Part shown: positions 1 to 64,000 of the stretch, in pieces
How positions within the stretch are numbered: position 1 is the stretch's first letter
Layout of the letters: every line of letters starts with the position of its first letter
Assembly: GCA_027482685.1 (NCBI GenBank)
Contig: JAIXVU010000008.1
Location: 4,652 to 68,651, forward strand
Source: a bacterium
GTDB taxonomy: Bacteria; Patescibacteriota; Minisyncoccia; Phycocordibacterales; UBA5272
Direction of reading: 5' to 3'
Length of the DNA stretch: 64,000 nt
The notes under the pieces: generated by a model
Database searches by the model: none
Told to the model about the DNA's origin: nothing
Seen by the model: the letters and a program-made list of their open reading frames with translations, nothing else
Made by a program: the position numbers and the translations under genes

Positions 1-43
1 GATAGCCTATAAAGAATATGAATATTCCTAAGCTATGTCACGT

Positions 44-1984
44 CTAAGCAATGAGAGTATAGTCAATGACACGTAGATCAAGATTTGCACTTTTTACCTG
101 TATTCTAACCGGTGTTCCTATTTTCCACTCTATGCCAGTTCTCTCACCAAACACCCTTCCTCCTTTTTGATCATAGTTATAAAAATCGTCCCCGAGATCA
201 CGTAATCGTATCATTCCTTCACACTTACTTGTTTTTTCTTCAACATATATACCCCATTCAGATACACCTGATACTATGCCATCAAATTGTTGCCCAATAC
301 GATATGACATATACTCAACTTGCTTGTATTTGATACTTCCACGTTCTGCATCACTTGCTTCCTTCTCACGGCGACTAGCCCGAAGACACAATGACTCATA
401 TAACCCTCGCTCATCTTCACGAGGATAGTCATCAGTAAGTACACGCATGAGGAGACGATGTGTCAGAACATCAGGATAACGACGAATAGGTGACGTGAAG
501 TGTGAGTAGTAGTCAAACGCGAGACCGTAGTGACCAACGTTGTTGGTACTATAGACTGCCTTTGCCATAGAACGTGTGATATGCACTTGGAGTAACTGCT
601 TCTCTGGTTTATCTCCCATTTTCACAAGAAGACTATTAAGATCTTGGGATGGAATGAGACCGTCCATGAACCGCACATGATAGCCGAGTCCTTTAATATA
701 AAGTTCTAGGTCATGCATTTTCTCACTATCAGGTTTATCATGGATACGATACACGCAGATGGCTTTGCCTTCACCATTTTTTTCCTCTTGTTTCTTTGTA
801 ATAAACTTACTCACATATTTATTAGCGAGAAGCATGTACTCCTCAACAAGTTTGTGTGTATCACCGCGAGTCTTGATATACACATCAACTGGCACACCAT
901 TCTCATCTAGCTTGAACTTTACTTCTTGAGTTTCTAGAGAAAGCGCGCCGTTCTCAAAACGAGCCTTATTGAGATTCTTTGCTATTTTGTTTAGTGTATC
1001 TAGCTCATCAAAAAAATCACCATTTTTGGTATCAAGAGTCGCCTGTGCATCCTCATAGGTATAGCGACGGTGTGAATTGATTAGTGAACGCCCGTACCAT
1101 TCGTTATGAACTATTCCTTCATCATTAAGTTCAAGCACGCATGACATCACGAGCCTATCCTCACCTTGTACGAGTGAACAGAGATCGTTAGATAACACTT
1201 CAGGCAACATCGGTATACATCTATCCACCAGATACACCGATGTCTGACGTGCGATTGCCTCATCATCAAGAGCCATATTAGGCAAAACATAATACGACAC
1301 ATCTGCGATATGGATACCAACTTCATAATGACCATTATCTAATTTTTGAAATGAAATAGCGTCATCAAAATCCTTTGCATCAATTGGGTCGATGGTGAAT
1401 GTAGGGATGGCACGAAAATCACGACGATTAGCCTTGTCCTCATCAGTTATACCGCGTAATTTGATAGCGTTTGCTTCTCCATTAACTTCCTTTGTATGTT
1501 CATCGCTAAATCCACGCTCAAGAGCGTACGCGAGCATCTCCGCATTGTTATCCCCTGGTTTACCAAGCACTGTCGTAACTTTTCCGAGCGGAGATTTCTT
1601 GGCATCAGTCCATTTGGTTAATGTGACGATCACTTTCATCCCGACTTTTGCTTCACCTAGCTCTTCTTTTGGAATTAGAATATCTGTATAAATACGTTTA
1701 TCATCAGGTACAAGGAAATACATTCCACCCTCCTCTTCTACCACTCCAGCATACCCAGTACGTGCACGATCAATTATTTTTGTAATTATGCCATAGAGTT
1801 CATCCTCACCTTTGGTATTCTTTTTTTTTCCAAGTAACTCAACCTCTACAATGTCCCCATGGAATGCAGTTGCAAGAGAATCATGTCCGACGAAAATCGC
1901 TCCCTCATGTTCTAGATCTTGTACTCGTACATATCCATCTTTCTTTGATGTAATACTAATCGTCCCTGTGTATAAACGTTGCAT
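44..1984 (-). CDS. rnr: Ribonuclease R / RNase II family exoribonuclease (RNB domain, C-terminal S1)
   Basis: RNB catalytic motif DPIDAKDFDDAIS is present, and the 646-aa length fits the family. Confidence 0.8.
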   Translation of the reverse strand: MQRLYTGTISITSKKDGYVRVQDLEHEGAIFVGHDSLATAFHGDIVEVELLGKKKNTKGEDELYGIITKIIDRARTGYAGVVEEEGGMYFLVPDDKRIYTDILIPKEELGEAKVGMKVIVTLTKWTDAKKSPLGKVTTVLGKPGDNNAEMLAYALERGFSDEHTKEVNGEANAIKLRGITDEDKANRRDFRAIPTFTIDPIDAKDFDDAISFQKLDNGHYEVGIHIADVSYYVLPNMALDDEAIARQTSVYLVDRCIPMLPEVLSNDLCSLVQGEDRLVMSCVLELNDEGIVHNEWYGRSLINSHRRYTYEDAQATLDTKNGDFFDELDTLNKIAKNLNKARFENGALSLETQEVKFKLDENGVPVDVYIKTRGDTHKLVEEYMLLANKYVSKFITKKQEEKNGEGKAICVYRIHDKPDSEKMHDLELYIKGLGYHVRFMDGLIPSQDLNSLLVKMGDKPEKQLLQVHITRSMAKAVYSTNNVGHYGLAFDYYSHFTSPIRRYPDVLTHRLLMRVLTDDYPREDERGLYESLCLRASRREKEASDAERGSIKYKQVEYMSYRIGQQFDGIVSGVSEWGIYVEEKTSKCEGMIRLRDLGDDFYNYDQKGGRVFGERTGIEWKIGTPVRIQVKSANLDLRVIDYTLIA

Positions 1985-2018
1985 AATTTACTGATTATAC
2001 CATAAAAGAACTTGGCTC

Positions 2019-4253
2019 TTACTTCGCGTAATCCTCTGCCTGTTTGAGGTTGATTGATAATAGTTTACTACCCCCATCAACTCCAAGCGTTACACCGTAT
2101 AACATATCACAGTGGTTCATTGTCTCGCGGTTATGTGTGATAACAAGGAGCTTACTTTTCTCAGCAAGACGCTTAAGCATCATTCCGTATTTACGGGCGT
2201 TAGACTCATCAAGTGGTGCATCAGTCTCATCAAGCACCATAAATGGAGGTGGTGTGATAGATGACATTGCAAAAAGTAGCGCGATAGACACCAGTGCGCG
2301 TTCCCCGCCTGAGAACATGCCAATCTCTCTCACTTTTTTATTTGGTAGCGATACATCAATATCGACACCATCTTCGTGATGCTCATTTCCTTCGTCATCA
2401 ATCTTTGTAAAGGTGACTTTTGTAAGTGAGGCAGATCCTCCTCCAAATACTTCTTGAAAAAATGAATTAAATACTTTAGAGACTTCATCTACCCCTTTCG
2501 CAAATTTAGTGGCAAGAGTATCGGTTAACTCAGTAATTAAATCTTGCAATTTTTCCTCACTTGCCTCAATATCTGCGAGTTCTTTTGTGAGATACTCATC
2601 ACGTTCACGTGTACTCTTGTATTCCTCAAGGACCTCTGTACGATTCGGAATAGTTGCTTCTTCTATGCGTATCTTTGACCTTTCTATGGCTCGCGTAAGA
2701 TCGTAGAGTGGTATTGTGAGATATTTCTCATCAATGTCAAGCTCGCGGTACCGGATTAAATCGCGACCAACAAGCATCACCCCTTCACGGAGTAACTCAT
2801 TAATTTTTTGTTTACGATTTTCCATAGACGCTTCCTCGTTCTTACGAAGAGTAATTGTCATTGCAAACTCACGAGACTTTGAGCGCAATTCTAGCAACTT
2901 CTTCTCTTCTTCATGGCGAGATAGTATCTTATCTCTTTTATCTTGCTGAAGTTTATCTAGTCTTGACGTATGAATGTCTACTTCGCTTTGAAGTAGTGAG
3001 AGAGTGTCTTCATACGCTCGTATACTCTCATCAAGAGATATAATAGATTGATCAAGTATTTCTTTTTTCTTATTTACATCTGTTCCTTGCGTATATTTAG
3101 TAAAAAACTCTTCTGTATATGTAGAAGCACTCTCTGTTGCATGCTTCGCTTTAGCTATATCACCTGAAGTGATTGCATTGTCTATCTGCTCAATATAGTG
3201 AGATGATGTAGCATGTGCATTAGTAAAATCATCCTGAGAAATAACAATATCTTTCTTTTCAAGAACTCGCTCTAAATCTCGTAATAGAAAATTTTTCTCA
3301 GCTTCTAGTCTACCAAGGGATTTAGTGGCGCTATCTTTTCTTTCATAAAAAGATCGTATCTCTACTTCAAGTGTTTCTTTTTCTAGATTATCAACATCTT
3401 TACTATCAGGTGTACCTTGCTCTAATAGCTCTATCTCTTTTGTGATAGAGCTTAAGATCTGAGCGAGAGACTCTGATGTGCCTGCTTCTTGTATCTTCTG
3501 CAACCCTTGTTCTACTTCTTTTTCTTCACGATTGAGATACGCAACAAGAAGTCTATGTAAGTTTTTACGCTCTTCCTCCTCTTTCTCTATTTTTTCTACC
3601 TGACGTTTGAGATGTGTAAGATGAGGTTGTATTTCTTTTTTGATAAGACTAACCTCATGTACATGGGATTTTACTTTCTCTAATTTACGCTTACTCTCAG
3701 TTAACCGCATGTGGTACACACGGAGTCCAAGAGCATCCTCAAGAGCTTCTTTTCTGTCGCGAGGATTGGCGAGTAGGATTCTATCGGCTTCACCTTGGTT
3801 AATAATTGTGTGCGCACTCCCCCCAATGCCAGCGAACGATAATAACTCTTGCACATCTTTTAAGCGAACCTTTGCATCATTTAATGTATAGTCACTTGTT
3901 CCATCTGCGTATATTGTACGGGCAAGTGTGAGCTCATCATACGCAAGGTACGGCGCAAGATCAGGGCTAATATGAGCACTTTCTACTTTTACTCTATTAT
4001 CAATCACCATAGTAACAGACGCACGAGATGATGGAGCAAGATGTTCTGAACCTTTCCAAATGATATCTGCGCCGATTTTTCCCCGCATAGTCTTCATAGA
4101 CTGTTCCCCTAATACGAAACGAATTGATTCTGCGATATTACTCTTACCACTTCCATTTGGACCAACTACACCAGTTACCTGATGTGTAACGTCTAGCGTA
4201 GTTTTTTTAGCAAATGATTTGAATCCTTGTACAGTAATGTGGGAGAGCTGCAT
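2019..4253 (-). CDS. smc: SMC-like chromosome segregation ATPase (shortened coiled coil)
   Basis: N-terminal Walker A (GPNGSGKSN) in an FKSF context and a C-terminal signature/Walker B/D-loop region (LSGGERALVSIALLFA...LDETDAPLD) are present; coiled-coil-rich middle, 744 aa is short for SMC. Confidence 0.65.
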   Translation of the reverse strand: MQLSHITVQGFKSFAKKTTLDVTHQVTGVVGPNGSGKSNIAESIRFVLGEQSMKTMRGKIGADIIWKGSEHLAPSSRASVTMVIDNRVKVESAHISPDLAPYLAYDELTLARTIYADGTSDYTLNDAKVRLKDVQELLSFAGIGGSAHTIINQGEADRILLANPRDRKEALEDALGLRVYHMRLTESKRKLEKVKSHVHEVSLIKKEIQPHLTHLKRQVEKIEKEEEERKNLHRLLVAYLNREEKEVEQGLQKIQEAGTSESLAQILSSITKEIELLEQGTPDSKDVDNLEKETLEVEIRSFYERKDSATKSLGRLEAEKNFLLRDLERVLEKKDIVISQDDFTNAHATSSHYIEQIDNAITSGDIAKAKHATESASTYTEEFFTKYTQGTDVNKKKEILDQSIISLDESIRAYEDTLSLLQSEVDIHTSRLDKLQQDKRDKILSRHEEEKKLLELRSKSREFAMTITLRKNEEASMENRKQKINELLREGVMLVGRDLIRYRELDIDEKYLTIPLYDLTRAIERSKIRIEEATIPNRTEVLEEYKSTRERDEYLTKELADIEASEEKLQDLITELTDTLATKFAKGVDEVSKVFNSFFQEVFGGGSASLTKVTFTKIDDEGNEHHEDGVDIDVSLPNKKVREIGMFSGGERALVSIALLFAMSSITPPPFMVLDETDAPLDESNARKYGMMLKRLAEKSKLLVITHNRETMNHCDMLYGVTLGVDGGSKLLSINLKQAEDYAK

Positions 4254-4400
4254 AGATAGATACTAGATTTTAGGAATTAGATGTTAGAGAGTACAAATAC
4301 ATAACACAGATTACATAAAGTGTACCACATGAATACTAATGAACTCATCTAATATCTATCATATAAAATCTAAAATCTCGTGGCATGATATACTCTCCCC

Positions 4401-5183
4401 ATGTTAGTACTGCATGCAATTATTTTAGGAATCCTTGAAGGGTTTACAGAATTTCTTCCAATATCTTCAACAGCACATCTTATACTTGCAAGTAAGCTCC
4501 TCAAAATACCAGAAAGTGACACTCTTACACTTTTTTTAATTACTGTACAAGTTGGTGCGATACTTGCGGTACTCGTATACTTTTATAAAAAGTTTTTTAG
4601 CGTTAAACTCTGGAAAAAGTTAATCATTGCATTTATCCCAACAGGTATTGCTGGGCTACTTATCTACCCATATATAAAATTTCTTCTTTCATCTCCGTGG
4701 ATACTGGTAGTTACTCTCTCTCTTGGTGGTGTTATCATGATAGCTGTTGAGAAATGGTACACCAAGAGATATCTCCATACGACTTCAGGAAATCTCTCTG
4801 ATATTTCATATAAGCAAAGCTTCTTACTTGGATGTTTCCAAGCTCTTGCTATCATTCCTGGTACGTCACGCTCAGGCGCTACAATTATTGGAGGTTTGAT
4901 GATGGGACTGAGACGTGAAGTGTTAACTGAGTTTACATTCTTACTTGCAGTGCCTACCATGATAGTAGCTACAGCGTATAGTGTCTATAAACAACGTGAA
5001 CTACTTGCACTTGATCATGTAGTAACACCGCTACTTGTTGGAACAACGCTATCGTTTATCGTAGCTCTCATTGTTATCAAATCATTCCTCGCGTACATCC
5101 GTACAAGGTCATTTGAAATCTTCGGCTGGTATCGTATCGTACTCGCTGTTGTTGTTGCACTTGTGCTTATGTATACAAATTAA
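4401..5183 (+). CDS. uppP: Undecaprenyl-diphosphatase
   Basis: It has the BacA/UppP N-terminal signature (EGFTEFLPISSTAHL), the GTSRSGATI motif and multiple TM segments. Confidence 0.85.
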   Translation: MLVLHAIILGILEGFTEFLPISSTAHLILASKLLKIPESDTLTLFLITVQVGAILAVLVYFYKKFFSVKLWKKLIIAFIPTGIAGLLIYPYIKFLLSSPWILVVTLSLGGVIMIAVEKWYTKRYLHTTSGNLSDISYKQSFLLGCFQALAIIPGTSRSGATIIGGLMMGLRREVLTEFTFLLAVPTMIVATAYSVYKQRELLALDHVVTPLLVGTTLSFIVALIVIKSFLAYIRTRSFEIFGWYRIVLAVVVALVLMYTN

Positions 5184-5596
5184 CGTTTATACTTCCGTGC
5201 AATCTTCACACGATTGAGTTCCTTTTCAACCAACCCTTCAAATACTCCAAAGTCTACATCATCATCCTTCTCCTCTCGCATCTTACGCGCCCGCTCAAGT
5301 GCCTCCTCTGCACGTTTATGGTCGAGCTCATCAACTCTCTCACCACGTTCAAGCAAGACCACGACTTCTGTTAAACCTTTACGATGAGGACGAACATTAA
5401 CGAGTCCTTTATATACTGCATATCCGATACCTGCTTTTCCTTTTCTAACCATTAACTCCCCTGCTTTAATAGTTGATACTATCGGAATATGTTTATCAAG
5501 CACCGTAATCACTCCCGTTGTTGTTGGGATGCTTAGACTATCGACTATTTCATCGACAATAATTGTATCTGGAGTGAGTACGCGGAGTTTTAACAT
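5180..5596 (-). CDS. atpC: F1 ATP synthase epsilon subunit
   Basis: Last gene of the atp operon; the epsilon N-terminal beta-sandwich pattern is recognisable; 138 aa. Confidence 0.8.
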   Translation of the reverse strand: MLKLRVLTPDTIIVDEIVDSLSIPTTTGVITVLDKHIPIVSTIKAGELMVRKGKAGIGYAVYKGLVNVRPHRKGLTEVVVLLERGERVDELDHKRAEEALERARKMREEKDDDVDFGVFEGLVEKELNRVKIARKYKR

Positions 5597-5680
5597 ATAT
5601 TGGATGGTTATTAGTAATTAGTTATTGGTTATTAGTTTGGTTCATAATGTATTGACTAATTACTAATTACAAATAACTAA

Positions 5681-7635
<1,955 letters not shown>

Positions 7636-7639
7636 ACGA

Positions 7640-8263
7640 TTATATGCTTGGTGTTATCTGTGATGGCTGAGTTTCAGTAGATGTGGCAACAGTTGGTGTT
7701 TGTCCTTCAGCAAATCCAAATATCATATCATGAAGTTTCGCTCTCTCATCTGTATTATTCGCTGCTCGTTCAAGAATTGGTAAAAGCTCTTTGTTACGTA
7801 TTTCAGAGGTCTTACGGAAATCCAAGAACTCATCAAAGGAAATAAGCTTAGGTGATATCTTATCCCCAGGATCCTCACGAACCGCTCCACCTTGTGTTAC
7901 ATTACGTGCAATAAAAAAATGATTATCCCCTATTACCCATCCATATGGAGCTACGAACCATTTGGTGAATGCTTCTGCTTTGTACCCAGCCTCAAGCTCA
8001 AGCTTAAACTTCGCAGTTCTCTCTGGTGAGTCTAACCCTTCGCAGTGTCCACCTGGAAGAGCGAGAAAAGGTGCCTGTCCTGGTTGCTCCTCTTGTAGCA
8101 CGAGTATCTTATCTTCTACAGTTGCGATAATAGTCACACAGTCCGCACGAGAAGCCGCCTCAAAGATAACAGTAGATCCATCAAAAAGTGTCTGCTCCCA
8201 TTGCCATACGTTATATCGTACGCCTTCAAACATTAGTCGTGCATTGTCAGGGAGTTTTTTCAT
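7640..8263 (-). CDS. NUDIX-fold paralog with degenerate Nudix box (possible pseudo-enzyme)
   Basis: Clear paralog of the 7069-7635 gene, with N-terminal MKK(I/L)PD...F(D/E)G...WEQ..FDGS conserved; the box GGHCEGLDSPERTAKFKLELEAGY has lost the REx2EE residues. Confidence 0.65.
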   Translation of the reverse strand: MKKLPDNARLMFEGVRYNVWQWEQTLFDGSTVIFEAASRADCVTIIATVEDKILVLQEEQPGQAPFLALPGGHCEGLDSPERTAKFKLELEAGYKAEAFTKWFVAPYGWVIGDNHFFIARNVTQGGAVREDPGDKISPKLISFDEFLDFRKTSEIRNKELLPILERAANNTDERAKLHDMIFGFAEGQTPTVATSTETQPSQITPSI

Positions 8264-8284
8264 AGTTCGTAGTATACACCAAGG

Positions 8285-9136
8285 TTAATTACTTAATGCC
8301 ATCGCACCAGAAGTTATCTCCGCAATCTCTTGGGTAACTTTTTCTTGGCGAGCACGGTTATAGTAGAGCTTAAGCTCATCCTGTAACTCTTTTGCATTAT
8401 CTGTTGCGCTCTTCATCGCAAACATTCGCGCAGAATGCTCTGACGCATAACTCTCAAGTATCGCACCATAAATAATGTTATGTAACATCATTGGGATGAT
8501 AGTTGATAGCACTGTCTCTTGATCAGGTTCGTAGGTGTAACGAGGTTCTCCTATAGTGTCGGGGTTACCATCTTCAGCACCAAATGGAAGTAGTTGTACA
8601 AGTTTTGGAGTAAAGACACTTCCTGAAGTGAAGTGTGTATAAAGTATTCGTACCGTGCCAACTTTCCTTTCTCTATACCAGTCTAGTATCATCTGCGTAG
8701 CGGTATGAGCATGATCTGAAGTAAGTTGTGGGTGAGTAAATGAAGCGAGGGTCTCAACGTGTAATTTTTTTGCAACTTTTTCGGAATATTTACCAAATGC
8801 AATTATCTTGAGATTCTTCCTTTCACTTTCATTATATGCCTCAAGTAATTTACGATATACGTTAACATTATAACTTCCACACAATCCTTTATTAGATGAT
8901 ATCAGGATTACTACTTCATCAGATTGACCATTATGTACGAGAAGTTCATGACGCACAAGAGGGTCAAGAGCAATATCTTCAAGTACAGCTTTCGCCTCCT
9001 CATAAAAAGGGCGAAGTGTATGAGCGCTATCTACAGATTTTTTCATCTTAGCAGCAGAAACCATCTCCATTGTCTTGGTGATTTTTTTAATACTGCCGAC
9101 ACTTTTTATTTTTTCCTTGATAACTTTTGTTTGCAT
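8285..9136 (-). CDS. atpG: F1 ATP synthase gamma subunit
   Basis: The N-terminus IKxKIxSVxxIxKITKTMEMVSAAKM is typical of gamma. Confidence 0.9.
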   Translation of the reverse strand: MQTKVIKEKIKSVGSIKKITKTMEMVSAAKMKKSVDSAHTLRPFYEEAKAVLEDIALDPLVRHELLVHNGQSDEVVILISSNKGLCGSYNVNVYRKLLEAYNESERKNLKIIAFGKYSEKVAKKLHVETLASFTHPQLTSDHAHTATQMILDWYRERKVGTVRILYTHFTSGSVFTPKLVQLLPFGAEDGNPDTIGEPRYTYEPDQETVLSTIIPMMLHNIIYGAILESYASEHSARMFAMKSATDNAKELQDELKLYYNRARQEKVTQEIAEITSGAMALSN

Positions 9137-9169
9137 GTATAAGTAAACGTAGCTCTTTATATTTTGAGG

Positions 9170-10666
9170 CTATGCTTTATGTGACTCTTGATAGGATGTT
9201 AGCACTTCTTTAAGTGATGCTTCTACTGATTCATCCCAACCCTTATCAATACCTGTGATAACAGATGCTCCGTTACGAACAATATACTCATGCATCCCTT
9301 TCTCCCACGCAACAACCTCATTTACTGGAATAGCATCAAGGAATCCGTTGTTCACTGCATAAATTGATGCAACCTGTAATGCTGTCGGTAACGGATTACC
9401 GTTTGCTTGCTTGAGCATCTCTTGAGTTCGCTTACCGCGTTCAATTGTACGCTTAGTATCAACATCAAGATCAGAATCAAACTGTGAGAAACTCTCAAGT
9501 TCACGATATTGCGCCATTGCAAGCTTCATCTTACCTGCATTTTTTTTCATACTCTTGGTCTGTGCTGATGAACCTACACGAGATACTGATGTACCAACAT
9601 CAATAGCAGGACGTACTCCTTTATAGAAAAGGTTAGCGTCAAGGAATATCTGCCCATCAGTAATAGAAATTACGTTAGTTGGAATGTACGCTGAGATATC
9701 ACCTGCTTGTGTTTCGATAATTGGAAGTGCGGTTATAGAACCACCTCCTGCTTCTTCGTTTCTACGACACGCACGTTCTAGTAATCGTGAGTGGAGATAG
9801 AACACATCTCCGGGATATGCCTCACGTCCTGGTGGACGCTTAAGAAGTAACGACATCTCACGATACGCAACAGCGTGCTTAGAAAGATCATCATAGACAA
9901 CAAGTACGTCTTTCTTTTGATTCATAAAATATTCTGCAATAGCAGACCCAGCATACGGTGCTAGATACGAGAGTGCGGCAGAGCGTGATGATCCTGCGAG
10001 CACGACGACAGTGTAGTCCATAGCGCCTGTTGCCTTTAGTTTCTCTACAATCTGCGCAACTTTAGACTCCTTCTGACCTATCGCAACATACACACAGATA
10101 ACACCATTACCTTTTTGGTTAATAATCGTATCTATCGCAACCGTGGTTTTACCTGTCTGACGGTCTCCGATAATAAGCTCACGCTGTCCACGACCAACTG
10201 GGATGATAGCATCAATTGCTTTTATGCCTGTCTGCATCGGCTGATTTACCGGCTCACGCTCCATAACTCCTGGGGCAATCTTCTCTACAAGTTCACGATG
10301 TTTCAGCCCTGTGAGCGCTTGACCATCTAGCGGATTAACTAGCGGGTCAACAACACGACCAAGTAGTTCATCTCCAACTGGAATAGATAAGACGTGACCC
10401 GTACGACGAACCTCCTCACCCTCATGCACACTATCTGCACCACTTACTACTACAATCCCAACCATCTCACTTTCTAGGTTAAGAGCAATACCACGGGCAC
10501 CGTGTGCGAACGTTACTTCTTCCATACTTGCAATCGATGATAGTCCCGTTACACGAGCAATACCGTCACTTACCGAAACAACAGTTCCGACATCTTGAAT
10601 GTCTATCTCGTTACTCATTTTCGATATTGTCTGCTCTAGCTCTTTGATTATTTTTTCTACTGACAT
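9170..10666 (-). CDS. atpA: F1 ATP synthase alpha subunit
   Basis: P-loop GDRQTGKT is present; 498 aa. Confidence 0.95.
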   Translation of the reverse strand: MSVEKIIKELEQTISKMSNEIDIQDVGTVVSVSDGIARVTGLSSIASMEEVTFAHGARGIALNLESEMVGIVVVSGADSVHEGEEVRRTGHVLSIPVGDELLGRVVDPLVNPLDGQALTGLKHRELVEKIAPGVMEREPVNQPMQTGIKAIDAIIPVGRGQRELIIGDRQTGKTTVAIDTIINQKGNGVICVYVAIGQKESKVAQIVEKLKATGAMDYTVVVLAGSSRSAALSYLAPYAGSAIAEYFMNQKKDVLVVYDDLSKHAVAYREMSLLLKRPPGREAYPGDVFYLHSRLLERACRRNEEAGGGSITALPIIETQAGDISAYIPTNVISITDGQIFLDANLFYKGVRPAIDVGTSVSRVGSSAQTKSMKKNAGKMKLAMAQYRELESFSQFDSDLDVDTKRTIERGKRTQEMLKQANGNPLPTALQVASIYAVNNGFLDAIPVNEVVAWEKGMHEYIVRNGASVITGIDKGWDESVEASLKEVLTSYQESHKA

Positions 10667-10685
10667 AGTTGAGAGTGTTAGTTAA

Positions 10686-11090
10686 TTAGTAATTATTGGT
10701 TAGTTGCTTGATGATACGTTCGGCACTTCCATCGTATACTTTTTCACGGAAACGTGCACGGAATCCTGCAAGGAGATTTTTATTAATAATTACAGTGTGT
10801 TGATTACTCTTTTGGTCGATATTAGTAATAATTTTTCTAATAGACGAATCAGATAGTGGAAAAGGTGTTTCAATAACGAGGGTGTCTTTTTTTATTTGTG
10901 CGGCATGAGCTATTTTTACAGTCCGTAGAATAGCAGGAAGCATACCGAGCAAATTGTACTTCTTAAGCATTGTTACGAGCTCTTCAACTGAGAGAGTTTC
11001 TTTGAGTATTTTATCTGCTAAAGCACGGCTAATGTTCATATGTTTGCTTGAATTATACCTGCATACGCGCGATAAGCGCATTATTCTCAT
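10686..11090 (-). CDS. atpH: F1 ATP synthase delta (OSCP) subunit; start probably at an internal Met
   Basis: Sits between atpF and atpA; the OSCP-like C-terminal half is recognisable; the annotated start overlaps atpF by 38 nt. Confidence 0.6.
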   Translation of the reverse strand: MRIMRLSRVCRYNSSKHMNISRALADKILKETLSVEELVTMLKKYNLLGMLPAILRTVKIAHAAQIKKDTLVIETPFPLSDSSIRKIITNIDQKSNQHTVIINKNLLAGFRARFREKVYDGSAERIIKQLTNNY

Positions 11091-11550
11091 CCTCTGTCAT
11101 TTCTTTTTGAAGAGTCTTAGCATACATACTCGCAACTAGTGATGGCGCTTTCTTACGGAATGCATTTTCAACTTTTTCCGCCAAATGCTCTTCTTCTTTT
11201 TTTAATGCTTGATGCTTTGCATTGATGTCACTCTCAGCGGACGCAACAAGTGATGCCGCTAGCTCAGCGCCTTTACTATGAGCATTGTTTAGTATGGATG
11301 TCTCTTCCTTACGTGCGTTTTTGATGATTTCACTTTTCGTTTCTTCAGCTTGTGCCAGGAGGATTTCACTATCACGTGCTTGATTGAGACCTTTTTCTAT
11401 TATCTCTTTACGAGTATCGATAACCTTACCGATTTTGCCAAAGAAAAACTTCTGAAGCAGAAAAAGGATAATGAGAAAGTTGAAAAAGTTAGCAAGAGCG
11501 ACATGCCAATTAAATCCAACTGTTCCTAGAATGTCGAGAATACTTTGCAT
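11053..11550 (-). CDS. atpF: Fo ATP synthase b subunit
   Basis: It has a single N-terminal TM segment followed by a long charged helix, at the expected operon position. Confidence 0.8.
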   Translation of the reverse strand: MQSILDILGTVGFNWHVALANFFNFLIILFLLQKFFFGKIGKVIDTRKEIIEKGLNQARDSEILLAQAEETKSEIIKNARKEETSILNNAHSKGAELAASLVASAESDINAKHQALKKEEEHLAEKVENAFRKKAPSLVASMYAKTLQKEMTEDENNALIARMQV

Positions 11551-11637
11551 ACGTACATACTGTTATTAGTAATTAGTAATTTGTTATTAGTTGAATGTAT
11601 ACGCACACACTAATTACTAATTACCAATAACTAATTA

Positions 11638-11856
11638 CTACCCAAGGAGGAAGAACGCTACGAGCGCGAATATAGCCGTTGTTTCTGTCATTGCAACCGC
11701 GATGATCATCTTTGAGAAGATAGATGCCTCAACATCTGGGTTACGTCCGATTGCTTCCATAGTCTTACCTACGAGGTATCCTTGTCCGATTGCTGTTCCT
11801 AGCATTGCTAGAATACACATTCCTTTTGCGATATAAATTGCTGCTTCTGGTGTCAT
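11638..11856 (-). CDS. atpE: Fo ATP synthase c subunit
   Basis: It is a two-TM hairpin with a conserved carboxylate (AMTETTAIFALV); 72 aa. Confidence 0.9.
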   Translation of the reverse strand: MTPEAAIYIAKGMCILAMLGTAIGQGYLVGKTMEAIGRNPDVEASIFSKMIIAVAMTETTAIFALVAFFLLG

Positions 11857-12060
11857 AAAATACTAGTTGTTAGTTTTTAGTAATTAGTTATTAGTTGAAT
11901 TCATAATACTGAACCCAAAAATATCCAACTACATTTCAATAAAAATTCGCCTTGCGGGCTGATAAAGGTATTATAGCAGAAAAATAAAAGTTTGTATTGT
12001 GGGCACGGTAAATGCTGTCAGTTACTTGATAGCCACCAGCTAATTGAATAATTTTCTAAA

Positions 12061-12885
12061 CTAATGCTCTTTCCCTTCTTTCTTTAGAACTAGTGAGTAA
12101 TATACCGTGACGAGTGCGACGAATACCACAGACTGCACAACGCCGACAAGGAGCCCCATCCCCATCCAGATAGCAGGCACACCAAACGCGAACGCTCCGA
12201 GCAATATGACAGTAAGCACCTCATGAGCGAACATGTTACCGAAAAGGCGCAGTGATAGTGATAACATCTTTGCAAATTCACTAATAATTTCGATTAGCCC
12301 CACCATAAATGAGATAAGCGCAGACATACCAGAACCTATGCCATGGCGAAAGCCCTTTATTACTTGCTTGATCTGGATGAAGTGTGAGAGATATCCGAAT
12401 ACCCCCTGCTCACGCATACCAACTATCTGCATCATGACAACAACCGCAACCGCAAGACCAAATGTTGTGTTAAAATCTGTCGTTGCCCCACGGAATAATA
12501 GTACGTGTTCACCTCCAATTGTGAGATGGAGACTGTTTAATCCAGGGATAAGAGGTAAGAGATTTGCGATAATCAGATACACCATTAATGCACCAACATA
12601 CGGGATTATTTTTTTTGCTTTTTCGTGTGTGCCAACTATCTGAGTAATGAACTTTGCGATTAGTTCATAAAAAATCTCCATAAGGTGTTGACTGCCTGAT
12701 GGAACAAGCTTGGCACGTGAACTCTTAATGATTAACATTACTACAAGAAACGTGATGAATACTGTGGTAAGAGTTGTTGTTGCAACAGAAAAAATACCAA
12801 TATCTCCAAGAATTGGGGCATTAATAGTAGGTATTGGTTCTTCTATACGAAAAAAAGAAGACTGTTCTCCGTGAGGTACTGCCAT
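12061..12885 (-). CDS. atpB: Fo ATP synthase a subunit
   Basis: The LSLSLRLFGNMFAHE motif containing the essential Arg is present. Confidence 0.85.
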   Translation of the reverse strand: MAVPHGEQSSFFRIEEPIPTINAPILGDIGIFSVATTTLTTVFITFLVVMLIIKSSRAKLVPSGSQHLMEIFYELIAKFITQIVGTHEKAKKIIPYVGALMVYLIIANLLPLIPGLNSLHLTIGGEHVLLFRGATTDFNTTFGLAVAVVVMMQIVGMREQGVFGYLSHFIQIKQVIKGFRHGIGSGMSALISFMVGLIEIISEFAKMLSLSLRLFGNMFAHEVLTVILLGAFAFGVPAIWMGMGLLVGVVQSVVFVALVTVYYSLVLKKEGKEH

Positions 12886-12939
12886 TTATGTTATGAAATA
12901 TAACAGAAGTATACCACACGACGTCATGCAGATGAAGTG

Positions 12940-13566
12940 CTACAGATTCTTTAAGTCTTGCTTTGCGAAACTGCCATCTTCTTCAGTTTTCGGCATTGGT
13001 TTATAAAAATGAAACAACACCCATAAACCAAACAATGATGTACATACAAGAATAATAAACTTAAAGTATATCCAACCACCTTCTGTCAAAACACGCCGCG
13101 CAACTTCATTTGAAAGTGCTATAGTGATTAAAAATACTATCCATGCACGAGTAATACTAACCCAAGCGCTATCAGGCATCTTAATGCTATGGCTAAACGC
13201 AGACTTCAAAAATAACTTACCGTGTACATATCCCCATGCAAGAGTAATGGCAAGCACAAGATCATACACCGTATCACGTATTTGGATATATTGGGGGTGA
13301 TGAAAGTATAAAGTCGACGCTCCAAAAATAAGGGTAATAAACGAAATGTAAAAGGAAAAATATGGTATTCTTTTTTCTACAATAATTGCAAAAAGCGATG
13401 TAAGCACTGTTGCAACCATAAACCATGAAGTTGCGGTATAAAAGTCACTAAGCTCAAATGCAATAATAAATACTAACGGTGGACTAAAGTCTAGAAGAGA
13501 ACCAGTAAGTAACTTAAAGAGTATTCTTTTTTCAAGGAGAGGATGCGCTTTGTTAAAAATGCTCAT
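12940..13566 (-). CDS. Intracellular septation protein A family (YciB/IspZ-like) membrane protein
   Basis: Two blocks align to E. coli YciB: LLDFSPPLVFIIAFELSDFYTAT and MPDSAWVSITRAW...GWIYFKFI. Confidence 0.55.
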   Translation of the reverse strand: MSIFNKAHPLLEKRILFKLLTGSLLDFSPPLVFIIAFELSDFYTATSWFMVATVLTSLFAIIVEKRIPYFSFYISFITLIFGASTLYFHHPQYIQIRDTVYDLVLAITLAWGYVHGKLFLKSAFSHSIKMPDSAWVSITRAWIVFLITIALSNEVARRVLTEGGWIYFKFIILVCTSLFGLWVLFHFYKPMPKTEEDGSFAKQDLKNL

Positions 13567-13598
13567 GATATACTAAAGAGTATACTATTATTAATTTT

Positions 13599-14345
13599 AT
13601 GCAACGTATGAGCCGTCTATCACATCAACTAAAAAACCTTTTTAATCACATTAAACACCCTCATCTTACAACTCCAGCTGCAGTTCTCCTCGGCGCTTTT
13701 ATTATTGGAGCAAGTATTATTGGATATGGATTTATTATGCGCGATACTGGCGCAAAAGAATCTAGTACAATGTTTACGGGAAGATCTATTGATGAAAAAG
13801 AAATACTGGAAGGAAAAGCAAAAAGCAAAGTTTTTGTTGTAGAGTACTCTGACCCAGAATGTCCATTCTGCGTAACGGTTCATCCAACACTTAAGCAATT
13901 ACGTAATGAATATGCTGATAAAATAACATTTGTTTATAGACACTACCCTCTGACACAGATTCACCCACGTGCATTTGATGAATCAAAAGCAATAGAATGC
14001 GCTAATACTCTTGGTGGTAACAAAAAGGCATTTGAATACATCGACGCTCTCTACGGTTATAAATCTAATCAGCAAACTACACAATTAGCCGCTAACGGAA
14101 AAGAAGACATAGCTAAGAATGTCGGTCTCGAGATGTCTGCGTTTACTGCATGTATGAATAGTCAGGCAACATCTGATACCATAAATGCAAGTATTAATGA
14201 TGGTATCGTTGCAGGGGTAACGGGAACACCGTCAACCTTTATCCTCGTAAAAACTCGTAAAGGTTACGAGGTGGTAAGCATGGTAGATGGAGCACGTCCA
14301 GCTGCATACTTCAAAGCAGCAATCGAAGAAGCCCTATCCCGATAA
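13599..14345 (+). CDS. DsbA-like thiol:disulfide oxidoreductase with N-terminal membrane anchor
   Basis: CPFC active site inside a thioredoxin fold (VEYSDPECPFCV). Confidence 0.75.
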   Translation: MQRMSRLSHQLKNLFNHIKHPHLTTPAAVLLGAFIIGASIIGYGFIMRDTGAKESSTMFTGRSIDEKEILEGKAKSKVFVVEYSDPECPFCVTVHPTLKQLRNEYADKITFVYRHYPLTQIHPRAFDESKAIECANTLGGNKKAFEYIDALYGYKSNQQTTQLAANGKEDIAKNVGLEMSAFTACMNSQATSDTINASINDGIVAGVTGTPSTFILVKTRKGYEVVSMVDGARPAAYFKAAIEEALSR

Positions 14346-14381
14346 ACCTAGAATTATTCTACGTTTTAGAATTAGAAAAAT

Positions 14382-14417
14382 ACACAGGGCGGCCTTCGGC
14401 CGCCCTGTGTATTTTTT
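14382..14417. terminator. Bidirectional rho-independent terminator
   Basis: Hairpin ACACAGGGCGGCC-TTCG-GGCCGCCCTGTGT followed by a T-run, between convergent genes. Confidence 0.8.
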
Positions 14418-14432
14418 ATTACCCCCCCTTCC

Positions 14433-15209
14433 CTACTTCACCTGGAAACTTGCTCGTACAATTGCAGTAACTTTTTTCTCAATAGTTGATGTGTCATAAC
14501 TTCCATAATCACTCACATCAGTACTGTTCTTTTGCGTAATCTGAAATATTCCTTGAGACGCATTAGTTACCCCACCTATACGACCTCCGGTAGATTTTGC
14601 AATAGCTTCTGCTCGTTCTTTTGCATTCTTCCCAGCTTCTTCTAATAATTCTACACGCAAACTAGCAAGATCTGTGTATAAGAAATCAACTGAATTTGTC
14701 TGCACCTGTGCACCAATAGTACTAAGATCATTAGGCGCGTTAAGAGCAAGCTCTCTGATCTTCTCTACATCACCTGATTCTATCAATATCATTTGACTTA
14801 GAGAGTATGTATAAAAACCTGAACATTGCTGACGACCAGAATTATCATAACTTACCTGATTTTGGGTCTGACAGACCACGGATGATGTAATTGGTTGTAT
14901 TGTTATTTCGTTTTCTTCTACCCCTTTAGATACTAAGTACTTACGTACAGCTATTGATATGGCGCTTAGTTGCTTAGACACAGGAGCATACTCAGTCTGA
15001 CTTGCGTTTTTTGTAACAGATAAAGTCCACTTTGCTCTATCGCTTTCTACGACTCTTTCAGCTGTTCCTGTCACACTAATAGTATCCCCACCTCGCAAGC
15101 TTCCTAATCCGTTAGCAAGCACAAAAGAGCTTGCTACCCACGCAACACTTATACATAGCCCAAAAATGACAATGTTATTCTTTACAGCAGTTGTTATGTT
15201 ATCTATCAT
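14433..15209 (-). CDS. SIMPL/DUF541-like secreted or periplasmic protein with N-terminal TM
   Basis: Size and C-terminal pattern resemble YggE/SIMPL family; weak call. Confidence 0.4.
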   Translation of the reverse strand: MIDNITTAVKNNIVIFGLCISVAWVASSFVLANGLGSLRGGDTISVTGTAERVVESDRAKWTLSVTKNASQTEYAPVSKQLSAISIAVRKYLVSKGVEENEITIQPITSSVVCQTQNQVSYDNSGRQQCSGFYTYSLSQMILIESGDVEKIRELALNAPNDLSTIGAQVQTNSVDFLYTDLASLRVELLEEAGKNAKERAEAIAKSTGGRIGGVTNASQGIFQITQKNSTDVSDYGSYDTSTIEKKVTAIVRASFQVK

Positions 15210-15438
15210 ACGATAATCTTCTAGTTACTAATATCTATAGAATACTCCTAGCTATATACTTTTACACGTTCGGCTGTACACATATTTACAAAAGAAACAC
15301 TATGTTGTAGAATTCTAACGTGCGTAGTAACGGGTATACACCGATAACCTACACACAACAAGAGGGGTGGTAATGGTCGCAAAAAACCATAACACCTCAT
15401 TTTTCAATCCTCAAAGCATGAGGAGAAGAGTAATGACT

Positions 15439-15771
15439 CAAGAAGTTCAAGCTGTCGCATCAACGCGAATCACAGGATCGGAAGCAGGAGACGTGATTGC
15501 GCTGAGTACCGAACGGCCAATTGGTATCTCCTTTCCAATCAAGCGTTGTGGCAACAACACCACAATTACCTACAAGAACATTGAAGCTTACCGAGTAAGT
15601 GTCATCATCCCATCTGATGGGATGATGACAGTAACCATTGATCAAAGGCGTTTGCAGCCTTACAGCTGGCAATGCCAAGCCAAATTTCTGAAGTGGCTTG
15701 CCAATGCCAAGGGCTGTCAGAAAAATGGAGGGGTCTATGGTCATCCCGACTGCGAGTTCGTAAAGATCTAA
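15439..15771 (+). CDS. Hypothetical small Cys-containing protein on a GC-elevated islet
   Basis: AGGAG RBS 8 nt before ATG; ~48% GC against a ~38% background; four Cys; terminator immediately downstream. Confidence 0.4.
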   Translation, partial: QEVQAVASTRITGSEAGDVIALSTERPIGISFPIKRCGNNTTITYKNIEAYRVSVIIPSDGMMTVTIDQRRLQPYSWQCQAKFLKWLANAKGCQKNGGVYGHPDCEFVKI

Positions 15772-15856
15772 GTCGAGCTGACTCTAGTCAGATGAACACG
15801 GGGCACACAAACCCCAGAAGCTTCTTCGTTCAGAACTGAGTTCTAGACGAGGAACG

Positions 15857-15886
15857 AAGGTGAGCTTGCGCTCACCTTTTTCTTTT
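15857..15886 (+). terminator. Rho-independent terminator
   Basis: Hairpin AAGGTGAGC-TTGC-GCTCACCTT followed by TTTTCTTTT. Confidence 0.75.
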
Positions 15887-15908
15887 GTCTAATTTTTATA
15901 TTCTACAT

Positions 15909-16364
15909 TTACTTCACATCCACTTTTACTTCCTCTGCATGAGATTTTACATTAACCTCTTCGTATATTTTCGCAATCTTACCTTGTTCGTCGATAAGAA
16001 AACTGGTGCGAGCTATTCCCATATACTCTCTCCCCATGAACTTTTTCTTTTGCCAGACGCCGTAGGCTTCACATACTTTCTTATCAACATCGGACAAAAT
16101 CGGAAAAGGTAACTCATATTTATCAGCAAACTTCTTATGGCTCTTTACATTATCTGCGCTTACCCCTAATATCACTAGTCCCATTTTCTGAAACTCATCA
16201 TGCCCATCACGAAAAGTACACGCTTCGGTAGTGCATCCTGGGGTATCGTCTTTTGGATAAAAATAGAGAAGTACTTTCTTTCCTTTATACATAGCAAGAC
16301 TGTGCTCGTTACCATCTTGATCTTGTAGTACAAAATCTGGTGCTTTTTCCTGTAATTTCATCAT
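15909..16364 (-). CDS. bcp: Peroxiredoxin, Bcp-type thiol peroxidase
   Basis: The active-site motif FYPKDDTPGCTTEAC is present. Confidence 0.85.
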   Translation of the reverse strand: MMKLQEKAPDFVLQDQDGNEHSLAMYKGKKVLLYFYPKDDTPGCTTEACTFRDGHDEFQKMGLVILGVSADNVKSHKKFADKYELPFPILSDVDKKVCEAYGVWQKKKFMGREYMGIARTSFLIDEQGKIAKIYEEVNVKSHAEEVKVDVK

Positions 16365-16380
16365 AGATTATAGTATAGCA

Positions 16381-17577
16381 TCATGCATGACTATGTGTAT
16401 GATGATGTGTGTGTGATGATGTTTCAGTAGTATCAAATTGCTTTCCCTTCATCAACAGTATAGCAATAAGTGTTGTCAGTGGGACAGCGCATAGTATGCC
16501 TATAGAACCCACAACTGCACGCACTATCTCAGTTGCTACACCCTCCCTGTTAATGAGCTCAAGAATAGGTGTCGTACTCGTATAGAGTAACAGCACAAGA
16601 GGAAGAGATGCACCAGTGTACGCAAGTATGAGCGTATTAATAACCGCACCGACATGATCTTTGCCTATTTTGATAGCTTTTGAATATACTTGTCCGAACG
16701 ACAATGACCCATTCATGCGAAGTATCTCTTGTACAACAGAGGCTTGCGTAATAGACGCGTCATCAATAACACCAATTACTCCAATAATAATCCCTCCGAT
16801 GAGGAGTGCGACAAAATCTAAGTTCCCTTGTGTTGCGATATTAAGGTAGACACTTTCCTCTTCTGAAAAACCAGTGAGGTTAGTTACCCATACTGCATAC
16901 TTTGCAAGAAGTACCGTGATAATAACTGCAATAGAACACCCGAGAAACGAAGCGGTTGTCATTCTGGTAAATCCATGCGTAAGGTACATCACCACAAAAA
17001 GAGACAGGAGTGCTCCTAATGTAGAAATAACAATAACATTACCGCCAGTTAAAAGCTCTGGAAAGAGAAACTTAAAAATTACCCCAAACGAAATAAAAAG
17101 CGCAATAAGTGCTAGAAATCCTTGCTTACCTCCTAACAATACCACTGCCACAATGAACACTACTAAAAGAAATATAAGTGCTGGTATTCTGTACGGTTCT
17201 TGAATAGAATAATACATCATGCCATTTGTGTATAAGTATTTTACGTAGACTTTATCGCCAACTTCAAGAGCAAATGCGGCGTCTTCTACTGTAATCTCTG
17301 TCCCTTTTTTTTCTTCACCTTGTAAAAACCTCACTTGTACTGTTTGGTATGTTGCCTTAGTGTTAGTGTTTGGCACTTCACGTACCTCTTTACTAAGAAT
17401 TTGTACAACTTCTCCTAAATACGTCCCCTCTCGTTCCTCATTACCATTCACTACGACTTTTACCGTTGATGTTGATATTCCACGGATGGTATCCAACGCG
17501 TGGGAAGGTACACCACCTACAAATGTGCTAAGTGCGACTACAAAAAACAGAGCAAGTCCTAGGCGCAATTTTTGCAT
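16381..17577 (-). CDS. Multi-pass membrane protein (YibE/F-like) with His-rich C-terminal tail
   Basis: Signal/TM, an extracytoplasmic domain, then 6 or more TM segments; tail HTHHHTHSHA; operonic with the Fur-family gene. Confidence 0.4.
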   Translation of the reverse strand: MQKLRLGLALFFVVALSTFVGGVPSHALDTIRGISTSTVKVVVNGNEEREGTYLGEVVQILSKEVREVPNTNTKATYQTVQVRFLQGEEKKGTEITVEDAAFALEVGDKVYVKYLYTNGMMYYSIQEPYRIPALIFLLVVFIVAVVLLGGKQGFLALIALFISFGVIFKFLFPELLTGGNVIVISTLGALLSLFVVMYLTHGFTRMTTASFLGCSIAVIITVLLAKYAVWVTNLTGFSEEESVYLNIATQGNLDFVALLIGGIIIGVIGVIDDASITQASVVQEILRMNGSLSFGQVYSKAIKIGKDHVGAVINTLILAYTGASLPLVLLLYTSTTPILELINREGVATEIVRAVVGSIGILCAVPLTTLIAILLMKGKQFDTTETSSHTHHHTHSHA

Positions 17578-17987
17578 AGTCCGTATATCTCCATTGAGTG
17601 CGTTGTTGTTTGTTTAAATTTTTTTGACTTTTTAAGCATTTTCTTAACAGTATCGTCAATCGAAATACCTTCAATTTTTTCAATAGTCTCACAGTTACTA
17701 CACACTAGCTGATGTGAAGCGCGCCCGGTTTCAAGTTCGTAATGTGCGTGTCCATGGTTAAAATCTAGTCTACGAAGTAATCCAGCTTCATGTAATGAAG
17801 CGAGATTTCGGTATACTGTTGCTTGATCAATGTTATCTTTCTTGCGAAGCGCATCCACGAGCTCATATACGGTTACAGGATTCTTAACTTTTGAAAGATA
17901 TCCAAGTACGGCCAGTCTGTGCCCTGTAACACGAAGTCCTGCTTCTTGTACCATTCCAGTCAATTCTTCTTGTGTGTAGGATGCCAT
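17559..17987 (-). CDS. Fur-family metalloregulator (Zur-like)
   Basis: Winged HTH (VYRNLASLHEAGLL), HxH, and CxxC...CxxC; divergent from the ZIP transporter gene. Confidence 0.8.
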   Translation of the reverse strand: MASYTQEELTGMVQEAGLRVTGHRLAVLGYLSKVKNPVTVYELVDALRKKDNIDQATVYRNLASLHEAGLLRRLDFNHGHAHYELETGRASHQLVCSNCETIEKIEGISIDDTVKKMLKKSKKFKQTTTHSMEIYGLCKNCA

Positions 17988-18079
17988 ATGAATACCATTA
18001 TATCATATACCAATATGCCTGCGAAGCATTTGCAAAAATTAAAAATATTTAACAAGAATAGCATTATCTATCCAGTATT

Positions 18080-18098
18080 AATGCAAATAACTTGCATT
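18080..18098. promoter_or_regulatory. Palindromic operator candidate (putative Zur box) overlapping a -10-like TATAAA
   Basis: AATGCAAATAACTTGCATT is a perfect 7-5-7 inverted repeat in the divergent zur/ZIP intergenic region. Confidence 0.5.
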
Positions 18099-18154
18099 TT
18101 ATAAAATCATACATTATAGTATACTTATCCTTCAACCACCTACGAGATAACGAT

Positions 18155-18853
18155 ATGACATCATCTCTAATTCTACTCATTATTAGTACAAGTGCACTCC
18201 CTTTACTATCTATAACTGCAGTAGTGCTTCGCCGTAACCTACTAGAAGGAAAATGGAAGCTGGTCTTTCTTGTACTTGGGTTAGCGCTTCTAATGTTCAG
18301 TGTTATAAGCGCATTTCACGACCACGGTGAAGAGCTTGGGCTTTCTGATATTGTAACAGGTGTGGTAACTGCGTTACTAACTTTTCTTATTCTTTCTCGA
18401 TTCAGTCATAAGCACAAACATGAAAAAGAGCTAGAAGGCGCAAAAGGTATTGTCATAAGTGAAGCATTCCACTCGCTTATTGACGGAGCTCTCATCGGAG
18501 CAACATTTCTGATAAGTCCAGTAGTTGGAAGTGCGGTAGCATTAGGGATACTTGTTCATGAATTACCAAAAATAATAGGCACACTAACTGTTCTTAGATC
18601 ACTTGGACTATCTACTAAGAAAACAATTCTCTACGGCACACTGGCACAAATCGGTGTCCCTATCGCCGCTCTGTTTGTATACCTACTCGGTAAAGAAATT
18701 AACCCTGAGCAATTTCACACACTTGAGATAGCGAGTATCTCATCTCTTGGAGCAATTGTACTTTGGATAATTTACCTTGAGATTAGATTCCATCGAAAGC
18801 ACGATCACAAACACAGTGAACGTGACGATAACGGAACAGCACATTCGCATTAA
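18155..18853 (+). CDS. ZIP-family metal (zinc) transporter; ORF-track start 18092 is a TTG inside the operator, ATG at 18155 preferred
   Basis: HELPKIIG motif, multiple TM segments, His-rich loop and tail (HKHKHEKE, HRKHDHKHSE). Confidence 0.7.
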   Translation: MTSSLILLIISTSALPLLSITAVVLRRNLLEGKWKLVFLVLGLALLMFSVISAFHDHGEELGLSDIVTGVVTALLTFLILSRFSHKHKHEKELEGAKGIVISEAFHSLIDGALIGATFLISPVVGSAVALGILVHELPKIIGTLTVLRSLGLSTKKTILYGTLAQIGVPIAALFVYLLGKEINPEQFHTLEIASISSLGAIVLWIIYLEIRFHRKHDHKHSERDDNGTAHSH

Positions 18854-18859
18854 GTTGCA

Positions 18860-18886
18860 AGCGGGCAAAATCACGCCCGCTTTTTA
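18860..18886 (+). terminator. Rho-independent terminator
   Basis: AGCGGGC-N8-GCCCGCT followed by TTTTT. Confidence 0.65.
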
Positions 18887-18909
18887 TATGCGAATAACTT
18901 GCATATAAT
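18887..18909 (+). promoter_or_regulatory. Second operator candidate overlapping a -10 TATAAT
   Basis: TATGCGAATAACTTGCATA-TAAT shares the core AATAACTTGCAT with the 18080 site. Confidence 0.5.
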
Positions 18910-18933
18910 TTATTTTTAAGCTAAGATATAGCT

Positions 18934-19770
18934 ATGAAAATTGCATTTGTAGGAAAAGGCGGTAGCGGGAAAAGCTCCGTATCATGGCTCGCTGTTAAAA
19001 CCCTAGAAGATATGGGTATTTCTACCCTTGCGATTGATGCTGACCATAACATGGACTTAACCAGCAACCTCGGGCTCGATCCAGAAAAGACGCCGCTCAT
19101 GCATAAGACTGAACGTGAGTTTATGGAAGCCGTTGGCCTTGGAGAGAACGATAGATTAGTAACACTTACAACAAAAGAGGGTTCACTACCTGAGTTTTCC
19201 TTTAACCCAAAAGATAGTTATACAGCCTCCATTACTACATCAATAAGTAAAACAGTAGACCTTATCAATATTGGCCTTGGAAGTCCAGATGTCCTATATA
19301 CAACAAAGTGCGCTCATGCTCTGTCTGGGCCGCTTAAATTCTATCTTGGTTTACTCAATGCAAAAGATGATGTTGTTATTATCGATAGTGTAGCAGGAAC
19401 AGACATGATGAATTATGGTTTGTATGCTGGTATTGATGCGGTGATAGGAGTAGTTGAACCTCATCGCAATAGTGTCAAGGTGTTCGAACAAATAGCTGAC
19501 CTCTGCAGAAAAGTAGATATCCCTTTCTTTGGGGTCATCAACAAGCCTACAGATAATGAGTTTTATCAAGGAGTAAAGGAAAAGTATGGTAAAAAAATAA
19601 TCGGAGAGATTCCATTTGATTCAGCTATCATGGAATATAACTTCACCAAACTTTCAACAGAAACCAAAGGGGCCATGAAAGCTGTGATGGAAAAACTCCA
19701 AGCATTACCAAAAAGAAATGGTCTTTCGAGCATTTACAAATTTCAACATTCTATCAAAGAAAATATTTAA
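18934..19770 (+). CDS. CooC/MinD/ParA-family P-loop ATPase (possible metallochaperone)
   Basis: Deviant Walker A (AFVGKGGSGKSS) and overall similarity to CooC-type maturation ATPases. Confidence 0.6.
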   Translation: MKIAFVGKGGSGKSSVSWLAVKTLEDMGISTLAIDADHNMDLTSNLGLDPEKTPLMHKTEREFMEAVGLGENDRLVTLTTKEGSLPEFSFNPKDSYTASITTSISKTVDLINIGLGSPDVLYTTKCAHALSGPLKFYLGLLNAKDDVVIIDSVAGTDMMNYGLYAGIDAVIGVVEPHRNSVKVFEQIADLCRKVDIPFFGVINKPTDNEFYQGVKEKYGKKIIGEIPFDSAIMEYNFTKLSTETKGAMKAVMEKLQALPKRNGLSSIYKFQHSIKENI

Positions 19771-19776
19771 TTTGCG

Positions 19777-20433
19777 TTGGCAACTATGTGCGGAGTATTT
19801 CCTCATATGGTTGCCAACGGAAGTTGGCACTTGCTCTTTCAACCAACTGGAGAAACAACCATGTGCGGAATCGTACACCGTCCCACTCGTCGGAAGGATC
19901 TCGATCCGTCCACGTTCCCCAAGCTCTCAGTGTCTGCTGTGAGCAAGATCGTAGCCGCCTGTGAAGATGTCCATATCCCACATCTGGCGACTGCGCTTGT
20001 CCTTCACTTTGCCAATCACATGGCAGGCAAGAAGTGCTTCACGCTGGAAGTGATCCCGTTTGCTCTCTACGAGGGTGATAAGCGGATTATCTCGCGTGAG
20101 AGCGTGGAGTCCGAGGCTGCGGTGATACATCTAGCCATGGCCAGCACTGTCCGCCGCACCATCAACGCAGAACTGGCTGAGGTGGGGCTTGTCTTCGAGC
20201 TTGGTCACTGCTGTGATATTCAGATGTGGGAGCTCACTCGTGAAGAGGAGGCGGCCACGATGTCTCATGACTGGAACATCTGGCGTGCTGATAAGCTCCG
20301 CATGCTGACGAAAGATGCGGAAGAGATCGTTTCGTCGGAGGAGTTCATCTCCATTGCCGGCAATTTCAACCGAGATCTGATCAGCACGATGATCTCACTC
20401 GCCAGTGAGCAGCTGACACATGTCGACCACTGA
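19777..20433 (+). CDS. Hypothetical Cys/His-containing protein, GC-rich (~52%)
   Basis: Coding-like; no recognisable domain; abrupt compositional shift from the flanks. Confidence 0.45.
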   Translation: MATMCGVFPHMVANGSWHLLFQPTGETTMCGIVHRPTRRKDLDPSTFPKLSVSAVSKIVAACEDVHIPHLATALVLHFANHMAGKKCFTLEVIPFALYEGDKRIISRESVESEAAVIHLAMASTVRRTINAELAEVGLVFELGHCCDIQMWELTREEEAATMSHDWNIWRADKLRMLTKDAEEIVSSEEFISIAGNFNRDLISTMISLASEQLTHVDH

Positions 20434-20791
20434 TAAGTCATTCAGTGCTTTTCTGGCTGAGAATGCAGGCCATTTCCTTGAGCTTTGTCTTTTGGAAGGG
20501 TTTGTGTTCTCGGTGAGAAAAAGTGCTCACCGTATTACAATACGCTGTGCTCTTCCAAGCGGGATTGTCCGATTCGTCATCTTTGACGATCATCGGGTAG
20601 CAAGCCCCCACGGTGGCAAGCCACATGTGTGCAATCAGTGGTACAAAGCAGTTGGTGATCCTCTTTCGTTTACGATGGGGGAAGAAGTCAACGATGCTTC
20701 ACGACTTCAAAGTGTGCTACGAGCAACCGCTGTCATGTGTCTCACACAAAGCGAGGCATACAACGACATGAAAGCTCGTATCTTCCCTTAA
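20420..20791 (+). CDS. Hypothetical protein, GC-rich, translationally coupled to the upstream ORF
   Basis: 14-nt overlap with the previous ORF; terminator follows. Confidence 0.4.
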   Translation: MSTTDKSFSAFLAENAGHFLELCLLEGFVFSVRKSAHRITIRCALPSGIVRFVIFDDHRVASPHGGKPHVCNQWYKAVGDPLSFTMGEEVNDASRLQSVLRATAVMCLTQSEAYNDMKARIFP

Positions 20792-20807
20792 CCAAGGGTT
20801 TCATTCC

Positions 20808-20839
20808 GAAAGGCGTCCTCGAGACGCCTTTTCTTTTTC
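20808..20839 (+). terminator. Rho-independent terminator
   Basis: AAAGGCGTC-CTCGA-GACGCCTTT followed by TTCTTTTTCTTT. Confidence 0.75.
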
Positions 20840-21086
20840 TTTATATTTGATAGTATTATACTCACTTGGCAATCAAGCCAAGAGGAGAATGCTTTGCCGA
20901 GTTCTCGAAACCAAAAGTACACAGTACCTCGGTGCACTCGCAAGAAGTACGAAAGAGATCGTGCAACACCAGCGCTCAATGAGCAGATGGCAAAGACCAT
21001 CATCATCGGCCGTGGGAGGCAAACCAACAACTAAGGTCTCATTCTTAAACTCAAAGATCGCTACATGCGATCTTTTGTCTTTCAAG

Positions 21087-22136
21087 TTAAACAATAATTC
21101 CCCCGCCAATGCAGAGATTATCATCATAGACAACAAGTGACTGCCCGCTTGTTGCGGTGAGTGACCCTTCAATAACTTTTACATGTGTGTCATCAATATA
21201 CTCTACAGTAGCAAGTGGGGCGCGATATCTAGCGCGTGCAGTGTACCTTCTACCGATTTCGAGAGGTTTTGTCCAGTTTACTTTATCTAAGACGATAACA
21301 TCCCCTGTTTTTTCTGCTGGTTGCGCATGTGATACTACTAGAATATTTTTCTCAATATCTTTTGCAATAATAAAATATGGTGTATCTTCTGTAGATTTTT
21401 TGGTAACAACAAAACCATGTCTTTCACCAAGAGTATAAAATGTTACACCTTCATGGTGTCCGATAACTTCTCCTTGCTCATTACACACATCACCCTTCTT
21501 TTCTTCAATATACTCTTTAAGTAATGTTTTGATATCTATTGTGCCTACGAAACATAATCCTTGACTGTCTTTCTTCTTTGCAACCGGCAACCCTGCTTGC
21601 AAAGCTATTGCACGGACCTCTGCTTTTTGTAATTCACCAACGGGAAATATGACCGACGAAAGAATGTCAGGTGAAAGCGTCCAAAGAAAATACGTCTGAT
21701 CTTTTTCTTGGTCTATGCTTTTTGCAAGAGAAAAAGTACTCTGTCGTTCTTCTATGCGAGCATAATGCCCTGTTGCAACAAACACATCTTTGTCTTGTTC
21801 TTTTGCCCATTTGTAAAATGCACCGAACTTCACCTCACGATTACACATAACATCTGGATTTGGTGTTCTACCACGTCTATACTCTTCTATCATGTAATCG
21901 ATCACCCCTTCTTTATATTCCTTTTCAAGATCAAGTGTGATGAATGGAATATCTAAATGGCTAGCAACTCGCATTGCGTCTAGCCTGTCTTCTTTCCAGG
22001 TACATTCTATAAAATCAGGCTGCCAAACTTTAATAAAAACTCCAGTTACATTATATCCAGTTTTTTTGAGTAAGTACGCAGAAACTGACGAATCTACTCC
22101 ACCAGAAAGCCCGACAAAAACTTTTTTCTTTAACAT
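21087..22136 (-). CDS. mnmA: tRNA-specific 2-thiouridylase
   Basis: The PP-loop VFVGLSGGVDSSV is present; start moved to the internal Met (MLKKKVF). Confidence 0.85.
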   Translation of the reverse strand: MLKKKVFVGLSGGVDSSVSAYLLKKTGYNVTGVFIKVWQPDFIECTWKEDRLDAMRVASHLDIPFITLDLEKEYKEGVIDYMIEEYRRGRTPNPDVMCNREVKFGAFYKWAKEQDKDVFVATGHYARIEERQSTFSLAKSIDQEKDQTYFLWTLSPDILSSVIFPVGELQKAEVRAIALQAGLPVAKKKDSQGLCFVGTIDIKTLLKEYIEEKKGDVCNEQGEVIGHHEGVTFYTLGERHGFVVTKKSTEDTPYFIIAKDIEKNILVVSHAQPAEKTGDVIVLDKVNWTKPLEIGRRYTARARYRAPLATVEYIDDTHVKVIEGSLTATSGQSLVVYDDNLCIGGGIIV

Positions 22137-22259
22137 ATTTATAAGTATTACTCTACCACGTAAGTGCATAGCATGGCTAGACATATGTTGCAAAGTGGTT
22201 TATTATACAGGCGGACCCATAAGGGATTCGTACATCTTGTACGCAACTAGGAGATACTC

Positions 22260-22601
22260 ATGATTCTCCGTATCGCAGCACTTTGCTTGCTGGCTTCTCT
22301 CCCTGTCTTATCTCAGGCTCAACTCCATGGACACCGTCACCATGGCAATCATGGTGGGGTAGATGTGTACATCACGTTTGGTGCTCCTGTATGGCAGCCT
22401 CGCATATGGGCACCACCAACTGTAGTGTATATACAGCCACCTCCTCCGCAAGCTTTCTACCGAGATGTGAGGTATCTCGCACCTCCGTCTATATATTACA
22501 GGCAGGTACCTGTGTATCAGCTAGCCCCTCCTTTTTGTCGTACAGTGGTCTACTACTGGATCGACAATATGGGGCAAGGGTGGCAAACCTGTTACCACTG
22601 A
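22260..22601 (+). CDS. Small secreted His/Pro/Tyr-rich protein, GC-elevated
   Basis: Signal peptide MILRIAALCLLASLPVLSQA; mature part rich in P, Y, V and H. Confidence 0.5.
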   Translation: MILRIAALCLLASLPVLSQAQLHGHRHHGNHGGVDVYITFGAPVWQPRIWAPPTVVYIQPPPPQAFYRDVRYLAPPSIYYRQVPVYQLAPPFCRTVVYYWIDNMGQGWQTCYH

Positions 22602-22613
22602 AGGAGGAAGGTC

Positions 22614-22781
22614 ATGAGCTCTCAAAGTTCTGTGAACAGACTTCCGATGAAACTCTCACCACGAAAAAGTATCTTCATCAGGTTCTTAGCACTTGTATGG
22701 GATGACGATGAATCATCCGCTGGACAGATCTACAACGACCTTATCTATCGTCTCCAAAATCCGTTCAACATTCTGAAATAA
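22614..22781 (+). CDS. Hypothetical 55-aa protein, in the same frame as the upstream ORF after a TGA stop
   Basis: Strong SD (AAGGAGGAAGG) 7 nt before ATG; below the ORF-track size cutoff. Confidence 0.35.
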   Translation: MSSQSSVNRLPMKLSPRKSIFIRFLALVWDDDESSAGQIYNDLIYRLQNPFNILK

Positions 22782-22851
22782 AGATGTATAGAAGAACTGC
22801 TTGGCGCTACGTTTGTAGTGCCTTTGTTTTTATCTAGAACCTTCTAAAAAA

Positions 22852-23403
22852 TTATGCACTCATCAGCTTCTTGTATATCTCAACAAGAGCACGAGTATCA
22901 GCAAGAGCGGTGTGTGCTTTGCTATTTTCAACTTTTAACAAATCACATAAAAAGCGTAGAGAAAACTTATCTGCAGATGGGACATCATACAGCCTAGCAA
23001 AAGCAATTGAAATCGTGTCTAATTTTGCATAATGCATTTGGTTATCCACCCCAGTCTCGTCGAAAGCTTTCATGACAAAGGCATAATCAAAAACAAGGTT
23101 ATGTGACACGAATGTACAACTTTGTGTCTTCTTAGCAAATTCTTGCATTGCTTTTTTCCTATCTACCGCAAACATCCAGTCAACTTCATTATAACCATTT
23201 ACTCGAAGAGCTTGCTCATCGGCTGTATTTATGTGTTCTGGTTTTATCTTCCATTCGGCTTCTTCAATAATTTCAATTGACGGACCTTTACCTTCACGTG
23301 TTACTTGTCTTGCGATAATAACAGCAAGTTCTATTATTTCATGTCTATTAGGATCTGTGCCTGTTGTTTCTGTGTCAATAAATGCAAGATTGTGTACTTT
23401 CAT
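22852..23403 (-). CDS. DEDDh 3'-5' exonuclease (DnaQ/RNase T-like)
   Basis: Exo I motif FIDTETTG; Exo III motif HTALADTRAL. Confidence 0.7.
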   Translation of the reverse strand: MKVHNLAFIDTETTGTDPNRHEIIELAVIIARQVTREGKGPSIEIIEEAEWKIKPEHINTADEQALRVNGYNEVDWMFAVDRKKAMQEFAKKTQSCTFVSHNLVFDYAFVMKAFDETGVDNQMHYAKLDTISIAFARLYDVPSADKFSLRFLCDLLKVENSKAHTALADTRALVEIYKKLMSA

Positions 23404-23484
23404 ATAATCTATTCTAGGACTAATAAGTAAATGTGGTGTTACCTAGCATACCACAACACATCATCAGTAACATAGGCATATATA

Positions 23485-24423
23485 TCACCTAAGGTATTTA
23501 TCGATATTCTTCTTATGTTCATCATAGGTCTTAGCATAGTACATATTGCCATCATTGCCAGTTATATAGTAAAGATAAGGACTTTCTGTCGGATATATCA
23601 CCGCCCGCATCGCAACAATACCAGGGTTATTAATAATACGAGCTGGTATCCCTTTGCGAGCATATGTTTCAAGAGCAACATCAACCTGTAATGGCATTCC
23701 TATCTCCAAGCGTTTCTTTAAAATACCTGATACGATTTTCATATCCACTTCTCCTTTCGCTTCCCCCTCAAGAATCGCAGCAAGGGATATGAGGTCACGT
23801 TTTGTATCAAGCCATGACGGAAGTGAGGTTGTACCAAACGCAATCGAATACTCTTTATCAAACGTATCCGTTAATATCTCGATGCTTTTTGATTCTGTTG
23901 TGGAAGGTAGCAGGAAGTAGGTTGATGGAAACAAAATACCTGTAGCTTTTTTTTCTATCACTGTATCTAAAAATTTCTGCTTGGAAAAGAGAGGTAAGGC
24001 GGATGCTAAAAGATTAGCAACCTCCTCATCAGTACTACCTTCAGGAATAGTGACAGCAACTAGTGGCTTCGTTGGACCAATAAGCGTCAACCTATCAACC
24101 AAAAGAGCAAGGGGTAACCTGGTATCAAAAAAATACTCCCCGAGCTGTACATGTCTATCTCTTTTTCCAAACGATACCCATATACGAAACACGAGTGCGG
24201 AGTGAGTATATCCTTCTGATTCTAATCGAGCGCTGACACTGCTTAAGCTTTCTCCTTCATTTACTATAAATGACTGGTTAATTGGAAATGCACTAGGTGC
24301 GGTAAAAAGACGAAAGATAAAATATATACACAATACTATACCTACTATACCAATCAAGTACTGTCGTAATCGCATAGCTCTATTGTGGGAGATTAACTGG
24401 TGCGACTCCCTTAGCACTATCAA
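23485..24423 (-). CDS. mltG: Endolytic murein transglycosylase MltG (YceG-like)
   Basis: N-terminal TM and a YceG C-terminal pattern (GIPARIINNPG...YYITGNDGNMYYA). Confidence 0.7.
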   Translation of the reverse strand: MIVLRESHQLISHNRAMRLRQYLIGIVGIVLCIYFIFRLFTAPSAFPINQSFIVNEGESLSSVSARLESEGYTHSALVFRIWVSFGKRDRHVQLGEYFFDTRLPLALLVDRLTLIGPTKPLVAVTIPEGSTDEEVANLLASALPLFSKQKFLDTVIEKKATGILFPSTYFLLPSTTESKSIEILTDTFDKEYSIAFGTTSLPSWLDTKRDLISLAAILEGEAKGEVDMKIVSGILKKRLEIGMPLQVDVALETYARKGIPARIINNPGIVAMRAVIYPTESPYLYYITGNDGNMYYAKTYDEHKKNIDKYLR

Positions 24424-25900
24424 TACGCGGAAGAGTAGGTGTTCCAGCTACTGCTCCAGGGAAGTGCCACAAGGTAGCGAGTTCCTCTAAATTTAAACAG
24501 CTAACCTCAGCATGCGGGTGATCAAAGGGATGAAATATGGATTCATATAACATACGAAACCTTTTACGAGCTTTTCCACCGTGCTCCCAAAAGAATATAT
24601 CCTCCCATTTATCAAGAGAATCACGAGGCCCTGCATGTGGAAAGAATCCTTCTCGTTCAACAAATGCCTCAAACATCTCTTCCTTACGCCACGGAACTCT
24701 TTTACCAAAAGTATTTTGCCAAGGAAAGTCATAATTATCTACAGTGCTTAAACTAAAAGCATTTCCAGGTGTATTTCCACTATTATTGAAATGTCTCATG
24801 ATAGCAAGTGTGGTTGGAATATACTGCCCCTTCACTACGTCTTTTTTTGCTATATAAATGAGGCGAATAATTGTACGCACGATAGGCTTGGATAATTTAC
24901 GATTTATTTGTTCTATTTCATCTTTTTCTTCTTGTGTTAACGATACCTCCCCTTTACTAACTTCTTTTGGTTTATCAAAATTATATGTAATTGGCTCTGA
25001 GCCAATAATTTTCCCATCAGCATCTTTTATATCTTTCGTTTTCGGATTGCCGTAGTCATCATAAACAGGGTCTCCTTTTTTAAGAACTGCCGCGGTTCGT
25101 ATTTGCTTCTTGCGTGCATTTGCCATGTCGGCAAGTGACATATGTTCGTGAGACTCCTCATTAAGGTATGTTTTTGGTAAAACTTTACCGTTATGTTTAC
25201 TATCATCCTGCACCAAAATCTGGAACCATCCATATTCATCTTTACTAAGTGAACCGAAAAATTCTAATAATGGTGTTATTGGATCAGTCTTAAACTCTTC
25301 TTTTGGATCTTTATCAAGTCCGTAATCAACATACGTTTTGAGAGGTAGGTAGTCTGCCTTCATTGTATAGTCCCCACCATCTTTTTTATACGTATTACCA
25401 TTTTTATCTCTTGGAGTCCAAGTTTTACTAAGTGGATACATATTCCCCCACATATCTACATCCTTAGAGAGATGATGATAACGAATTCTAGATGTATAAT
25501 CATCAGCTTCAATAATCTCTATGCCTGGATACTGCGCATAAAGGTTTGCCTCAATAAGTGAGCGAAATTTTTTATGTGTTCGTATGTAAAAATGTATCAC
25601 ACCCTCAAGAGAAGCTATCTCTAGTGAGAAAAAATTAAGCATTTGCCCCTTAACGTTGCGATCATACCACGTACCTACGCCACTATTCTGAAGAAGAGCA
25701 CTTAAAGCAACTTCCATAGCAAGTGGAGATTTGAAAATATCTCGAGGTAATTTAATCTCAAGCAAGATACAGTCTTTTTGATACTTATTCAACCATTTCT
25801 GATTGATATACATCTTCCAAAATCGCCAACACCATGCACACACAAGAAGAAATGCAAAAAGATAAAATAAAACAAGAGTTACATCAATTAGAAACTGCAT
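24380..25900 (-). CDS. Hypothetical membrane-anchored protein, 506 aa
   Basis: N-terminal TM; no confident domain; overlaps mltG by 44 nt. Confidence 0.5.
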   Translation of the reverse strand: MQFLIDVTLVLFYLFAFLLVCAWCWRFWKMYINQKWLNKYQKDCILLEIKLPRDIFKSPLAMEVALSALLQNSGVGTWYDRNVKGQMLNFFSLEIASLEGVIHFYIRTHKKFRSLIEANLYAQYPGIEIIEADDYTSRIRYHHLSKDVDMWGNMYPLSKTWTPRDKNGNTYKKDGGDYTMKADYLPLKTYVDYGLDKDPKEEFKTDPITPLLEFFGSLSKDEYGWFQILVQDDSKHNGKVLPKTYLNEESHEHMSLADMANARKKQIRTAAVLKKGDPVYDDYGNPKTKDIKDADGKIIGSEPITYNFDKPKEVSKGEVSLTQEEKDEIEQINRKLSKPIVRTIIRLIYIAKKDVVKGQYIPTTLAIMRHFNNSGNTPGNAFSLSTVDNYDFPWQNTFGKRVPWRKEEMFEAFVEREGFFPHAGPRDSLDKWEDIFFWEHGGKARKRFRMLYESIFHPFDHPHAEVSCLNLEELATLWHFPGAVAGTPTLPRIDSAKGVAPVNLPQ

Positions 25901-25975
25901 ATATGATAAAGTATACCAAAGTTAGGATATAGGGACTAGGGATTAAGGTTTAAGTGACTTGGATACAAAGATACA

Positions 25976-26003
25976 AAAAGCGACGCCTGCGGCGTCGCTT
26001 TTT
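25976..26003. terminator. Bidirectional rho-independent terminator
   Basis: AAAAAGCGACGCC-TGCG-GGCGTCGCTTTTT. Confidence 0.75.
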
Positions 26004-26034
26004 GACTAGTCCCTAACCTCTAACAATCTAGTAT

Positions 26035-27063
26035 CTAAATTAGAGTATACTCTCCTGCTATTTTTTTGAAGTGTTTTGCATTTTGTAGATTTACAAGTAC
26101 CGTGTTTGGCTTTACTACACGCTTTACAAGAACACGCTTGATTACTTCATCTTTTGGAAGAGGACGACCTGCTTCTTTGAGAACTTCCGTAATCACATCA
26201 CGAACAACTCCGCCTGTATGACCCCAATCCTTAAGACCGTACATTCCACGACCAACTAGTACAAAACGTGGATCCTTAATAAGCTCATTGTGACAGGTTG
26301 CAACGTGAGCCTTCTTACCAAAAGTCTTATTTATCTCTTGTGCAACTTCTTTAAAGTGCATAGGTCGATTAGCACGGCGCATAATGAGATACGCGTAATC
26401 CTTTATACCGCGAGCCTTCACATGAGGAGATGTCATGCGACCCCATTCGTTTAGCTGGTTCTTGCCGATTACTTTTGAAAGCGTAAGATAACGCTTGATG
26501 ATATCTTTGTTGTTTTTGTATTCACTTACAAGCTCTGTAAGATGTCCCATAAAGCGATTAAATACCTCTTCTTCGCTAATAAGATCTTCTTCTCCGATGC
26601 CGTCATGAAGTTTACCGAGTGATCCACGAACATGGTTACCGGTAACCTCATCAACACTAAAATGTGCGGTAAAGTTATCATCTTCCTTATGCTTTTTGAA
26701 ATCATCATGAAGCGCGAGATAGAGCATAATGTGATTCTGGATAATAGGATCTTTTGATATATATTTCATCAGATGATCCTCAGATACTACAGACCCTAAA
26801 TCCTTGATAATACTTTTGAGCTCATCAAACACAAAAGCATGCTCCTTGTAATCCTTTGACTTTCTGATAGAGGCAAGAGCAAAGTTCTCAATCTGACGAA
26901 CACGCTCACGTGTAATGTCGTATGTCTTACCGATTGCTTCAAGTGTCATACGGTTTTCCTTCTCGAGCCCATAACGATTAACCACAATCTCGCGAGTTCG
27001 CGGGTTAAGAGTTGTGAGCAGCTTTTTTGAAACAGCTTTTGGTTTAAATGTGATACCTGGCAT
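26035..27063 (-). CDS. Sigma-70 region-4-like HTH protein with C-terminal HARE-HTH domain(s)
   Basis: The N-terminus LEAIGKTYDITRERVRQIE resembles sigma-70 region 4; the C-terminus VLVGRGMYGLKDWG is a HARE-HTH signature. Confidence 0.5.
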   Translation of the reverse strand: MPGITFKPKAVSKKLLTTLNPRTREIVVNRYGLEKENRMTLEAIGKTYDITRERVRQIENFALASIRKSKDYKEHAFVFDELKSIIKDLGSVVSEDHLMKYISKDPIIQNHIMLYLALHDDFKKHKEDDNFTAHFSVDEVTGNHVRGSLGKLHDGIGEEDLISEEEVFNRFMGHLTELVSEYKNNKDIIKRYLTLSKVIGKNQLNEWGRMTSPHVKARGIKDYAYLIMRRANRPMHFKEVAQEINKTFGKKAHVATCHNELIKDPRFVLVGRGMYGLKDWGHTGGVVRDVITEVLKEAGRPLPKDEVIKRVLVKRVVKPNTVLVNLQNAKHFKKIAGEYTLI

Positions 27064-27134
27064 TTGGGTTTTTAATTTAGTAGTCTTATTCTACTATAAC
27101 TTGCCAAAAACGTCAAATTAGTATCAAATAAAAA

Positions 27135-29579
27135 TCAAAGAACGATATTAACAAGACGGTTTTTGACGAATATAATTTTCTTAGGTTCTGCATTTTCTAT
27201 ATATTTCTTATATATATCAAGGGTTTTTAGCAATTCTATAACTGCTTCTTCTTCTAAGTCTTTCGGTGTGATAAACGTCCCTCGTAACTTACCAGCTACC
27301 TGAAAAGCATATGTTACCTCACTTTCTATCATAAGAGACTCATCTGGAAGTGGCCAACCTGAGGTGTGGATAGAGGTCGTATAACCTAGATTCTTCCATA
27401 GTTCCTCGGTAATAAATGGTGCAAATGGTGCAAGAATCTTCAGGAACATTTCAAAGTCACCTTTCGCGATTTTGTCTTTCTTCTCAAACTCATTCACACA
27501 GATCATGAGGGACGATATCGCTGTGTTAAATGCAGTACTATCTATGTCACGGCTGACTTTTACAATGGTCTGATGGATTATAGGAAGAGACGGAGTATTC
27601 ACTACTACCTTACCTGCACACTTTTCTACTTTATCCATGAACCTACTCACTCCAACTATTGCCTTGTCATCCCATGCAACAGACTGATCAAAAGGACCTA
27701 TAAACATCTCATATACTCGCAGCACATCAGCACCATATTCTGTAATTATTTTATCTGGATTAACAACATTACCAAGTGACTTGCTCATCTTTACACCTCC
27801 TGCACCTAGTATCATTCCTTGAGATGTACGTTTATAGTATGGCTCGCTTGTTGGAACGATTCCGATATCAAAAAGGAACTTATACCAGAAACGTGAGTAC
27901 AGTAAGTGAAGCGTTGTATGCTCCATACCCCCGTTATACCAATCTACCGGCAACCATTTTGCAAGGAGATCCTTATCCCCTAACGCCTGATTATTCCTTG
28001 GATCAATATAACGCATAAAATACCATGATGAACCCGCCCACTGTGGCATTGTGTCAGTCTCACGACGAAATACTTCACCATTATCATCAGTTGTAAAATG
28101 CCCCGTAGAATCAATACGCCCTTTCACATTCACCCAGTCTGAGATTATCGCTAGCGGTGACTCACCATTATCTGTAGGTTCATATTTATCTACCATCGGT
28201 AACACTATTGGTAACTCACTCTCTGCAACTGGATACATAGTTCCATCCTTGTCGTATACAACTGGTATAGGCTCCCCCCAATATCGCTGACGAGCAAATA
28301 CCCAATCACGGAGTTTAGATTTGATGACAATCTTACCTCCAACTGCTTCAGTGATTTTCTTACGAGCAACTTCTGAAGTAAGTCCGTAGAAAACTCCCTC
28401 TTCAAAAACTTTTCCTTCTCCACAATAAGGTTTGTTGTTAACTAAATCTATAAATACTTGATCATCAACGAAAATAGCTTTCTTAATTGTAAGATTATAC
28501 TGCTTTGCGAATTCATAATCTCGCTCATCATGCGCTGGCACTGCCATGATTGCTCCTGTGCCATACTGAGGGAGAACATAGTCTGCGATGAAGACTGGAA
28601 CTTCTTCATTATTTGCAGGATTGATCGCAACTACACCTTCTAGCTTCACACCTGTTTTTTCTTTACCTTCTGCACTTCTATCAATATCCGTCTTTAATCG
28701 TGCGTTATCTTTGTATTCGGTCACCTCACTACTATTAGTAATAACATTATTAGAAAGCAACTCCATGACAAGCGGCTGTTCAGGTGCGAGCACGCAGTAC
28801 GTGCAACCAAAGAGCGTATCGGCACGAGTTGTAAAAATAGTAAAGGAACTTTCAAAAGACGCATCTTCAGATTTTATCTTAAAATCAATCTCACTCCCCT
28901 CTGATAGTCCGATCCAATTACGTTGTTGAGTTTTTATTTTTTCTAGATATGCTGTGTCATCAAGATCTTTATCTAGTCGCTCTGCATATTTGGTAATAGC
29001 AAGCATCCACTGTTCTTTGTTTTTCTTTTCAACCGTTGTGCCACAGCGCTCACATGCACCATCTACCACTTCTTCGTTAGCAAGCACACACTTATCCTTC
29101 GGACACCAGTTAACAGGCATCTCTTTTTTATATGCCAACCCCTTCTCATACATCTTTAGGAATATCCACTGAGTCCATTTATAATATTCTGGATCTGTAG
29201 TCTCGAACTTTCTCTCCCAATCAAATGAAAAACCGCAATCCATCATCTGACGCTCGAAGTTATCAATATTTTTGCGTGTCGTGATGCTTGGGTGTATACC
29301 AGTCTTGATAGCATAGTTTTCAGCTGGTAACCCAAAAGCGTCATACCCCATCGGAAAGAGCACTTCATACCCCTCACGACGTTTTTTGCGCGCTATAACA
29401 TCCATAGCGGTATAACTACGTACATGCCCAACATGAAGTCCTTCACCGGATGGATATGGAAACTCAACAAGTAAGAAAAGCTTCTTCTTATCTCTTGTTA
29501 CATCTGTACTATAGATACCATCATCCTTCCATTTCTTGGACCAGTAGTCACTTAGGGCTTTGTAATCTAGGTTACTCAT
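27135..29579 (-). CDS. leuS: Leucyl-tRNA synthetase
   Basis: HIGH motif (HVGHVRSY) and KMSKS (VKMSKSLGN) are both present; 814 aa. Confidence 0.95.
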   Translation of the reverse strand: MSNLDYKALSDYWSKKWKDDGIYSTDVTRDKKKLFLLVEFPYPSGEGLHVGHVRSYTAMDVIARKKRREGYEVLFPMGYDAFGLPAENYAIKTGIHPSITTRKNIDNFERQMMDCGFSFDWERKFETTDPEYYKWTQWIFLKMYEKGLAYKKEMPVNWCPKDKCVLANEEVVDGACERCGTTVEKKNKEQWMLAITKYAERLDKDLDDTAYLEKIKTQQRNWIGLSEGSEIDFKIKSEDASFESSFTIFTTRADTLFGCTYCVLAPEQPLVMELLSNNVITNSSEVTEYKDNARLKTDIDRSAEGKEKTGVKLEGVVAINPANNEEVPVFIADYVLPQYGTGAIMAVPAHDERDYEFAKQYNLTIKKAIFVDDQVFIDLVNNKPYCGEGKVFEEGVFYGLTSEVARKKITEAVGGKIVIKSKLRDWVFARQRYWGEPIPVVYDKDGTMYPVAESELPIVLPMVDKYEPTDNGESPLAIISDWVNVKGRIDSTGHFTTDDNGEVFRRETDTMPQWAGSSWYFMRYIDPRNNQALGDKDLLAKWLPVDWYNGGMEHTTLHLLYSRFWYKFLFDIGIVPTSEPYYKRTSQGMILGAGGVKMSKSLGNVVNPDKIITEYGADVLRVYEMFIGPFDQSVAWDDKAIVGVSRFMDKVEKCAGKVVVNTPSLPIIHQTIVKVSRDIDSTAFNTAISSLMICVNEFEKKDKIAKGDFEMFLKILAPFAPFITEELWKNLGYTTSIHTSGWPLPDESLMIESEVTYAFQVAGKLRGTFITPKDLEEEAVIELLKTLDIYKKYIENAEPKKIIFVKNRLVNIVL

Positions 29580-29661
29580 ATATACAACTATATCATTTCT
29601 CTATAAAAATAAGAAAAAGGCACCCCTTAGGGCGCCGTGTGATTTCTCCGAGTTTCTGATC

Positions 29662-30123
29662 TTATTTTCTGATAAGCTTGCAACGAAGTGCATTCCTTTC
29701 ATCCATCCATAGCTCACCGCACTTGTTCTGTCCTTTACCATCAGGACCGGAACCCCAAAATGCATCTGTTGTAGAAGCCTCACAGAGGCTGTGTGGGCAC
29801 GTTTCTAAGAGTACTTCGCACACCAGTGCATGCTGTTCGGTCTTGAGATGAATGAGTTCTCTCATTACGCCAACCTTGAGACATCCCCAATTATATCTCT
29901 TATTATGAGCATTCTTGGGATGATGCGCAATCCGCTTTGCTTCATATGGAGATGTTGCTGCGTGGATTGCGTTTATGATTTCTTGGTCGTCAAACTTTGC
30001 TGCTTGATACGCATGCTCAAGCGTTGGCCAAAGGCGTCCTCTGTACCGGATGGCAAACGGCGCAGTGTTATCGAGATAGTCAATTCTTGAAATATAGAAC
30101 TGCCCAGGTTTTTTGTTTGACAT
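29662..30123 (-). CDS. NADAR (YbiA/DUF1768) domain protein
   Basis: WPTLEHAYQAAKF matches the NADAR EHxxQxxKF motif; 153 aa; GC slightly elevated. Confidence 0.7.
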   Translation of the reverse strand: MSNKKPGQFYISRIDYLDNTAPFAIRYRGRLWPTLEHAYQAAKFDDQEIINAIHAATSPYEAKRIAHHPKNAHNKRYNWGCLKVGVMRELIHLKTEQHALVCEVLLETCPHSLCEASTTDAFWGSGPDGKGQNKCGELWMDERNALRCKLIRK

Positions 30124-30365
30124 TCGTCATTCTCCGAAAAATATATGAAATGGAACTACTATCCAAAAAAGATACTAAACTGTTTGAAGTCGAAAGTCAA
30201 AGAGTGGCGCCGTAGGCGCCACTCTTTGAAGAAATCTGCACAACAAATAGTTTTAAAATTATATTGGATACGCGAAGAGCAGATGTTTTTTGAAAGAAGA
30301 CATACTCAAACGTACGGCGACTGACGAAAACATCGCTCGACAAAGTAGACGAAGTGATTTTAGAA

Positions 30366-31469
30366 CTATTTCCCGTAGTACATGTCGGAGGATATAACAC
30401 GCTTAAAACAAGTCCTCTCTGCATCGTGATTCCAAAATGGTGACTGGTCGTACTCATAGTAATAGTTATTCGCAGAATAGAACTTAGACCCATCCATCTG
30501 CATACCACGACTATCTATTGCACGCTTAGTCTCAAATGTTGCACACAGCTCAAAGACTCCTTCTGTTACAAGTTCTTTTTTATTAAGTGTGAAGTTCATC
30601 TTAATCACAGGTTGCTGAATAACTTTATACTCATACGCATTTTTCGTAACTGGATCAACTGGTACAGAGAATCCTTGTAAAGCACTTGTCAACTCATCAA
30701 TAGTAAGTGGAAGCTTATCTGTTGTTTGGAAACGTCCTAATATTTGGCTTTGAATATTAGAGAGGTCGGTTAAACGAGTGCTGTCGATTTTCTTTGCTCG
30801 CATTTCGCTTGGAGTGCCTATTATCCTTACACTCCAGATGAGCGCACTTACCACTATAATAGCTGCAACAATACTTACAATAAACGGTATCTTTGTTTCC
30901 TTACTATAATCACGTTTCACTGAGTAGAAGTAATAACCAAACACAGAGAGCGCTACCGCAAATACAGAGAGCGCCTTATAGCCAAATCGTACTGACAACT
31001 CTCCTCCTAGATATGTATAGATGACAGAGACTAGTGTGCCAATAAGTGTACAGATAGTCACAAATATCGCAAGGTAGATCATTACCTTTCGTATGGTAAG
31101 GTCACGCTTGTATGTAAACTTTGCAATATCACGAGCAACATACCATGAAAGTCCAATATAAAGAGGGAACATGACAACAAGAGTTGCAATAGCCAACCTT
31201 ACATCGCTGTTGCTTGCATCGACATACTGCATGCCATTTAAGATATCAGGAAACTTTCTATCTATTGCTGTAAAAAGTATCGTAAGTAGATTCGTAACAC
31301 TCACTACAAGTGAAATACCGATACCTAGGTACACAAATACATCAAGTGCTTTTGTTTTTGTATCATTCATATATTTTTTTGAAAAGAAAAGTGAATAAAC
31401 CAATGTTCCAACTAATACGACGGGAACGAGAAGTGCTAAGATAACCCCAAATACTGCTGTTACTACCAT
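30366..31469 (-). CDS. Hypothetical multi-pass membrane protein with C-terminal soluble domain
   Basis: About 6 TM segments followed by a ~150-aa domain; no confident family. Confidence 0.5.
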   Translation of the reverse strand: MVVTAVFGVILALLVPVVLVGTLVYSLFFSKKYMNDTKTKALDVFVYLGIGISLVVSVTNLLTILFTAIDRKFPDILNGMQYVDASNSDVRLAIATLVVMFPLYIGLSWYVARDIAKFTYKRDLTIRKVMIYLAIFVTICTLIGTLVSVIYTYLGGELSVRFGYKALSVFAVALSVFGYYFYSVKRDYSKETKIPFIVSIVAAIIVVSALIWSVRIIGTPSEMRAKKIDSTRLTDLSNIQSQILGRFQTTDKLPLTIDELTSALQGFSVPVDPVTKNAYEYKVIQQPVIKMNFTLNKKELVTEGVFELCATFETKRAIDSRGMQMDGSKFYSANNYYYEYDQSPFWNHDAERTCFKRVISSDMYYGK

Positions 31470-31485
31470 TCCTCAATTCTACCAC

Positions 31486-32016
31486 TTGTATGATATAGTG
31501 GGAAGTATGAGTATTTCCCCTTCACAAAACCCCATAGAAAAGCTTGAAAATATGGCAATATCTCTAACTCGAGGTATAGGATCCATATGGTCAGTGATCA
31601 TCCATACACTCCTTTTCGCAAGTGCTTTTATTTCTATTCTATTGGGGGCAGATGTCGACAGGGTGCTGCTTGTTCTTACTACCATTGTCTCACTCGAAGC
31701 AATTTATCTCTCAATATTCATCCAGATGAGTGTCAACAACCAGGCAAAAGCTATAGCAAGTGTAGAGAAGGATATTGATGAAATTTCTCATGATGTAGAA
31801 GAAATTGCAGAGGATGTGGAAGGCATCGCAGAAGATGTTGAGGAAATTGCTGAAGACGTTGAAGAAATTGCTGAAGATGTAGAGGACATCCAAGAAGACA
31901 TGGAAGAGATTCAAGAAGATGTAGAAGGCATCCAAGAGGATATCGATGAGATACAGGAGGATGTTGAAGAGATTCAAGAGGCAGAGGATGACTCAGAAAA
32001 GAAACTTACTGCCTAG
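31486..32016 (+). CDS. Two-TM membrane protein (DUF1003-like) with acidic heptad-repeat tail
   Basis: TM hairpin followed by ~10 repeats of (E/H)D(V/I)(E/D)EI(A/Q). Confidence 0.5.
   Translation: MYDIVGSMSISPSQNPIEKLENMAISLTRGIGSIWSVIIHTLLFASAFISILLGADVDRVLLVLTTIVSLEAIYLSIFIQMSVNNQAKAIASVEKDIDEISHDVEEIAEDVEGIAEDVEEIAEDVEEIAEDVEDIQEDMEEIQEDVEGIQEDIDEIQEDVEEIQEAEDDSEKKLTA
31771..31980 (+). repeat. Coding 21-bp imperfect tandem repeat (~10 units)
   Basis: gatgt(a/t)ga(a/g)ga(a/g)at(t/c)gc(a/t)ga(a/g) units encode the EDVEEIA heptads. Confidence 0.8.
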
Positions 32017-32752
32017 TCTTTGTTATAGTGGCGACTATTGCCATATGATCACTTACACCGTCAACAAGCTTAACATCTGAAGCGCTATACTCAGGTGTAG
32101 TGAATAATCCATCAACCATAAACTGAAGACCTTTTACACGATGAAGATTCTGGTCAAGGCTTGTAGTATAGTGCTTAGGAATGTTATCTTTATACTTTTC
32201 TACAATTTTTGTAAATGTTGCGTTTCCACGTGGTGCATTAAAATCTCCTACAAGGACAACCCCCTGTAACGAGTCCAAGTACTTAGACAAAGGTTCTACT
32301 ATCTCAAGCTGATGTGGAGTTGACTCTCCGCGAACCGTAACAGGAAAATGAGTGTTTGCAATAGTGTATACCTGACCGTCTTCTCCTAGCATACTAACGT
32401 GTACAACTACATAATTTTTCTGTAGATTTTCATCTTTATTATATTCATCAAACACGATACTTACATTCTCTTCCCTGCCCCAGTAAAAGCAATAACCGCT
32501 ATGTAGTATGTTCTTTGCAAAAATAGCATTCCCCTGTTTCTTGCCATGTTTATTTTTATAATGCTCTAAGTTCGAATTCTCATACATAAAAGCTTTATAA
32601 ACCCCTTCCATTCCTAACCGTTCCTTAATTACAAGAAAGTCATCTTCAAGTACTTCCTGTAAACAGATTATATCCGCATTCTCTTTCTCAAAAAATGGAA
32701 AAATTAAATCGTAGTGAAAATCTGTTTCTATGTTAAGTGAAATTAGCCTCAT
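32006..32752 (-). CDS. Endonuclease/exonuclease/phosphatase (EEP) family protein
   Basis: N-terminus LISLNIE...ADIICLQEV and C-terminus VSDHMAIV are both EEP hallmarks. Confidence 0.75.
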   Translation of the reverse strand: MRLISLNIETDFHYDLIFPFFEKENADIICLQEVLEDDFLVIKERLGMEGVYKAFMYENSNLEHYKNKHGKKQGNAIFAKNILHSGYCFYWGREENVSIVFDEYNKDENLQKNYVVVHVSMLGEDGQVYTIANTHFPVTVRGESTPHQLEIVEPLSKYLDSLQGVVLVGDFNAPRGNATFTKIVEKYKDNIPKHYTTSLDQNLHRVKGLQFMVDGLFTTPEYSASDVKLVDGVSDHMAIVATITKTRQ

Positions 32753-32791
32753 GTTTCAAAATAATTTTAGTAACATAGCACCATCCATAAA

Positions 32792-33130
32792 CTACTCAAA
32801 CATATGCAGTACCCAATTGATAAGTGAAAGAACTATAGAAAAATAAATTGCATACAAAAAAGACGGGATAACAAATCCGGGAACAATATAGCTTGCAAGT
32901 ACAATCATTGCACCATTAATAACAAATGAAAATAAGCCTAGTGTGATAGCTGTTATTGGAAGCGATATTATTGATATAATAGGCTTAATCGTTGTATTAA
33001 TCACCGCAAGCACGAGCGCCACAACAAATGCCGTCCACCCTGTAGCTAGCGTAAAAGTAATCGGTACACCAACCTTAGTAATATAACTTGTTGCAAGAAC
33101 TGATAATGTACGAATGATAAAATATCTCAT
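32792..33130 (-). CDS. Phage-holin-4_2/DUF360-family small membrane protein
   Basis: Four-TM protein with PILILLTLPLTILTLGLF-like and VPGF motifs. Confidence 0.55.
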   Translation of the reverse strand: MRYFIIRTLSVLATSYITKVGVPITFTLATGWTAFVVALVLAVINTTIKPIISIISLPITAITLGLFSFVINGAMIVLASYIVPGFVIPSFLYAIYFSIVLSLINWVLHMFE

Positions 33131-33139
33131 AGTAATTAG

Positions 33140-33523
33140 TTAGGATTGAAGTAATCTCTGCACTTCTTCAAGTTCTTCTGTCGATGCTTTGTATACATTA
33201 GACTTATCAAAATCACCTGGCGTGTTCGCTGGTACCAGATGAACATGGGCATGTGGAATACCAAAGCCTTCAATAAAAACACAAACACGTTCACATTTAA
33301 GTTGCGCCCTCATAACTTGCGCAATATATCTCACACGATGCATCATGTGGTCAAACATTTTTTCTTCAATGTCAAAAAACTGATCAACTTCTACCTTTGG
33401 GACGACGAGCACATGACCTTTTTTAATCGGATTGATGTCTAGGAATGCACACACATAGTCATCCTCATAAATTTTATATCCAGGAATCTCTTCATTAATA
33501 ATTTGTGTAAAGATAGATGCCAT
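33140..33523 (-). CDS. HIT-family nucleotide hydrolase
   Basis: Histidine-triad motif GIPHAHVHLVP. Confidence 0.8.
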   Translation of the reverse strand: MASIFTQIINEEIPGYKIYEDDYVCAFLDINPIKKGHVLVVPKVEVDQFFDIEEKMFDHMMHRVRYIAQVMRAQLKCERVCVFIEGFGIPHAHVHLVPANTPGDFDKSNVYKASTEELEEVQRLLQS

Positions 33524-33541
33524 ATTCGAAAGTATACATCT

Positions 33542-33931
33542 TTATGCTATTTCTTGAAACTCCATACAGACAGAATTCATACAATACCTTTTACCTGTAT
33601 CTGTTGGACCATCATCAAAGATATGACCAAGATGGGCATGACAAGTTGCGCACCTCACCTCAGTTCGCGTCATACCAAACTGTGTGTCGTCTACATATTC
33701 AACAGCGTTTGGTAATGCTTGGTCAAATGATGGCCAGCCAGTATCGGAATCAAACTTAGCATGTGATGCAAAAAGTTGGGTATTACATACTTTACAACAG
33801 AACATTCCGTCACGGTGTTCATTTAATAGTTTACCGCTAAAAGGCGCTTCAGTGCCACCATTAAATAACACATGCTTCTCCTCATTTGTTAAAACCTTTT
33901 TCTTTTCTTCAACAATTTTTTCTATATCCAT
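33542..33931 (-). CDS. msrB: Methionine-R-sulfoxide reductase MsrB
   Basis: CxxC...CxxC zinc site and the catalytic RYCMNS motif. Confidence 0.9.
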   Translation of the reverse strand: MDIEKIVEEKKKVLTNEEKHVLFNGGTEAPFSGKLLNEHRDGMFCCKVCNTQLFASHAKFDSDTGWPSFDQALPNAVEYVDDTQFGMTRTEVRCATCHAHLGHIFDDGPTDTGKRYCMNSVCMEFQEIA

Positions 33932-34037
33932 ATATCTATAGTAGCAATCAATTAGTAAACAGCAAATAGTAGAGAACGGAGGGCGGCCTTCGGCCGCCCT
34001 CGCTACTTCCCCATTTACCCTATACTAATTACTTTAT

Positions 34038-34577
34038 CTACCTACTCCATACTATATTTTTCTCCTCACGTATCTGACATGTCTTATTAACAAATGCTTC
34101 ACGTCCGCTCCCTTGTCTATACATCCCATAACGAAGTGGGTTCTTCTCTGCGTAATCCTGATGATATTCTTCTGCTTTATAAAACGACTTCCGTGGGAGA
34201 ATGTCCACAACAGACGGTGTATCGTACACATAACTATCATTTAACTCTTTGATAACCCCTTCTGCAGTTATCTTTTCTTCATCACTTTCATAATATATTG
34301 CACTCTTGTAGCTATCACCTCTATCACCGAACTGCCCACCAGCATCAGTTGGATCTATGTGGTCTATGAAGTGTTGTAGTAATTTCTTATACGACGTCAT
34401 TTCATCATCATATGTTACCTCTATAACTTCACGATGACCTTTATGGTCCTCATATGTTGGTGAGGTTATCTCACCGCCTGAATACCCAGATGTAACAGTC
34501 ACGACACTCTCTGCCTCTCGCATATCATGCTCTACACACCAGAAGCACCCCCCTGCTAAAATCAATGTCTTTATCAT
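34038..34577 (-). CDS. msrA: Methionine-S-sulfoxide reductase MsrA
   Basis: The GCFWC active site is present. Confidence 0.9.
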   Translation of the reverse strand: MIKTLILAGGCFWCVEHDMREAESVVTVTSGYSGGEITSPTYEDHKGHREVIEVTYDDEMTSYKKLLQHFIDHIDPTDAGGQFGDRGDSYKSAIYYESDEEKITAEGVIKELNDSYVYDTPSVVDILPRKSFYKAEEYHQDYAEKNPLRYGMYRQGSGREAFVNKTCQIREEKNIVWSR

Positions 34578-34598
34578 ATATGCAAAGTATATCTTACA

Positions 34599-35204
34599 TC
34601 AATTTTTCAAGAAAGTTTTTAAGAAGCTCTTTCTGTGATGATCAGTTACACCATAACTCTTGATAGCATCATAGTGAGCTTTTGTTCCATACCCTACATG
34701 ACTATCAAATCCATAGTGTGGAAATTCTTTTGCAAGCTCTCTCATCTTTGTGTCGCGGTAGACTTTTGCAATGATTGACGCAAGAGCTATCTGTCCAATC
34801 TTCTCATCGCCTTTAATTATCGTCTCTTGGTTAGAATACTCTGTAGGCGCATATAGTGAACCATCAAGATACACTTTTGTCTCTTTTGAAATATCGTGAG
34901 CATGCAGTACATCTAGAGATTTTTGCATCGCGGTTTTTATTGCGACAGAAAGTCCAAGTGTATCTATTTGATGAGCTGTCATTTCACCCAGTCCGTAGAT
35001 AATAGAACCCTCTTCAACTAATCCGTCTACTTTGTTTGCTATCTCTATGCGAACTTTTTCTGATAACTTTTTACTATCTTTAAGAACGCCTTTTGGAAAT
35101 AACGAAAGAATATCTACATCATGTCGCACCGCGCACGCGCACACAACAAGAGGTCCGGCTATCGGACCCCTCCCTACTTCATCAATACCAATTACGTATG
35201 TCAT
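34599..35204 (-). CDS. rnhB: Ribonuclease HII
   Basis: The N-terminal motif IGIDEVGRGPIAGPLV is present. Confidence 0.9.
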   Translation of the reverse strand: MTYVIGIDEVGRGPIAGPLVVCACAVRHDVDILSLFPKGVLKDSKKLSEKVRIEIANKVDGLVEEGSIIYGLGEMTAHQIDTLGLSVAIKTAMQKSLDVLHAHDISKETKVYLDGSLYAPTEYSNQETIIKGDEKIGQIALASIIAKVYRDTKMRELAKEFPHYGFDSHVGYGTKAHYDAIKSYGVTDHHRKSFLKTFLKN

Positions 35205-35272
35205 TAAATTTTAGTATACAGAAAATAGGCATACAAATGAAAACTAGACTTAAACTAAAGTTTAGTTTCTGT

Positions 35273-35300
35273 TGTGCGCCGGGGTTGGAATTTCACAACC
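35273..35300 (-). repeat. Diverged partial copy of the tRNA-Tyr 3' end (T-arm plus acceptor 3' strand)
   Basis: tgcgccggggttggaatttcacaacc versus the tRNA's tgcgccgggttggatttgaaccaacg. Confidence 0.6.
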
Positions 35301-35407
35301 TTCATTCGCTTCACTCATTACGGTTTAGAAGACCGCTGCGGTTTCTATTCTTCCGCTACGGGAAACTAAACACGTTTCCCGACCCTTTTCCTTATTTAAA
35401 TCCAGCC

Positions 35408-35450
35408 GACAGTAAAAATAAAACAACAATGAAAAGCTTTTCATTGTTGT
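35408..35450. terminator. Long perfect palindrome downstream of tRNA-Tyr
   Basis: AAATAAAACAACAATGAAAAGC/TTTTCATTGTTGTTTTATTT gives a ~20-bp stem with flanking T-run. Confidence 0.6.
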
Positions 35451-35462
35451 TTTATTTCTATG

Positions 35463-35545
35463 TGCGCCGGGTTGGATTTGAACCAACGAAGGCTAAAGCC
35501 ATCTGATTTACAGTCAGACCTCGTTGACCACTTGAGTACCGACGC
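35463..35545 (-). tRNA. tRNA-Tyr (anticodon GTA), type II with long variable arm
   Basis: Acceptor GCGTCGG/CCGGCGC, anticodon loop CTGTAAA, T-arm GTTGG-TTCAAAT-CCAAC. Confidence 0.85.
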
Positions 35546-35624
35546 ATAAAGGTCACCGTCACCTGCACATGCCGTGACAGCGAAATACATAATATCAAAA
35601 ATTAGGCCATTTTGCAAAAGAAAT

Positions 35625-35653
35625 ACACGACGCCGTAGGCGTCGTGTATTTTC
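35625..35653 (-). terminator. Rho-independent terminator of clpB
   Basis: ACACGACGCC-GTAG-GCGTCGTGT with a T-rich tract on the minus-strand side. Confidence 0.6.
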
Positions 35654-35695
35654 TATCCCCTAATTTGCTTTTTACTATTTGCTAACTGCTTAGAA

Positions 35696-38401
35696 TTATT
35701 TCTCCTTCTTCTCCACTTCTCGCAAGTTACTATTAAGCGGACTTGGGATCTTCTTCGGTTTCTTTGCTTCAACTAATATCTCTCCTTTTTTATCAAGCGA
35801 CACATATGCAATTCCTCCTTTCATGAATTTCTTTGTGAGCATGAGTGACGCAACTTGGTTAAGGATAGTTGTCTGCATGAAGCGTTTGATAGGTCGTGCG
35901 CCATAGTGTGGGTCGTAGGACTTATCTGCAATATATGCAACTGCATCATCAGTAACTTCTAGTACTATCTCTTTATCTGCAAGTCTTTTGCCGAGTGATG
36001 CAACCTGTAGCCCGACAATACTTTTAACTTCACCCTTAGACAGTACATCAAAGATAATGGTCTCATCTAATCGATTCAAGAACTCAGGTTTGAAGTATTC
36101 CTTGAGTGCATCCATCACCTTTTCTTTTACTTGCACGTACTCTCCACCAACTTCGTTATTACTGAATCCTATTTGCTCCATCTTCTGAATATACTGACTT
36201 CCGATGTTAGAAGTCATGATGATGATAGTATTCTTGAAGTTAACTACACGGCCCTTACTATCAGTTAGGCGTCCTTCATCTAATACTTGAAGGAGTAGGT
36301 TAAATACTTCAGGGTGAGCTTTCTCTACCTCATCAAACAAAATCACTGAGTATGGTCTGTGACGTACTGCTTCTGATAATTGCCCTGACTCATCATACCC
36401 AACGTACCCTGGGGGTGAGCCAATTAGTTTACTAGTACTATGCTTCTCCATGTACTCGCTCATGTCGACTTTAATAAGTGCTTTTTCATCATTGAACATG
36501 AACTCAGCAAGTGCCTTGGTAAGTTCGGTCTTCCCTACACCAGTTGGACCTAAGAACATGAAACTTCCTATCGGTCTCTCTGGATCATTAATTCCAGCAC
36601 GAGAACGTCGCACTGCACCAGATATCTTAGCAATAGCATCGCGTTGTGCTATTACTCTCTTACCTAACTCTTCTTCCATACGGCCTAGCTTCTCTTGTTC
36701 TTCTTCGAGCATGCGAACAACAGGAATTCCTGTCCAACGAGCAACGACAGATGCGATATCTTCTTCATTGATTTCTTCTTTGAGAATACGACGAGTTTTT
36801 TGTAACTTCTTAAGTTTGTCCATCTTATCATTAAGCTCTTTTGTAAGCTCTGGTATTTGGCCATAACGAATTTCTGCGACACGTGTTAGATCTGCGCGAA
36901 GCTCCGCGTTATCACTTTCAGTACGTAGCGCTTCAAGTGTTTTCTTTATCTCACCAATCTCTGTTAATGTTTTCTTTTCATTCTTCCACTTAAGTTCTAG
37001 TTCGTGAGTCTTCTCCTTCACGTTTGCAATTTCTTCTTCTATTGCTTTGATACGTTTAAGAGTAGACGTGTCATCATCGTCATCATGAGCAACCACTTCT
37101 TTAATAAGTGCCTCTTTTTCTATTTCAAGACGCATTATTTTACGATGTGCTTCATCTAATACTGGAGGTTTGTTCTCAAGAGCGATACGAAGTGACGATG
37201 CGGCCTCGTCTATAAGGTCAATCGCTTTATCTGGAAGGAAGCGTGATGTGATGTAACGAGTAGAGAGGTTCACTGCAGAATGTAACGCATCATCAGTAAT
37301 ACGCACACCGTGGAAGAGCTCATACTTTTCTTTTAGGCCACGCAAGATAGCAAGAGCGTCTTCTTCTGATGGCTCTTCTACAAACACTGGTTGGAAACGA
37401 CGCGCAAGCGCTGGATCTTTCTCAATATGCTTCTGATACTCTTTTAGTGTTGTAGCGCCGATTGCGCGGAGCTCACCTCGTGAGAGTGCAGGCTTGAGTA
37501 AGTTCGCAGCATCTGCTGATCCTTCAGTTGCTCCCGCGCCAACAATTGTATGTATCTCATCAATGAAAAGAATGATACCACCTTCTGATCGTTCAATTTC
37601 TTTCATGATTGCTTTGAGACGCTCTTCGAATTCTCCACGGAACTTAGTACCGGCAATTAACATTCCAAGATCAAGCGACACAAGTTCTTTATCTTTCAAA
37701 CTCTCTGGCACATCCCCCTTTGCCATACGAATTGCGAGACCTTCTACTACAGCAGTCTTACCTACTCCCGCTTCACCAATAAGTATTGGATTATTCTTCG
37801 TACGACGTGAAAGTATCTGCATAAGACGCATGATCTCAGTATCTCGCCCGATAACTGGATCGAGCTTGTCTGCTCGTGCCATGTCTGTGAAGTTACGAGT
37901 GTACTTTGCAAGAGCTTTATTTTTCTTTGCAGACTGAGCTTCTGTAATGTTTTGTGAACGTAGTTCTTCTAGCACGTGTTGCGCTTGGTCTTTGTCGATT
38001 CTGAAACGCGCAAGAAGTTCACGCACTTGCCCAGTGGACTCTAGGAGTGCGAGGAAGAGATGCTCGGTTGAAACGAACTCATCATTCATGCTCTGCGCAA
38101 CTTTGAGAGATGCTTCGAGTGTTGTTGCAAGATCTGGCGTTAGATACATCTGGTATGACTGGCTCATCGTTGCTGATCCGCCTGGCACTTCTATCGCATC
38201 TACTATGCTGTCTGTGAGGTGTACGATATCAACTTCTAAGCGTTCAAGTATGGCATGCACAAGTGACTCTTCTTGTGTGAGAAGTGCTCCCATGAGGTGC
38301 AGTGAGTTCACCTGATTCTGCCCACGCTCAACAGCGAGTTCGTGTGCTCGACGAATGACTTCTTTTGCTTTTGTTGTGAAATTGTTAAATGATGGAGGCA
38401 T
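35696..38401 (-). CDS. clpB: AAA+ disaggregase ClpB
   Basis: Clp_N, two AAA modules ([18 protein letters not shown]) and a long coiled-coil M-domain. Confidence 0.9.
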
Positions 38402-38750
38402 ACTAGATAGTTATTAGCTTATAGGCGATAGCCGTTAGCTAATTCAAATTACAAATTGAATTAAAGAAACTAATTACAAATTACTAATAACCAATTACTA
38501 CATATACAGTGTATCAGTATTCCGGCATTCGGTCGTGGTGGATAAGCGGACAATTCGGGAATGGTGAGGAGTTGGTTCAGTCGAATTTTTTGAGTACAAA
38601 AAATTCGACACTTTTACTCCATCACCTCCCCTAACAATGCCAAAATGTAACATCTGAGTCAACTTGACATTTTTATATAAAGTAGTAGTATGATGAAGTC
38701 GTTCATTTCATCAACATTGCCTAAAAAGCAGTCAAACAGTAGAGGAATCA

Positions 38751-39031
38751 ACATGAAGCAATTTTTGAGGGACTTTCGAAATACCTTTTTGCTGCTCTTC
38801 CCTTTTTTGACGTACTACGTGCTCTTCGTAGTTGTTGAAAAGGAAGGGCGAGTCTTTGATGCTCAAGCGGCATTTTTGTCCGTTCTAATCGGCGCTGCTG
38901 TCGGTGCAATATTTGGCTGTATCCTTGCTTATCTTTGTGCTTTTCTTTGGGGTTGGCTGAACAAGCACAAGAAAAGGTACAGTGGGAAGCAATCCACTGA
39001 TATTGACGAACTTCGTCAGCGTTCTCCCTGA
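38751..39031 (+). CDS. Small membrane protein (start likely the internal Met of ORF 38690-39031)
   Basis: TTGACA at ~38666 with a -10-like element overlapping the 38690 ATG; one or two TM segments. Confidence 0.4.
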
Positions 39032-39051
39032 GGACAAAAATCAAAACAATC

Positions 39052-39084
39052 AAGCGCGCCGTAGGCGCGCTTTTCTCATTTTTA
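39052..39084 (+). terminator. Rho-independent terminator
   Basis: AAGCGCGCC-GTAG-GCGCGCTT followed by a T-run. Confidence 0.75.
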
Positions 39085-39224
39085 TATTTCACCAGATTCC
39101 AGATAAGCGAGGAAATTGGTTTAGATGCAAGGCGCAGAATGTTTTTGCTACTAAGGCGTACTCAAATGTACAACGCATGGAGCAAAAATATTCTGCAACA
39201 TGGCAGATGAACTAATTTATTCGC

Positions 39225-39785
39225 TTAAATCCTCTCTTCCACTGCATGCCAGTCGATTGATGACATGAAAGCGTTAATATAATCCGCTCGCTTGATCCCA
39301 TAATCAATCATAAACGCATGCTCCCATACATCCATCACAAGGAGTGGTGTTCCACCGACGAGATGCCCATCTTCATGCTCACGAATCCATACATTAAATA
39401 ACTTACCTTCACGTTTATCATGTGCGAGCACGACCCACCCCACACCGCGCATGGAAGCCATCCCACGGAATTCCTTCTCCCAATTCTCCACAGATCCCCA
39501 TGTCTCTACAATCAATTTCTTAAGAGTTCTGTCACTAAGCGATACTCCACCTTTTGCCATGTTGCCGAAGTAGAGCTCATGCATACGCATACCATTCCAT
39601 TCCCATCCGAAACGACGATGAAGCTCAGCAAACTCTGGAGTACCAGGTTCTTTAGTCTTCATCTCGTCCACCAACTTATTCGTATTGGTAACATACCCTT
39701 GGTAGAGCGTAAAGTGGTTGTTAAGAAGTGTGTCACTGAAACCAGTGAGCCCTAGTAAATGTGAAAAATCTTTTGCTTGGTACAT
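39225..39785 (-). CDS. sod: Fe/Mn superoxide dismutase
   Basis: The C-terminal DVWEHAF(Y) motif is present. Confidence 0.85.
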   Translation of the reverse strand: MYQAKDFSHLLGLTGFSDTLLNNHFTLYQGYVTNTNKLVDEMKTKEPGTPEFAELHRRFGWEWNGMRMHELYFGNMAKGGVSLSDRTLKKLIVETWGSVENWEKEFRGMASMRGVGWVVLAHDKREGKLFNVWIREHEDGHLVGGTPLLVMDVWEHAFMIDYGIKRADYINAFMSSIDWHAVEERI

Positions 39786-39809
39786 AGTAAATAGTTAATA
39801 AGTTAATAG

Positions 39810-40187
39810 TTAATGGTTGTCCTCTTTATTTGAGTTAATGAGCTTAGTTAACATCTTCATAATACTTTCTAACTCAGAAAACAATTCAACAAATTGCTTC
39901 TCAGAAATATAATCCAAGTTTTTTGCTATTGTCAGTTGGGTTTCTATCTCAGCGCCAGATCCTTGGGCTATTCTAAGGAAATGCATAAACTCTTTCTTCG
40001 AACCTCTCTTGCTTCCTTCTGCAATATTTGAAGAAATTGAAACAACCGCTCTTCGTAATTGAGAAGACAACCCATATAATTCTGCCTGAGGAAAACGAAT
40101 CGTAACTTTATAAACATTCGTTACAAATGCGATTGCATTTTGCCAGACAATTAAATCACGAAACGTCTTCATATTCTCAGTATACAA
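39810..40187 (-). CDS. Four-helix-bundle protein (TIGR02436; 23S rRNA intervening-sequence protein family)
   Basis: WQxA...FPxxElYGLSSQLRRAxVSISSNIAEG...EFxxFLxIAxGSxxEIETQL matches the family consensus; TTG start. Confidence 0.75.
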   Translation of the reverse strand: MYTENMKTFRDLIVWQNAIAFVTNVYKVTIRFPQAELYGLSSQLRRAVVSISSNIAEGSKRGSKKEFMHFLRIAQGSGAEIETQLTIAKNLDYISEKQFVELFSELESIMKMLTKLINSNKEDNH

Positions 40188-40222
40188 TGAATTTAGTATT
40201 CGCAGTTATTAACCATTAACTA

Positions 40223-41584
40223 TTAACCATTGACCCTACTCGTATACTTTTCTCCCACTTCCTTCATCGCTTCCACCAACCGCTCTATATCTTTCTTCGT
40301 TGTACTACGTCCGAATGTTATACGAATATTCTCTAGTGCTTCTTTCTTATCCACACCGAGTGCTTCTATGACATAACTACCATCAGTCTCACTAGACGCA
40401 CACGCGCTCTTGTGTGACACCGCGAATCCAAGCGCATCTAACCGTAGTATCATCTCTTCGCTACTTATGCCAGGTACTCTACAGTTAATGTTATTAGGCA
40501 GTCGCTTCATCGTGCGGCCTGTTATATGAGATTCCATTGCATCATTTCGTGGAAGTGGTTGCTCTTCACCATCTTTAACAGGCTTGCCATGTTTAACTTC
40601 ATCAAATACCCCATAGTAAGTTATGGATGGAATTTCTTTTGTAAGTTCAGTTCTACAAAAATCATTTAAGAGTTGTAGGCGCCATACTTCGCGCTCTTGT
40701 AGTTCCTTTGCTTCGCGTAATGCTACACCAAACGCATAACATAGTGGCACTGCTTCAGTCCCACTGCGTAGCTGTCTCTCTTGCCCGCCTCCATAGGTAA
40801 TCGGCTCTACACGTACCCCTTCACGTTTATACAGTAGTGCTATTCCTTTCGGACCATAACATTTACTACTATTCACTGTCATTAGATGCACACGTAGACG
40901 CACGACATCTAAGTTACAATAGTTCGCTGCCTGACATGCATCGATATGATAGTACGGATATGCAGTGTGCGTACGTGTGTGCTCCTTCTTCCATTCTTCT
41001 ATCGCGCGACCAATTTCTTTTACAGGCTGTAGCGTTCCTATCTCATTATTCGCATACATTACACTCACTAGTATTGTGTCTTCAGTTAATGACTCACGAA
41101 TAGTTTGTACTTTTACAATACCGCTAGCATCTACTGGGATGTATGTCACGCGAACTTTACCTGCACGTTCTAGATTTCGAATTGGTTCAAGCACCGCTGA
41201 GTGTTCTATTACAGTTGTAATGATGTGGGGTAGCACATCTGTGTCCCCTTCTTGCTGTTTACTACTTACTACGTGCTTCTTGTACCCTTCATATGTCCCC
41301 ATAACCGCAAGGTTACAAGATTCAGTACCAGATGATACAAAATATATTTCATATGCATGTGCATTCAGTACTGTTGCGCACATACCGCGTGCTCTATCTA
41401 ATACTACCCCTGCTTCTACTCCTTCTCTATGAATACCAGAAGCATTACCGTATGTAATCATCGTTTCAATGAGCGCAGCTTCAGAGAGAGCGCTCACAGG
41501 TGTTGCTCCTGCATAGTCCATGTACACACGATGATGCTTTTTCCACATCTGTAACAAGTTCTTCATATACGTTAACTCTACCAT
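40223..41584 (-). CDS. Class V aminotransferase / cysteine desulfurase (NifS/IscS-like)
   Basis: PLP-lysine region NSSKCYGPKG and the catalytic-Cys loop HKSACASS. Confidence 0.7.
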   Translation of the reverse strand: MVELTYMKNLLQMWKKHHRVYMDYAGATPVSALSEAALIETMITYGNASGIHREGVEAGVVLDRARGMCATVLNAHAYEIYFVSSGTESCNLAVMGTYEGYKKHVVSSKQQEGDTDVLPHIITTVIEHSAVLEPIRNLERAGKVRVTYIPVDASGIVKVQTIRESLTEDTILVSVMYANNEIGTLQPVKEIGRAIEEWKKEHTRTHTAYPYYHIDACQAANYCNLDVVRLRVHLMTVNSSKCYGPKGIALLYKREGVRVEPITYGGGQERQLRSGTEAVPLCYAFGVALREAKELQEREVWRLQLLNDFCRTELTKEIPSITYYGVFDEVKHGKPVKDGEEQPLPRNDAMESHITGRTMKRLPNNINCRVPGISSEEMILRLDALGFAVSHKSACASSETDGSYVIEALGVDKKEALENIRITFGRSTTKKDIERLVEAMKEVGEKYTSRVNG

Positions 41585-41679
41585 GTGGGTGGTTAATAGT
41601 TAATGGTAAATAGTTAATAGTTAATAGTAAACAGTTAATTGCAAACATCTATACTTCAAATTTCAAATATAAAAAAGAA

Positions 41680-42110
41680 AGTGCCCGCCAACAGAGTTGG
41701 CGGGCTGGGTTGAGACGAAGCTCAAGGTTCCCTACGGCATCAGGGGCATGCCGATGGGCGTACCGGATCGGAAATCGATCGGGCGCAGCAGGTGTCTCAT
41801 TGAGTCTCCTGGATGCGTCGGGCCGAGATGGGCCGACAGGTTGTTGGCGCGGCCGTCATGGTCACGCTCAGTCGAGCGAACCGCTCATGTTTGAGCGAGG
41901 CGGGCAAACGTCACGTGGACGTCGCCAGCCTGCCGCAAGCGGTTGGCTCTCGTGCCCGTGCCGATCAGGCGTGGGTGGTGGCGGCCAGCGTGGCCGAGGT
42001 CGTGTAGGCCGCGGCGCAGGTGCCGGCGGTATCTTGCAACACCAAACTTGCATGGCTCGCCTGCCTGATCACGTTAACCAGTATAGCAGGTATTATGATT
42101 TTGTTAAGTA
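41680..42110. other. ~430-bp GC-rich (~65%) apparently non-coding foreign fragment
   Basis: Only overlapping junk ORFs in several frames; abrupt GC shift; flanked by GTTAATAGTTAATGG repeats; minus-strand terminator-like hairpin GCCCGCCAAC-AGAG-TTGGCGGGC at its left edge. Confidence 0.5.
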
Positions 42111-42273
42111 CTAGACACGGTTTATGGTTAATAGTCAATGGTTACTAGTTAGAATGCTTTATAAATAAAGTAGTTTTAGAAAAAATAAAGTTAGAACCAT
42201 AAACTCACAACTAGAAACTAGTCTAATATGCTACACTTTTACGTATTCATATCTGGTATCCAACCATTAACTA

Positions 42274-42774
42274 TTGACCATTGACCAGCTACTACCCATG
42301 TCCTACATCCCCCAACTATTCCTCACCTACCCCACTATTCCGATTGCTTTTGCTTTTGGTGTTATTCTTATTTATGTTATTTATCTACATTATCGGTTGC
42401 GCATGCTTACTCGTGGAAATGGTGCAGCATCTCTTGAGTCCACCATTCATACCGCACTTGCTCATGCAAAAGAAATCCACGAAGAGAACAAACTCATCCG
42501 TGAACACGCTATATCACTAGATAAACGTGTATCTCATGCACTTCGTAATGCGCAGACAATACGCTATAAAGCATTTGAGACAAATGGTTCTAATCAAAGC
42601 TTTTCTGTTGCCCTTGTGAATGAACTTGGTTCTGGTGTTGTTATTACCTCTCTTCATGCACGAGATCGTCTCACTACATTTGCAAAACCGATAGAAAAAT
42701 ACACAAGTAGTTATGAACTAACTGAAGAAGAGCAAAATGTTCTAGAAGACGCACGGAATGCTCATACAATGTAA
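42274..42774 (+). CDS. Membrane-anchored protein (DUF4446-like)
   Basis: N-terminal TM; weak family resemblance. Confidence 0.4.
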   Translation: MTIDQLLPMSYIPQLFLTYPTIPIAFAFGVILIYVIYLHYRLRMLTRGNGAASLESTIHTALAHAKEIHEENKLIREHAISLDKRVSHALRNAQTIRYKAFETNGSNQSFSVALVNELGSGVVITSLHARDRLTTFAKPIEKYTSSYELTEEEQNVLEDARNAHTM

Positions 42775-42802
42775 TTGGTTATTAGTAATTTGTAATTAGT
42801 TG

Positions 42803-42833
42803 CAATGCATGACGCCTACAGCGTCATGCATTG
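42803..42833 (+). terminator. Hairpin, weak terminator
   Basis: CAATGCATGACGC-CTACA-GCGTCATGCATTG with a poor T-run. Confidence 0.45.
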
Positions 42834-42919
42834 TGTATCCCAGCTAATTACTAATAACAAATTACTAATTACCGTCTAGGCTTCTTTACAAAATCATGCT
42901 ATAATTGCGTAATTAAATT

Positions 42920-44437
42920 ATGTCAAAAACCCCAGCAAAAATGGAGGCAGTTCCACGTCAGCCTGTAATAGCAGTACTAGGCCATGTTGACCATGGGAAA
43001 TCCTCTCTCCTTGATTTCATCCGTAAGTCTAACGTTGTAGATGGCGAAGCAGGTGGTATCACCCAGCGTATATCAGCATACGAGGTACAGCACAAAATGC
43101 CAGATGGCAGTACAAAAGCTATCACATTCTTGGATACCCCAGGACATGCTGCATTCCAGAGCATGCGTGAACGTGGAGTAGAGATTGCAGATATCGCGAT
43201 ACTCATAGTGTCAGCAGAAGATGGTGTAAAGGCTCAGACACTAGAAGCGTGGAAGACAATTGATGCACGTAAACTTCCATACGTTGTAGCTATCAATAAA
43301 ATTGACAAGCCGGGTGCAGACATTCAGAAGACAAAGAACTCCCTAGTTGAAAATGGAATCTATATCGAAGGGTACGGAGGTGACGTCCCTTGTGTAGAAA
43401 TATCAGCAAAAGTTGGTACCGGTATTCCAGATTTACTTGAGACACTTCTACTTGTCGTTGATATGAACGCACTTACCGCTAATCTAGAGACCGAAGCAAC
43501 AGGAGTTGTTCTTGAAAGTTTCATGGATCCAAAGCGTGGAATATCAGCAACACTTGTTATCAAGGATGGTACACTACCAAGCTCTGGTGCAATCGTAGCA
43601 GGTACAGCTCTTTCTCCTATTCGTATCATAGAGGACTTTGCAGGACGTACCATCAAATCCCCTCATGCAGGTCAGCCAGTAAAAGTTACAGGGTTTGATG
43701 AGATTCCGGCGTCCGGTGCAATATTCGTCTCATCATCAGATAAGAAAGCAATGGAAAATCTTCAATCAGAGACCAAAAGCGCTACCCCAAAGGAAGTACT
43801 TGACCCGCGTATTTATAGAAATGCAAAAGTTGTTGTTCCAGTTGTTATTAAGGCTGATTCACTCGGGACTTTGGACGCTGTTAAACGTGAGCTCAAGAAA
43901 CGCGAGACCGATGATGTGAAAATAAAGATAATCGCAGAAGGTGCAGGCTCGCTCTCTGAAGGTGATATCATGCTCGCCTCATCTGATGAAAAAACAGTAG
44001 TGATAGGATTCGCTATCAAGCTAGAGCCTAAGGCTCGCGATCAGGCGGAACGTTTCAAGATAGAGCCACATCTATTTGATGTTATTTATAAACTATCAGA
44101 ATGGTTCGATACATTAGTCGAGAGTCGTATGCCATACGAGGAGAAAGAAGTTGTTTTAGGAACGCTCAAGATCTTACGTACATTTAGTTCACAAAAGGAT
44201 AAACATGTTATCGGAGGAAAAGTTGAGACAGGTAAGCTAACTAATACATCAGTCGTTAAGATAGTCCGTCGTGGTGTAGAACTTGGTCGTGGCAAAATAG
44301 TAGAACTACAATCACAAAAAATAAAGACCGCCGTAGTGAATGAAGGCAACGAATGTGGTCTCATGATTGAAAGTAAGATAGAAATGATTCCATCTGATGT
44401 GCTTGAGGCGGTAGAGATTGAGAAGACAAGAATCTAA
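42920..44437 (+). CDS. infB: Translation initiation factor IF-2 (short form)
   Basis: G-domain GHVDHGKSSLLD, DTPGHAAF and NKIDK motifs. Confidence 0.9.
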   Translation: MSKTPAKMEAVPRQPVIAVLGHVDHGKSSLLDFIRKSNVVDGEAGGITQRISAYEVQHKMPDGSTKAITFLDTPGHAAFQSMRERGVEIADIAILIVSAEDGVKAQTLEAWKTIDARKLPYVVAINKIDKPGADIQKTKNSLVENGIYIEGYGGDVPCVEISAKVGTGIPDLLETLLLVVDMNALTANLETEATGVVLESFMDPKRGISATLVIKDGTLPSSGAIVAGTALSPIRIIEDFAGRTIKSPHAGQPVKVTGFDEIPASGAIFVSSSDKKAMENLQSETKSATPKEVLDPRIYRNAKVVVPVVIKADSLGTLDAVKRELKKRETDDVKIKIIAEGAGSLSEGDIMLASSDEKTVVIGFAIKLEPKARDQAERFKIEPHLFDVIYKLSEWFDTLVESRMPYEEKEVVLGTLKILRTFSSQKDKHVIGGKVETGKLTNTSVVKIVRRGVELGRGKIVELQSQKIKTAVVNEGNECGLMIESKIEMIPSDVLEAVEIEKTRI

Positions 44438-44465
44438 TCTTCACATGTAACTTTTTACTAGTATC

Positions 44466-44870
44466 ATGGATGCAAATAAACCAAAATCAGAAAGGCAGTT
44501 AAAAGTAGAACAGGAGGTCCTCGCTATCACGCAGGACTTCTTTCAGCGTGAATCTTCGGGTGCGAGCATGATAACCATCACTCGTACAGATATATCTCGT
44601 GATATGAAGCATGGGACTATTTTCATGACAGTGCTGCCTGAGAACAAGGAAGAAGCGGCGATTAACTTCGCCAAGCGTATGCGCAGTGAACTGCGTCATT
44701 ATGTTATGAAGAGACTTCCTGTGAAAGTGATTCCATTTTTTGAAGTAGAGATTGACTACGGAGAGAAGAACCGTTTGCATGTAGAGTCCCTCCTAAGACA
44801 AGATAAAGAAAAGCAAAAAGCTATCGAGGAATTACGTGAACAGAAACAGAAAGAATTAGAGGATAATTAA
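44466..44870 (+). CDS. rbfA: Ribosome-binding factor A
   Basis: Immediately follows infB; KH-like RbfA pattern. Confidence 0.8.
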   Translation: MDANKPKSERQLKVEQEVLAITQDFFQRESSGASMITITRTDISRDMKHGTIFMTVLPENKEEAAINFAKRMRSELRHYVMKRLPVKVIPFFEVEIDYGEKNRLHVESLLRQDKEKQKAIEELREQKQKELEDN

Positions 44871-44925
44871 AAATAGAGACTTCGAGGCATTCAGTCTTGC
44901 ATTAATACAAATGTCTATACAAAAA

Positions 44926-44954
44926 ACGGGGAACGCTTGCGCGTTCCCCGTGTT
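44926..44954 (+). terminator. Rho-independent terminator
   Basis: ACGGGGAACGC-TTGC-GCGTTCCCCGT followed by TTT. Confidence 0.55.
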
Positions 44955-44990
44955 TACCAAGCCAGCCCTCCCGAGCTGCTTGGCGTATTG

Positions 44991-46064
44991 TCAGTGCACT
45001 GTGGCACCTGCAGCCGTCTGAGCGGCTGCGGTCACGACCGGCGCCTGTGGCGCCGGCTCTTCGTCAGCCTCGACCACATCGGCGTTGCCGTTGGCAATCG
45101 ACGCGGCGACTTGGTCGACCTCGTCCTCGTCCCAGAGCGGACGGAGGATGCTGGCGATGATGCTTGCGGCCGGATTCGAGTGCCCGGACTTGAGCAGTTG
45201 GTATGTCGGGATGTAGTTCCCGACCACCAGCCCTTCCGGGGCGCCGAGCGGTGCCACCGTCAGCTTGAGCGCGTGGATCATCGTGGCCCGCTCGCCCTTC
45301 CCTACCGGCACGAAGCAGGTCTGGAAGATGAGAGGCTTGTCACCGACGTTGAAGCCGAACGTGCCGACCTCGTCCTGGTCCATCACTTTCAAGAGTGAGC
45401 TCCCGATCTCGCCTGCAGCGATCTGCTCCCGCAGACCATCCATGGCCTCGCGGATGTTGATCGCTTCGGCGCCACCGGCGACCTCGATTGCACGCAGAAG
45501 TACGTCCATGACGGCCTTCTTCGTGTTTTCGAACTGCTGGTTGACCTCACGGTCACCAGTGCTCGCCCGCTGGAAGTACCGGCGCTTAGCCGGGTCGTCG
45601 TGCGAAGCGATTGATCGCAACTCATCGAAAAAGATGAAGAAGCCGACCGGCACCTTCCCGTTCTCCGAGCCGATCACCTTGGCCGCTTGGCGGTTGCCGC
45701 GCGGATTCGTGATAGTCGTACACTCGAAGAGGACATCTTCGAAGTAGAGATTCTCGACATCGCCGAAGGCGAAGAGAAGAAAATCCTCCGTGGCCTGCAA
45801 CCGGATGGCTGCGTTCTTGAGCGTCTCCTTGACGGGGTCACTCGTGGCAGACGTGCGCTCGACCATAACAGTCAGGTCGGGGTTGTTGCCGGCGGCCGTG
45901 GCCAACTGCGACGCGATGTCACCATGCGTCAGAGCGCTCCTGCCGGTGCGGCCGGTGTGGCCGCGGCGACCGGTGCGGCGAGCACGGCCGTTTGTTTCGT
46001 CGTCGTTGCTGTCGTCACGGAAATTCTGCTTGCCCATGTCGGGACTCCTTATTTGAGAATTCAT
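44991..46064 (-). CDS. Hypothetical protein, GC-rich (~62%) island gene A, basic Arg/Gly-rich N-terminus
   Basis: Strong coding signal; no recognisable domain. Confidence 0.55.
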   Translation of the reverse strand: MNSQIRSPDMGKQNFRDDSNDDETNGRARRTGRRGHTGRTGRSALTHGDIASQLATAAGNNPDLTVMVERTSATSDPVKETLKNAAIRLQATEDFLLFAFGDVENLYFEDVLFECTTITNPRGNRQAAKVIGSENGKVPVGFFIFFDELRSIASHDDPAKRRYFQRASTGDREVNQQFENTKKAVMDVLLRAIEVAGGAEAINIREAMDGLREQIAAGEIGSSLLKVMDQDEVGTFGFNVGDKPLIFQTCFVPVGKGERATMIHALKLTVAPLGAPEGLVVGNYIPTYQLLKSGHSNPAASIIASILRPLWDEDEVDQVAASIANGNADVVEADEEPAPQAPVVTAAAQTAAGATVH

Positions 46065-46150
46065 TACAGGGAACTACGGCGGCTATTCGGTTTTTGCTAC
46101 CCAATCAGGGTGAACGCGATTAGTCGTCGGCGTATTATAGCATAATTAAG

Positions 46151-46209
46151 TACTTTGTCAATATCATCACAGGCACTTAACTTGACAAAAGTACAAAATA
46201 GTGTATACT
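46151..46209. promoter_or_regulatory. Divergent promoter region with palindromic -35 pair
   Basis: GTACTTTGTCAA-N20-TTGACAAAAGTAC; rightward promoter TTGACA-N16-TATACT at 46182-46209. Confidence 0.6.
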
Positions 46210-46307
46210 ATATTCACTGGACTATTGGGGAAGTAAAAACCTTGATAGAGATCCGGTAAGTTCATTGACTTTTCCCGCATTTACTGTAGCGGGTCAGGAG
46301 AAAATTC

Positions 46308-47483
46308 ATGCCGAAGAACAAGGGTGCTGACGGACGCGGTGACAGCAAGAGCATCGCTGAACGCGAAAAGCAGTCGCAGGACGCGAAGCTCCGTCGAAAG
46401 AAAGTCGCCGCTGTCGAAGGCGGTGCGGTCAAGTCGTTCGCCGACCTGACCGCTCTGCCGGTCGAGAAGGTTGTCGTTGCGACGGCGACCATCGACGACA
46501 TGATCAACGGCCGCGTGGCCACTGGCCACGTCATCGGTGTCGGGGAGGGCAACCTCTTCGAGGTCACCCAGAAGGGCCTGACCCTTCGCGCAGCGGAAGA
46601 CCAGGCTCTCACCGGCTACACCACGCGGGGAGAGAACATCTTCCTTCCCTTGTGGTCGCTCACGCTGGACGAGTTCACCTCGCCGCTTCGTAACGGAGCG
46701 AAGAACCAGTTTTTCGCCGACAAGCAGGAAGCGATGTGGAAGCACATCGCTTCGGAGATGACTGACGAGCAGACCCGCGCGCTCAAGAAGCGCTTGGATG
46801 ACGAGAAGGAGTCCGGCAAGTACGTCGGCGAAGATCGCGAAATCTTCGCCCGAGCGAACCGGAACATCAGCGACGCGTTCGAGGCACTCACCCTCGAGAA
46901 CTGCTTCGTGGAGTTCCGGATCGGCAACGATCTCGAGAAGAGCATCGTCGTCGGCGTTAGCGTCAGCAACGGCGCACTCGAGCTTCGCTTCGGCCACGTC
47001 GGTGGCGGGCATGAGCTCGCTGGCAAGGTGATCAAGGGCACCGTCCTCTGGGCTTCCGGCGGGCTGTTGCCCGAGACCTTGAGCGAGGCTCAGCTCAACT
47101 CGGTCTTTGGACCGTCGCTCACCGCCATGCGGTCTGTGCTGCTGAACGGCACCCACCGTGAGGTGGTAATATCCGGGCTCCTGGCTGCCCACCAGCGCCT
47201 CCGCAAGGAAGGGCGGGCAAATCAGAAGGTGGCATCGGTACTCACACTGGTCCCCTCCAAGAAGGTCGAGACTCCGGTCGCTCAGACCGTCGCCCCGACC
47301 CCTGCCCCCAAGCCGGTCGCGCAACCCGCACCGGTGATGACCGGAACGGTCTCTCCCGAACAGGACAACATCACCCAGCTCATCAAGAGCTTGCGTGAAG
47401 CCGGTATGAGCCCGAAGGATATCGGCGAAGCCATTGCGGGCTACAACACCAACAAGGCCAGCTCCGGCAGCAAGTCTGCCTGA
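46308..47483 (+). CDS. Hypothetical protein, GC-rich island gene B (basic N-terminus, Pro-rich linker, small C-terminal domain)
   Basis: Strong coding signal; no recognisable domain. Confidence 0.55.
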   Translation: MPKNKGADGRGDSKSIAEREKQSQDAKLRRKKVAAVEGGAVKSFADLTALPVEKVVVATATIDDMINGRVATGHVIGVGEGNLFEVTQKGLTLRAAEDQALTGYTTRGENIFLPLWSLTLDEFTSPLRNGAKNQFFADKQEAMWKHIASEMTDEQTRALKKRLDDEKESGKYVGEDREIFARANRNISDAFEALTLENCFVEFRIGNDLEKSIVVGVSVSNGALELRFGHVGGGHELAGKVIKGTVLWASGGLLPETLSEAQLNSVFGPSLTAMRSVLLNGTHREVVISGLLAAHQRLRKEGRANQKVASVLTLVPSKKVETPVAQTVAPTPAPKPVAQPAPVMTGTVSPEQDNITQLIKSLREAGMSPKDIGEAIAGYNTNKASSGSKSA

Positions 47484-47520
47484 TCGGCCAAGTGGCTCGT
47501 GCAATGCGAGCCACAAACAC

Positions 47521-47560
47521 GCTCCACCCCGACTAACCGTCGTGCGGTGGAGCTTTTTTA
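47521..47560 (+). terminator. Rho-independent terminator
   Basis: GCTCCACC...GGTGGAGC followed by TTTTTTATTT. Confidence 0.7.
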
Positions 47561-47638
47561 TTTGTAATGCATTTTCAGTATTCGCAAAAAATACATTTTT
47601 ACGCTATAATCTCTTAACAGTTTTCAAAAAGTAAATAT

Positions 47639-47722
47639 GCCCGGGTGGCGAAATTGGTAGACGCACTTGCCTTAGGAGCAAGCGAGGCAACTCATGAAGG
47701 TTCAAGTCCTTTCCCGGGCACC
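47639..47722 (+). tRNA. tRNA-Leu (anticodon TAG)
   Basis: GCCCGGG acceptor, D-arm GGCGAAATTGGTAGACGC, anticodon loop CTTAGGA, long variable arm, T-arm, CCCGGGC-A; own promoter TTCGCA...TATAAT upstream. Confidence 0.9.
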
Positions 47723-49339
47723 CTTTAGTACATTTTGATTCTCAAGAGAGTCAAAAGGTGGATTAAGTGTTTGTTTATAAGGTTTTTTATCCTTAACATA
47801 AAAGTTCAAGAAGATTTTCCTCATTATATAGTCTAAATCACTCATTTGTGTCATTTTAGGTATGTTTTCTGGGACTTTTTCCATAAGTTTAATAAATTCA
47901 GAATAAGTAATAATTCCATCTTTTTCGTTGTCTAATAACTTTTTAAGTTTAGTTATCTCTTTTTCTTTATCTTTAATACTTGCCTCAATCTTTACAATGT
48001 CATTTCTATAATAATCTTTTATATTATCCGACTCATTTCCTACAAGTAAATCTTTCACTTGTTCAAACCTTTCCTTTAAATAGTTTATTTGTTTTGATAA
48101 CACCAAAATGTTATTTTTCAATATCCCAGAATTTTTTGATAAAACATTTTTCATCTCATTAACAAAATGGTCATAACTCCCTTTACTTGAAAAAGGTTTT
48201 TGTTCTAGATAGTCAGTTGCAAATCCTATTATCTCTTTAGCTCTTATAGATTTATTTCTTTGAGGGCATTCCACTGTATCACATCTGTAATAAAAGTACC
48301 CCTCAGAGCCGTTCTTTAGTTTTTTGCTTGTTATTCCAGGTGTTAACGCTTCATTGCAGTCACCACAAATAATCATTCCAGTCATTAAATTAGCTTTCTT
48401 GTTATCTCCTTTTTTATATCTCTTGGAAAGTTTAATAAATTCTGAATTACCAGTTAGTTTATTTATTCTAAAAAATTCATCAACTGTAATCATAGGAATG
48501 AAGCCTTGTATTTTTATGAGATTAACAACCACACCTTTTCCATACATAAGAATGCCTGTATATACTGGGTCTTTCATTATTGTTAACAACCTTTGTTTGG
48601 TCATTCCATAAACTTTAGGAGATGTTTCTGTATTTGAGTGATAATAGTTATTATCCTTTAAGTAATCACATATTTCATCAAAAGTCTTTCCTTCAAGGCG
48701 AAGCTGAAAAGCGTTTTGCAACAAAACAAAGTTTTCACCATTTGGTATAAGATTACTATTTCTATCTTTGAAATAACCATTCTTTGCTTTGTTTACATAA
48801 GCACCTCTTTCAATACTTTTTTCATTGCCACGCATAACATCATCTGATAATTTATCGGAGTATTCTTTTGAGAGAACAAAAGTAATGCCTAGTAACATTT
48901 TTCCACTCGTATCATTCGTAAATGAAAAACTAGGAAACTTCAAATCTGCTATGATGTGCTTATCAAGCAAATCTATAACCTCTCCCGCCTCTTTCATATT
49001 TCTGGATAACCTATCTGGATGCCAAGCAATTATTCCGTCGTACTTACCACTTTTTAATCCATTTAACATTTCTCTAAAAATGGGTCGTATATCTGGCTCT
49101 TTAGCAGACCTTTTTTCTATAAGAATATCCACCTTCTTTAATTCGTTTCTTTCAGCAAATTCAACACATTTATCAACCTGGTCCTCAATTGAAAAAACTT
49201 GTTTACTTTCTTCATCCGTTGACTTTCTTGCATAGATTACATATTTCAATTTTGCTGTGTCTACATCTCTGCCGTTTATTGGTATTGCTAACCTCAATAA
49301 TTCAGCTAACTCTTCAGGTGTTTTTGGAAAATCTGACAT
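47702..49339 (-). CDS. Large serine recombinase (resolvase catalytic domain, recombinase domain, zinc-ribbon, coiled coil)
   Basis: N-terminal YARKSTDEE...DRLSR; 545 aa; stop codon lies inside the tRNA-Leu T-arm. Confidence 0.85.
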   Translation of the reverse strand: MSDFPKTPEELAELLRLAIPINGRDVDTAKLKYVIYARKSTDEESKQVFSIEDQVDKCVEFAERNELKKVDILIEKRSAKEPDIRPIFREMLNGLKSGKYDGIIAWHPDRLSRNMKEAGEVIDLLDKHIIADLKFPSFSFTNDTSGKMLLGITFVLSKEYSDKLSDDVMRGNEKSIERGAYVNKAKNGYFKDRNSNLIPNGENFVLLQNAFQLRLEGKTFDEICDYLKDNNYYHSNTETSPKVYGMTKQRLLTIMKDPVYTGILMYGKGVVVNLIKIQGFIPMITVDEFFRINKLTGNSEFIKLSKRYKKGDNKKANLMTGMIICGDCNEALTPGITSKKLKNGSEGYFYYRCDTVECPQRNKSIRAKEIIGFATDYLEQKPFSSKGSYDHFVNEMKNVLSKNSGILKNNILVLSKQINYLKERFEQVKDLLVGNESDNIKDYYRNDIVKIEASIKDKEKEITKLKKLLDNEKDGIITYSEFIKLMEKVPENIPKMTQMSDLDYIMRKIFLNFYVKDKKPYKQTLNPPFDSLENQNVLKGARERT

Positions 49340-49446
49340 GCTGTTATATTATCACAATACAAAAGAGAAAAGACGGCTAGAAAATAAAGCTGAAGCACTC
49401 TTGGTTGTTCCAAAATTGACCATTATTAATAAAAAGAGTACTTTGT

Positions 49447-49911
49447 TTAGCGTTTTACACTACCCCATTTATCAAGCATATCTAGCGCTTTCTTTTTTTG
49501 TTCTTTAATTTTTAATATGTTTGCCTCAGAATCATAGTATAAATTACTTGAATCTTGTGGCATTACTCTTGGTTTTCCATATAGACGGTCAAAGAAAATT
49601 TGAATAGCCTTTATGTCACCATTTCTTGCTTTGTTTATAAGTTGAATAAGTATAATTTGTTCAATATCTATATCTTCCAAAGTAAATTTATCTTTATGTG
49701 TTTCGTTATATTGATTTACATAATTTATAGCAATTCTTTCCATTGCCAAATCTATGAGAGTGCTATAATTTCTCACCCCTTTTTGTCTTCCATTCGGGTT
49801 GCCTGACTGACCCTTTTGGAAAGGTTTCAAGTTACTTTTACTTTTAGGATTACTTCCCCGCAAAGTACCGTCTTTTGATATTGTTTCACTATTTCTTTCA
49901 CTGCTTTGCAT
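49447..49911 (-). CDS. Phage-associated DUF5681-like protein
   Basis: GNPNGRQKG motif near the N-terminus. Confidence 0.45.
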   Translation of the reverse strand: MQSSERNSETISKDGTLRGSNPKSKSNLKPFQKGQSGNPNGRQKGVRNYSTLIDLAMERIAINYVNQYNETHKDKFTLEDIDIEQIILIQLINKARNGDIKAIQIFFDRLYGKPRVMPQDSSNLYYDSEANILKIKEQKKKALDMLDKWGSVKR

Positions 49912-49996
49912 ATGTATATCATAATAAAAAATAACAAAATAATACAGAGAAAGTGTATATGTTTATTCTTTGAGCAAATTCATTAGTACCCGTAAA

Positions 49997-50758
49997 TTAC
50001 TCTGGCATAGTTTCTTCTGTGAGAATCACAGGGGGTTGAGCGCTCTGTACAATTTCTACCAACTTTGCTTTTTTCTTTAGCTCGGTCTTTGCTTTTGGCT
50101 TAGAAACATCTAAGGTTGTAGTAATTATTTGGTAAACAGATTCTAAAATATCTTCACTAGAAAAGTTTACCCCTGTCTTACTTTTTAGGTTTTTCTTTAG
50201 AAGCTTAATAACCGACTCATCAAATAAGTATTTTGATAATGAAACTGGCGACAAACTGTCAACTTTTTTCCAATAAATATCAAGTAAATTCTTTGAAATA
50301 GCTTTTTTAGTAATAAGTTCAAACAAAGTAAAACAGTCTTTGTAATCTTTTTCATTGAGTAAATCTAAATCAAAAACAAGTTTTGTGTAGACTGGCTTTG
50401 CAAACATAACCTTATAGAGCTGAAACTGTTTACCATTTAAGAGTAGTATCCAGTCTATACCCTCACTAGCTGAGTAACCCAAACTTTGCCTTAGGTGATT
50501 TTCATTTAGTTTTATACCTAGCGACTTAACTTCTACAACCATCCTCTTTTTCTTACCTGTTTGAATAACATAATCAGCATAACCACCACTTATTTCATAC
50601 TCAGTTTTAATCTCTTCATTTTGAGAGTATCCGAGTACGTTTCTTAAAAAATCATTTATAAGTAATCTAGTGCCAGACTCGTTTAATTTTGGGTTATTTT
50701 TATATGCCAAAACTAAATCTTTCTTATAATCCTTAATAGCATCTTTATGGTTTTTCAT
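49997..50758 (-). CDS. PD-(D/E)XK nuclease-fold protein (HsdR-N/Mrr-like core)
   Basis: GYADYVIQ...VVEVK reads as a D...E-x-K motif. Confidence 0.5.
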   Translation of the reverse strand: MKNHKDAIKDYKKDLVLAYKNNPKLNESGTRLLINDFLRNVLGYSQNEEIKTEYEISGGYADYVIQTGKKKRMVVEVKSLGIKLNENHLRQSLGYSASEGIDWILLLNGKQFQLYKVMFAKPVYTKLVFDLDLLNEKDYKDCFTLFELITKKAISKNLLDIYWKKVDSLSPVSLSKYLFDESVIKLLKKNLKSKTGVNFSSEDILESVYQIITTTLDVSKPKAKTELKKKAKLVEIVQSAQPPVILTEETMPE

Positions 50759-50765
50759 AAGACTG

Positions 50766-51212
50766 TTAGCGAGTTTTATCTTTTAGTTCATCTAATAATT
50801 TTTTCAACTTGTAAGGATTAGCAACGTTCCTTAACACCACTTCTTGCCCCCCAGTTCCAGCAGTATCAATAGAAATAATCCCCGATTTGGTAAAGACTCT
50901 TTGTAGGAATGGTTCAGAAACATACGTATCAGTTATCTTGTTGTAGTCAATACTCACCAAACTTGTTGACAACCATCCTCGGTGGATTAAAACTCTTTTA
51001 TTAGTAAAAGCATAGACATTTGCTCGTTTAACGTAAAATAAGAAGTAGAATAAAACAAAAAGAGGAGCCCCTATTGTGAAAAATGGTAAAGATATAACTA
51101 ACCAAATAATCATATAAAAAATTCTATATTTATCACCGACTGAAAACTCTTCTTTAACTTCTTCACTGTTACCTAAAACTTTCTTCCAAATATCTTGATT
51201 TACTGTATTCAT
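50766..51212 (-). CDS. Membrane-anchored bacterial PH-domain protein (bPH_2/DUF304)
   Basis: TM hairpin followed by a YdbS/YdbT-like PH domain. Confidence 0.55.
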   Translation of the reverse strand: MNTVNQDIWKKVLGNSEEVKEEFSVGDKYRIFYMIIWLVISLPFFTIGAPLFVLFYFLFYVKRANVYAFTNKRVLIHRGWLSTSLVSIDYNKITDTYVSEPFLQRVFTKSGIISIDTAGTGGQEVVLRNVANPYKLKKLLDELKDKTR

Positions 51213-51284
51213 ATTATTAAGTTGTTAAAATTAATTTTTAAGAGCTATATAAAAAACAAAATAGGCACCCCATATAGCGGAGTG

Positions 51285-51405
51285 CCCAAAAACCAATAGA
51301 TTAACTACTGATTATGTTCTCCGCATAGGATGCCTATGCTGTACACAATCAGTAGTTAACCCTTGTGGGTTTTTGATTTATTTCTTATTGGTTTTTGGGC
51401 AGTTT
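51285..51405. repeat. Long imperfect palindrome inside the integrative element
   Basis: GCCCAAAAACCAATAGATTAACTACTGATT...AATCAGTAGTTAAC...TATTGGTTTTTGGGC. Confidence 0.6.
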
Positions 51406-51759
51406 AATTATATCACATAGAGGAAAACACCTTATTACTACTATATAATAAGTTCAATAACTCCTTTGTATATACAAAACTATCTCTTTTCTATTCCAAG
51501 AGTTACAACTCTCCCATCCCCACTTGTTACTTGCTGTGGCAAAGTACCTGTACTTACTGGAGTTTTTGGAAGATGTTGAACTACATCTGTTAAGTTGTCT
51601 TTTCTCATATACTAAAAGTATACCATGCTTAATAAGTAATAATTAGAGTGTCTTTGGCATACTCTTTAGACAGAAACTCTTTCATAGACTTATTCCAAAT
51701 CTTTACTACTTCAAGGTTATTTATTAGTATTTCAAAAAGTTCAAGTGTGGTATGATACT

Positions 51760-51815
51760 CTGCACAGAATAATAAATACCCATACTGTAATCAGTATGGG
51801 TATTTATTATTCTGT
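51760..51815. repeat. Perfect 24-bp-arm palindrome
   Basis: CACAGAATAATAAATACCCATACTG-TAATC-AGTATGGGTATTTATTATTCTGTG. Confidence 0.8.
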
Positions 51816-51822
51816 GAGCATT

Positions 51823-51911
51823 TGAAGCATGTGACCTGCGTCACATGCGGAAGGACTTGAATAGAGGTCGCGAAACTTTATCGACGAGCTTGCGAGGAGA
51901 AGTTTTGTGAC
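51823..51911 (+). repeat. tRNA-associated structured module copy 1 ending in the tRNA-Leu 3'-end duplicate
   Basis: Hairpin GCATGTGAC-CTGC-GTCACATGC, core GGTCGCGAAAC...GTTTTGTGACC, then caagtcctttcccgggcac. Confidence 0.7.
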
Positions 51912-52003
51912 CAAGTCCTTTCCCGGGCACATAAATACAAAAGACAGACTTTCAAGGTCTGTCTTTTGTATTGACTGTGTTTCTATAGAAGCAAACAAAC
52001 TTG

Positions 52004-52082
52004 CTTTGTTTGCGGAAGGACTTGAATACGAGGTCACGAAACCACTTCGAGCAGAGCGAGGTAGTTTTGTGACCAAGTCCTT
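52004..52082 (+). repeat. tRNA-associated structured module copy 2 (degraded 3' end)
   Basis: GCGGAAGGACTTGAATACGAGGTCACGAAAC...GTTTTGTGACCAAGTCCTT. Confidence 0.65.
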
Positions 52083-52104
52083 ATGATTAAGGTATAATAT
52101 AAAT

Positions 52105-52476
52105 ATGAATAGATTTGAACAAACATCACCCACAATACAACAAGCCGAAAGTCCTTTTAAAAATACATTTGAGAATTCTGAGTTCAAAATAAAACTAGAT
52201 AAAGCTGTAAGTGATTTTTCAAAATCACACATTAATCTCTCCGATACAAATAATGCCAAATGGCAGTGTTTGGAAGTATCTTGGGAGTTCATTAAATTTT
52301 TAAATGATACTGAGGTAATTACACCTGAAATGATTGAGCAAGGTGTGGTTGGAGTTTCTCATGCTAATATCAAAGGAACACCTCACACAGTAGCAAAAGT
52401 CGGGGATAAATTAATTGATTGGACTTATAGACAATTTGAACCCGAAAGCCCATTTCCATATATTCATACCCTTTAA
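52105..52476 (+). CDS. Hypothetical protein
   Basis: 123-aa ORF; host-like composition; no domain. Confidence 0.4.
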   Translation: MNRFEQTSPTIQQAESPFKNTFENSEFKIKLDKAVSDFSKSHINLSDTNNAKWQCLEVSWEFIKFLNDTEVITPEMIEQGVVGVSHANIKGTPHTVAKVGDKLIDWTYRQFEPESPFPYIHTL

Positions 52477-52533
52477 TTTATTTTATAAATCTTTGTAATT
52501 GCTGTATAGAAGATTTGATATCATTACTATATA

Positions 52534-53262
52534 ATGAAAATTCAGAAAGACACAATATTGGGGCACGCTATGATTATCCCTATTATATTCGAGGATAACA
52601 ATATATTAGTTATCGATAAACCCTCAGGTCTTGTTGTGCATCCGTTTGATTTTTCTGATGAGTCAACACTTATTGATTTTTTACGTATTCATATACCAGA
52701 ATCTTTTTCTATAAATAACACTATAACGCTTCAAGATGGCCGTGAGATAGCCCTTGGTGGTATCGTACATAAACTCGACCGTGATACCTCTGGTGTGATG
52801 GTGGTTGCGAAAAACCAGCAATCATTTGATGCGCTTCAAAAGCAGTTCCAGAGAAAAGACGGAGCACAGCCTGTTACAAAAGTATACGTTGCAGTAGTCG
52901 AGAGAATTATTAAAGAAGACTCTTTTACAATTGATGCACCACTGGGGAGAGAAAAGAAAGGCTACAAGCAAGTGGTCAATCCTAGCAACCCTCGTGGAGA
53001 ACTGCGCGATGCTGTAACTAAAGTTAAGGTGATACAAAGAAATGCGGAAACAACGCTCGTAGAGCTACACCCCGTCACTGGTAGGACACATCAGTTACGT
53101 GCACACATGTCATCAATCGGACATGCTATTGTTGGTGACATCGCATATGGTAGCACCTTCCCTGCTACACGAATCATGCTACACGCACAATCACTATCGT
53201 TTATGGTTGATGGGAAGGAATATATTTTTGAGGCAAAGGTGCCGGACGGGTTTACTGTCTAA
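52534..53262 (+). CDS. RluA-family pseudouridine synthase
   Basis: HKLDRDTSGVMVVAKN carries the catalytic Asp. Confidence 0.8.
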   Translation: MKIQKDTILGHAMIIPIIFEDNNILVIDKPSGLVVHPFDFSDESTLIDFLRIHIPESFSINNTITLQDGREIALGGIVHKLDRDTSGVMVVAKNQQSFDALQKQFQRKDGAQPVTKVYVAVVERIIKEDSFTIDAPLGREKKGYKQVVNPSNPRGELRDAVTKVKVIQRNAETTLVELHPVTGRTHQLRAHMSSIGHAIVGDIAYGSTFPATRIMLHAQSLSFMVDGKEYIFEAKVPDGFTV

Positions 53263-53280
53263 AAATATTTCTACAAGAAG

Positions 53281-53877
53281 TTATCGTAATAGATACGCAA
53301 CGAGAAGCGTTGATACAATATCTCCTGCGAAGAGATACGGCGCTATCTGTCTAAATGGCACTTTACCAAACGCGAGACCAACGAGCAAGATATCATTAGG
53401 GGCTGGGAAGAACGCACTATAACAAAAGATGAATATATGTAACATCCAGTCAGGCAGTATCTTTATTGCTCTTGCTGTAAAGTCTGTTACTTTTTTCCAA
53501 TGCCTATCTATAATATATGTACTTCTACTTATGACATAATAGAAAATAAAATCACTCAGACATACACCAAGGCCACCTGTGATACCAAGTAGAAGCGGAT
53601 TAGCCCCACCTTTTGCAAGGGCTCCGATTGTGACGTAAAAGGTCGTACTGGTAATGGATGAAAATCCGCAAATAGCCGAGACAATAAACGCAACTAAGTA
53701 TGAATTTTGTATGCCAATCTTCTGCACTAGCGAATCAGGAGAAACGAAATGAAAGAATATTCCCCATCCGATAGTAATGAGTACTATAAGTATGATAGGT
53801 CCATAAAACTTAAGCCAAGAGATAGTAATTTCTCTTTGCATACTAGTTGTAATATTTAGCAAGAAGAACCCTTGCAC
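53281..53877 (-). CDS. DedA/SNARE-associated (VTT domain) membrane protein; alternative start at 53841
   Basis: Multi-TM with a DedA-like G-rich motif. Confidence 0.55.
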   Translation of the reverse strand: MQGFFLLNITTSMQREITISWLKFYGPIILIVLITIGWGIFFHFVSPDSLVQKIGIQNSYLVAFIVSAICGFSSITSTTFYVTIGALAKGGANPLLLGITGGLGVCLSDFIFYYVISRSTYIIDRHWKKVTDFTARAIKILPDWMLHIFIFCYSAFFPAPNDILLVGLAFGKVPFRQIAPYLFAGDIVSTLLVAYLLR

Positions 53878-53916
53878 ACATGAGACTTATCAAGACTACA
53901 CCATAGGTTGTAGTCA

Positions 53917-54540
53917 TTACCGTATTTCAATTAACACTTCGTTACGAGTCATCCATGGTGGAGTCCATGGTGCGTTATACCCCGCATATGATGGCTTCCC
54001 AATGATCTCTATTGTATCTTTAGATAATAGATCAAGTAATTTCTTTTCCATCGTCTCTATACGAGTATCAGTTCTGTATCCAGAAAATCTAATTACAGCA
54101 ACTTGTTTGGCTGGAACTTCGACAATCTTAACCCTTTCATCAGTTGGTGTAGGAAGAGTATCTGGTGTATATGACTTTGGCATCCCAAAAGATATTGTCC
54201 TTGTTTCTTTTTCGTTACCTACGACAACAGGTGCAGTCATTGCAATTTTCTCTGATCCTCCTTCTTGCATAACTACAGGAGATGTCATTGCAATATTTTG
54301 CTTTTTTGTATTTGCTCCGAATATATAGCTAGCGACGATGGTGAAGCCTTTGTTCATCGACTCACTATATGATCCAGTCACTGTGGTTTGAGCCACAATG
54401 TGTGATGGATAACTTCGTATCTCGTATTCTTTTTCATTTTTCACAACTGAATATTCCGCCTGCTCAACACGTGAAGCAAAGTAACTGTATATAGACCAAA
54501 TAACAAGCACAAGGACGATAACAAACAAAGTTATTATCAT
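53917..54540 (-). CDS. SOUL/HBP heme-binding family protein with N-terminal TM
   Basis: YEIRSYP...TSPV pattern. Confidence 0.55.
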   Translation of the reverse strand: MIITLFVIVLVLVIWSIYSYFASRVEQAEYSVVKNEKEYEIRSYPSHIVAQTTVTGSYSESMNKGFTIVASYIFGANTKKQNIAMTSPVVMQEGGSEKIAMTAPVVVGNEKETRTISFGMPKSYTPDTLPTPTDERVKIVEVPAKQVAVIRFSGYRTDTRIETMEKKLLDLLSKDTIEIIGKPSYAGYNAPWTPPWMTRNEVLIEIR

Positions 54541-54611
54541 ACTAATCAGTATAGCAGTTATGTTCTAAAAGAAGGCATAAAAGATGTACCTTAGGATTTA
54601 GCTATAATTTG

Positions 54612-54805
54612 ATAGTGCCCAGGGCGGGACTCGGCTACAAGTTTTCTTTCGCCGACGCCCAAGAAACTCGCAGCCCGCCCCTCGTGGTTTCGCTTGCTAG
54701 CGAAACATCACTGCGGCCCTTCAAGCCTCAACGCACACCAAGCAGTTGGTGTGCTCCCTGGGCACTATGTAAAAAATACGTACATATGTGTACGTATTTT
54801 TTACA
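54612..54805 (-). repeat. tRNA-Leu(TAA)-associated structured module
   Basis: A 22-nt duplicate of the tRNA 3' end lies at 54612-54633; hairpin GCACACCAA-GCAG-TTGGTGTGC; a 29-bp perfect palindrome (54755-54816) runs into the tRNA acceptor 3' strand. Confidence 0.7.
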
Positions 54806-54808
54806 TAG

Positions 54809-54890
54809 TGCCCAGGGCGGGACTCGAACCCGCACGCACAATGTGCTGAGGATTTTAAGTCCTCTATGTCTACCATTCCATCACCCGGGC
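54809..54890 (-). tRNA. tRNA-Leu (anticodon TAA)
   Basis: GCCCGGG acceptor, anticodon loop CTTAAAA, long variable arm, T-arm GCGGG-TTCGAGT-CCCGC. Confidence 0.85.
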
Positions 54891-54945
54891 AAATCTAGAG
54901 TGCTTGACTATTCTAACAAATTTTCTGAAACAAAGGAATCGATAA

Positions 54946-55548
54946 TTACTTTACAACCTTTAATGTGAATAATCCAATAGTTGATACAAATATCGCACCG
55001 AGTGTGTCCATCAGCATATCCTTTTGTGCATCCCATATATCCCCTTGAGATCCGAGGAATGCGATACCAGCCTCACCCCCTGCCTTAACCGCGTACTGCC
55101 ATTCAATAAGTTCATAGACCATAGCAAGAGTGCCAATGAAGCATACAGAGAGAAAGAATGCCCAGAACTTCGTAGCTACTTTCTTATATTTCAAAACATA
55201 CTCCATGAGTCCATATGCAAAGAAGCCTGTCGTGAAGTGCCCAACCCTATCGAACATATTTCTCTCAAACCCGAAAAAATTATTAAACCAGTCAAACGGC
55301 ACACGCTCAAATGTATAGTGTCCGCCTATTGTATGAAGAAACGGCAAAATGAACATAAAGAAATATGCGAGATTAGAAAATCTAATACCACGAATATAGA
55401 GAACAACGAGGAATAGGACAATCGCTACAATCGGAAGATTTTCTGCATACCACACATCACGTGAATACGGGTTGATACCAAGTGCGATGAATTCAACAAC
55501 ATAAATACTTAGTAATAAATGTGGAAAATACTTTTGTATGAAGGTCAT
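54946..55548 (-). CDS. Multi-pass membrane protein (DUF2238/YjdF-like)
   Basis: Six TM segments; weak family resemblance. Confidence 0.4.
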   Translation of the reverse strand: MTFIQKYFPHLLLSIYVVEFIALGINPYSRDVWYAENLPIVAIVLFLVVLYIRGIRFSNLAYFFMFILPFLHTIGGHYTFERVPFDWFNNFFGFERNMFDRVGHFTTGFFAYGLMEYVLKYKKVATKFWAFFLSVCFIGTLAMVYELIEWQYAVKAGGEAGIAFLGSQGDIWDAQKDMLMDTLGAIFVSTIGLFTLKVVK

Positions 55549-55721
55549 ATTAAAAGTATAGCAAGAGGATAGAGAGTACTATATAGATACTGTGGTCACG
55601 AGTTACTAACTGCACTAATCGCACCGCGTGTGAGTTGCTCGTAAGTACTCGCAGCCCCGCATCGCACGTTTTAGAAAAGTAAGAAATTCAAACTTTTCTA
55701 AAACATTGCTGCGGCTGGCAC

Positions 55722-55800
55722 AACAGTGCAAAAGCAAAGAAGTTTGCTTTCTAGAACAAAAGCACTTGGCCTACCAAGCGCTTTGTTCTACTGTTGTGCC
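55722..55800. repeat. Nested three-way-junction structure
   Basis: The outer 11-bp stem GGCACAACAGT/ACTGTTGTGCC encloses AAAGCAAA-GAAGT-TTTGCTTT and AGAACAAAAGCACTTGG-CCTA-CCAAGCGCTTTGTTCT. Confidence 0.6.
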
Positions 55801-55898
55801 CCCAGTAGGGAGTTCGGTCACAAAACTACCTCGCGTTGCTCGAAGTAGTTTCGCGACCCCTATTCGATCCCTTACGCAAATGAAGCAGTTCATTTGCT
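55795..55898 (-). repeat. tRNA-Lys-associated structured module copy 3 ending in the tRNA-Lys 3'-end duplicate
   Basis: Reading the minus strand: hairpin GCAAATGAA-CTGC-TTCATTTGC, core GGTCGCGAAACTACTTCGAGCAACGCGAGGTAGTTTTGTGACC, then ccctactgggggcac. Confidence 0.7.
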
Positions 55899-55956
55899 CT
55901 GTTGTCGCTGATAATAAAAACACTTCCCATGATTACAAGGTAAGTGTTTTTATTAT

Positions 55957-56031
55957 GGTGCCCCCAGTAGGGATCGAACCTACGACCTGCGGATTAAGAG
56001 TCCGATGCTCTACCAGCTGAGCTATAGGGGC
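55957..56031 (-). tRNA. tRNA-Lys (anticodon CTT), CCA encoded
   Basis: GCCCCTA acceptor, anticodon loop CTCTTAA, T-arm GTAGG-TTCGATC-CCTAC, ending ACCA. Confidence 0.85.
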
Positions 56032-56134
56032 ATTTATGTGAGACATACTATACCATGCAATGGTAAATTATTCTAGAGTCTCCTGAGAAAATATGTTAGA
56101 ATGAAAAAACTTTTTGAAATGTGATTTCAAGAAA

Positions 56135-56154
56135 GAATGATGCAGTGGCGAAAA
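56135..56154 (+). repeat. 20-nt direct duplicate of the tRNA-Cys 5' end plus upstream 6 nt
   Basis: aagaatgatgcagtggcgaa recurs at 56251-56270. Confidence 0.7.
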
Positions 56155-56256
56155 GGTCCATGAGCGCAGCGAAATGTATGAAATAGCTCTGCGGTTAAAC
56201 CGTAGCGTTAGGATGCAGAAGTAAGAAATAGTTGTTAGAATATTTGAATAAAGAAT

Positions 56257-56330
56257 GATGCAGTGGCGAAGAGGCCTAACGCTGCGGTTTGCAAAACCGC
56301 CATTCGCGGGTTCGACTCCCGCCTGCATCT
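56257..56330 (+). tRNA. tRNA-Cys (anticodon GCA)
   Basis: GATGCAG acceptor, anticodon loop TTGCAAA, T-arm GCGGG-TTCGACT-CCCGC, discriminator U. Confidence 0.85.
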
Positions 56331-56332
56331 CA

Positions 56333-56514
56333 AAAAATAGCGAAGCGTTTTTTAAGGCGCAGGAAGACAGCACCTGCGTGCTGTCTGTCGAGAGTCGAAG
56401 CGCGGAGCTATATTTTTCTACCAAGAAAAATAGCGAGCGGCGGTCGGTGAGAAACTTCTGCGACGGCAAAAGTTTACTTGTCGAAGAATCTCCCGCCTGC
56501 ATCTCTAACAAATA
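56333..56514 (+). repeat. tRNA-Cys-associated structured module ending in a 25-nt near-identical copy of the tRNA 3' end plus trailer
   Basis: Hairpin AGACAGCAC-CTGC-GTGCTGTCT; ctcccgcctgcatctc(a/t)aa(a/c)aaatag repeated at 56317-56341 and 56490-56514. Confidence 0.65.
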
Positions 56515-56737
56515 GAATCAAAAATGAATACAGAAGAGGCGCCTTCGGCGCCTTATTTGTATTCTATCTAACATAATTTTAATAACACAACTAATTTGCA
56601 AATATGTCTATGGTATGAGAGGATAAGGTCGGAAATATCTTTTTGCTCTTTTACAAAAAAAGCAAGCAATTCAACTCATCTCTATTGAAAGGGTAATCAT
56701 GCGTATCACAAAAGCGTAAGGTTGTGTCATCGCTCTT

Positions 56738-57892
56738 GTGATGACGTCAATCTCGATGTATTTCTATCTGCTGTACTTCACAGGGTCACCGTTTCAACAA
56801 GCGAGTTACCACTGGGGAACATGGTTCTTTCTTGCTGGGCTGCTCTTTAGTAGATTCGGCGTGAATGATGTTGGGTCACATGGCTACCTTGCCTTTTTCG
56901 GTAAGGCGGTTCGTCATGCTGATGGCTCATATGTGAAGTGGGGAGATGGTATGTACCTTATCCCCACACTTTTCCCTCCATTTAATGTCATTGGCGTCCC
57001 TCTTGGTTGGACGATGAAGCACGCAAGTACAAGTGAGATCCCTATCCGTCCGGTAACACCACAAGAAGATAATTATGTCTTCTTGGATCATCGCTTGCCA
57101 CGTTACAACATCAATTCAACGGTTGGGTATTGGCAACAGACCTTCGCGAGGCTAACTGAGAATTTTATTAGTTGGGTCTTTAGCTACAACCCACAGAGCG
57201 AACTACGCTACCAGAAGATTGGTAGTATTCTCATGGTAATCGGTCTTGCGTTAGGGTGGTTCATGCAACAGCGACAGGGATACTTCCCCCAAACTGAACA
57301 AGTGATCACATATCAATCTGGTGAACAAAGTGCGGCAAAGGCCAAGATGATAACTAATAATAATCGCCAGCCGCAAGTAGTAGAGAGTGCGGCTACAATG
57401 CCTCGCCAACAACCTCCTGTCATCAATGGGTATACCGTCAACCTTGCTGTGGGGCAAGTGCCGAGATATCCATCACGTGCAGACTTCATGGAGGTGGTCA
57501 AGACCTCAGGAGTGCAGTACTACTACCGAGATGTAGACGGTCTCAAATACTTCTGGTATGTAGAAGGTGAAAGTGAAGCACCTGTTACCCTACCTCCATC
57601 ATCCTGCAAGATAGTGCCTGCAGGAAAAGAGGTAAGGCTATCCTCCAGTGTTCCACCACGGTACGTCATCAACATGGAAGAGTCCATTCTATACCGTGTG
57701 AAGAGCGCATACCTTCCCGAGAACGAACGCAGTCTGTTGTTCCCCAATAGTTCACAACTACGCAAGGGCACCTGGGGCATACTCCGTGCCAACTGGAACA
57801 CCTATGACAGGCAGAGTGACGGTATATTGGCGCGTACCCTTCCACAAGGCTCATTACCTTCGTCACAGTATGGTGGGCTTGTTTGTTTCTGA
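56738..57892 (+). CDS. Hypothetical protein, GC-elevated (~50%) island
   Basis: Long ORF with an N-terminal hydrophobic segment; no domain. Confidence 0.4.
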   Translation: MMTSISMYFYLLYFTGSPFQQASYHWGTWFFLAGLLFSRFGVNDVGSHGYLAFFGKAVRHADGSYVKWGDGMYLIPTLFPPFNVIGVPLGWTMKHASTSEIPIRPVTPQEDNYVFLDHRLPRYNINSTVGYWQQTFARLTENFISWVFSYNPQSELRYQKIGSILMVIGLALGWFMQQRQGYFPQTEQVITYQSGEQSAAKAKMITNNNRQPQVVESAATMPRQQPPVINGYTVNLAVGQVPRYPSRADFMEVVKTSGVQYYYRDVDGLKYFWYVEGESEAPVTLPPSSCKIVPAGKEVRLSSSVPPRYVINMEESILYRVKSAYLPENERSLLFPNSSQLRKGTWGILRANWNTYDRQSDGILARTLPQGSLPSSQYGGLVCF

Positions 57893-57928
57893 TCTCATAT
57901 GACTAGCGATGCAGGTCTAGTCTTTGCA

Positions 57929-57968
57929 CAGCCACGAGGTGAAAACTTCGTGGCTGTTTTCTTTTTTA
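57929..57968 (+). terminator. Rho-independent terminator
   Basis: CAGCCACGA-GGTGAAAACT-TCGTGGCTG followed by a T-run. Confidence 0.75.
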
Positions 57969-57995
57969 TATGATATCAGAGACCTATACGAAAGC

Positions 57996-58024
57996 TTGAC
58001 AAAAAAGTGTAAATAGTGTAAGAT
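57996..58024 (+). promoter_or_regulatory. Sigma-70-like promoter nearly identical to the 46182 promoter
   Basis: TTGACAAAAAAGTGTAAATAGTG-TAAGAT versus TTGACAAAAGTACAAAATAGTG-TATACT. Confidence 0.6.
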
Positions 58025-58089
58025 AGTAAACAGATGTTGTTTGAATGTTGTATAAGTTTAAGCAACTAATTCCACCGTTTGGAGGAAAG

Positions 58090-58479
58090 ATGAATGATGA
58101 AAAAAATCCTGAGGCGCCAAAAGTAGTTCTCGATGAACTACTTGGGAAGCTGGGGGTTGGAAAGGTGCCCAGCACCACCCCAACCCTCACGCTACCACCG
58201 GCCCCGACTGTGAGACATGCTACCGATTCGTCACGTGACATTGGTGGATATGCCTCACCCCCTCCGTCATCGGTCACCGATGGCAAGAAAGAAGAAAACA
58301 GCGCATTTGATCTGAAGGGGTTTCTCTTCAGGTTTGGAGTGAGCTCAGTTTTTTGGCTTGTTGTTGTGGGAGGAATGATACTCTACTTTGACAACAAAAG
58401 AGTCATTGCAGAATCATCCTCTCAAGTCGCAGCACCGAAGGGTGCATCGCGACAAATTCCTATCCCGCCCTCCAGGTGA
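58090..58479 (+). CDS. Hypothetical Pro-rich protein with C-terminal TM, GC-rich
   Basis: GGAGGAAAG RBS before ATG at 58090. Confidence 0.4.
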   Translation: MNDEKNPEAPKVVLDELLGKLGVGKVPSTTPTLTLPPAPTVRHATDSSRDIGGYASPPPSSVTDGKKEENSAFDLKGFLFRFGVSSVFWLVVVGGMILYFDNKRVIAESSSQVAAPKGASRQIPIPPSR

Positions 58480-58508
58480 AGGCACATCAACTACAGGAGA
58501 GAAAAAAC

Positions 58509-58880
58509 ATGGCTGGACTCCCCACAACCGTTGGCAGTAGGTCTGCCGCACCGGCATCGGCAACAAAGAGCAACAACGCCACCCAGGTGTTCGTTGTCGG
58601 CGTTCTCGTGGCGATGCTCGTCATTTTCCTCCACCTCTGGGGGAAGTATGACACTGATGCGCGCACCCAGCGCGCACAAGAATACAGTCAGACGGATGGA
58701 GCTCGTGAAGAACGAGCCTACCGTCTCGCGCTTGAAAGACTCGAAGCGGAAAAACTTCGTGCGCAAGCAGACTTGGAGAGGGCAAAACGGCTCGACGGCC
58801 GCACTGTTCTGATCCCGCCCAATGGAGCTGTCTGCCAAGACGGCTACCCATGGTCATCAACCACCGGATGTAACCGGTAG
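58509..58880 (+). CDS. Hypothetical single-TM protein with coiled-coil segment, GC-rich (~58%)
   Basis: AGGAGA RBS before ATG at 58509. Confidence 0.4.
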   Translation: MAGLPTTVGSRSAAPASATKSNNATQVFVVGVLVAMLVIFLHLWGKYDTDARTQRAQEYSQTDGAREERAYRLALERLEAEKLRAQADLERAKRLDGRTVLIPPNGAVCQDGYPWSSTTGCNR

Positions 58881-58891
58881 AAAGGATAAGC

Positions 58892-59170
58892 ATGTCTGAC
58901 CCAGCACCAAAGGCCGGAGGTCTAAAGCCCGGCGCAATCCTGCTCATCATCGGAGCGGTCGTTATCGGTGTCATCCTCATCGGGGTCGCCATCGAGGAAT
59001 TCCTCTTGTCCATTGCACGAGGAATCGGCAACGCATCCACCGAGCTCGCTCGTCGAGCGGGAGATATCAGTGTGGCAAAGCTGATCGCCCACGACATCGG
59101 AACCTGGATTGCAACAGCAATTGTTGTCCTGCTCTTCATTGGGTGGGCGGCGAAAAAGCTGAGGGAGTAG
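58892..59170 (+). CDS. Hypothetical two-TM small membrane protein, GC-rich
   Basis: 92 aa; two hydrophobic helices. Confidence 0.45.
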   Translation: MSDPAPKAGGLKPGAILLIIGAVVIGVILIGVAIEEFLLSIARGIGNASTELARRAGDISVAKLIAHDIGTWIATAIVVLLFIGWAAKKLRE

Positions 59171-59334
59171 CATCCCCTCCGTGATGACAACACGTAAAAA
59201 TCACCGAAGGCTACCCGCTTTCGTGTACATAGAATGTGTTCTCGTTTTACCGCGAGACCACAACCTCATGTGCGCGGAAAGAACGGGTAGCCTTCTTTTG
59301 TTTTGTATTGAAGTCGTATTGTTAGCCATCTCCA

Positions 59335-59420
59335 ACCCCGCCTTTTCAAAGCCTTGTGTAGTGCGACGGCGCAGAAGAGAGATAATTTCTAGCAAGAAAT
59401 TTACGTGCCTTGAAATGGTG
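59335..59420 (+). repeat. Structured repeat family B, copy 1 (upstream of dprA)
   Basis: CCTTTTCAAAGCC...TGCGACGGCGCA...AATTTCTAGCAAGAAATT...GCCTTGAAATGG: an outer stem plus two inner hairpins. Confidence 0.65.
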
Positions 59421-59538
59421 GGTTACAAAAAAATATGATAAGTTTTTATACAAGATATCTTACGTATCGAACCCCTCATTTTCGAAAAATGAACCCATTT
59501 TTACACCCCATTTCATTTCCTATATACTTAACTTTACA

Positions 59539-60438
59539 ATGACCCCTTCAGAAATAATCTGTATAGAACAAAAAGACTTCCATTCCCATCCTCTGCTTGC
59601 CCGATTACTTCAGCTTCATGATATACCGAAGCAACTATACATTCGTGGCACCCTACCTAATGTAACAATAGACGAGTACGGTCGTGCAACACCTCGCGTC
59701 CTCACTGTTGTAGGCTCACGCAAGCATACTCGTTATGGTAAACTCGCACTTGAAAAAATCATCTCGTCCCTTAACAAGGAAGAGGTCATCATACTTTCTG
59801 GACTAGCTCTTGGTATTGATAGCCTCGCGCATCAGTCAGCTCTTAGTAATACTCTACAAACCATCGCAGTCCCAGGGAGCGGTATCGCAACAACTGCTAT
59901 CTACCCTGCCTCACACAAGCACCTTGCCGAGAACATACTAGACCAGGGTGGTGTTCTTCTCTCTGAGTTTCCACCAGACACAAAAGCTGCTCCATGGACA
60001 TTCCCTGCACGCAACCGAGTGATGGCAGCATTATCTGACGCTGTACTTGTAGCAGAAGCAGAAGAAAAATCTGGCACGTTAATCACTGCACGACAAGCAC
60101 TTGAACTTGGTCGTGATATAGGAGCCATCCCTGGAGAGATACTTTCACCAACATCACTTGGTACCAATCTCCTTATCCGTGATGGAGCATATATGATAGC
60201 TACTACAGATGATATATATTCTCTTCTCCATCTTACGAAAAAAGAAAAAGGTGATGAAGATATAGAACTAACAGCTGATGAAAAAAGTATCGTCATACAT
60301 CTCACAGAACCACTAGAAAAAGACGCTCTTCTTATTCGCTCTAAGCTTGCACCGGATGTGTTTATGATGACACTTTCTACACTTGAACTTAAAGGAATTA
60401 TAGAAGAGACATTTGGCGAAGTACGAAAGATAGTGTAG
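59539..60438 (+). CDS. dprA: DNA processing protein DprA (Smf)
   Basis: Rossmann-like core VVGSRKHTRYG...SGLALGIDSLAHQ; start moved to the internal Met. Confidence 0.8.
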   Translation: MTPSEIICIEQKDFHSHPLLARLLQLHDIPKQLYIRGTLPNVTIDEYGRATPRVLTVVGSRKHTRYGKLALEKIISSLNKEEVIILSGLALGIDSLAHQSALSNTLQTIAVPGSGIATTAIYPASHKHLAENILDQGGVLLSEFPPDTKAAPWTFPARNRVMAALSDAVLVAEAEEKSGTLITARQALELGRDIGAIPGEILSPTSLGTNLLIRDGAYMIATTDDIYSLLHLTKKEKGDEDIELTADEKSIVIHLTEPLEKDALLIRSKLAPDVFMMTLSTLELKGIIEETFGEVRKIV

Positions 60439-60585
60439 TATTCTAGGGCTTAGACTTTAGGGACTAGGGTCTAGCTACTACAAAAATACAGTATATGTTA
60501 AAAAAATAATGTATACTTATGTATACTTCGCTAAGTCAACAAATCTCTAAACTGCCTAACCCCTAGTCCCTAACACCTAGTTTTT

Positions 60586-62802
60586 ATGAAACTCCTCATC
60601 GTAGAAAGCCCCTCAAAGGCGAAAACTATTGCAAAGTACCTAGATGGTGCGTACGAAGTACGTGCCTCTGTTGGACATGTACGAGATCTTCCAAAGAGTA
60701 ACAAGAAAGCAGTGGATATAGAAGCAGGATTCGTCCCTCACTACGAAGTGAGTGTAGGCAAAGAAAAGGTTATATCAGACATTAAGTCTCTTGCAAAAAA
60801 ATCAAACGAAGTCATCCTCGCAACCGACCCCGACCGTGAAGGAGAAGCAATAGCATGGCATATCCGTGAAGCGTGTAACTTACACAATGCTAAGCGTGTA
60901 ACATTCAATGAGATTACCGAGAAAGCAGTAAAGGAAGCCCTCAAGCACCCACGCGATATCGACATGAACCTAAAAGAAGCTCAAGAAGCTCGTCGAGTGC
61001 TTGACCGTCTCGTGGGATATGACTTATCAGGTATCATCTGGCAAAAGGTACGTTATGGGCTCTCAGCAGGCCGTGTGCAATCCCCTGCGCTACGTATCAT
61101 CATGGAACGTGAACGTGAGATACGAGCATTCATCCCAGAAACATATTACGTTATCGCAGGAGAGTTCGGAACCGTTGGCAGGATGAAAGAAAGTAAAAGT
61201 TACACACTGTTACTTGAATGTGATATACAACCAAAAGAAAAGACAGAGGCTGAGAGAATTGTAAAAGCTGGTCGTGCGAACAGTTGGGAAGTTGTAGCTG
61301 TTGAAAGTACAGAAGTTAGTCGTTCACCAAAAGCTCCTTTTACAACGTCTACACTACAGCAGGCGGCATCATCACGGCTCGGATACGCTCCATCACGTAC
61401 GATGGGTATCGCACAAAAATTATACGAGAAAGGATTGATTACGTACATGCGTACTGATAGTACTACTATTTCAAAAGATGCTCTTGGTGAGATTGGTAAG
61501 GTGATAGAAAAAAACTTCGGTCATGACGTATTGCAAATTCGTCAGTACAAGACAAAGTCCAAGAATGCCCAAGAAGCCCATGAAGCAATCCGTCCAACAC
61601 ATGCAATGACAAGAAGTGGCGGGAGTACAGATGACGAGAAGCGACTCTACTCTCTCATCTGGGAGAGAACAGTGTCGAGTCAGATGAAAGATGCGAAACT
61701 CAAACGTAGCAAGGTAAGTGCTAACATAACCAATAAAAGCATACCGAATTTTTCTGTGACTGGTTCTGTTGTTGTATATCCTGGATGGTTGTTAGTTGAT
61801 CAGGATGCTCGCGGAGATGATGTCATCTTACCGGAACTCAAAGTCGGGGATGAACTCAATCTCAAAACTCTTCAATCAATAGAAAAGCAGACTGAACCTC
61901 CACATCGCTACACCGAGGCAGGACTAGTAAAGGAACTTGAGAAGCGTGGTATTGGCCGTCCTTCGACCTATGCATCCATCATTTCGACAATCGAAGCACG
62001 CGGCTACGTTGATAAGATAAACAAGTCCCTTCATCCGACGGATACCGGTGAAGTTGTTATCTCATTTCTAGAGGACCATTTTGCGTCATACATTAGCGAC
62101 ACCTTCACTGCGGATATGGAAGACAAGCTAGATACAATTGCAGAAGGTAAAGCAACATACCTAAAAATATTAAAAGATTTTTACGGACCATTTATTAAAG
62201 ATGTAAAATCAAAAGCAAAACTAGAAAAAGCGACTAACATGGGTGACGCACCAGAAGACATCCTCTGTCCACTGTGTAACTCTCCAATGGTTGTTAAGCT
62301 TTCAAAAAATGGTAAGTTCTACTCATGTTCAAAATACCCAGATTGTATGGGCGCGCGAAAGTTAGACGGTAGCGTAATGGAAGGACCGAAGAAGTTAGAC
62401 AAGAAATGTCCAAAGTGTGAAAAAGGAGACCTCATGGAACGAGATGGCCGTTATGGTAAGTTCATCGCATGCTCTAACTATCCGAAATGTAAATATATAG
62501 AACAAGATGAGGAGATGCGCAAAGCGAACTCAACAGGAGTAAGTTGTAACAAGTGTAAAGATGGATACATGGAAGAACGAAAAGGACGTTTTGGGGTATT
62601 CTATTCTTGTTCTAACTATCCTGACTGTAAACATATCGTAAAAACAAGACCAACGGGTAATCGTTGTACATGGAAAAAGGTTGACGGCACTCTTTGTGGA
62701 GAACTCATGATGGAAGGGACAAAGACTATCCCTGAGCGATGCTCTGATAAGTTGTGTCCGAATCATAATCCTCACAAATTAGATAAAGTTGAGAAGAAGT
62801 AA
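60586..62802 (+). CDS. topA: DNA topoisomerase I
   Basis: TOPRIM N-terminus (LLIVESPSKAKTI) and four C-terminal CxxC zinc ribbons. Confidence 0.95.
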   Translation: MKLLIVESPSKAKTIAKYLDGAYEVRASVGHVRDLPKSNKKAVDIEAGFVPHYEVSVGKEKVISDIKSLAKKSNEVILATDPDREGEAIAWHIREACNLHNAKRVTFNEITEKAVKEALKHPRDIDMNLKEAQEARRVLDRLVGYDLSGIIWQKVRYGLSAGRVQSPALRIIMEREREIRAFIPETYYVIAGEFGTVGRMKESKSYTLLLECDIQPKEKTEAERIVKAGRANSWEVVAVESTEVSRSPKAPFTTSTLQQAASSRLGYAPSRTMGIAQKLYEKGLITYMRTDSTTISKDALGEIGKVIEKNFGHDVLQIRQYKTKSKNAQEAHEAIRPTHAMTRSGGSTDDEKRLYSLIWERTVSSQMKDAKLKRSKVSANITNKSIPNFSVTGSVVVYPGWLLVDQDARGDDVILPELKVGDELNLKTLQSIEKQTEPPHRYTEAGLVKELEKRGIGRPSTYASIISTIEARGYVDKINKSLHPTDTGEVVISFLEDHFASYISDTFTADMEDKLDTIAEGKATYLKILKDFYGPFIKDVKSKAKLEKATNMGDAPEDILCPLCNSPMVVKLSKNGKFYSCSKYPDCMGARKLDGSVMEGPKKLDKKCPKCEKGDLMERDGRYGKFIACSNYPKCKYIEQDEEMRKANSTGVSCNKCKDGYMEERKGRFGVFYSCSNYPDCKHIVKTRPTGNRCTWKKVDGTLCGELMMEGTKTIPERCSDKLCPNHNPHKLDKVEKK

Positions 62803-62889
62803 AAACTTCAATTATTTTAGAAAAAATCTTTTCTTAGATACGGCAAGTATTTCGTGAAATAATTTTATTAAAGTTTTCTTTTTAACCCT

Positions 62890-62975
62890 ACACTTTCAAA
62901 GCACGACAATTTCTTGCTAGAAATTGTCTCTGTTCCGCGCCGTCGCGCTTCCACGCGGCTTTGAAAGGCTGGGGT
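62890..62975 (-). repeat. Structured repeat family B, copy 2 (downstream of topA, inverted relative to copy 1)
   Basis: ~80% identical to copy 1, with compensatory stem changes. Confidence 0.65.
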
Positions 62976-63167
62976 TAGGTGTAGCTGAAATACAAATGCT
63001 GTACTTTTACTTGTAACTAACTTTGCTACTAAGGAGTGTTGTGTGAACACTCATATACTTAACTTATTAATTCTCGGTAAAAGCGCTACACAACATCCTC
63101 TGTAGCGCTCTTCATTTCATTAAATAAATACTAGAAACTCTACCCTACTATATGGTATTGTTAATAG

Positions 63168-64000
63168 ATGGACACTGTAACTATTCACAACACCGACCCG
63201 AACCGTATATTTGCGCTACTTCCTGACATTGGAGACGCTGATAAGCATTTGATAACTCGTGCATGCAAATTTGCAGAAAAGGCCCATGAAGGTCAACTTC
63301 GCAAATCTGGTGAACCATATTATAACCATGTGTTTGAGACAGGGGTTAACTTAGCAATGCTTAAGATGGACGCTGATACGATTGCAGCCGGTATCATGCA
63401 TGATGTACTAGAAGATACTAATGTAACAGATGTTGAAATGTCTAAAGAGTTCGGTGAGCATATTACTAAACTTGTAGAAGGTGTGACGAAACTTGGTAAG
63501 TTACGCTATACCGGTGCTGAGCGTCACGTAGAGTCACTGCGTAAGTTCTTCGTTGCAATGGCTGATGATATACGTGTTGTTGTTATAAAACTCTGCGATA
63601 GATTACACAACATACAGACACTTCAGTATGTATCCCCTGAGAAGCAGAAACGTATCGCACTTGAAACGCTTGAGATACACGCTCGCCTCGCTGACCGCTT
63701 AGGTATGGGACGACTCAAGACCCAACTAGAAGACGCGGCCTTCCCCTATGTCTATCCAGATGATTACAAAAAGACAGTGGAACTTTTTGAAAGCATCAAG
63801 CCAATATCAGATGAACAATTAGAAAAAATAGTTACTGCGCTTGGTGAAGAACTCACTATTTTTGATGTTGAGATAGAACGTATCGACTACCGTGTAAAGC
63901 ATTTGTATTCTCTTTGGCAGAAGCTCAAACGTTATAAGATGGATATTAGCAAGGTTCACGATGTTGTTGCACTTCGTATCATCGTGCCTACAGTTGGTGA
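63168..64000 (+). CDS. RelA/SpoT-family (p)ppGpp synthetase/hydrolase, 5' partial (HD domain); runs off the window
   Basis: MDTVTIHNTDP...IAAGIMHDVLEDT carries the HD motif; no stop before the window end. Confidence 0.8.
   Translation, partial: MDTVTIHNTDPNRIFALLPDIGDADKHLITRACKFAEKAHEGQLRKSGEPYYNHVFETGVNLAMLKMDADTIAAGIMHDVLEDTNVTDVEMSKEFGEHITKLVEGVTKLGKLRYTGAERHVESLRKFFVAMADDIRVVVIKLCDRLHNIQTLQYVSPEKQKRIALETLEIHARLADRLGMGRLKTQLEDAAFPYVYPDDYKKTVELFESIKPISDEQLEKIVTALGEELTIFDVEIERIDYRVKHLYSLWQKLKRYKMDISKVHDVVALRIIVPTVG

Follow-up and report, generated by a model that had tools for sequence, protein, structure and literature searches.

A CooC-like ATPase with putative small cysteine-containing partners in a probable metal-limitation regulon of a Paceibacteria genome

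In a 64-kb stretch of DNA from a tiny Paceibacteria genome (Patescibacteria/CPR; GCA_027482685.1 JAIXVU010000008.1:4652-68651, hereafter the window), we describe a locus that probably constitutes a metal-limitation regulon, in which three promoters would be bound by a Fur-family repressor and a CooC-type metallochaperone would act with small partner proteins. The reading that we consider best, and also probable, is that of a zinc-limitation regulon carrying a new CooC-type metallochaperone module. In the proposed mechanism, the metallated repressor, whose gene shares a transcript with that of a YibE/F membrane protein and probably also with that of a Bcp peroxiredoxin, would bind a 6-5-6 palindrome at the three promoters; at low metal, repression would be lifted at fur, at the gene for a ZIP-like importer and at the ATPase operon. 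The ATPase family may represent an undescribed metal-delivery chaperone present in several phyla.

The regulator gene (17559..17987, minus strand) encodes a Fur-family protein (PF01475, 80.5 bits where the cut-off is 23.1; full-length match, 1-121/121), which confirms the Fur-family assignment of an earlier sequence-only reading. The start of yibEF (16381..17577, minus strand; PF07907, 221.6 bits) overlaps the fur stop by 19 nt, and its product bears a His-rich C terminus (SSHTHHHTHSHA). A gene for a Bcp/AhpC-TSA peroxiredoxin (15909..16364, minus strand; identified from the Pfam families at the identical locus L001) lies 16 nt downstream of yibEF and probably ends the fur-yibEF transcript. 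The same gene order recurs in L006, L022, L025, L027 and L029-L031. Among the 80 loci mapped, a Fur-family gene adjoins the ATPase gene in at least 42, usually divergently and with ATPase identity down to 33%, and a YibE/F gene lies near it in about 35; fur, YibE/F and ATPase form the most conserved trio of the Patescibacteria loci. DsbA-like and SIMPL genes are also found near the window locus.

On the other side of fur, the divergent ZIP-like gene (18155..18853, plus strand; 232 aa, with a His-rich C terminus) is syntenic in about 14 of the 80 loci. The earlier identification as a ZIP transporter is weak, with a Pfam Zip score (PF02535, 26.3 bits) under the cut-off of 35.1, although the translation shows HSLIDG and HELPK, which are of the TM4/TM5 motif types HxxxDG and HExP. 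An intrinsic terminator, found by a terminator scan as a GCGGGC stem followed by TTTTT, lies 3' of the gene (18859..18882, plus strand).

Two operators had been described previously as palindromes, AATGCAAATAACTTGCATT beginning at 18080 and TATGCGAATAACTTGCATA at 18887. Both are present and have in common a 17-mer, ATGCRAATAACTTGCAT, which occurs in the 64-kb window at no place other than 18081 and 18888, even with up to three mismatches, a tolerance at which shuffled sequence gives 0.68 sites; however, they are 7-5-7 inverted repeats with a 6-5-6 core, the second with one arm mismatch, and not full 19-bp palindromes. Within them, operator 2 (ATGCAAATAACTTGCAT, 18081..18097) abuts the ZIP promoter at its -10-like TATAAA, and operator 3 (ATGCGAATAACTTGCAT, 18888..18904) runs with its 3' end into the TATAAT from which the ATPase gene would be transcribed. 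A relaxed motif search and a promoter scan added a third, weaker site, operator 1 (TGCGAAGCATTTGCA, 18020..18034), which covers the -35 element of the predicted minus-strand fur promoter (TTCGCA-17-TATAAT, 18025..17997) and thereby implies autoregulation. The motif also extends beyond the window, as both corresponding promoters of a second genome (L006) carry orthologous sites, ATGCGAGTTATTTGCAT before the ZIP gene and ATGCAAGTCATTTGCAT before the ATPase gene. Across 70 related non-cyanobacterial loci, mostly from Patescibacteria, it occurs 8.34 times per kb immediately before the ATPase gene and 0.059 times per kb elsewhere, a difference of about 140-fold, and many of the matches elsewhere precede ZIP or COG0523 genes. 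It is present in 46 of these 70 loci, and in 29 of the 32 that have an adjacent fur. This conservation supports the assignment of the sites as operators of a Fur-family regulon.

The consensus, (A/T)TGCAA-N5-TTGCA(T/A), was checked by position count over 73 sites. Its core and layout (TGCAA-N5-TTGCA, 6-5-6) are those of the Nur box footprinted in Streptomyces, tTGCaa-N5-ttGCAA, and according to the study of that box (PMC2691836), no other Fur-family member has the 6-5-6 layout. A Zur box would be expected to have the 7-1-7 arrangement of Zur and Fur sites, and boxes of this type were found only before cyanobacterial and archaeal homologues of the ATPase (a cyanobacterial example is TGATTATCATAATCA). 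The label 'Zur-like', which the sequence-only reading had given to the regulon, thus finds no support in the box, nor in the sensing residues of the protein. The regulator has the two CxxC pairs of a structural Zn site but an atypical sensing site, in which the alignments show most of the canonical Zur, Fur/PerR and Nur ligands to be missing. Of the regulatory Zn ligands of MtZur used as reference (2o03; D62, C76, H81, H83 and H80, H82, E101, H118), D62 is replaced by R, C76 by E, H81 by S and H83 by Q, and only H82 is kept. Nur His70, His72 and His126 correspond to R73, D75 and H130 in a BLASTP alignment with verified Nur (P0200). The metal is therefore unreadable from the regulator sequence. 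In the family alignment, most other members carry HHHHH before CxxC, unlike the window regulator as read here.

Among 25 Fur-family matches of the regulator in the PDB, BsPerR is the best (9.5e-15), followed by MtZur (2.8e-11), and the best NCBIfam match is likewise PerR. Together with the Bcp peroxiredoxin in its operon, the DsbA-like and SIMPL genes nearby, and an actinobacterial SCO5389-family protein, kin of the partner families F1 and F7 considered below, that doubles under redox stress, these matches could suggest a PerR-like peroxide sensor, with a module that answers oxidative stress by repair of thiols or metal centres and not metal scarcity. We regard this as quite improbable, because PerR His37, His91 and His93 are not conserved, the operator is not a 7-1-7 Per box, and the targets (ZIP, COG0523 and nicotianamine synthase) are metal-acquisition genes.

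The gene behind operator 3 (18934..19770, plus strand) encodes a SIMIBI/MinD-class P-loop ATPase with a deviant Walker A motif, GKGGSGKS, as established by PDB search, hhalign and family alignment. Pfam matches are to CbiA/ParA-type domains, ArsA is a weak match in both Pfam and the PDB, and no match to cobW or CobW_C was obtained. CooC1 is the best PDB match of the protein (4e-9); with the family profile, it reaches 4.9e-13, compared with 0.003 for MinD and 0.001 for NifH. The hhalign comparison with CooC1 (reference sequence verified as 3KJE_A) covers 214 columns at 31% identity, with a probability of 98% and E = 2e-13, and places C126-A-H128 of the ATPase on C112-Y-C114 of CooC1, such that C126 corresponds to C112 and H128 to C114. 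This Cys-x-His motif, often extended to Cys-x-His-x-His, is invariant in all 78 relatives of the ATPase, which come from Patescibacteria, cyanobacteria, DPANN archaea and a Bdellovibrionales genome. An identity as MinD or ParA was rejected, as the NCBIfam scores are 29.8 against a cut-off of 201.75 for minD_arch, 13.8 against 212.9 for minD_bact and 14.6 against 180 for ParA_partition. Sequence comparison thus resolves the earlier 'CooC/MinD-like' description: the ATPase is CooC-like and not MinD/ParA-like. A ParA-like PHROG family also matches it weakly.

In Carboxydothermus hydrogenoformans and Rhodospirillum rubrum, CooC1/CooC serves ATP-dependent Ni insertion into CO dehydrogenase; it shares with the ATPase the MinD-class fold, the deviant Walker A with its signature lysine, and the position of the metal motif. 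The ATPase differs in having Cys-x-His where CooC has Cys-x-Cys, and in some 25 additional residues that CooC1 lacks. If it works as CooC1 does, it would dimerize on binding ATP, the Cys126-x-His128 motifs of both subunits would make an interfacial Cys2His2 metal site, and ATP hydrolysis would hand the metal to a client protein. The genetic setting also differs from that of CooC, as the gene is under a Fur-family operator and stands with metal importers and, in other phyla, with zinc-regulon genes, and no CO dehydrogenase/ACS genes were seen in the region of the window or among the 80 mapped or scanned loci.

A different role for the ATPase would be that of a soluble energizing subunit of the YibE/F or ZIP transporter, as ArsA is for ArsB, making an ATP-driven pump and not a chaperone. 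The conserved trio in Patescibacteria, the His-rich cytoplasmic tails on both membrane proteins, and the SIMIBI class of ArsA with its weak Pfam and PDB matches are consistent with such a pump. We nevertheless consider it improbable, since YibE/F is transcribed with fur and separately from the ATPase, no YibE/F or ZIP gene lies near the homologues of cyanobacteria, archaea and Bdellovibrionales, and the Cys-x-His motif occupies the position of the transferable metal site of CooC.

For a chaperone, the most likely metal is zinc, which we hold to be probable; zinc is read from gene context only. The genes of the cyanobacterial and Bdellovibrionales homologues lie together with COG0523 (CobW plus CobW_C), FolE, HemB, a ThrRS paralogue, Metallophos and a Fur-family gene, and the 7-1-7 boxes mentioned above are found upstream in the cyanobacterial loci. 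In some Patescibacteria, COG0523 lies immediately upstream of the ATPase gene, and in some a nicotianamine-synthase gene (PF03059, 8e-47) lies immediately downstream. The window itself contributes the ZIP-like gene and the His-rich tails of both membrane proteins. The logic of the ATPase may be likened to that of the COG0523 proteins (ZigA/ZagA/YeiR/Zng1), the GTPases that act as zinc metallochaperones in Zur regulons, each being a nucleotide-dependent SIMIBI protein with a Cys-containing metal motif and Fur-family induction under metal limitation, although one is a MinD-class ATPase with CxH and the other a G3E GTPase with CxCC. The sequence-only reading had contrasted the ATPase with the COG0523 GTPases that Zur regulons normally recruit; in several relatives, genes for both lie side by side or share an operon, with the COG0523 genes being separate neighbours in L040, L044 and L046, and the ATPase is therefore not a COG0523 substitute. 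Tentatively, and with less confidence than for the regulon itself, we suggest that the Cys-x-His CooC-like ATPases could be a second, unrecognized class of nucleotide-dependent zinc metallochaperones that works alongside COG0523 in several phyla with swapped small Cys-rich partners, and that a Fur lineage of Patescibacteria could have come to use the Nur-type 6-5-6 operator independently.

The same architecture could also serve nickel, in which case the regulator would be the functional counterpart of Nur, and the CooC-like ATPase with a Cys2-bearing partner would deliver Ni to a Ni enzyme. Such a reading could draw on the operator core, which is that of the Nur box, and on the closest solved relative of the ATPase, the Ni-insertion factor CooC1. 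CooC acts as a chaperone for nickel, whose chaperones typically bear Cys2 at the N terminus; the product of the first gene after that of the ATPase, orfA, keeps a Met-Cys2 N terminus resembling that of CooT and HypB. Nickel is nonetheless an unlikely metal, and this reading an unlikely one. The regulator, 28% identical to Nur of Streptomyces coelicolor, shares with it the family and the operator core and layout and keeps two CxxC pairs, but has Arg and Asp for Nur His70 and His72, lacks the M-site residues His33, His86, His88 and His90, and conserves His126 only. The targets here are ZIP and ATPase genes, compared with sodF and nik in Streptomyces. In addition, the homologous ATPases occur in clusters of the zinc-regulon type (COG0523, FolE, HemB and the ThrRS paralogue), none of the loci showed a nickel enzyme or a Nik/CbiMNQO transporter, and Cys2His2 interfaces classically bind zinc, which also counts against nickel.

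The two genes that follow the ATPase gene would, in the zinc reading that we prefer, encode metal-handling partners or first acceptors of the ATPase. The stretch 19777-20791 has a GC content of 0.519, compared with 0.412 for the window, in agreement with the GC-rich open reading frames noted before, but orfA (19861..20433, plus strand; 190 aa) most likely starts at the ATG at 19861 (MCGIVH...), a start common to all homologues, and not at 19777. The GC3 is 0.66 in orfA and 0.44 in orfB (20420..20791, plus strand; 123 aa), compared with about 0.3 in the neighbours. Both are real genes under purifying selection: substitutions in orfB are distributed over the codon positions as 827:654:2228, and those in orfA fall mostly in third positions. 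Conserved in orfA are M-C2-G-I-V, C34-E35 and G-H116-C117-C118-D119, and invariant in orfB, whose 47 homologues all have about 123 aa, are C43, H58, H64, H69, C71 and C107. AlphaFold2 models reach a pLDDT of 92.9 for orfA and 89.4 for orfB. Neither has a structural match in the PDB, and orfA has none among viral structures either.

The position after the ATPase gene appears from sequence to be a slot exchanged horizontally, and the suggestion of a horizontally acquired cassette is thus partly sustained. The composition looks foreign and the slot is variable, being filled in relatives by genes for other small Cys-rich proteins, whose GC3 is usually very high; in the close relatives L030 and L022, it holds no partner gene, so that partners are dispensable for the ATPase. 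The occupant is, however, not arbitrary, as in about 50 of the 80 loci the next gene after that of the ATPase encodes a small protein that has a CC/CxC motif in its centre and ends in Cys. Whether orfA and orfB could be an unrelated mobile cassette that lies by chance beside a gene for an ordinary ParA/MinD positioning protein was also considered. The anomalous GC3, the slot being empty or otherwise filled in close relatives, the tiny orfA family (15 cluster representatives among 1.84 billion proteins) and the weak PHROG ParA-like match would fit this view, but we judge it very improbable. In divergent genomes, orfB and other partner families repeatedly recur right after the ATPase family; PHROG, PADLOC and viral-fold searches returned no match for orfA or orfB; CooC1 stands far above MinD/ParA; the Cys-x-His motif is invariant; and a conserved Fur-type operator lies on the ATPase promoter.

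Two of the partner families found in the orfA slot of relatives, F7 and F1, match the SCO5389 family (PF20704, 'KH_NucS_shadow'; NCBIfam NF040488), which is uncharacterized and was once thought spurious; the partner in L027 scores 36.7 bits against a cut-off of 27. Neither orfA nor orfB matches this profile, and homology of orfA to the other partner families is unproven, as hhalign against F1/F7 gives 2% probability and aligns the CC-motif strand only. If the tentative reading of a second class of zinc metallochaperones is true, orfA, orfB and the SCO5389-like families would be rapidly exchanged small Cys-rich partners of novel fold.

The ATPase-orfA-orfB unit is closed by an intrinsic terminator (20808..20832, plus strand) that the terminator scan found as a 10-bp stem followed by CTTTTTCTTT, and the 14-nt overlap of orfA and orfB suggests translational coupling. 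The three genes had been taken as co-transcribed with no intervening terminator. Repeat search and folding revealed a long imperfect RNA hairpin in the gap between the ATPase gene and orfA (19768..19826, plus strand), the surrounding 106-nt stretch of which folds at -43.5 kcal/mol (z = -6.0); no U-tract follows the stem, in keeping with the earlier view, but given so stable a hairpin, co-transcription is not certain. A 14-nt copy of the orfA start region lies within the hairpin. At the equivalent place, L006 also has a hairpin, though its sequence differs.

The sequence-only reading had described a Zur-like regulon with two palindromic operators, a CooC/MinD-type ATPase and an appended GC-rich cassette, and this observation is confirmed and broadened here. 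Region 16500-21800 was read and its ORFs were listed for gene layout. On the minus strand lie the genes for a Fur-family protein (17559-17987; PF01475, 80.5 bits), a YibE/F membrane protein (16381-17577; PF07907, 221.6 bits) and a Bcp peroxiredoxin (15909-16364); the fur stop and the yibE/F start overlap by 19 nt. On the plus strand, the gene for a ZIP-like protein (18155-18853), which scores 26.3 bits, under the Pfam cut-off, and has the HSLIDG and HELPK motifs, is followed by an intrinsic terminator (18859-18882), the gene for a P-loop ATPase of 278 amino acids (18934-19770), two GC-rich ORFs, here termed orfA and orfB, and a second terminator (20808-20832). The C-termini of the two membrane proteins are His-rich, ...SSHTHHHTHSHA in YibE/F (16381-16420) and ...HRKHDHKHSERDDNGTAHSH in ZIP (18790-18853), which fits a predicted role in metal transport.

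The 17-mer ATGCRAATAACTTGCAT is common to the sites before the ZIP and ATPase genes and, with up to three mismatches allowed, occurs in the 64-kb window at 18081 and 18888 only (0.68 expected). The two sites stand where they had been placed, but they are 7-5-7 inverted repeats and not full palindromes. The 3' end of the second (18888-18904) overlaps the TATAAT of the ATPase promoter. A relaxed pattern search revealed a third site, a weaker copy absent from the earlier reading (TGCGAAGCATTTGCA, 18020-18034); because it overlies the -35 element of the predicted minus-strand fur-yibEF promoter, the repressor probably regulates its own gene. Homologues place the source organism in the Paceibacteria. 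In a related genome whose ATPase is 69% identical (locus L006), the motif is ATGCGAGTTATTTGCAT upstream of the ZIP gene and ATGCAAGTCATTTGCAT upstream of the ATPase gene.

Scanning one genome for each species yielded 301 ATPase relatives, and 80 loci were kept. A Fur-family gene adjoins the ATPase gene in at least 42 of the 80, usually divergently, whereas YibE/F is present in about 35 and ZIP in about 14. The pattern [TC]GC[AG]A-N5-T[TC]GC[AG] was counted in 70 non-cyanobacterial loci, mostly of Patescibacteria, in the 125 nt 5' of the ATPase gene and in the remaining 541 kb. The upstream regions held 73 occurrences, or 8.34 per kb, against 0.059 per kb elsewhere, where many of the matches precede ZIP or COG0523 genes. 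A site lies upstream of the ATPase in 46 of the 70 loci and in 29 of the 32 with an adjacent fur gene. Judged by this enrichment, the predicted operator (consensus aAA-TGCAA-mTnAn-TTGCA-wT) is real and conserved. Two copies are typical: the proximal one stops 2-6 nt short of the ATPase start codon, and the distal one lies about 50 nt farther upstream. In most relatives (L007-L086; 130 nt upstream of the ATPase), this closeness of the proximal operator to the ATG comes with no visible Shine-Dalgarno sequence, an arrangement that suggests ATPase mRNAs that are leaderless or have a very short leader and whose start site is covered by the operator.

The CooC-like assignment of the ATPase is supported: among proteins of known structure it is nearest to CooC1 (3kje), with E = 4e-9 for the single sequence and 4.9e-13 for a family profile, against 0.003 (MinD) and 0.001 (NifH). 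By these comparisons it does not group with ParA/MinD, which would have spoken against this assignment, and it scores far under the cut-offs of the MinD and ParA equivalog models. It has the deviant Walker A motif with the signature lysine (GKGGSGKS). With hhalign, the ATPase family aligned to CooC1, whose reference sequence was confirmed to be identical to 3KJE_A, over 214 columns with 98% probability (E = 2e-13), placing C126 on C112 and H128 on C114. C112 and C114 form the Cys-x-Cys motif of CooC1, which, in the structure paper, reportedly coordinates Ni or Zn between the two subunits of the dimer that ATP induces. All 78 evaluable relatives, among them cyanobacteria, DPANN archaea and one Bdellovibrionales genome, have Cys-x-His, in many cases extended to Cys-x-His-x-His. 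In contrast, two defining features of CooC are not shared by the window ATPase, which has no CxC motif and is not linked to CO dehydrogenase. A search for CooC genes on plasmids gave no match. The idea that the ATPase stands in for a COG0523 GTPase fell away, since its family accompanies COG0523 and does not replace it. In our incomplete coverage of the literature, no paper placed these ATPases in a regulon of Zur or Fur, and the zinc-chaperone reviews and comparative papers covered were silent on such a family.

The layout of the window box differs from the 7-1-7 Fur/Zur/Per box; its layout and core are those of tTGCaa-N5-ttGCAA, the Nur box footprinted with DNase in Streptomyces coelicolor, a 6-5-6 arrangement described as peculiar to Nur orthologues and linked to their nickel site (PMC2691836). 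Nur, whose sequence was checked by exact look-up before alignment, is 28% identical to the window protein, in which the Ni-site residues His70 and His72 are replaced by Arg and Asp, the M-site histidines are absent and His126 alone is retained. Alignments to MtZur, VcFur and BsPerR showed most canonical sensing ligands to be replaced in the window clade (RASHQLVC); most other family members retain HHHHH-x-x-C. Because these ligands are replaced and the PerR, Fur and Zur NCBIfam scores are not separable, the sensed metal cannot be read from the regulator protein by NCBIfam scores or by alignment to MtZur, VcFur, BsPerR or Nur. Nickel is a live alternative, in keeping with the Nur-type 6-5-6 box, the relationship of the ATPase to CooC and the orfA N-terminus with its Cys2. 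The neighbouring genes speak for zinc. A ZIP-like importer and His-rich tails on both membrane proteins occur in the window, and in several Patescibacteria the ATPase gene directly follows one for COG0523. In cyanobacteria and the Bdellovibrionales genome, the homologous ATPase occurs with COG0523, GTP cyclohydrolase I (FolE), HemB, a ThrRS paralogue, a Metallophos protein and a Fur-family gene, the gene set reported for the Anabaena Zur regulon (PMC10957091). Cyanobacterial loci have upstream boxes of the 7-1-7 type, for example TGATTATCATAATCA, and one more was found in a Pacearchaeota locus. The Calothrix/Dulcicalothrix loci L054, L050 and L058 encode, near the Cys-x-His ATPase, a further ATPase of the CbiA type (about 333-340 amino acids, 26-27% identical); HemB, FolE, ThrRS-paralogue and COG0523-like genes are also present there, and 7-1-7 boxes lie nearby. 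In two Paceibacteria, a nicotianamine-synthase-family gene (PF03059, 8e-47) lies directly 3' of the ATPase gene (L012:4847-5605 and L021:2533-3291), followed by the gene for a Cys-rich protein ending in ...DHDCEVSCTC; these loci may encode a metallophore pathway of the opine type in CPR bacteria.

The ATPase stop and orfA are separated by a long, very stable hairpin (19768-19826; -43.5 kcal/mol for the 106-nt region, z = -6.0), whose stem is followed by no U-run; in L006, a hairpin of different sequence occupies the same place. It may set the ratio of ATPase to partner, as a partial terminator or as a stability element, and co-transcription of the ATPase gene, orfA and orfB is likely but not certain. 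The hairpin also carries 14 nt that nearly duplicate the orfA start region (19781-19794 and 19856-19869; CAACTATGTGCGGA and CAACCATGTGCGGA), which accounts for the three different orfA starts among gene callers. We place the start at ATG 19861, with GGAG 8 nt upstream; all orfA homologues begin with M-C-G-I-V and have about 190 amino acids. orfB (20420-20791) and orfA share a 14-nt overlap. In orfB orthologues, the substitutions at codon positions 1:2:3 number 827:654:2228, and the bias is the same in orfA, so both are genuine coding genes. This bias also dismisses a structured RNA in the GC-rich stretch, and Rfam at gathering thresholds found only five tRNAs elsewhere in the window; minus-strand ORFs in the GC-rich stretch reach at most 67 amino acids, which disposes of spurious or opposite-strand ORFs. 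The conserved residues, rich in Cys and His, are C2, C34-E35 and G-H-C-C-D in orfA, and C43, H58, H64, H69, C71 and C107 in orfB. AlphaFold2 models had a pLDDT of 92.9 for orfA (13 sequences) and 89.4 for orfB (28 sequences), and neither had a significant Foldseek match in the PDB. The orfA family is small (13 word-index matches; 15 cluster representatives in 1.84 billion proteins). No family in Pfam, NCBIfam, PHROG or PADLOC matched either protein, and the orfA model matched none of the viral models in BFVD; a phage or defence origin was set aside on the PHROG, PADLOC and BFVD results. A class-II amidotransferase, proposed from the MCGIV start of orfA, had no Pfam or NCBIfam support.

Across the 80 loci, the product of the gene directly 3' of the ATPase is usually a small protein that has CC or CxC in its middle part and a cysteine at its N- or C-terminus. 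These fall into families, including F1 (21 loci; MSLPS...NCC...ADC-end), the orfA-like F2 (13 loci and the window; MC..., with HCCD or CDCGC), F5 (6 loci; MC..., HGCGC), F6 (5 loci; M-x-C..., N-x-CC-x-G-C), F7 (4 loci; MSL...LCC...DC-end) and F8 (2 loci; CGGCPPCC). F7 and F1 match Pfam PF20704 and the NCBIfam 'SCO5389 family' (36.7 bits for L027, cut-off 27), a still uncharacterised family that was returned from AntiFam to Pfam as real; its Pfam name, 'NucS shadow ORF', was accordingly discounted as a sign of spurious ORFs. Homology of orfA with F1/F7 is unproven (hhalign probability 2%). Close relatives with identical flanks (Bcp-YibE/F-Fur-ZIP-ATPase ... MnmA) differ in this slot, which is empty in L030 and L022, holds orfA and orfB in the window and L009, orfA and an unrelated 118-aa ORF in L006, F7 and F10 in L027 and L029, a long F2 and F9 in L015, and something else in L025. 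In 10 loci, orfB lies 3' of F1 or orfA. Retention of the same 14-nt overlap in both arrangements suggests recombination immediately 5' of orfB. At this junction (20405-20440 against L008:5240-5275 and others), the overlap is kept whether orfA (...VDH*) or F1 (...ADC*) precedes it, a mosaic that suggests module swapping; the orfA homologue P0122 ends in ...NADC. The partner genes usually have strikingly high GC3 (0.66 for orfA against 0.27-0.34 for its neighbours; 0.79 for F1 against 0.33 for the ATPase in L008; 0.76 for F2 against 0.28 in L020); those of L011 are fully AT-adapted. The claim of a horizontally acquired cassette is thus half right, as composition and slot variability fit repeated exchange, yet these genes are functionally linked to the ATPase family and are no random add-on.

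The regulon architecture is well supported by this comparative evidence, and from it we infer a chaperone mechanism, the metal and the roles of the partners. The most likely mechanism is a metal-limitation regulon, the metal probably being zinc, in which the repressor would act through a Nur-type 6-5-6 operator; the specific effector would be the CooC-related ATPase, building an interfacial Cys2His2 site and exchanging metal with the small Cys/His partners. The system would belong to the nucleotide-dependent metallochaperone systems. The allocation of intracellular zinc (or nickel) is an open problem; to our knowledge, no zinc chaperones other than the COG0523 GTPases have been proposed, and for these few clients are known. 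If the proposed mechanism is correct, a MinD-class, CooC-related ATPase with an invariant interfacial Cys-x-His would provide a second, testable route, in a family that is tied, across CPR bacteria, cyanobacteria and DPANN archaea, to regulons of metal starvation, and its neighbours would be candidate partner or client proteins. Patescibacteria, for which we know of almost no experimentally defined regulation, gain a concrete predicted operator and regulon, the uncharacterised SCO5389/PF20704 family gains a functional lead, and the 6-5-6 'Nur-type' box extends beyond Nur orthologues with a nickel site.

Other small ORFs lie near the locus. Between the SIMPL and Bcp genes, a GC-rich orphan ORF without a Pfam match (15373-15771, plus strand; 132 amino acids, GC 0.46) has an unrelated 143-aa ORF in its place in L006, so that this slot, too, is variable and of odd composition. 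A small basic ORF of 46 amino acids (20894-21034, plus strand), without a family match and uncalled as a gene in public assemblies, lies between the terminator of orfB and mnmA and precedes a terminator-like hairpin (21053-21075). The product of a GC-rich ORF at 22260-22601 (plus strand; 113 amino acids, GC 0.51), which has no Pfam match and no operator upstream, might be a secreted metal-binding protein, with a signal-peptide-like N-terminus, a His-rich HGHRHHGNHGG segment and a Pro-rich body.

Follow-up and report, generated by a model that had tools for sequence, protein, structure and literature searches.

Recombination-switched surface cassettes are known from the S-layer locus of Clostridioides difficile (slpA), from flagellin genes with their central-domain alleles and from capsule loci. 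Stem-loops at the 5' end of the transcript serve as mRNA stabilisers in the leaders of abundantly expressed genes, including ompA, aprE and S-layer genes. In Gracilibacteria (BD1-5), a hypervariable gene has been described which shows extreme local variation and codons shifted to GC-ending forms relative to the genome, and which carries an array of 9-mer repeats and encodes a product predicted to be membrane-anchored and extracellular (PMC6851277). Here we analyzed a GC-rich module of two divergent genes, designated orfA and orfB, within a 64-kb window (the whole stretch of DNA under study) from an uncultured CPR clade. In the literature searched, neither this locus nor the phenomenon was found to be described. 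With a rough probability of 0.6, we consider the module to be a native, clade-specific hypervariable locus of high-output genes, in which alleles are swapped and GC richness is kept in place, and not a recent import.

Composition, gene content and genomic setting

Analysis in 300-nt windows gave GC values of 0.58-0.67 between about 44.95 and 47.5 kb and a drop to 0.42 between the two genes; the mean over the whole window was 0.41. The orfA and orfB coding sequences had a GC content of 0.628 and 0.625 (0.63 each) and GC1/2/3 values of 0.64/0.44/0.79 and 0.62/0.44/0.81, respectively, and the intergenic region (46038-46307) read 0.404, the promoter core 0.31 and the 3' UTRs 0.59-0.61. These values bear out a sequence-only reading of the same DNA, which had described an island of about 62% GC with a composition unlike that of the host (62-63% GC and GC3 of about 0.80 were found), and codon usage deviated strongly from that of neighboring host genes, where GC3 was 0.25-0.45. 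The composition shifts abruptly at 44.95 and 47.55 kb, and the 5' GC boundary is sharp and falls at the start codon. Transcript bodies are GC-rich whereas promoters and leaders are not, and the same division holds between unconstrained positions (GC3 and 3' UTRs) and constrained regulatory DNA. The island sequence is repeated nowhere else in the window.

The variable partner gene of the locus, orfA (44991-46037, minus strand), encodes a product of 348 aa with a pI of 5.0. As listed mechanically this open reading frame extends to 46064 and comprises 357 aa, the size given in the earlier reading; the start was placed at 46037 because an AAGGAG Shine-Dalgarno sequence precedes Met10, which is also the start used in database gene calls (P0001, 348 aa). 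The size proposed for orfB, the core gene of the locus (46308-47483, plus strand, 391 aa), was retained, as was the divergent two-gene arrangement. Coding character, which had also been claimed, is real, as shown by the codon-position GC pattern and by nucleotide identity between orthologues, which falls in the order position 2, position 1, position 3. A 411-aa antisense reading frame was rejected as an artefact of composition. Comparison of the two proteins showed that they are not paralogues; orfA was unrelated to the "gene 1" family of the related loci L017 and L025.

Both N-termini are basic and rich in Arg and Gly, as described from sequence alone, and also in Lys, with the N-terminal tail of orfA being Arg/Gly-rich with (T/R)GR repeats. 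The orfB family has a basic N-terminus (M-A/P-K-x-K-G..G.G..K.IA.RE), the motifs KQ.AMW, VGE..W and HVG.K..LAGKV, a Pro/Ala linker, a C-terminal helical module of about 30 aa and, at the C-terminus, a conserved ...K(S/T)A. Divergence is spread across the whole protein, with conservation highest in the N-terminal 20 aa. No domain had been recognized in the earlier reading, and searches of Pfam, PHROGs, NCBIfam and PADLOC likewise gave no matches for orfA, orfB, orfB-family members (n=19) or partner proteins (n=10); PADLOC matches to known anti-phage defence were absent for orfA, orfB and three locus partners. Profile searches of the PDB returned nothing credible for the island proteins. AlphaFold2 models run on two-sequence alignments had a pLDDT of 39 for orfA and orfB alike, and a Foldseek search with the orfB model produced only noise (E>0.3, TM about 0.1). 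The maximum 19-residue Kyte-Doolittle score was 1.28, and no signal peptide or transmembrane segment was detected, in orfA or otherwise. Cell-wall-anchoring domains of the kind seen in S-layer proteins (SLH, CWB2 or similar) were also lacking, as Pfam and NCBIfam showed no domain in orfA, orfB or 19 family members. With neither signal peptide, transmembrane segment nor anchoring domain found, surface exposure of the products is unsupported; possible non-classical signals are the first 20 aa, which are conserved, and the ...KSA at the C-terminus.

With respect to relatives, the orfB profile recovered only 23 among 1.84 billion protein representatives, and for orfA a single non-self relative was found in 5.8 billion proteins. 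No homologue of either gene was found in donor lineages outside this small CPR-context family. A scan of genome contigs with the orfA alignment and a scan of metagenome contigs with the orfB sequence pair gave no match, the phage and viral scans were empty (PHROGs 0, IMG/VR 0, INPHARED tblastn 0) and plasmid collections contained no match to the island proteins.

The module is preceded by infB (42920-44437) and by rbfA (44466-44870, plus strand), the conserved upstream anchor of the locus, and is followed 3' of orfB by the downstream anchor, tRNA-Leu(UAG) (47638-47723, plus strand; feature from 47581 with its own promoter-like site), as had been noted earlier. This tRNA gene is co-oriented with and adjoins orfB in the window and in L002, L017, L025, L029 and L047. 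Homologues of orfB lie directly 3' of rbfA in L002, L017, L025, L029, L041, L043, L044, L047 and L049, and every family member with visible neighbor genes is chromosomal and adjoins rbfA. The slot between rbfA and tRNA-Leu holds homologous GC3-rich genes in most related loci, and the patchy presence expected of a recent island was not seen. Divergent orfA and orfB genes occur together in three lineages, with orfA homologues in the same arrangement represented by P0002 (49% identity) and L049:3028-4098 (29% identity). The partner-gene content of the locus varies between genomes. Most relatives carry a second GC-rich variable island upstream of DUF4446. Only tRNAs were recognized by Rfam in the window, and the small GC island had no match even at E<=10. 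No integrase, transposase, other mobility gene or bounding att/direct repeat was found within 44.9-47.6 kb. A serine-recombinase element of 30% GC bounded by 19-nt att repeats, a genuine tRNA-associated integrative element, adjoins at 47722-51930.

Promoters, leaders and terminators

The two top-scoring promoter sites in the region are those of orfA and orfB. The orfA promoter (46161 to 46134, minus strand) is TTGACA-16-TATAAT with an upstream TG (extended -10) and scores 12/12, and the orfB promoter (46182-46209, plus strand) is cTTGACAAAAGTAC...TATACT (TTGACA-16-TATACT) and scores 11/12; the latter had been recognized from sequence alone, and the minus-strand site is a second one. The orfB promoter is conserved at every orfB-homologue locus examined, with 94% identity to the L043 promoter. 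The inverted repeat reported between the two genes is present as written, but its arms differ, with the left arm complementing to TTGACAAAGTAC and the right arm being TTGACAAAAGTAC, and it is therefore imperfect. This apparent palindrome consists of two back-to-back -35 boxes. The boxes lie 20 nt apart in the window, about 61 nt apart in L002 and 8 nt apart in L049; with a distance that varies in this way they do not form a conserved operator, and the operator interpretation was rejected.

Transcription start sites were placed from the -10 box. On this basis orfA has a leader of about 90 nt (46038-46127, minus strand) with a CACCC-tgat-GGGT(A/G) hairpin and the AAGGAG Shine-Dalgarno sequence, and it shares 81% nucleotide identity with the L002 leader, above that of the coding sequence. 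The orfB leader (46216-46307, plus strand, about 92 nt) combines a 5'-terminal hairpin, a GTTCATT motif, a hairpin proximal to the Shine-Dalgarno sequence (CCCGC...GCGGG) and AGGAG, an architecture which recurs in 10 homologous loci with differing stem sequences. These hairpins come from single-sequence folds and inspection; when nine orfB leaders were aligned with MAFFT and passed to RNAalifold, no consensus base pairs were predicted. Each gene ends in an intrinsic terminator, that of orfA (44926-44951, minus strand) having a stem of 11 bp, 8 of them G-C pairs, ahead of a T-run and being partly bidirectional with rbfA, and that of orfB (47522-47558, plus strand) consisting of CTCCACC...GGTGGAG and a T-run. 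The sharp, host-style terminated edges noted earlier thus correspond to terminators located at both ends. Judged by their sequence, promoters, leaders and terminators all look host-like. Since more than ten homologous loci show the same promoter, leader architecture and excess of GC3, these island features are beyond chance.

Allele exchange and the origin of the GC richness

The clearest view of exchange at this locus was provided by L029 and L047. Their flanks are 98.2% identical at the nucleotide level over 5.65 kb and their infB and rbfA proteins are 99-100% identical, but their orfB alleles share only 36% protein identity. Similarity was 74% across the promoter, leader and first codons, absent over the body of the coding sequence and 83% over the 3' end of orfB plus the tRNA. 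L029 and L041 carry one allele (97%). Across loci, orfB identity was uncorrelated with infB identity (rho 0.01), and the island alleles are too divergent for dS estimation. The 98% identical flanks around 36% identical orfB therefore identify, at the level of sequence, a recombination-switched hypervariable cassette in which divergent alleles are swapped between conserved flanks.

The GC excess was found to persist across the family. Island GC3 was 0.48-0.90 versus 0.21-0.37 for the host (16 loci) and tracked host GC3 with a Spearman coefficient of 0.77 (p=5e-4) over these 16 phylogenetically non-independent loci; for orfB homologues in the rbfA-to-tRNA-Leu slot, the values were 0.67-0.90 versus 0.21-0.40 for the host. 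One family member, L045, is not GC3-rich (0.40). High GC3 has persisted even though 4-fold sites of host genes approach saturation between the window and L001. The preferred codons are Actinobacteria-like (GCC, GGC, CCG, CGC and GTC, with AAG at 95%), G-ending and C-ending codons are enriched alike, and the usage is that of a generic high-GC bacterium, which would also fit a foreign high-GC reservoir. Codon optimization for the bacterium's own translation was rejected, as the island-versus-host codon shifts gave r=-0.01 against a small, guessed set of putatively well-expressed host genes. No general link between expression and GC was seen, because the ATP synthase, SOD and ClpB genes have a GC3 of only 0.32-0.45.

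The composition jumps at both edges would fit a contig of a high-GC organism joined into a CPR scaffold, an artefact the sequence-only reading had allowed for. However, an independent Logan assembly (L007) holds the identical island sequence joined to rbfA and infB, and the island is therefore not a chimera; with the same architecture in more than ten other assemblies and edges that coincide with the host-like regulatory signals of orfA and orfB themselves, this explanation retains practically no probability. A recent, un-ameliorated import of the two genes from a high-GC donor, either an actinobacterial host or its phage, would account for a GC3 of about 0.80, an Actinobacteria-like codon table and a position adjoining a tRNA gene and an integrated element. 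Against it, the module is syntenic and GC-rich across genomes near synonymous saturation, its homologues were not found beyond the small CPR-context family, and its promoters, leaders and terminators are AT-rich, host-like and conserved with the homologues. Moreover, the module lies 5' of the tRNA gene and not at its 3' end and has no integrase or att repeat of its own, the 19-nt repeats bounding the separate element, and we judge recent import very unlikely. Both origins suggested earlier were thus unsupported: transfer from a high-GC host, given homologues which are syntenic in the lineage and confined to a clade-restricted family, and a phage or other element, given the absence of phage, plasmid or viral matches and of mobility genes and the host-like regulatory DNA. 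The alternative raised there, that these are ordinary conserved genes of the lineage, holds in essence for residence of the homologues but not for "ordinary", as composition and diversification rate are highly unusual. Islands of base composition are routinely read as horizontal transfer, and composition alone would misclassify this syntenic resident. Recurrent import, in which the rbfA-to-tRNA-Leu interval is a recombination hotspot that time and again takes up cassettes from a high-GC reservoir not yet sampled (such as an extrachromosomal element or virus of the clade) and the genes never stay for long enough to ameliorate, would explain the replacement of alleles in 98%-identical backgrounds, the differing partner-gene content, the generic high-GC codon usage unrelated to expression-linked bias of the host, and the second island upstream of DUF4446. 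It is opposed by the lack of viral, plasmid and phage matches, the chromosomal position next to rbfA of all members with visible neighbors, the tracking of host GC3 by island GC3, the host-like promoter and leader that travel with the gene, and cassettes free of mobility genes; we regard recurrent import as unlikely, although deserving of some weight.

A neutral or mechanistic drive towards GC, by locus-specific GC-biased gene conversion or targeted AT-to-GC mutagenesis instead of selection on the transcript, would be in keeping with a locus that is demonstrably a site of recombination, with GC-rich unconstrained positions next to constrained regulatory DNA that is not GC-rich, and with enrichment of both G- and C-ending codons. 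One study reportedly found GC3 to be raised in association with recombination in bacteria (PMC4450053). However, the bodies of the allelic coding sequences have no nucleotide similarity, so that heteroduplex, and with it conversion, would be expected mainly in the flanks, where GC richness is not seen, and the 5' edge of the GC-rich tract coincides sharply with the start codon. A drive of the needed size is not known to have been described in bacteria, and to our knowledge reported effects of biased gene conversion there are small compared with +0.45 in GC3. Mutagenesis of the diversity-generating retroelement type was rejected, as no template/variable repeat was found in the island or the 64-kb window. 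Taken together, such a drive appears improbable, if by no means negligible. That the Actinobacteria-like codon usage is retained for decoding of the genes by the high-GC host of the episymbiont, or as a tuning to that host, has only a very slim chance of being correct; if true, it would represent a bacterium-to-bacterium analogue of T-DNA or effector-mRNA delivery, in which universal sigma-70 promoters work in both partners and allele turnover reflects an arms race with the host.

For the native hypervariable locus that we favor, the following account may be offered. The locus occupies the interval from rbfA to tRNA-Leu(UAG) in a Patescibacteria lineage (ultra-small, CPR/Saccharibacteria-like), with a core orfB family of soluble proteins of about 400 aa and a changeable partner gene alongside, here orfA. 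Each gene would act as an independent unit of very high output, with a sigma-70 promoter close to consensus, a leader of about 90 nt predicted to carry a 5'-terminal and a Shine-Dalgarno-proximal hairpin, a strong Shine-Dalgarno sequence and a strong terminator; the design of promoter, Shine-Dalgarno sequence and leader suggests that the proteins are abundant. Ancient, extremely divergent alleles are exchanged between near-identical genomes by recombination through the conserved flanks. Such a pattern would be in line with abundant proteins on which diversifying or frequency-dependent selection acts at an interface with host, phage or competitor. GC richness would then be a property kept in place at the locus and not the residue of a recent import. 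A module of 62% GC and GC3 of 0.8 long resident in a genome of about 40% GC implies that some force must hold GC against AT bias, and we consider selection acting on the transcript to be the likeliest driver, which would favor a GC-rich, RNase-resistant and long-lived mRNA; GC bias linked to recombination would be the main alternative. We know of no other case in which selection keeps GC3 at 0.8 while that of the genome is 0.3, and the locus offers a natural experiment on mRNA selection versus biased gene conversion in bacterial GC evolution. It probably marks proteins among the most strongly expressed and fastest-diversifying of the clade, which are candidate mediators or targets in host attachment, phage attack or competition, and the near-consensus promoter with its putative stabilizing leader could serve as an expression cassette for Patescibacteria genetics.

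Comparison with described systems

As with tRNA-associated genomic islands, the module has an atypical composition beside a tRNA gene, but unlike them it lies 5' of the tRNA, has no integrase or direct repeats, is syntenic and has host-like regulatory DNA. The slpA, flagellin and capsule cassettes share with it very divergent alleles in near-identical backgrounds, conserved flanking genes, and transcription units with a strong promoter of their own, a long leader with structure and a dedicated terminator. In contrast to those systems, the island products have no signal peptide, transmembrane segment, secretion signal or cell-wall anchor, their divergence extends over the whole protein instead of being limited to a central domain, and an extreme GC3 excess does not characterize those systems. 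The leaders resemble those of ompA, aprE and S-layer genes in having a hairpin at most a few nucleotides from the predicted 5' end, considerable length and a strong Shine-Dalgarno sequence, and in keeping their architecture while the stem sequence changes, with the island start sites taken from the -10 box and its hairpins from per-sequence folds. In comparison with the Gracilibacteria (BD1-5) gene, the island is without a repeat array, its GC richness extends over entire genes and its variation takes the form of different alleles in different genomes, while both are hypervariable CPR loci in which codon usage is shifted to GC-ending codons.

Genes and expression signals of the island

GC content rises from about 0.40 to 0.58-0.67 across ~44.95-47.5 kb (window mean 0.41), with a mid-island dip to 0.42. 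As the sequence-only reading had described, the GC-rich island holds two divergent ORFs, orfB (46308-47483, plus strand, 391 aa) and orfA (44991-46037, minus strand). The 357 aa proposed for orfA is the mechanical ORF; the likely gene product is 348 aa, its start being placed at Met10 (46037) because an AAGGAG Shine-Dalgarno precedes this codon and public gene calls (P0001, the database entry) begin there. In the N-terminal tail of orfA, (T/R)GR repeats are encoded by tandem-like 9-nt repeats of the CCGGTGCGG type (45934-45990). The coding character attributed to both ORFs was confirmed: codon-position GC (GC1/GC2/GC3 0.64/0.44/0.79 for orfA, 0.62/0.44/0.81 for orfB) and nucleotide identity between orthologues (pos2>pos1>pos3) demonstrate that they are genuine coding sequences. 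A 411-aa antisense ORF was rejected as the usual high-GC3 artefact. The terminators and tRNA already noticed lie at 44926-44951 (orfA side), 47522-47558 (orfB side) and, for tRNA-Leu(UAG) downstream of orfB, 47638-47723.

The TTGACA promoters were likewise verified, orfA having TTGACA-16-TATAAT with an extended -10 TG (12/12 match) and orfB TTGACA-16-TATACT (11/12 match); these are the top two promoter matches of the neighbourhood, and both are intergenic. The reported palindrome is present as two back-to-back -35 boxes, but was rejected as a conserved operator because their -35 to -35 spacing varies between loci (20 nt in the window, ~61 nt in L002 and 8 nt in L049, homologous loci in other assemblies). 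Every orfB homologue examined carried cTTGACAaa-N16/17-TATA(C/A)T followed by a leader of 75-130 nt, in which a first hairpin sits at the predicted 5' end, followed by a GTTCATT-like motif and, immediately before the Shine-Dalgarno, a second hairpin whose stem differs by locus (GCGC/GCGC, CCCGC/GCGGG, GGGG/CCCC, GCGGAT/ATCCGC). Comparison of orfA with L002 showed the leader to be conserved better than the CDS. With this promoter, leader and Shine-Dalgarno architecture, each gene looks designed for high output.

Origin and allelic diversity of the locus

The possibility of a chimeric assembly was not borne out. L007, a Logan assembly made independently from another run, carries an identical 4.9 kb joining orfB and orfA to rbfA and infB, and on the basis of this identical junction the island is not an assembly artefact. 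Relatives are few: orfA has one non-self relative (P0002, 49%) among 5.8 billion clustered proteins, and when 1.84 billion representatives were scanned exhaustively with HMMER, the orfB profile matched 23 proteins. Neither protein matched phage genomes, plasmids or IMG/VR contigs, and the suggested phage or element origin is thus not supported. No match was obtained in Pfam, PHROGs, NCBIfam, PADLOC or PDB sequences, which upholds the earlier remark that no domain is recognisable.

Gene order is constant (DUF4446, infB, rbfA, then one or more GC3-rich genes) in L001-L006, L017, L025, L029, L041, L043, L044, L047 and L049/50, whose source MAGs are mostly labelled Candidatus Saccharibacteria and otherwise Paceibacterota or Parcubacteria, and tRNA-Leu(UAG) closes the slot in every locus whose contig reaches that far. 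The divergent pair is shared by three lineages: the window, L001-6 and L049/50 (the orfA-like gene of the last having 29% identity to orfA); in the remaining relatives other GC3-rich ORFan genes fill the slot, joined by a web of weak similarities. The slot ORFan genes share basic Lys/Arg/Gly/Asn-rich N-termini. The few relatives anywhere and this constant context argue against recent foreign DNA.

Across 16 loci, slot-gene GC3 was 0.48-0.90 versus 0.21-0.37 in adjacent infB, rbfA and DUF4446, and slot and flank GC3 were correlated (Spearman 0.77, p=5e-4, the loci being phylogenetically non-independent). Between the window and L001, the closest orfA-bearing relative, 4-fold-site identity of flanking genes was 0.33-0.51, with a composition-only expectation of 0.26-0.32. 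With 4-fold sites this near saturation, un-ameliorated import cannot account for a GC3 of 0.80-0.87 in both. Transfer from a high-GC host, raised previously, is not supported given this saturation and the homologues holding the same slot across related loci; the anomaly appears to be old and maintained.

Identity between the window and L001 is 93% for infB, 49% for orfA and 30-34% for orfB. L029 and L047 provide the decisive comparison: they share 98.2% nucleotide identity over a 5.65 kb flank (infB and rbfA proteins 99% and 100%) and only 36% in the orfB protein. Nucleotide identity is 74% over promoter, leader and first codons, similarity is not detectable in the orfB CDS body, and identity is 83% over the last ~110 nt of CDS, the 3' UTR and the tRNA. 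The same orfB allele is found in L029 and L041/42 at 97%, and among seven genomes orfB and infB identity were uncorrelated (rho 0.01). Divergence of orfB runs along the whole protein, the N-terminal 20 residues being conserved best. These comparisons indicate an allele-swapping hypervariable cassette. In L001 (2054-5382; also L002-L004) orfA and rbfA are separated by two genes, one for a 742-aa DEAD/ResIII helicase (GC3 0.47) and one of 307 aa. Other genes are thus gained and lost in this slot too. The L029 slot holds a His_Phos_1 gene, of which a 73-aa remnant is present in 98%-identical L047. We conclude that the locus is a native, clade-wide, GC-maintained hypervariable site encoding an undescribed protein family, and it is this, rather than host-to-symbiont transfer, that gives the finding its interest.

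GC richness and neighbouring features

GC richness is restricted to transcript bodies and switches on at the start codon (CDSs 0.63, 3' UTRs 0.59-0.61, leaders 0.42-0.48, promoter core 0.31). The effect is mainly synonymous, amino-acid composition being shifted only mildly. The island codon table, which is consistent from locus to locus, resembles that of a generic high-GC bacterium, with TTA, CTA, ATA and AGA nearly absent, AAG far exceeding AAA, GGC and CGC preferred, and GGT and CGT retained. Translational selection of the host type is unsupported, as GC3 is 0.32-0.45 in ATP synthase, SOD, ClpB and infB genes and island codon shifts are uncorrelated with the shifts seen in host genes that are putatively well expressed (r about 0). 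Biased gene conversion could be at work, but allele classes share no CDS-body similarity, and heteroduplex would thus be expected to form largely in flanking DNA, where GC is not high. A mutator of the retroelement type was rejected, as the window contains no template repeat. We prefer selection acting on the transcript, in which an mRNA that is both GC-rich and structured would withstand RNases in an AU-adapted cell, because three features fit: the abruptness of the 5' boundary, the high GC of the 3' UTRs and a companion GC-rich unit at 41.7-42.1 kb; we know of no precedent for such selection at this magnitude. P0020, an orfB-family member (L045, 196-1329) with a GC3 of only 0.40 and a C-terminal helical module present in duplicate, might serve as a natural control for the GC effect.

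The companion unit (41675-42107, minus strand, ~400 nt, 0.66 GC) has a TTAACA-16-TATACT promoter with TG (42107->42080) and a terminator (41705-41683). It is apparently non-coding: none of its ORFs is convincing, and Rfam gave no hit even at E<=10. Most relatives have a GC-rich island in this same place, between class-V aminotransferase and DUF4446, often holding GC3-rich ORFs of 180-270 aa; the L001 counterpart has an SD-preceded 54-aa ORF and no nucleotide similarity to the window unit. Nearby infB (42920-44437) encodes only 505 aa, beginning directly at the G domain without a long N-terminal region, a form conserved in all related loci.

At the 3' end of tRNA-Leu(UAG) lies a ~4.2 kb integrated element (47722-51930, 30% GC). 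A 19-nt direct repeat, CAAGTCCTTTCCCGGGCAC, with two perfect copies (47703-47721 and 51912-51930), bounds the element, and additional partial repeats occur at 51901-52082. Among its products are a large serine recombinase of 545 aa (minus strand, 47702-49339) and DUF5681, HSDR_N/PD-(D/E)XK-like and bPH_2 proteins. L047 likewise has a similar serine recombinase after this tRNA, and a 545-aa ORF with a similar N-terminus adjoins tRNA-Leu(UAG) in L009. GC is moderately raised (0.48-0.58; GC3 up to 0.63) at 19777-20800 and 56700-59200, where ORFs had no Pfam match; the latter stretch is flanked by tRNA-Cys and dprA, which in L008 are only ~0.7 kb apart. Both may be further variable slots of the orfA/orfB kind.

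The proteins and their putative role

Both proteins are soluble (pI 5.0 for orfA, 8.7 for orfB), with no TM segment or signal peptide. Their AlphaFold models, with a pLDDT of 39, could not be used, and a Foldseek search with such a model gave nothing above noise. Members of the orfB family begin with a conserved basic N-terminus and carry several short motifs, a Pro/Ala linker and a small C-terminal helical module that ends ...K(S/T)A. A putative role at the interface with host, phage or competitor is most likely, because signals for strong expression, together with an extreme diversity of alleles driven by recombination, typically mark abundant proteins that are exposed to antagonists, such as S-layer, flagellin and receptor-type proteins.

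Follow-up and report, generated by a model that had tools for sequence, protein, structure and literature searches.

Large serine integrases are widely used genome-engineering tools; the best-studied of them insert within protein-coding genes, and the direction in which they recombine is normally set by a separate protein. Folded single-strand recombination sites are found elsewhere, in the attC of integrons and the attP of CTX-phi (XerCD). For the mycobacteriophages BPs and Brujita, Broussard et al. in 2013 reportedly described an integration-dependent immunity in which attP lies in coding sequence and the resulting change of a protein C-terminus is the switch. The half-sites of large serine recombinases (LSRs) show an offset between attP and attB, the outer (zinc-ribbon) motif of attB lying about 5 bp nearer to the centre than that of attP (PMC11722253). 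When the SSV-type (‘suicidal’) tyrosine integrases of archaeal viruses and plasmids integrate at a tRNA gene, the integrase gene itself is partitioned (PMC7253208, PMC8371274).

By sequence comparison, the window studied here (the whole 64,000-nt stretch of DNA) was found to contain a real integrative element, small, AT-rich and LSR-encoding, at the 3′ end of tRNA-Leu(TAG). In the account that we favor, with a probability of about 0.8, an LSR element at 47722-51765 has a tRNA gene as its target and a recombinase ORF that is split on integration, while structured mini-modules next to it are separate entities; the sequences themselves show where the element ends, that the recombinase ORF is split in frame, how the sites are spaced and that the family is associated with tRNA genes throughout. 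The element would be a member of a Patescibacteria-wide LSR family that integrates at tRNA gene 3′ termini. The recombinase gene in its integrated form (47702-49339, minus strand, 545 aa) matches the PHROG integrase family phrog_95 at 9e-67 and contains a Resolvase catalytic domain (PF00239, 3.4e-22, residues 34-180), in which the conserved serine-motif residues Y36, R38, K39 and S40 are invariant among 19 homologues, followed by Recombinase (PF07508, 7e-9) and Zn_ribbon_recom (PF13408, 1.5e-6) domains. An AlphaFold2 model of the homologue P0078 places long helices (379-463) between the zinc-ribbon strands as an inserted coiled coil, giving the same domain order (catalytic, recombinase, zinc ribbon with inserted coiled coil) as in Bxb1, phiC31, A118/LI, SPbeta and TP901-1.

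The element spans 4,044 bp and is flanked by a 4-bp core, GCAC, only. At attL the core occupies 47718-47721, corresponding to tRNA positions G71, C72 and A73 plus the next base, and the element starts at 47722; at attR it occupies 51762-51765, where the element ends. This core is the only sequence common to attL and attR, and in 11 sister elements the two junctions share between GCAC and GCACCATTT. Short identical cores of this kind are found at the junctions of known large serine integrases; crossover would take place within the core, at tRNA positions 71-74. The element segment has 26-34% GC versus about 37-46% in ordinary flanks, in agreement with an initial annotation that had proposed an AT-rich element with a large serine recombinase at tRNA-Leu(TAG). 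An empty site is present in a related metagenome contig, L063, which is 88% identical over 264 nt and unbroken across the 47721|51766 join; this contig, which has no LSR, belongs to a related organism and not to the population that carries the element. The predicted empty-site and circle-junction sequences read ...CCCGGGCACAGAATAATAAA... and ...GATACTCTGCACCCTTTAGTAC..., respectively. After in-silico removal of the 4,044 bp, the first mini-module starts 52 nt past the tRNA, matching the 25-55 nt found in 16 other cases.

The initial annotation had ended the element at a 19-nt direct repeat of the tRNA 3′ end (51911), a position that conflicts with the junctions above, which put the end at 51765. 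The repeat itself (CAAGTCCTTTCCCGGGCAC) was correctly noticed: it occurs exactly twice, at 47703-47721 and 51912-51930, with a chance expectation of 0.03 matches and two copies in 0 of 100 shuffles. It is this exact, non-random match, together with a long tRNA 3′-end copy upstream of the LSR in three sister loci, that would speak for an element extending over 47722-51930 and a serine recombinase with an atypically long identical core. We give that reading almost no credence, as the recombinase ORF resumes in frame at 51765 and not at 51911, no such repeat is found in 29 of 32 LSR loci, and the repeat with its hairpin module lies beside the same tRNA in the recombinase-free contigs L063 and L073. 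In L063 the repeat copy has one mismatch in 19 nt and the hairpin module adjoins the tRNA; since both occur there without a recombinase, the repeat belongs to the module and not to the LSR element, which is the alternative that the initial annotation had itself raised. A further locus, L013, has its long repeat about 200 nt past the tail of the recombinase ORF (described below), and this copy therefore also belongs to an adjacent module.

The target tRNA-Leu(TAG) lies at 47639-47720 on the plus strand (Rfam; the ARAGORN call is 47638-47723), and its last 21 bp form the left (B) half-site of attB, made up of the T-loop box GTTCAAGT at 47700-47707, a 10-bp spacer and the core at 47718-47721. In the left (P) arm of attP, which is encoded within the tail, the same box GTTCAAGT at 51739-51746 is separated by 15 bp from the core at 51762-51765. 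The two arms read GTTCRAGT-N10-GCAC and GTTCRAGT-N15-GCAC in 12 of 12 elements, and the same rule applies to three Saccharibacteria tRNA-Pro elements, where the core is CGACCA. The 10- versus 15-bp spacing is the known LSR half-site offset for the left half-sites, with the outer motif displaced outwards by 5 bp in attP relative to attB, as in known large serine integrases; comparison of the right half-sites (B′ and P′) across elements gave no clear shared motif, so that the offset is seen in left half-sites only. From this geometry, the zinc-ribbon domain would read the T-loop box. Unlike in the best-studied large serine integrases, the target here is a tRNA 3′ end, and the outer motif is the universal T-loop box. 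The association extends to relatives: in 36 of the 38 loci that could be judged, the 3′ end of the LSR gene abuts that of a convergent tRNA. Near-identical cores are found at tRNAs of three kinds (Leu-tag, Leu-gag and Val-tac).

The stop codon of the recombinase had been placed inside the tRNA T-arm, and we find it there, a TGA at 47702-47704 within the T-loop sequence TTCAAGT. The element itself encodes the LSR codons up to ...NVLKG(A), and the end of the protein, (A)RERT plus the stop, comes from the antisense strand of the tRNA. At the other end of the element, on the minus strand, lies a detached C-terminal tail, (G)AEYHTTLELFEILINNLEVVKIWNKSMKEFLSKEYAKDTLIITY (51632-51765, stop at 51629-51631); when 47722 is joined to 51765, the LSR ORF runs on in frame through this 44-codon tail and encodes 584 aa instead of 545. 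Two homologues have the tail adjoining the LSR body, the 448-aa ORF of L002 and P0078. The latter is encoded on L112, a 4,929-nt contig whose exact 30-nt terminal overlap, the sole basis for this assignment and a signal that a tandem array would also give, suggests a circle. In 13 sister elements a tail-coding segment lies upstream of the LSR and in the same orientation. The 12 sister tails that were extracted all measure exactly 45 codons, counted from the junction codon, with dN/dS of 0.05-0.24 for unsaturated pairs, indicating purifying selection. Part of the conservation of the tail, its LEL motif, could reflect the DNA site and not the protein, and AlphaFold2 does not place the tail (pLDDT 27-41 there). 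None of the best 150 database cluster representatives aligns past about residue 550 of P0078, so nearly all database copies appear to be truncated, integrated forms.

In the proposed mechanism, attP would lie within the recombinase ORF, 44 codons ahead of its stop, so a free circle would encode the 584-aa enzyme; integration would swap the conserved tail for a few antisense-tRNA residues, giving the 545-aa enzyme, with both the tail and a conserved 42-aa ORF remaining at the opposite end of the element. An attP inside the integrase ORF, and a C-terminus that changes with integration, set this layout apart from that of the known large serine integrases compared here. The arrangement is like that of the SSV-type integrases in having attP within the integrase ORF, a tRNA target and a gene split by integration, seen here as in-frame continuation and as orphan tails in integrated copies. 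However, those archaeal enzymes are tyrosine recombinases and this one is a serine recombinase, and where integration breaks their genes into two parts without activity, the loss here is limited to the final 44 codons and leaves every canonical LSR domain complete ahead of the junction; the resemblance is one of layout, not ancestry. Similarly, BPs and Brujita have attP in coding sequence and a protein C-terminus altered by integration, but there a repressor is truncated and the integrase is a tyrosine recombinase, whereas the gene altered here is that of the serine recombinase itself and its function as a switch is putative.

Could the recombinase instead be a fixed or decaying remnant that is no longer mobile, with the tail as a relic? 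Several related genera (L002, L003 and L006-L009) do have an LSR gene at tRNA-Leu(TAG), and no tail was detectable for the LSR at this tRNA in L003, so some copies have decayed. We consider this unlikely, given an intact ORF with the conserved serine-recombinase motif residues, an intact tail of exactly conserved length under purifying selection, precise junctions with an existing empty site, cargo that is different in every sister element, near-identical cores at Leu-tag, Leu-gag and Val-tac tRNAs, and a sister element on the circle-like contig L112.

Beyond 51765, the account of a split LSR element leaves two mini-modules that would already have been present downstream of the tRNA, separate from the element. 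Module A (51766-51930, plus strand, about 165 nt) opens with a terminator hairpin whose perfect 25-bp stem (51763-51816, z = -10.6) borrows its first 3 nt from the attR-core CAC. Hairpin 1 (51827-51848) follows, and then a long hairpin (51849-51920) whose outer stem pairs the reverse complement of the T-arm with a T-arm copy; the module ends with the 19-nt tRNA 3′-end copy at 51912-51930. Module B (51931-52082, plus strand), an older tandem copy, has a terminator (51934-51972), hairpin 1 and a long hairpin, and keeps a 9-nt remnant of the tRNA copy at 52074-52082. In the modules, interchangeable inner hairpins are joined to arms that copy the preceding tRNA in inverted order. When the modules and palindromes were searched against Rfam, only tRNAs reached the gathering score, the sub-threshold matches being to generic hairpin (miRNA) models. 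Like attC and the CTX-phi attP, the modules have two inverted target-like copies about 60-110 nt apart with hairpins between them, structure that is kept more than sequence and strand-specific folding, a likeness from which membership of either class would be speculative; unlike those sites, their target is the tRNA T-loop, and dependence on Xer or an integron integrase is only hypothetical.

The initial annotation took the LSR element for the autonomous version of such integrase-less modules, and one could regard the modules as non-autonomous derivatives that the LSR mobilises in trans, all forming one system. They reproduce the B half-site, starting at C56 and running beyond A73, follow 30 of 201 tRNAs (about 15%) in these LSR-carrying lineages, a sample chosen largely through the LSR and one tRNA-Leu sequence, and lie directly past attR in three elements, possibly a fourth. 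Nevertheless, we judge trans-mobilisation to be quite improbable. The module-tRNA junction is T55|C56 and not GCAC, the modules share no sequence with the P and P′ arms of the element, and the module copy has GACC for GTTC inside the very box that the LSR is proposed to read. Modules lie beyond attR in at most 4 of 12 tail-bearing LSR elements (the fourth, L008, being a weak 25.5-bit match) and are also found on LSR-free contigs, many of which are short. The module stems show covariation, and one strand folds better than the other, a poor fit to a duplex site bound by a protein dimer.

Within the LSR element, the conserved 42-aa ORF (MRKDNLTD...GRVVTLG..; 51480-51608, minus strand) comes shortly after the tail. 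It can be recognised in 14 of 15 elements, usually at 38-43 aa and in two as a 75-76-aa variant; this small ORF gave no family match and is a candidate accessory or directionality factor. Among the element genes we recognised no recombination directionality factor, in contrast to known large serine integrases, and no cargo gene is conserved across elements. A variable cargo slot lies between this ORF and the recombinase start. Here it holds three minus-strand genes, for a 154-aa DUF5681 protein (49447-49911, 6.6e-14) that is absent from sister elements, a 253-aa HSDR_N_2 / PD-(D/E)XK nuclease-fold protein (49997-50758, 6.7e-7; phrog_17239, 1e-44) and a 148-aa bPH_2 membrane protein (50766-51212, 1e-13), the three products named in the initial annotation; the last two genes form a conserved pair in L116 and L117. 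Both strong palindromes reported near the right end also hold up, the second being the module A terminator and the first a branched, roughly 120-nt palindrome internal to the element (51262-51401, minus strand; z = -8.8 for 51283-51401) that is followed by a terminator-like hairpin and U-run (51288-51262, minus strand), is specific to this element and is not kept in sisters.

The cargo had also been described as possibly defensive. PADLOC gave only two weak matches, both to the nuclease-fold protein (BrxC 1.6e-4, mad2 1.6e-3), and no known defence model is matched convincingly; the suggestion is nonetheless plausible, since sister elements, each with different cargo, carry defence-type genes in the same slot, including retron RT, AriA/OLD-like ATPase, caspase and SNase candidates (PADLOC matches: retron RT 2.5e-103, AriA 8e-24, caspase 2.7e-22, C3a212 7e-47). 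By this analogy the cargo here may be defensive. A small prophage or phage satellite might be suggested by the PHROG matches of three products (integrase, nuclease-fold protein and bPH protein), by the occurrence of DUF5681 in phages, and by more distant LSR relatives at tRNA-Gly on IMG/VR viral contigs. Such an origin is very improbable for a 4-kb segment of four genes and a 42-aa ORF with no structural, packaging or replication genes, whose sister elements likewise carry only an LSR and assorted cargo. At 2.5-8 kb, these elements are small in comparison with those of known large serine integrases.

We infer that exchange of the tail may control the activity or direction of recombination. It may act as a commitment or directionality switch needing no separate factor: only the circle may make the 584-aa enzyme able to perform attP x attB, and the integrated tail-less enzyme may be either locked or able to perform attL x attR together with the 42-aa ORF. 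Since it would read a near-universal T-loop box and the 3′ terminus of the tRNA, the family could also be redirected from one tRNA gene to another, and the mini-modules may represent new strand-specific, structure-defined mobile elements or tRNA-trailer RNAs. Taken jointly, a built-in switch, a retargetable family and a new class of modules form a tentative proposal that we regard as possible but doubtful. A full-text literature search found no description of an LSR family with attP inside its own gene, which would be a new regulatory layout for large serine integrases. With the T-loop box as half-site motif, the family would offer small integrases that might be retargeted and whose landing sites already exist. 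The structured elements behind about 15% of the sampled tRNA genes would be an undescribed family. In the Patescibacteria, whose genomes are small and for which genetic tools are not established, the LSR family would mark a main route for small cargo into and out of tRNA genes, including retron, AriA/OLD-like and caspase genes.

The tRNA-Leu(TAG) gene that the initial annotation named as the target of the element lies at 47638-47723 (Rfam coordinates 47639-47720) and faces a convergent 545-aa ORF (47702-49339, minus strand) with Resolvase, Recombinase and Zn_ribbon_recom domains and a match to an integrase family in PHROG (9e-67), in agreement with its description as a large serine recombinase (LSR) whose stop codon falls within the tRNA, more exactly in the T-loop. 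The remaining descriptive claims were likewise recovered: the segment is AT-rich (26-34% GC vs ~37-46% in ordinary flanks), DUF5681, HSDR_N_2/PD-(D/E)XK and bPH_2 domains were all found in the cargo, both palindromes near the right end are real, and the 19-nt direct repeat CAAGTCCTTTCCCGGGCAC occurs in two copies (47703-47721 and 51912-51930) and no others, with 0.03 expected by chance. The host chromosome belongs to the Patescibacteria (Parcubacteria type), to judge by the organisms named as sources of homologues and by the housekeeping genes that the window carries. One of the two palindromes (51283-51401) was sought in related LSR elements, hereafter sister elements, and is not conserved there.

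What did not hold is the placement of the right end of the element at the 19-nt repeat. The first indication was that only 3 of 32 LSR loci contain a copy of the tRNA 3' end, because of which the repeat cannot be the att core; an attempt to locate the far ends of sister elements through such copies was dropped on the same count. Scanning metagenome contigs with the 19-mer gave 52 loci, almost all consisting of a tRNA-Leu with a terminator directly after it, and none of the 52 encoded a relative of the recombinase. One of the 52, L063, has the repeat and its module beside the same tRNA, as has L073, and both lack a recombinase. L063 aligns unbroken over 264 nt (88% identity) with a virtual empty site made by joining the window up to 47721 to 51766 onward, and its tRNA is followed in order by a homologue of the 51763-51816 hairpin, a CTGC-loop hairpin, a long hairpin and the tRNA 3'-end copy; by this alignment it is module A (51766-51930, one of the structured units found downstream of tRNA genes) minus the recombinase. 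L073 has the same tRNA with a 162-nt module and a perfect 19-nt repeat, again with the recombinase absent. With 47722-51765 (4,044 bp) taken out, module A starts 52 nt past the tRNA, and in 16 other cases the same module type starts 25-55 nt past its own tRNA. The left junction reads GGGCAC/CCTTTAG, the right junction CTGCAC/AGAATAA and the empty site of L063 GGGCAC/AAAATAA (slashes mark the break point), with only GCAC common to both junctions. From these comparisons the boundaries are precise and the core is 4 bp, and the circle junction is predicted to read ...GGTATGATACTCTGCACCCTTTAGTACATTTTG... and the empty site ...TCCTTTCCCGGGCACAGAATAATAAATACCC.... Another reading, in which the hairpin module would itself be a palindromic attP and crossover would take place in the T-loop or at the center of the hairpin, was rejected on the misfit of the arms and the presence of the module without a recombinase in L063.

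Joining 47722 to 51765 on the minus strand lets the LSR ORF run on in frame (...NVLKGA|EYHTTLELFEILINNLEVVKIWNKSMKEFLSKEYAKDTLIITY*), giving 584 aa vs 545 aa in the integrated form. The attP, the site on the free circle, lies inside this ORF, and the detached C-terminal 44 codons (the tail) are found at the far end of the element (51632-51765, minus strand), where L001 and L002 match in translation, conserved in this same frame. Two homologues have the tail contiguous with a recombinase body. In the first, a 448-aa ORF at 5896-7242 of L002 with a recombinase domain, no catalytic domain and a complete tail at its end, the BLASTP alignment crosses the junction uninterrupted (...SGA|RYHTTLELFE...); this arrangement is consistent with a tandem array, where a newer element would have contributed its tail, fused in frame to an older, N-terminally decayed recombinase body. 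The second, P0078 (577 aa), is the full-length LSR of L112, a 4,929-nt contig that also has a small ORF and an AriA/OLD-like ATPase. An exact 30-nt overlap between the two ends of L112 is what a circular assembly would show.

Thirteen sister elements have a tail-coding segment upstream of, and codirectional with, the recombinase gene, and the tail positions give element sizes of 2.5-8 kb. Each of the extracted tails (n=12) has exactly 45 codons counted from the junction codon, with a dN/dS of 0.05-0.24 over codons 12-45 in unsaturated pairs only. Comparison of P0078 with 1.84 billion cluster representatives found 453 relatives at E <= 1e-30, and in the best 150 of these the alignment does not extend beyond about residue 550, so that the public record appears to hold almost wholly truncated, integrated forms; a tail profile search recovered only short orphan ORFs (n=13). 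In an AlphaFold2 model of a full-length homologue, the catalytic domain, recombinase domain, zinc ribbon and coiled coil are complete before the junction, and the tail is a low-confidence helix for which no placement was obtained. A sequence search of solved structures gave one weak match only, to the catalytic domain. The tail is undetectable in the LSR copy of L003 (GCA_964497105.1). Among the Saccharibacteria, the ORF of the tRNA-Pro element L019 (the only one read through by eye) ends just past the core, and this element therefore has no tail. To date, the long tail has turned up only in the Parcubacteria subclade.

The tRNA side of all 12 elements compared carries GTTCRAGT-N10-GCAC, spanning the T-loop to the 3' end (the T-loop box of the window is GTTCAAGT), and the far side carries AAAAAGTTCRAGT-N15-GCAC, also in 12 of 12. 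In attP the same box is therefore 5 bp farther away from the crossover than it is in attB, the empty tRNA target, and such a 5-bp offset is the defining difference of P-type and B-type half-sites in large serine integrases (PMC11722253); the left arms thus have the canonical offset, and comparison of the right half-sites gave no convincing common motif. Read as its reverse complement, the T-loop box encodes the LEL that is invariant in the tail, so that this stretch is a coding sequence and a predicted binding site at once. Leu-TAG, Leu-GAG and Val-TAC tRNAs, which have the GTTCRAGT-N10-GCAC pattern in common, host elements with recombinases 69-72% identical to that of the window and tails 82-93% identical to one another. 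Two further tRNA genes of the window, Leu-TAA and Tyr, have the pattern as well. The N10/N15 rule is kept with the core CGACCA in three Saccharibacteria tRNA-Pro elements, whose recombinases are only ~31-34% identical to that of the window. At 36 of the 38 judgeable loci among all relatives fetched, the recombinase gene and a convergent tRNA gene (Leu, Val, Arg, Gln, Pro, Ala and Gly) meet at their 3' ends, and the link to tRNA 3' ends is family-wide. Viral contigs yielded no matches to the single LSR protein or to the P-arm sequence, and distant relatives only when scanned with the LSR alignment, three of them at tRNA-Gly or tRNA-Trp.

Apart from the recombinase body and the tail, the elements have in common a 38-43-aa ORF (MKKDNLTD...GDIVTLGKK; 42 aa at 51480-51608, minus strand, in the window), which lies ~20 nt past the tail stop in 12 of 15 elements, with a 75-76-aa variant in two further elements. 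It matches no family, and a directionality-factor gene conserved upstream of the LSR was sought and none was found. A conserved motif GTATTGAACT(T/A)AT stands past the 42-aa ORF of the window, at 51409-51460 (minus strand), and ~25 nt beyond the small ORF of L001, L002, L005-L009 and L016. A GTTCAAT box in reverse complement forms part of it, and the motif may be an accessory site at which the recombinase binds; several sisters have a promoter-like TTGACA...TATAAT pair after it.

From the small ORF to the recombinase start, the sequence is different in each element. This variable cargo includes, in the sisters, a retron-type reverse transcriptase (PADLOC, 2.5e-103), an AriA/OLD-like ATPase (8e-24), a caspase (2.7e-22), an SNase-type candidate (7e-47), a cyclodipeptide synthase, an LD-carboxypeptidase and an SDH protease. 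Association with such genes makes the suggested defence role of the window cargo plausible, but the cargo itself gave two weak matches only in PADLOC, none convincing. Its bPH_2 and PD-(D/E)XK genes again form a tight pair, with a 4-nt gap, in another Patescibacteria lineage (L116 354-1551 and L117 351-1548), where the two proteins are 56% and 72% identical to those of the window. There the pair adjoins tRNA-Arg, and its surroundings have neither a recombinase nor a tail or small ORF; the nuclease-fold protein is also found on its own.

The structured modules are a phenomenon separate from the LSR element. All five tRNA genes of the window are followed by a module of ~160-190 nt ending in a copy of the gene's own 3' end, from C56 on (54612-54807, 55786-55955 and about 35270-35461, minus strand; 56332-56511 and 51766-52082, plus strand, the latter containing module A and module B, 51931-52082). 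Read in the tRNA sense, a module opens with a terminator hairpin, after which the acceptor 3' strand may appear in reverse complement; next come a hairpin with a covarying stem and, in many cases, a CTGC loop, then the T-loop and T-stem 3' strand in reverse complement, an inner hairpin of one of at least four interchangeable types, and the tRNA copy from C56 to ~3 nt past A73; one candidate explanation is that modules are remnants of T-loop-targeting elements. The inner hairpin types recur with different tRNA-specific arms across many Patescibacteria contigs, and modules follow 30 of 201 tRNAs in the fetched loci and are absent at the orthologous tRNAs of L007. The 5' arm is a true reverse complement of the 3' strand, and at the G.U position of tRNA-Leu(TAA) it has A opposite T. 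A covariance model of type 1 gave 23 hits (E <= 1e-6) from 14 sources; in an alignment fitted to this model, which favors pairing, pairs form in 92.5% of cells vs 77% in shuffles, 21 of 33 pairs have a compensatory change, and one G.U pair is retained in 20 of 21 sequences. Modules may also be structured tRNA-trailer RNAs, and no Rfam family matches them. The tRNA-sense strand is the better fold in 29 of 30 modules (Wilcoxon p = 2e-6), and mini-elements integrating as folded single strands are a further candidate. The T55|C56 junction and GACC instead of GTTC in the box argue against mobilization by the LSR, and none of 10 mid-size window ORFs is a tyrosine recombinase able to move modules. 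As a 5'-side mirror of these 3'-end copies, the tRNA-Cys 5' end with 14 nt of upstream flank is duplicated 118 nt upstream (56124-56156 and 56242-56274, 91% identity).

Elsewhere in the window, an island of 60-65% GC (44750-47520; genome ~40% GC) separates rbfA from the tRNA-Leu promoter, and neither of its two long ORFs (44991-46064, minus strand, and 46308-47483, plus strand) has a Pfam or PHROG match; this island and a further GC-rich patch at 41500-42250 could be foreign insertions or unusual genes. L003 is collinear with 40700-62700 from IF-2/RbfA through RluA, tRNA-Lys, tRNA-Cys, DprA and topoisomerase, with the tRNA-Leu(TAG) and recombinase-element block inverted relative to the window. 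AT-rich (GTTATTAGTAATTAGT)n repeats are dispersed between genes in both orientations (5607-5685, 10683-10706, 11562-11639, 11866-11905, 38469-38499, 41592-41631 and 42771-42873), and at least eight tandem 21-nt units at 31771-32001 encode an acidic heptad-like repeat (D-V-E-E-I-A-E), with no ORF of at least 180 aa on either strand.

Its domains and the geometry of its sites place the enzyme among the large serine recombinases. In archaea, tyrosine integrases of the SSV type also have attP within the integrase gene and a tRNA target (PMC7253208, PMC8371274), a layout like that of the LSR family, which is not a member of that group. In a full-text literature search we found no description of serine integrases with attP inside their own gene and a tRNA target, nor of tRNA-targeting serine integrases in Patescibacteria. 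The layout also recalls the integration-dependent switches of some mycobacteriophages, to which the LSR family does not belong.

In the mechanism we propose, the circle would express the 584-aa enzyme and the small ORF, the enzyme would bring attP together with the tRNA 3' end, its zinc-ribbon domain reading the T-loop box, and strand exchange would take place inside GCAC, leaving the tRNA intact because the crossover falls at its last bases. The enzyme encoded by the integrated copy would have its tail swapped for RERT; in relatives, the replacement C-terminus is up to about 25 arbitrary residues from antisense tRNA. The protein sequence of the tail is conserved, although only the circle and tandem arrays join it to the body. 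Our leading view on this ground, at a probability we put at roughly 0.4, is that integration requires the tail or is regulated by it. Less certain is a narrower possibility, namely that swapping the tail in itself determines which way recombination runs.
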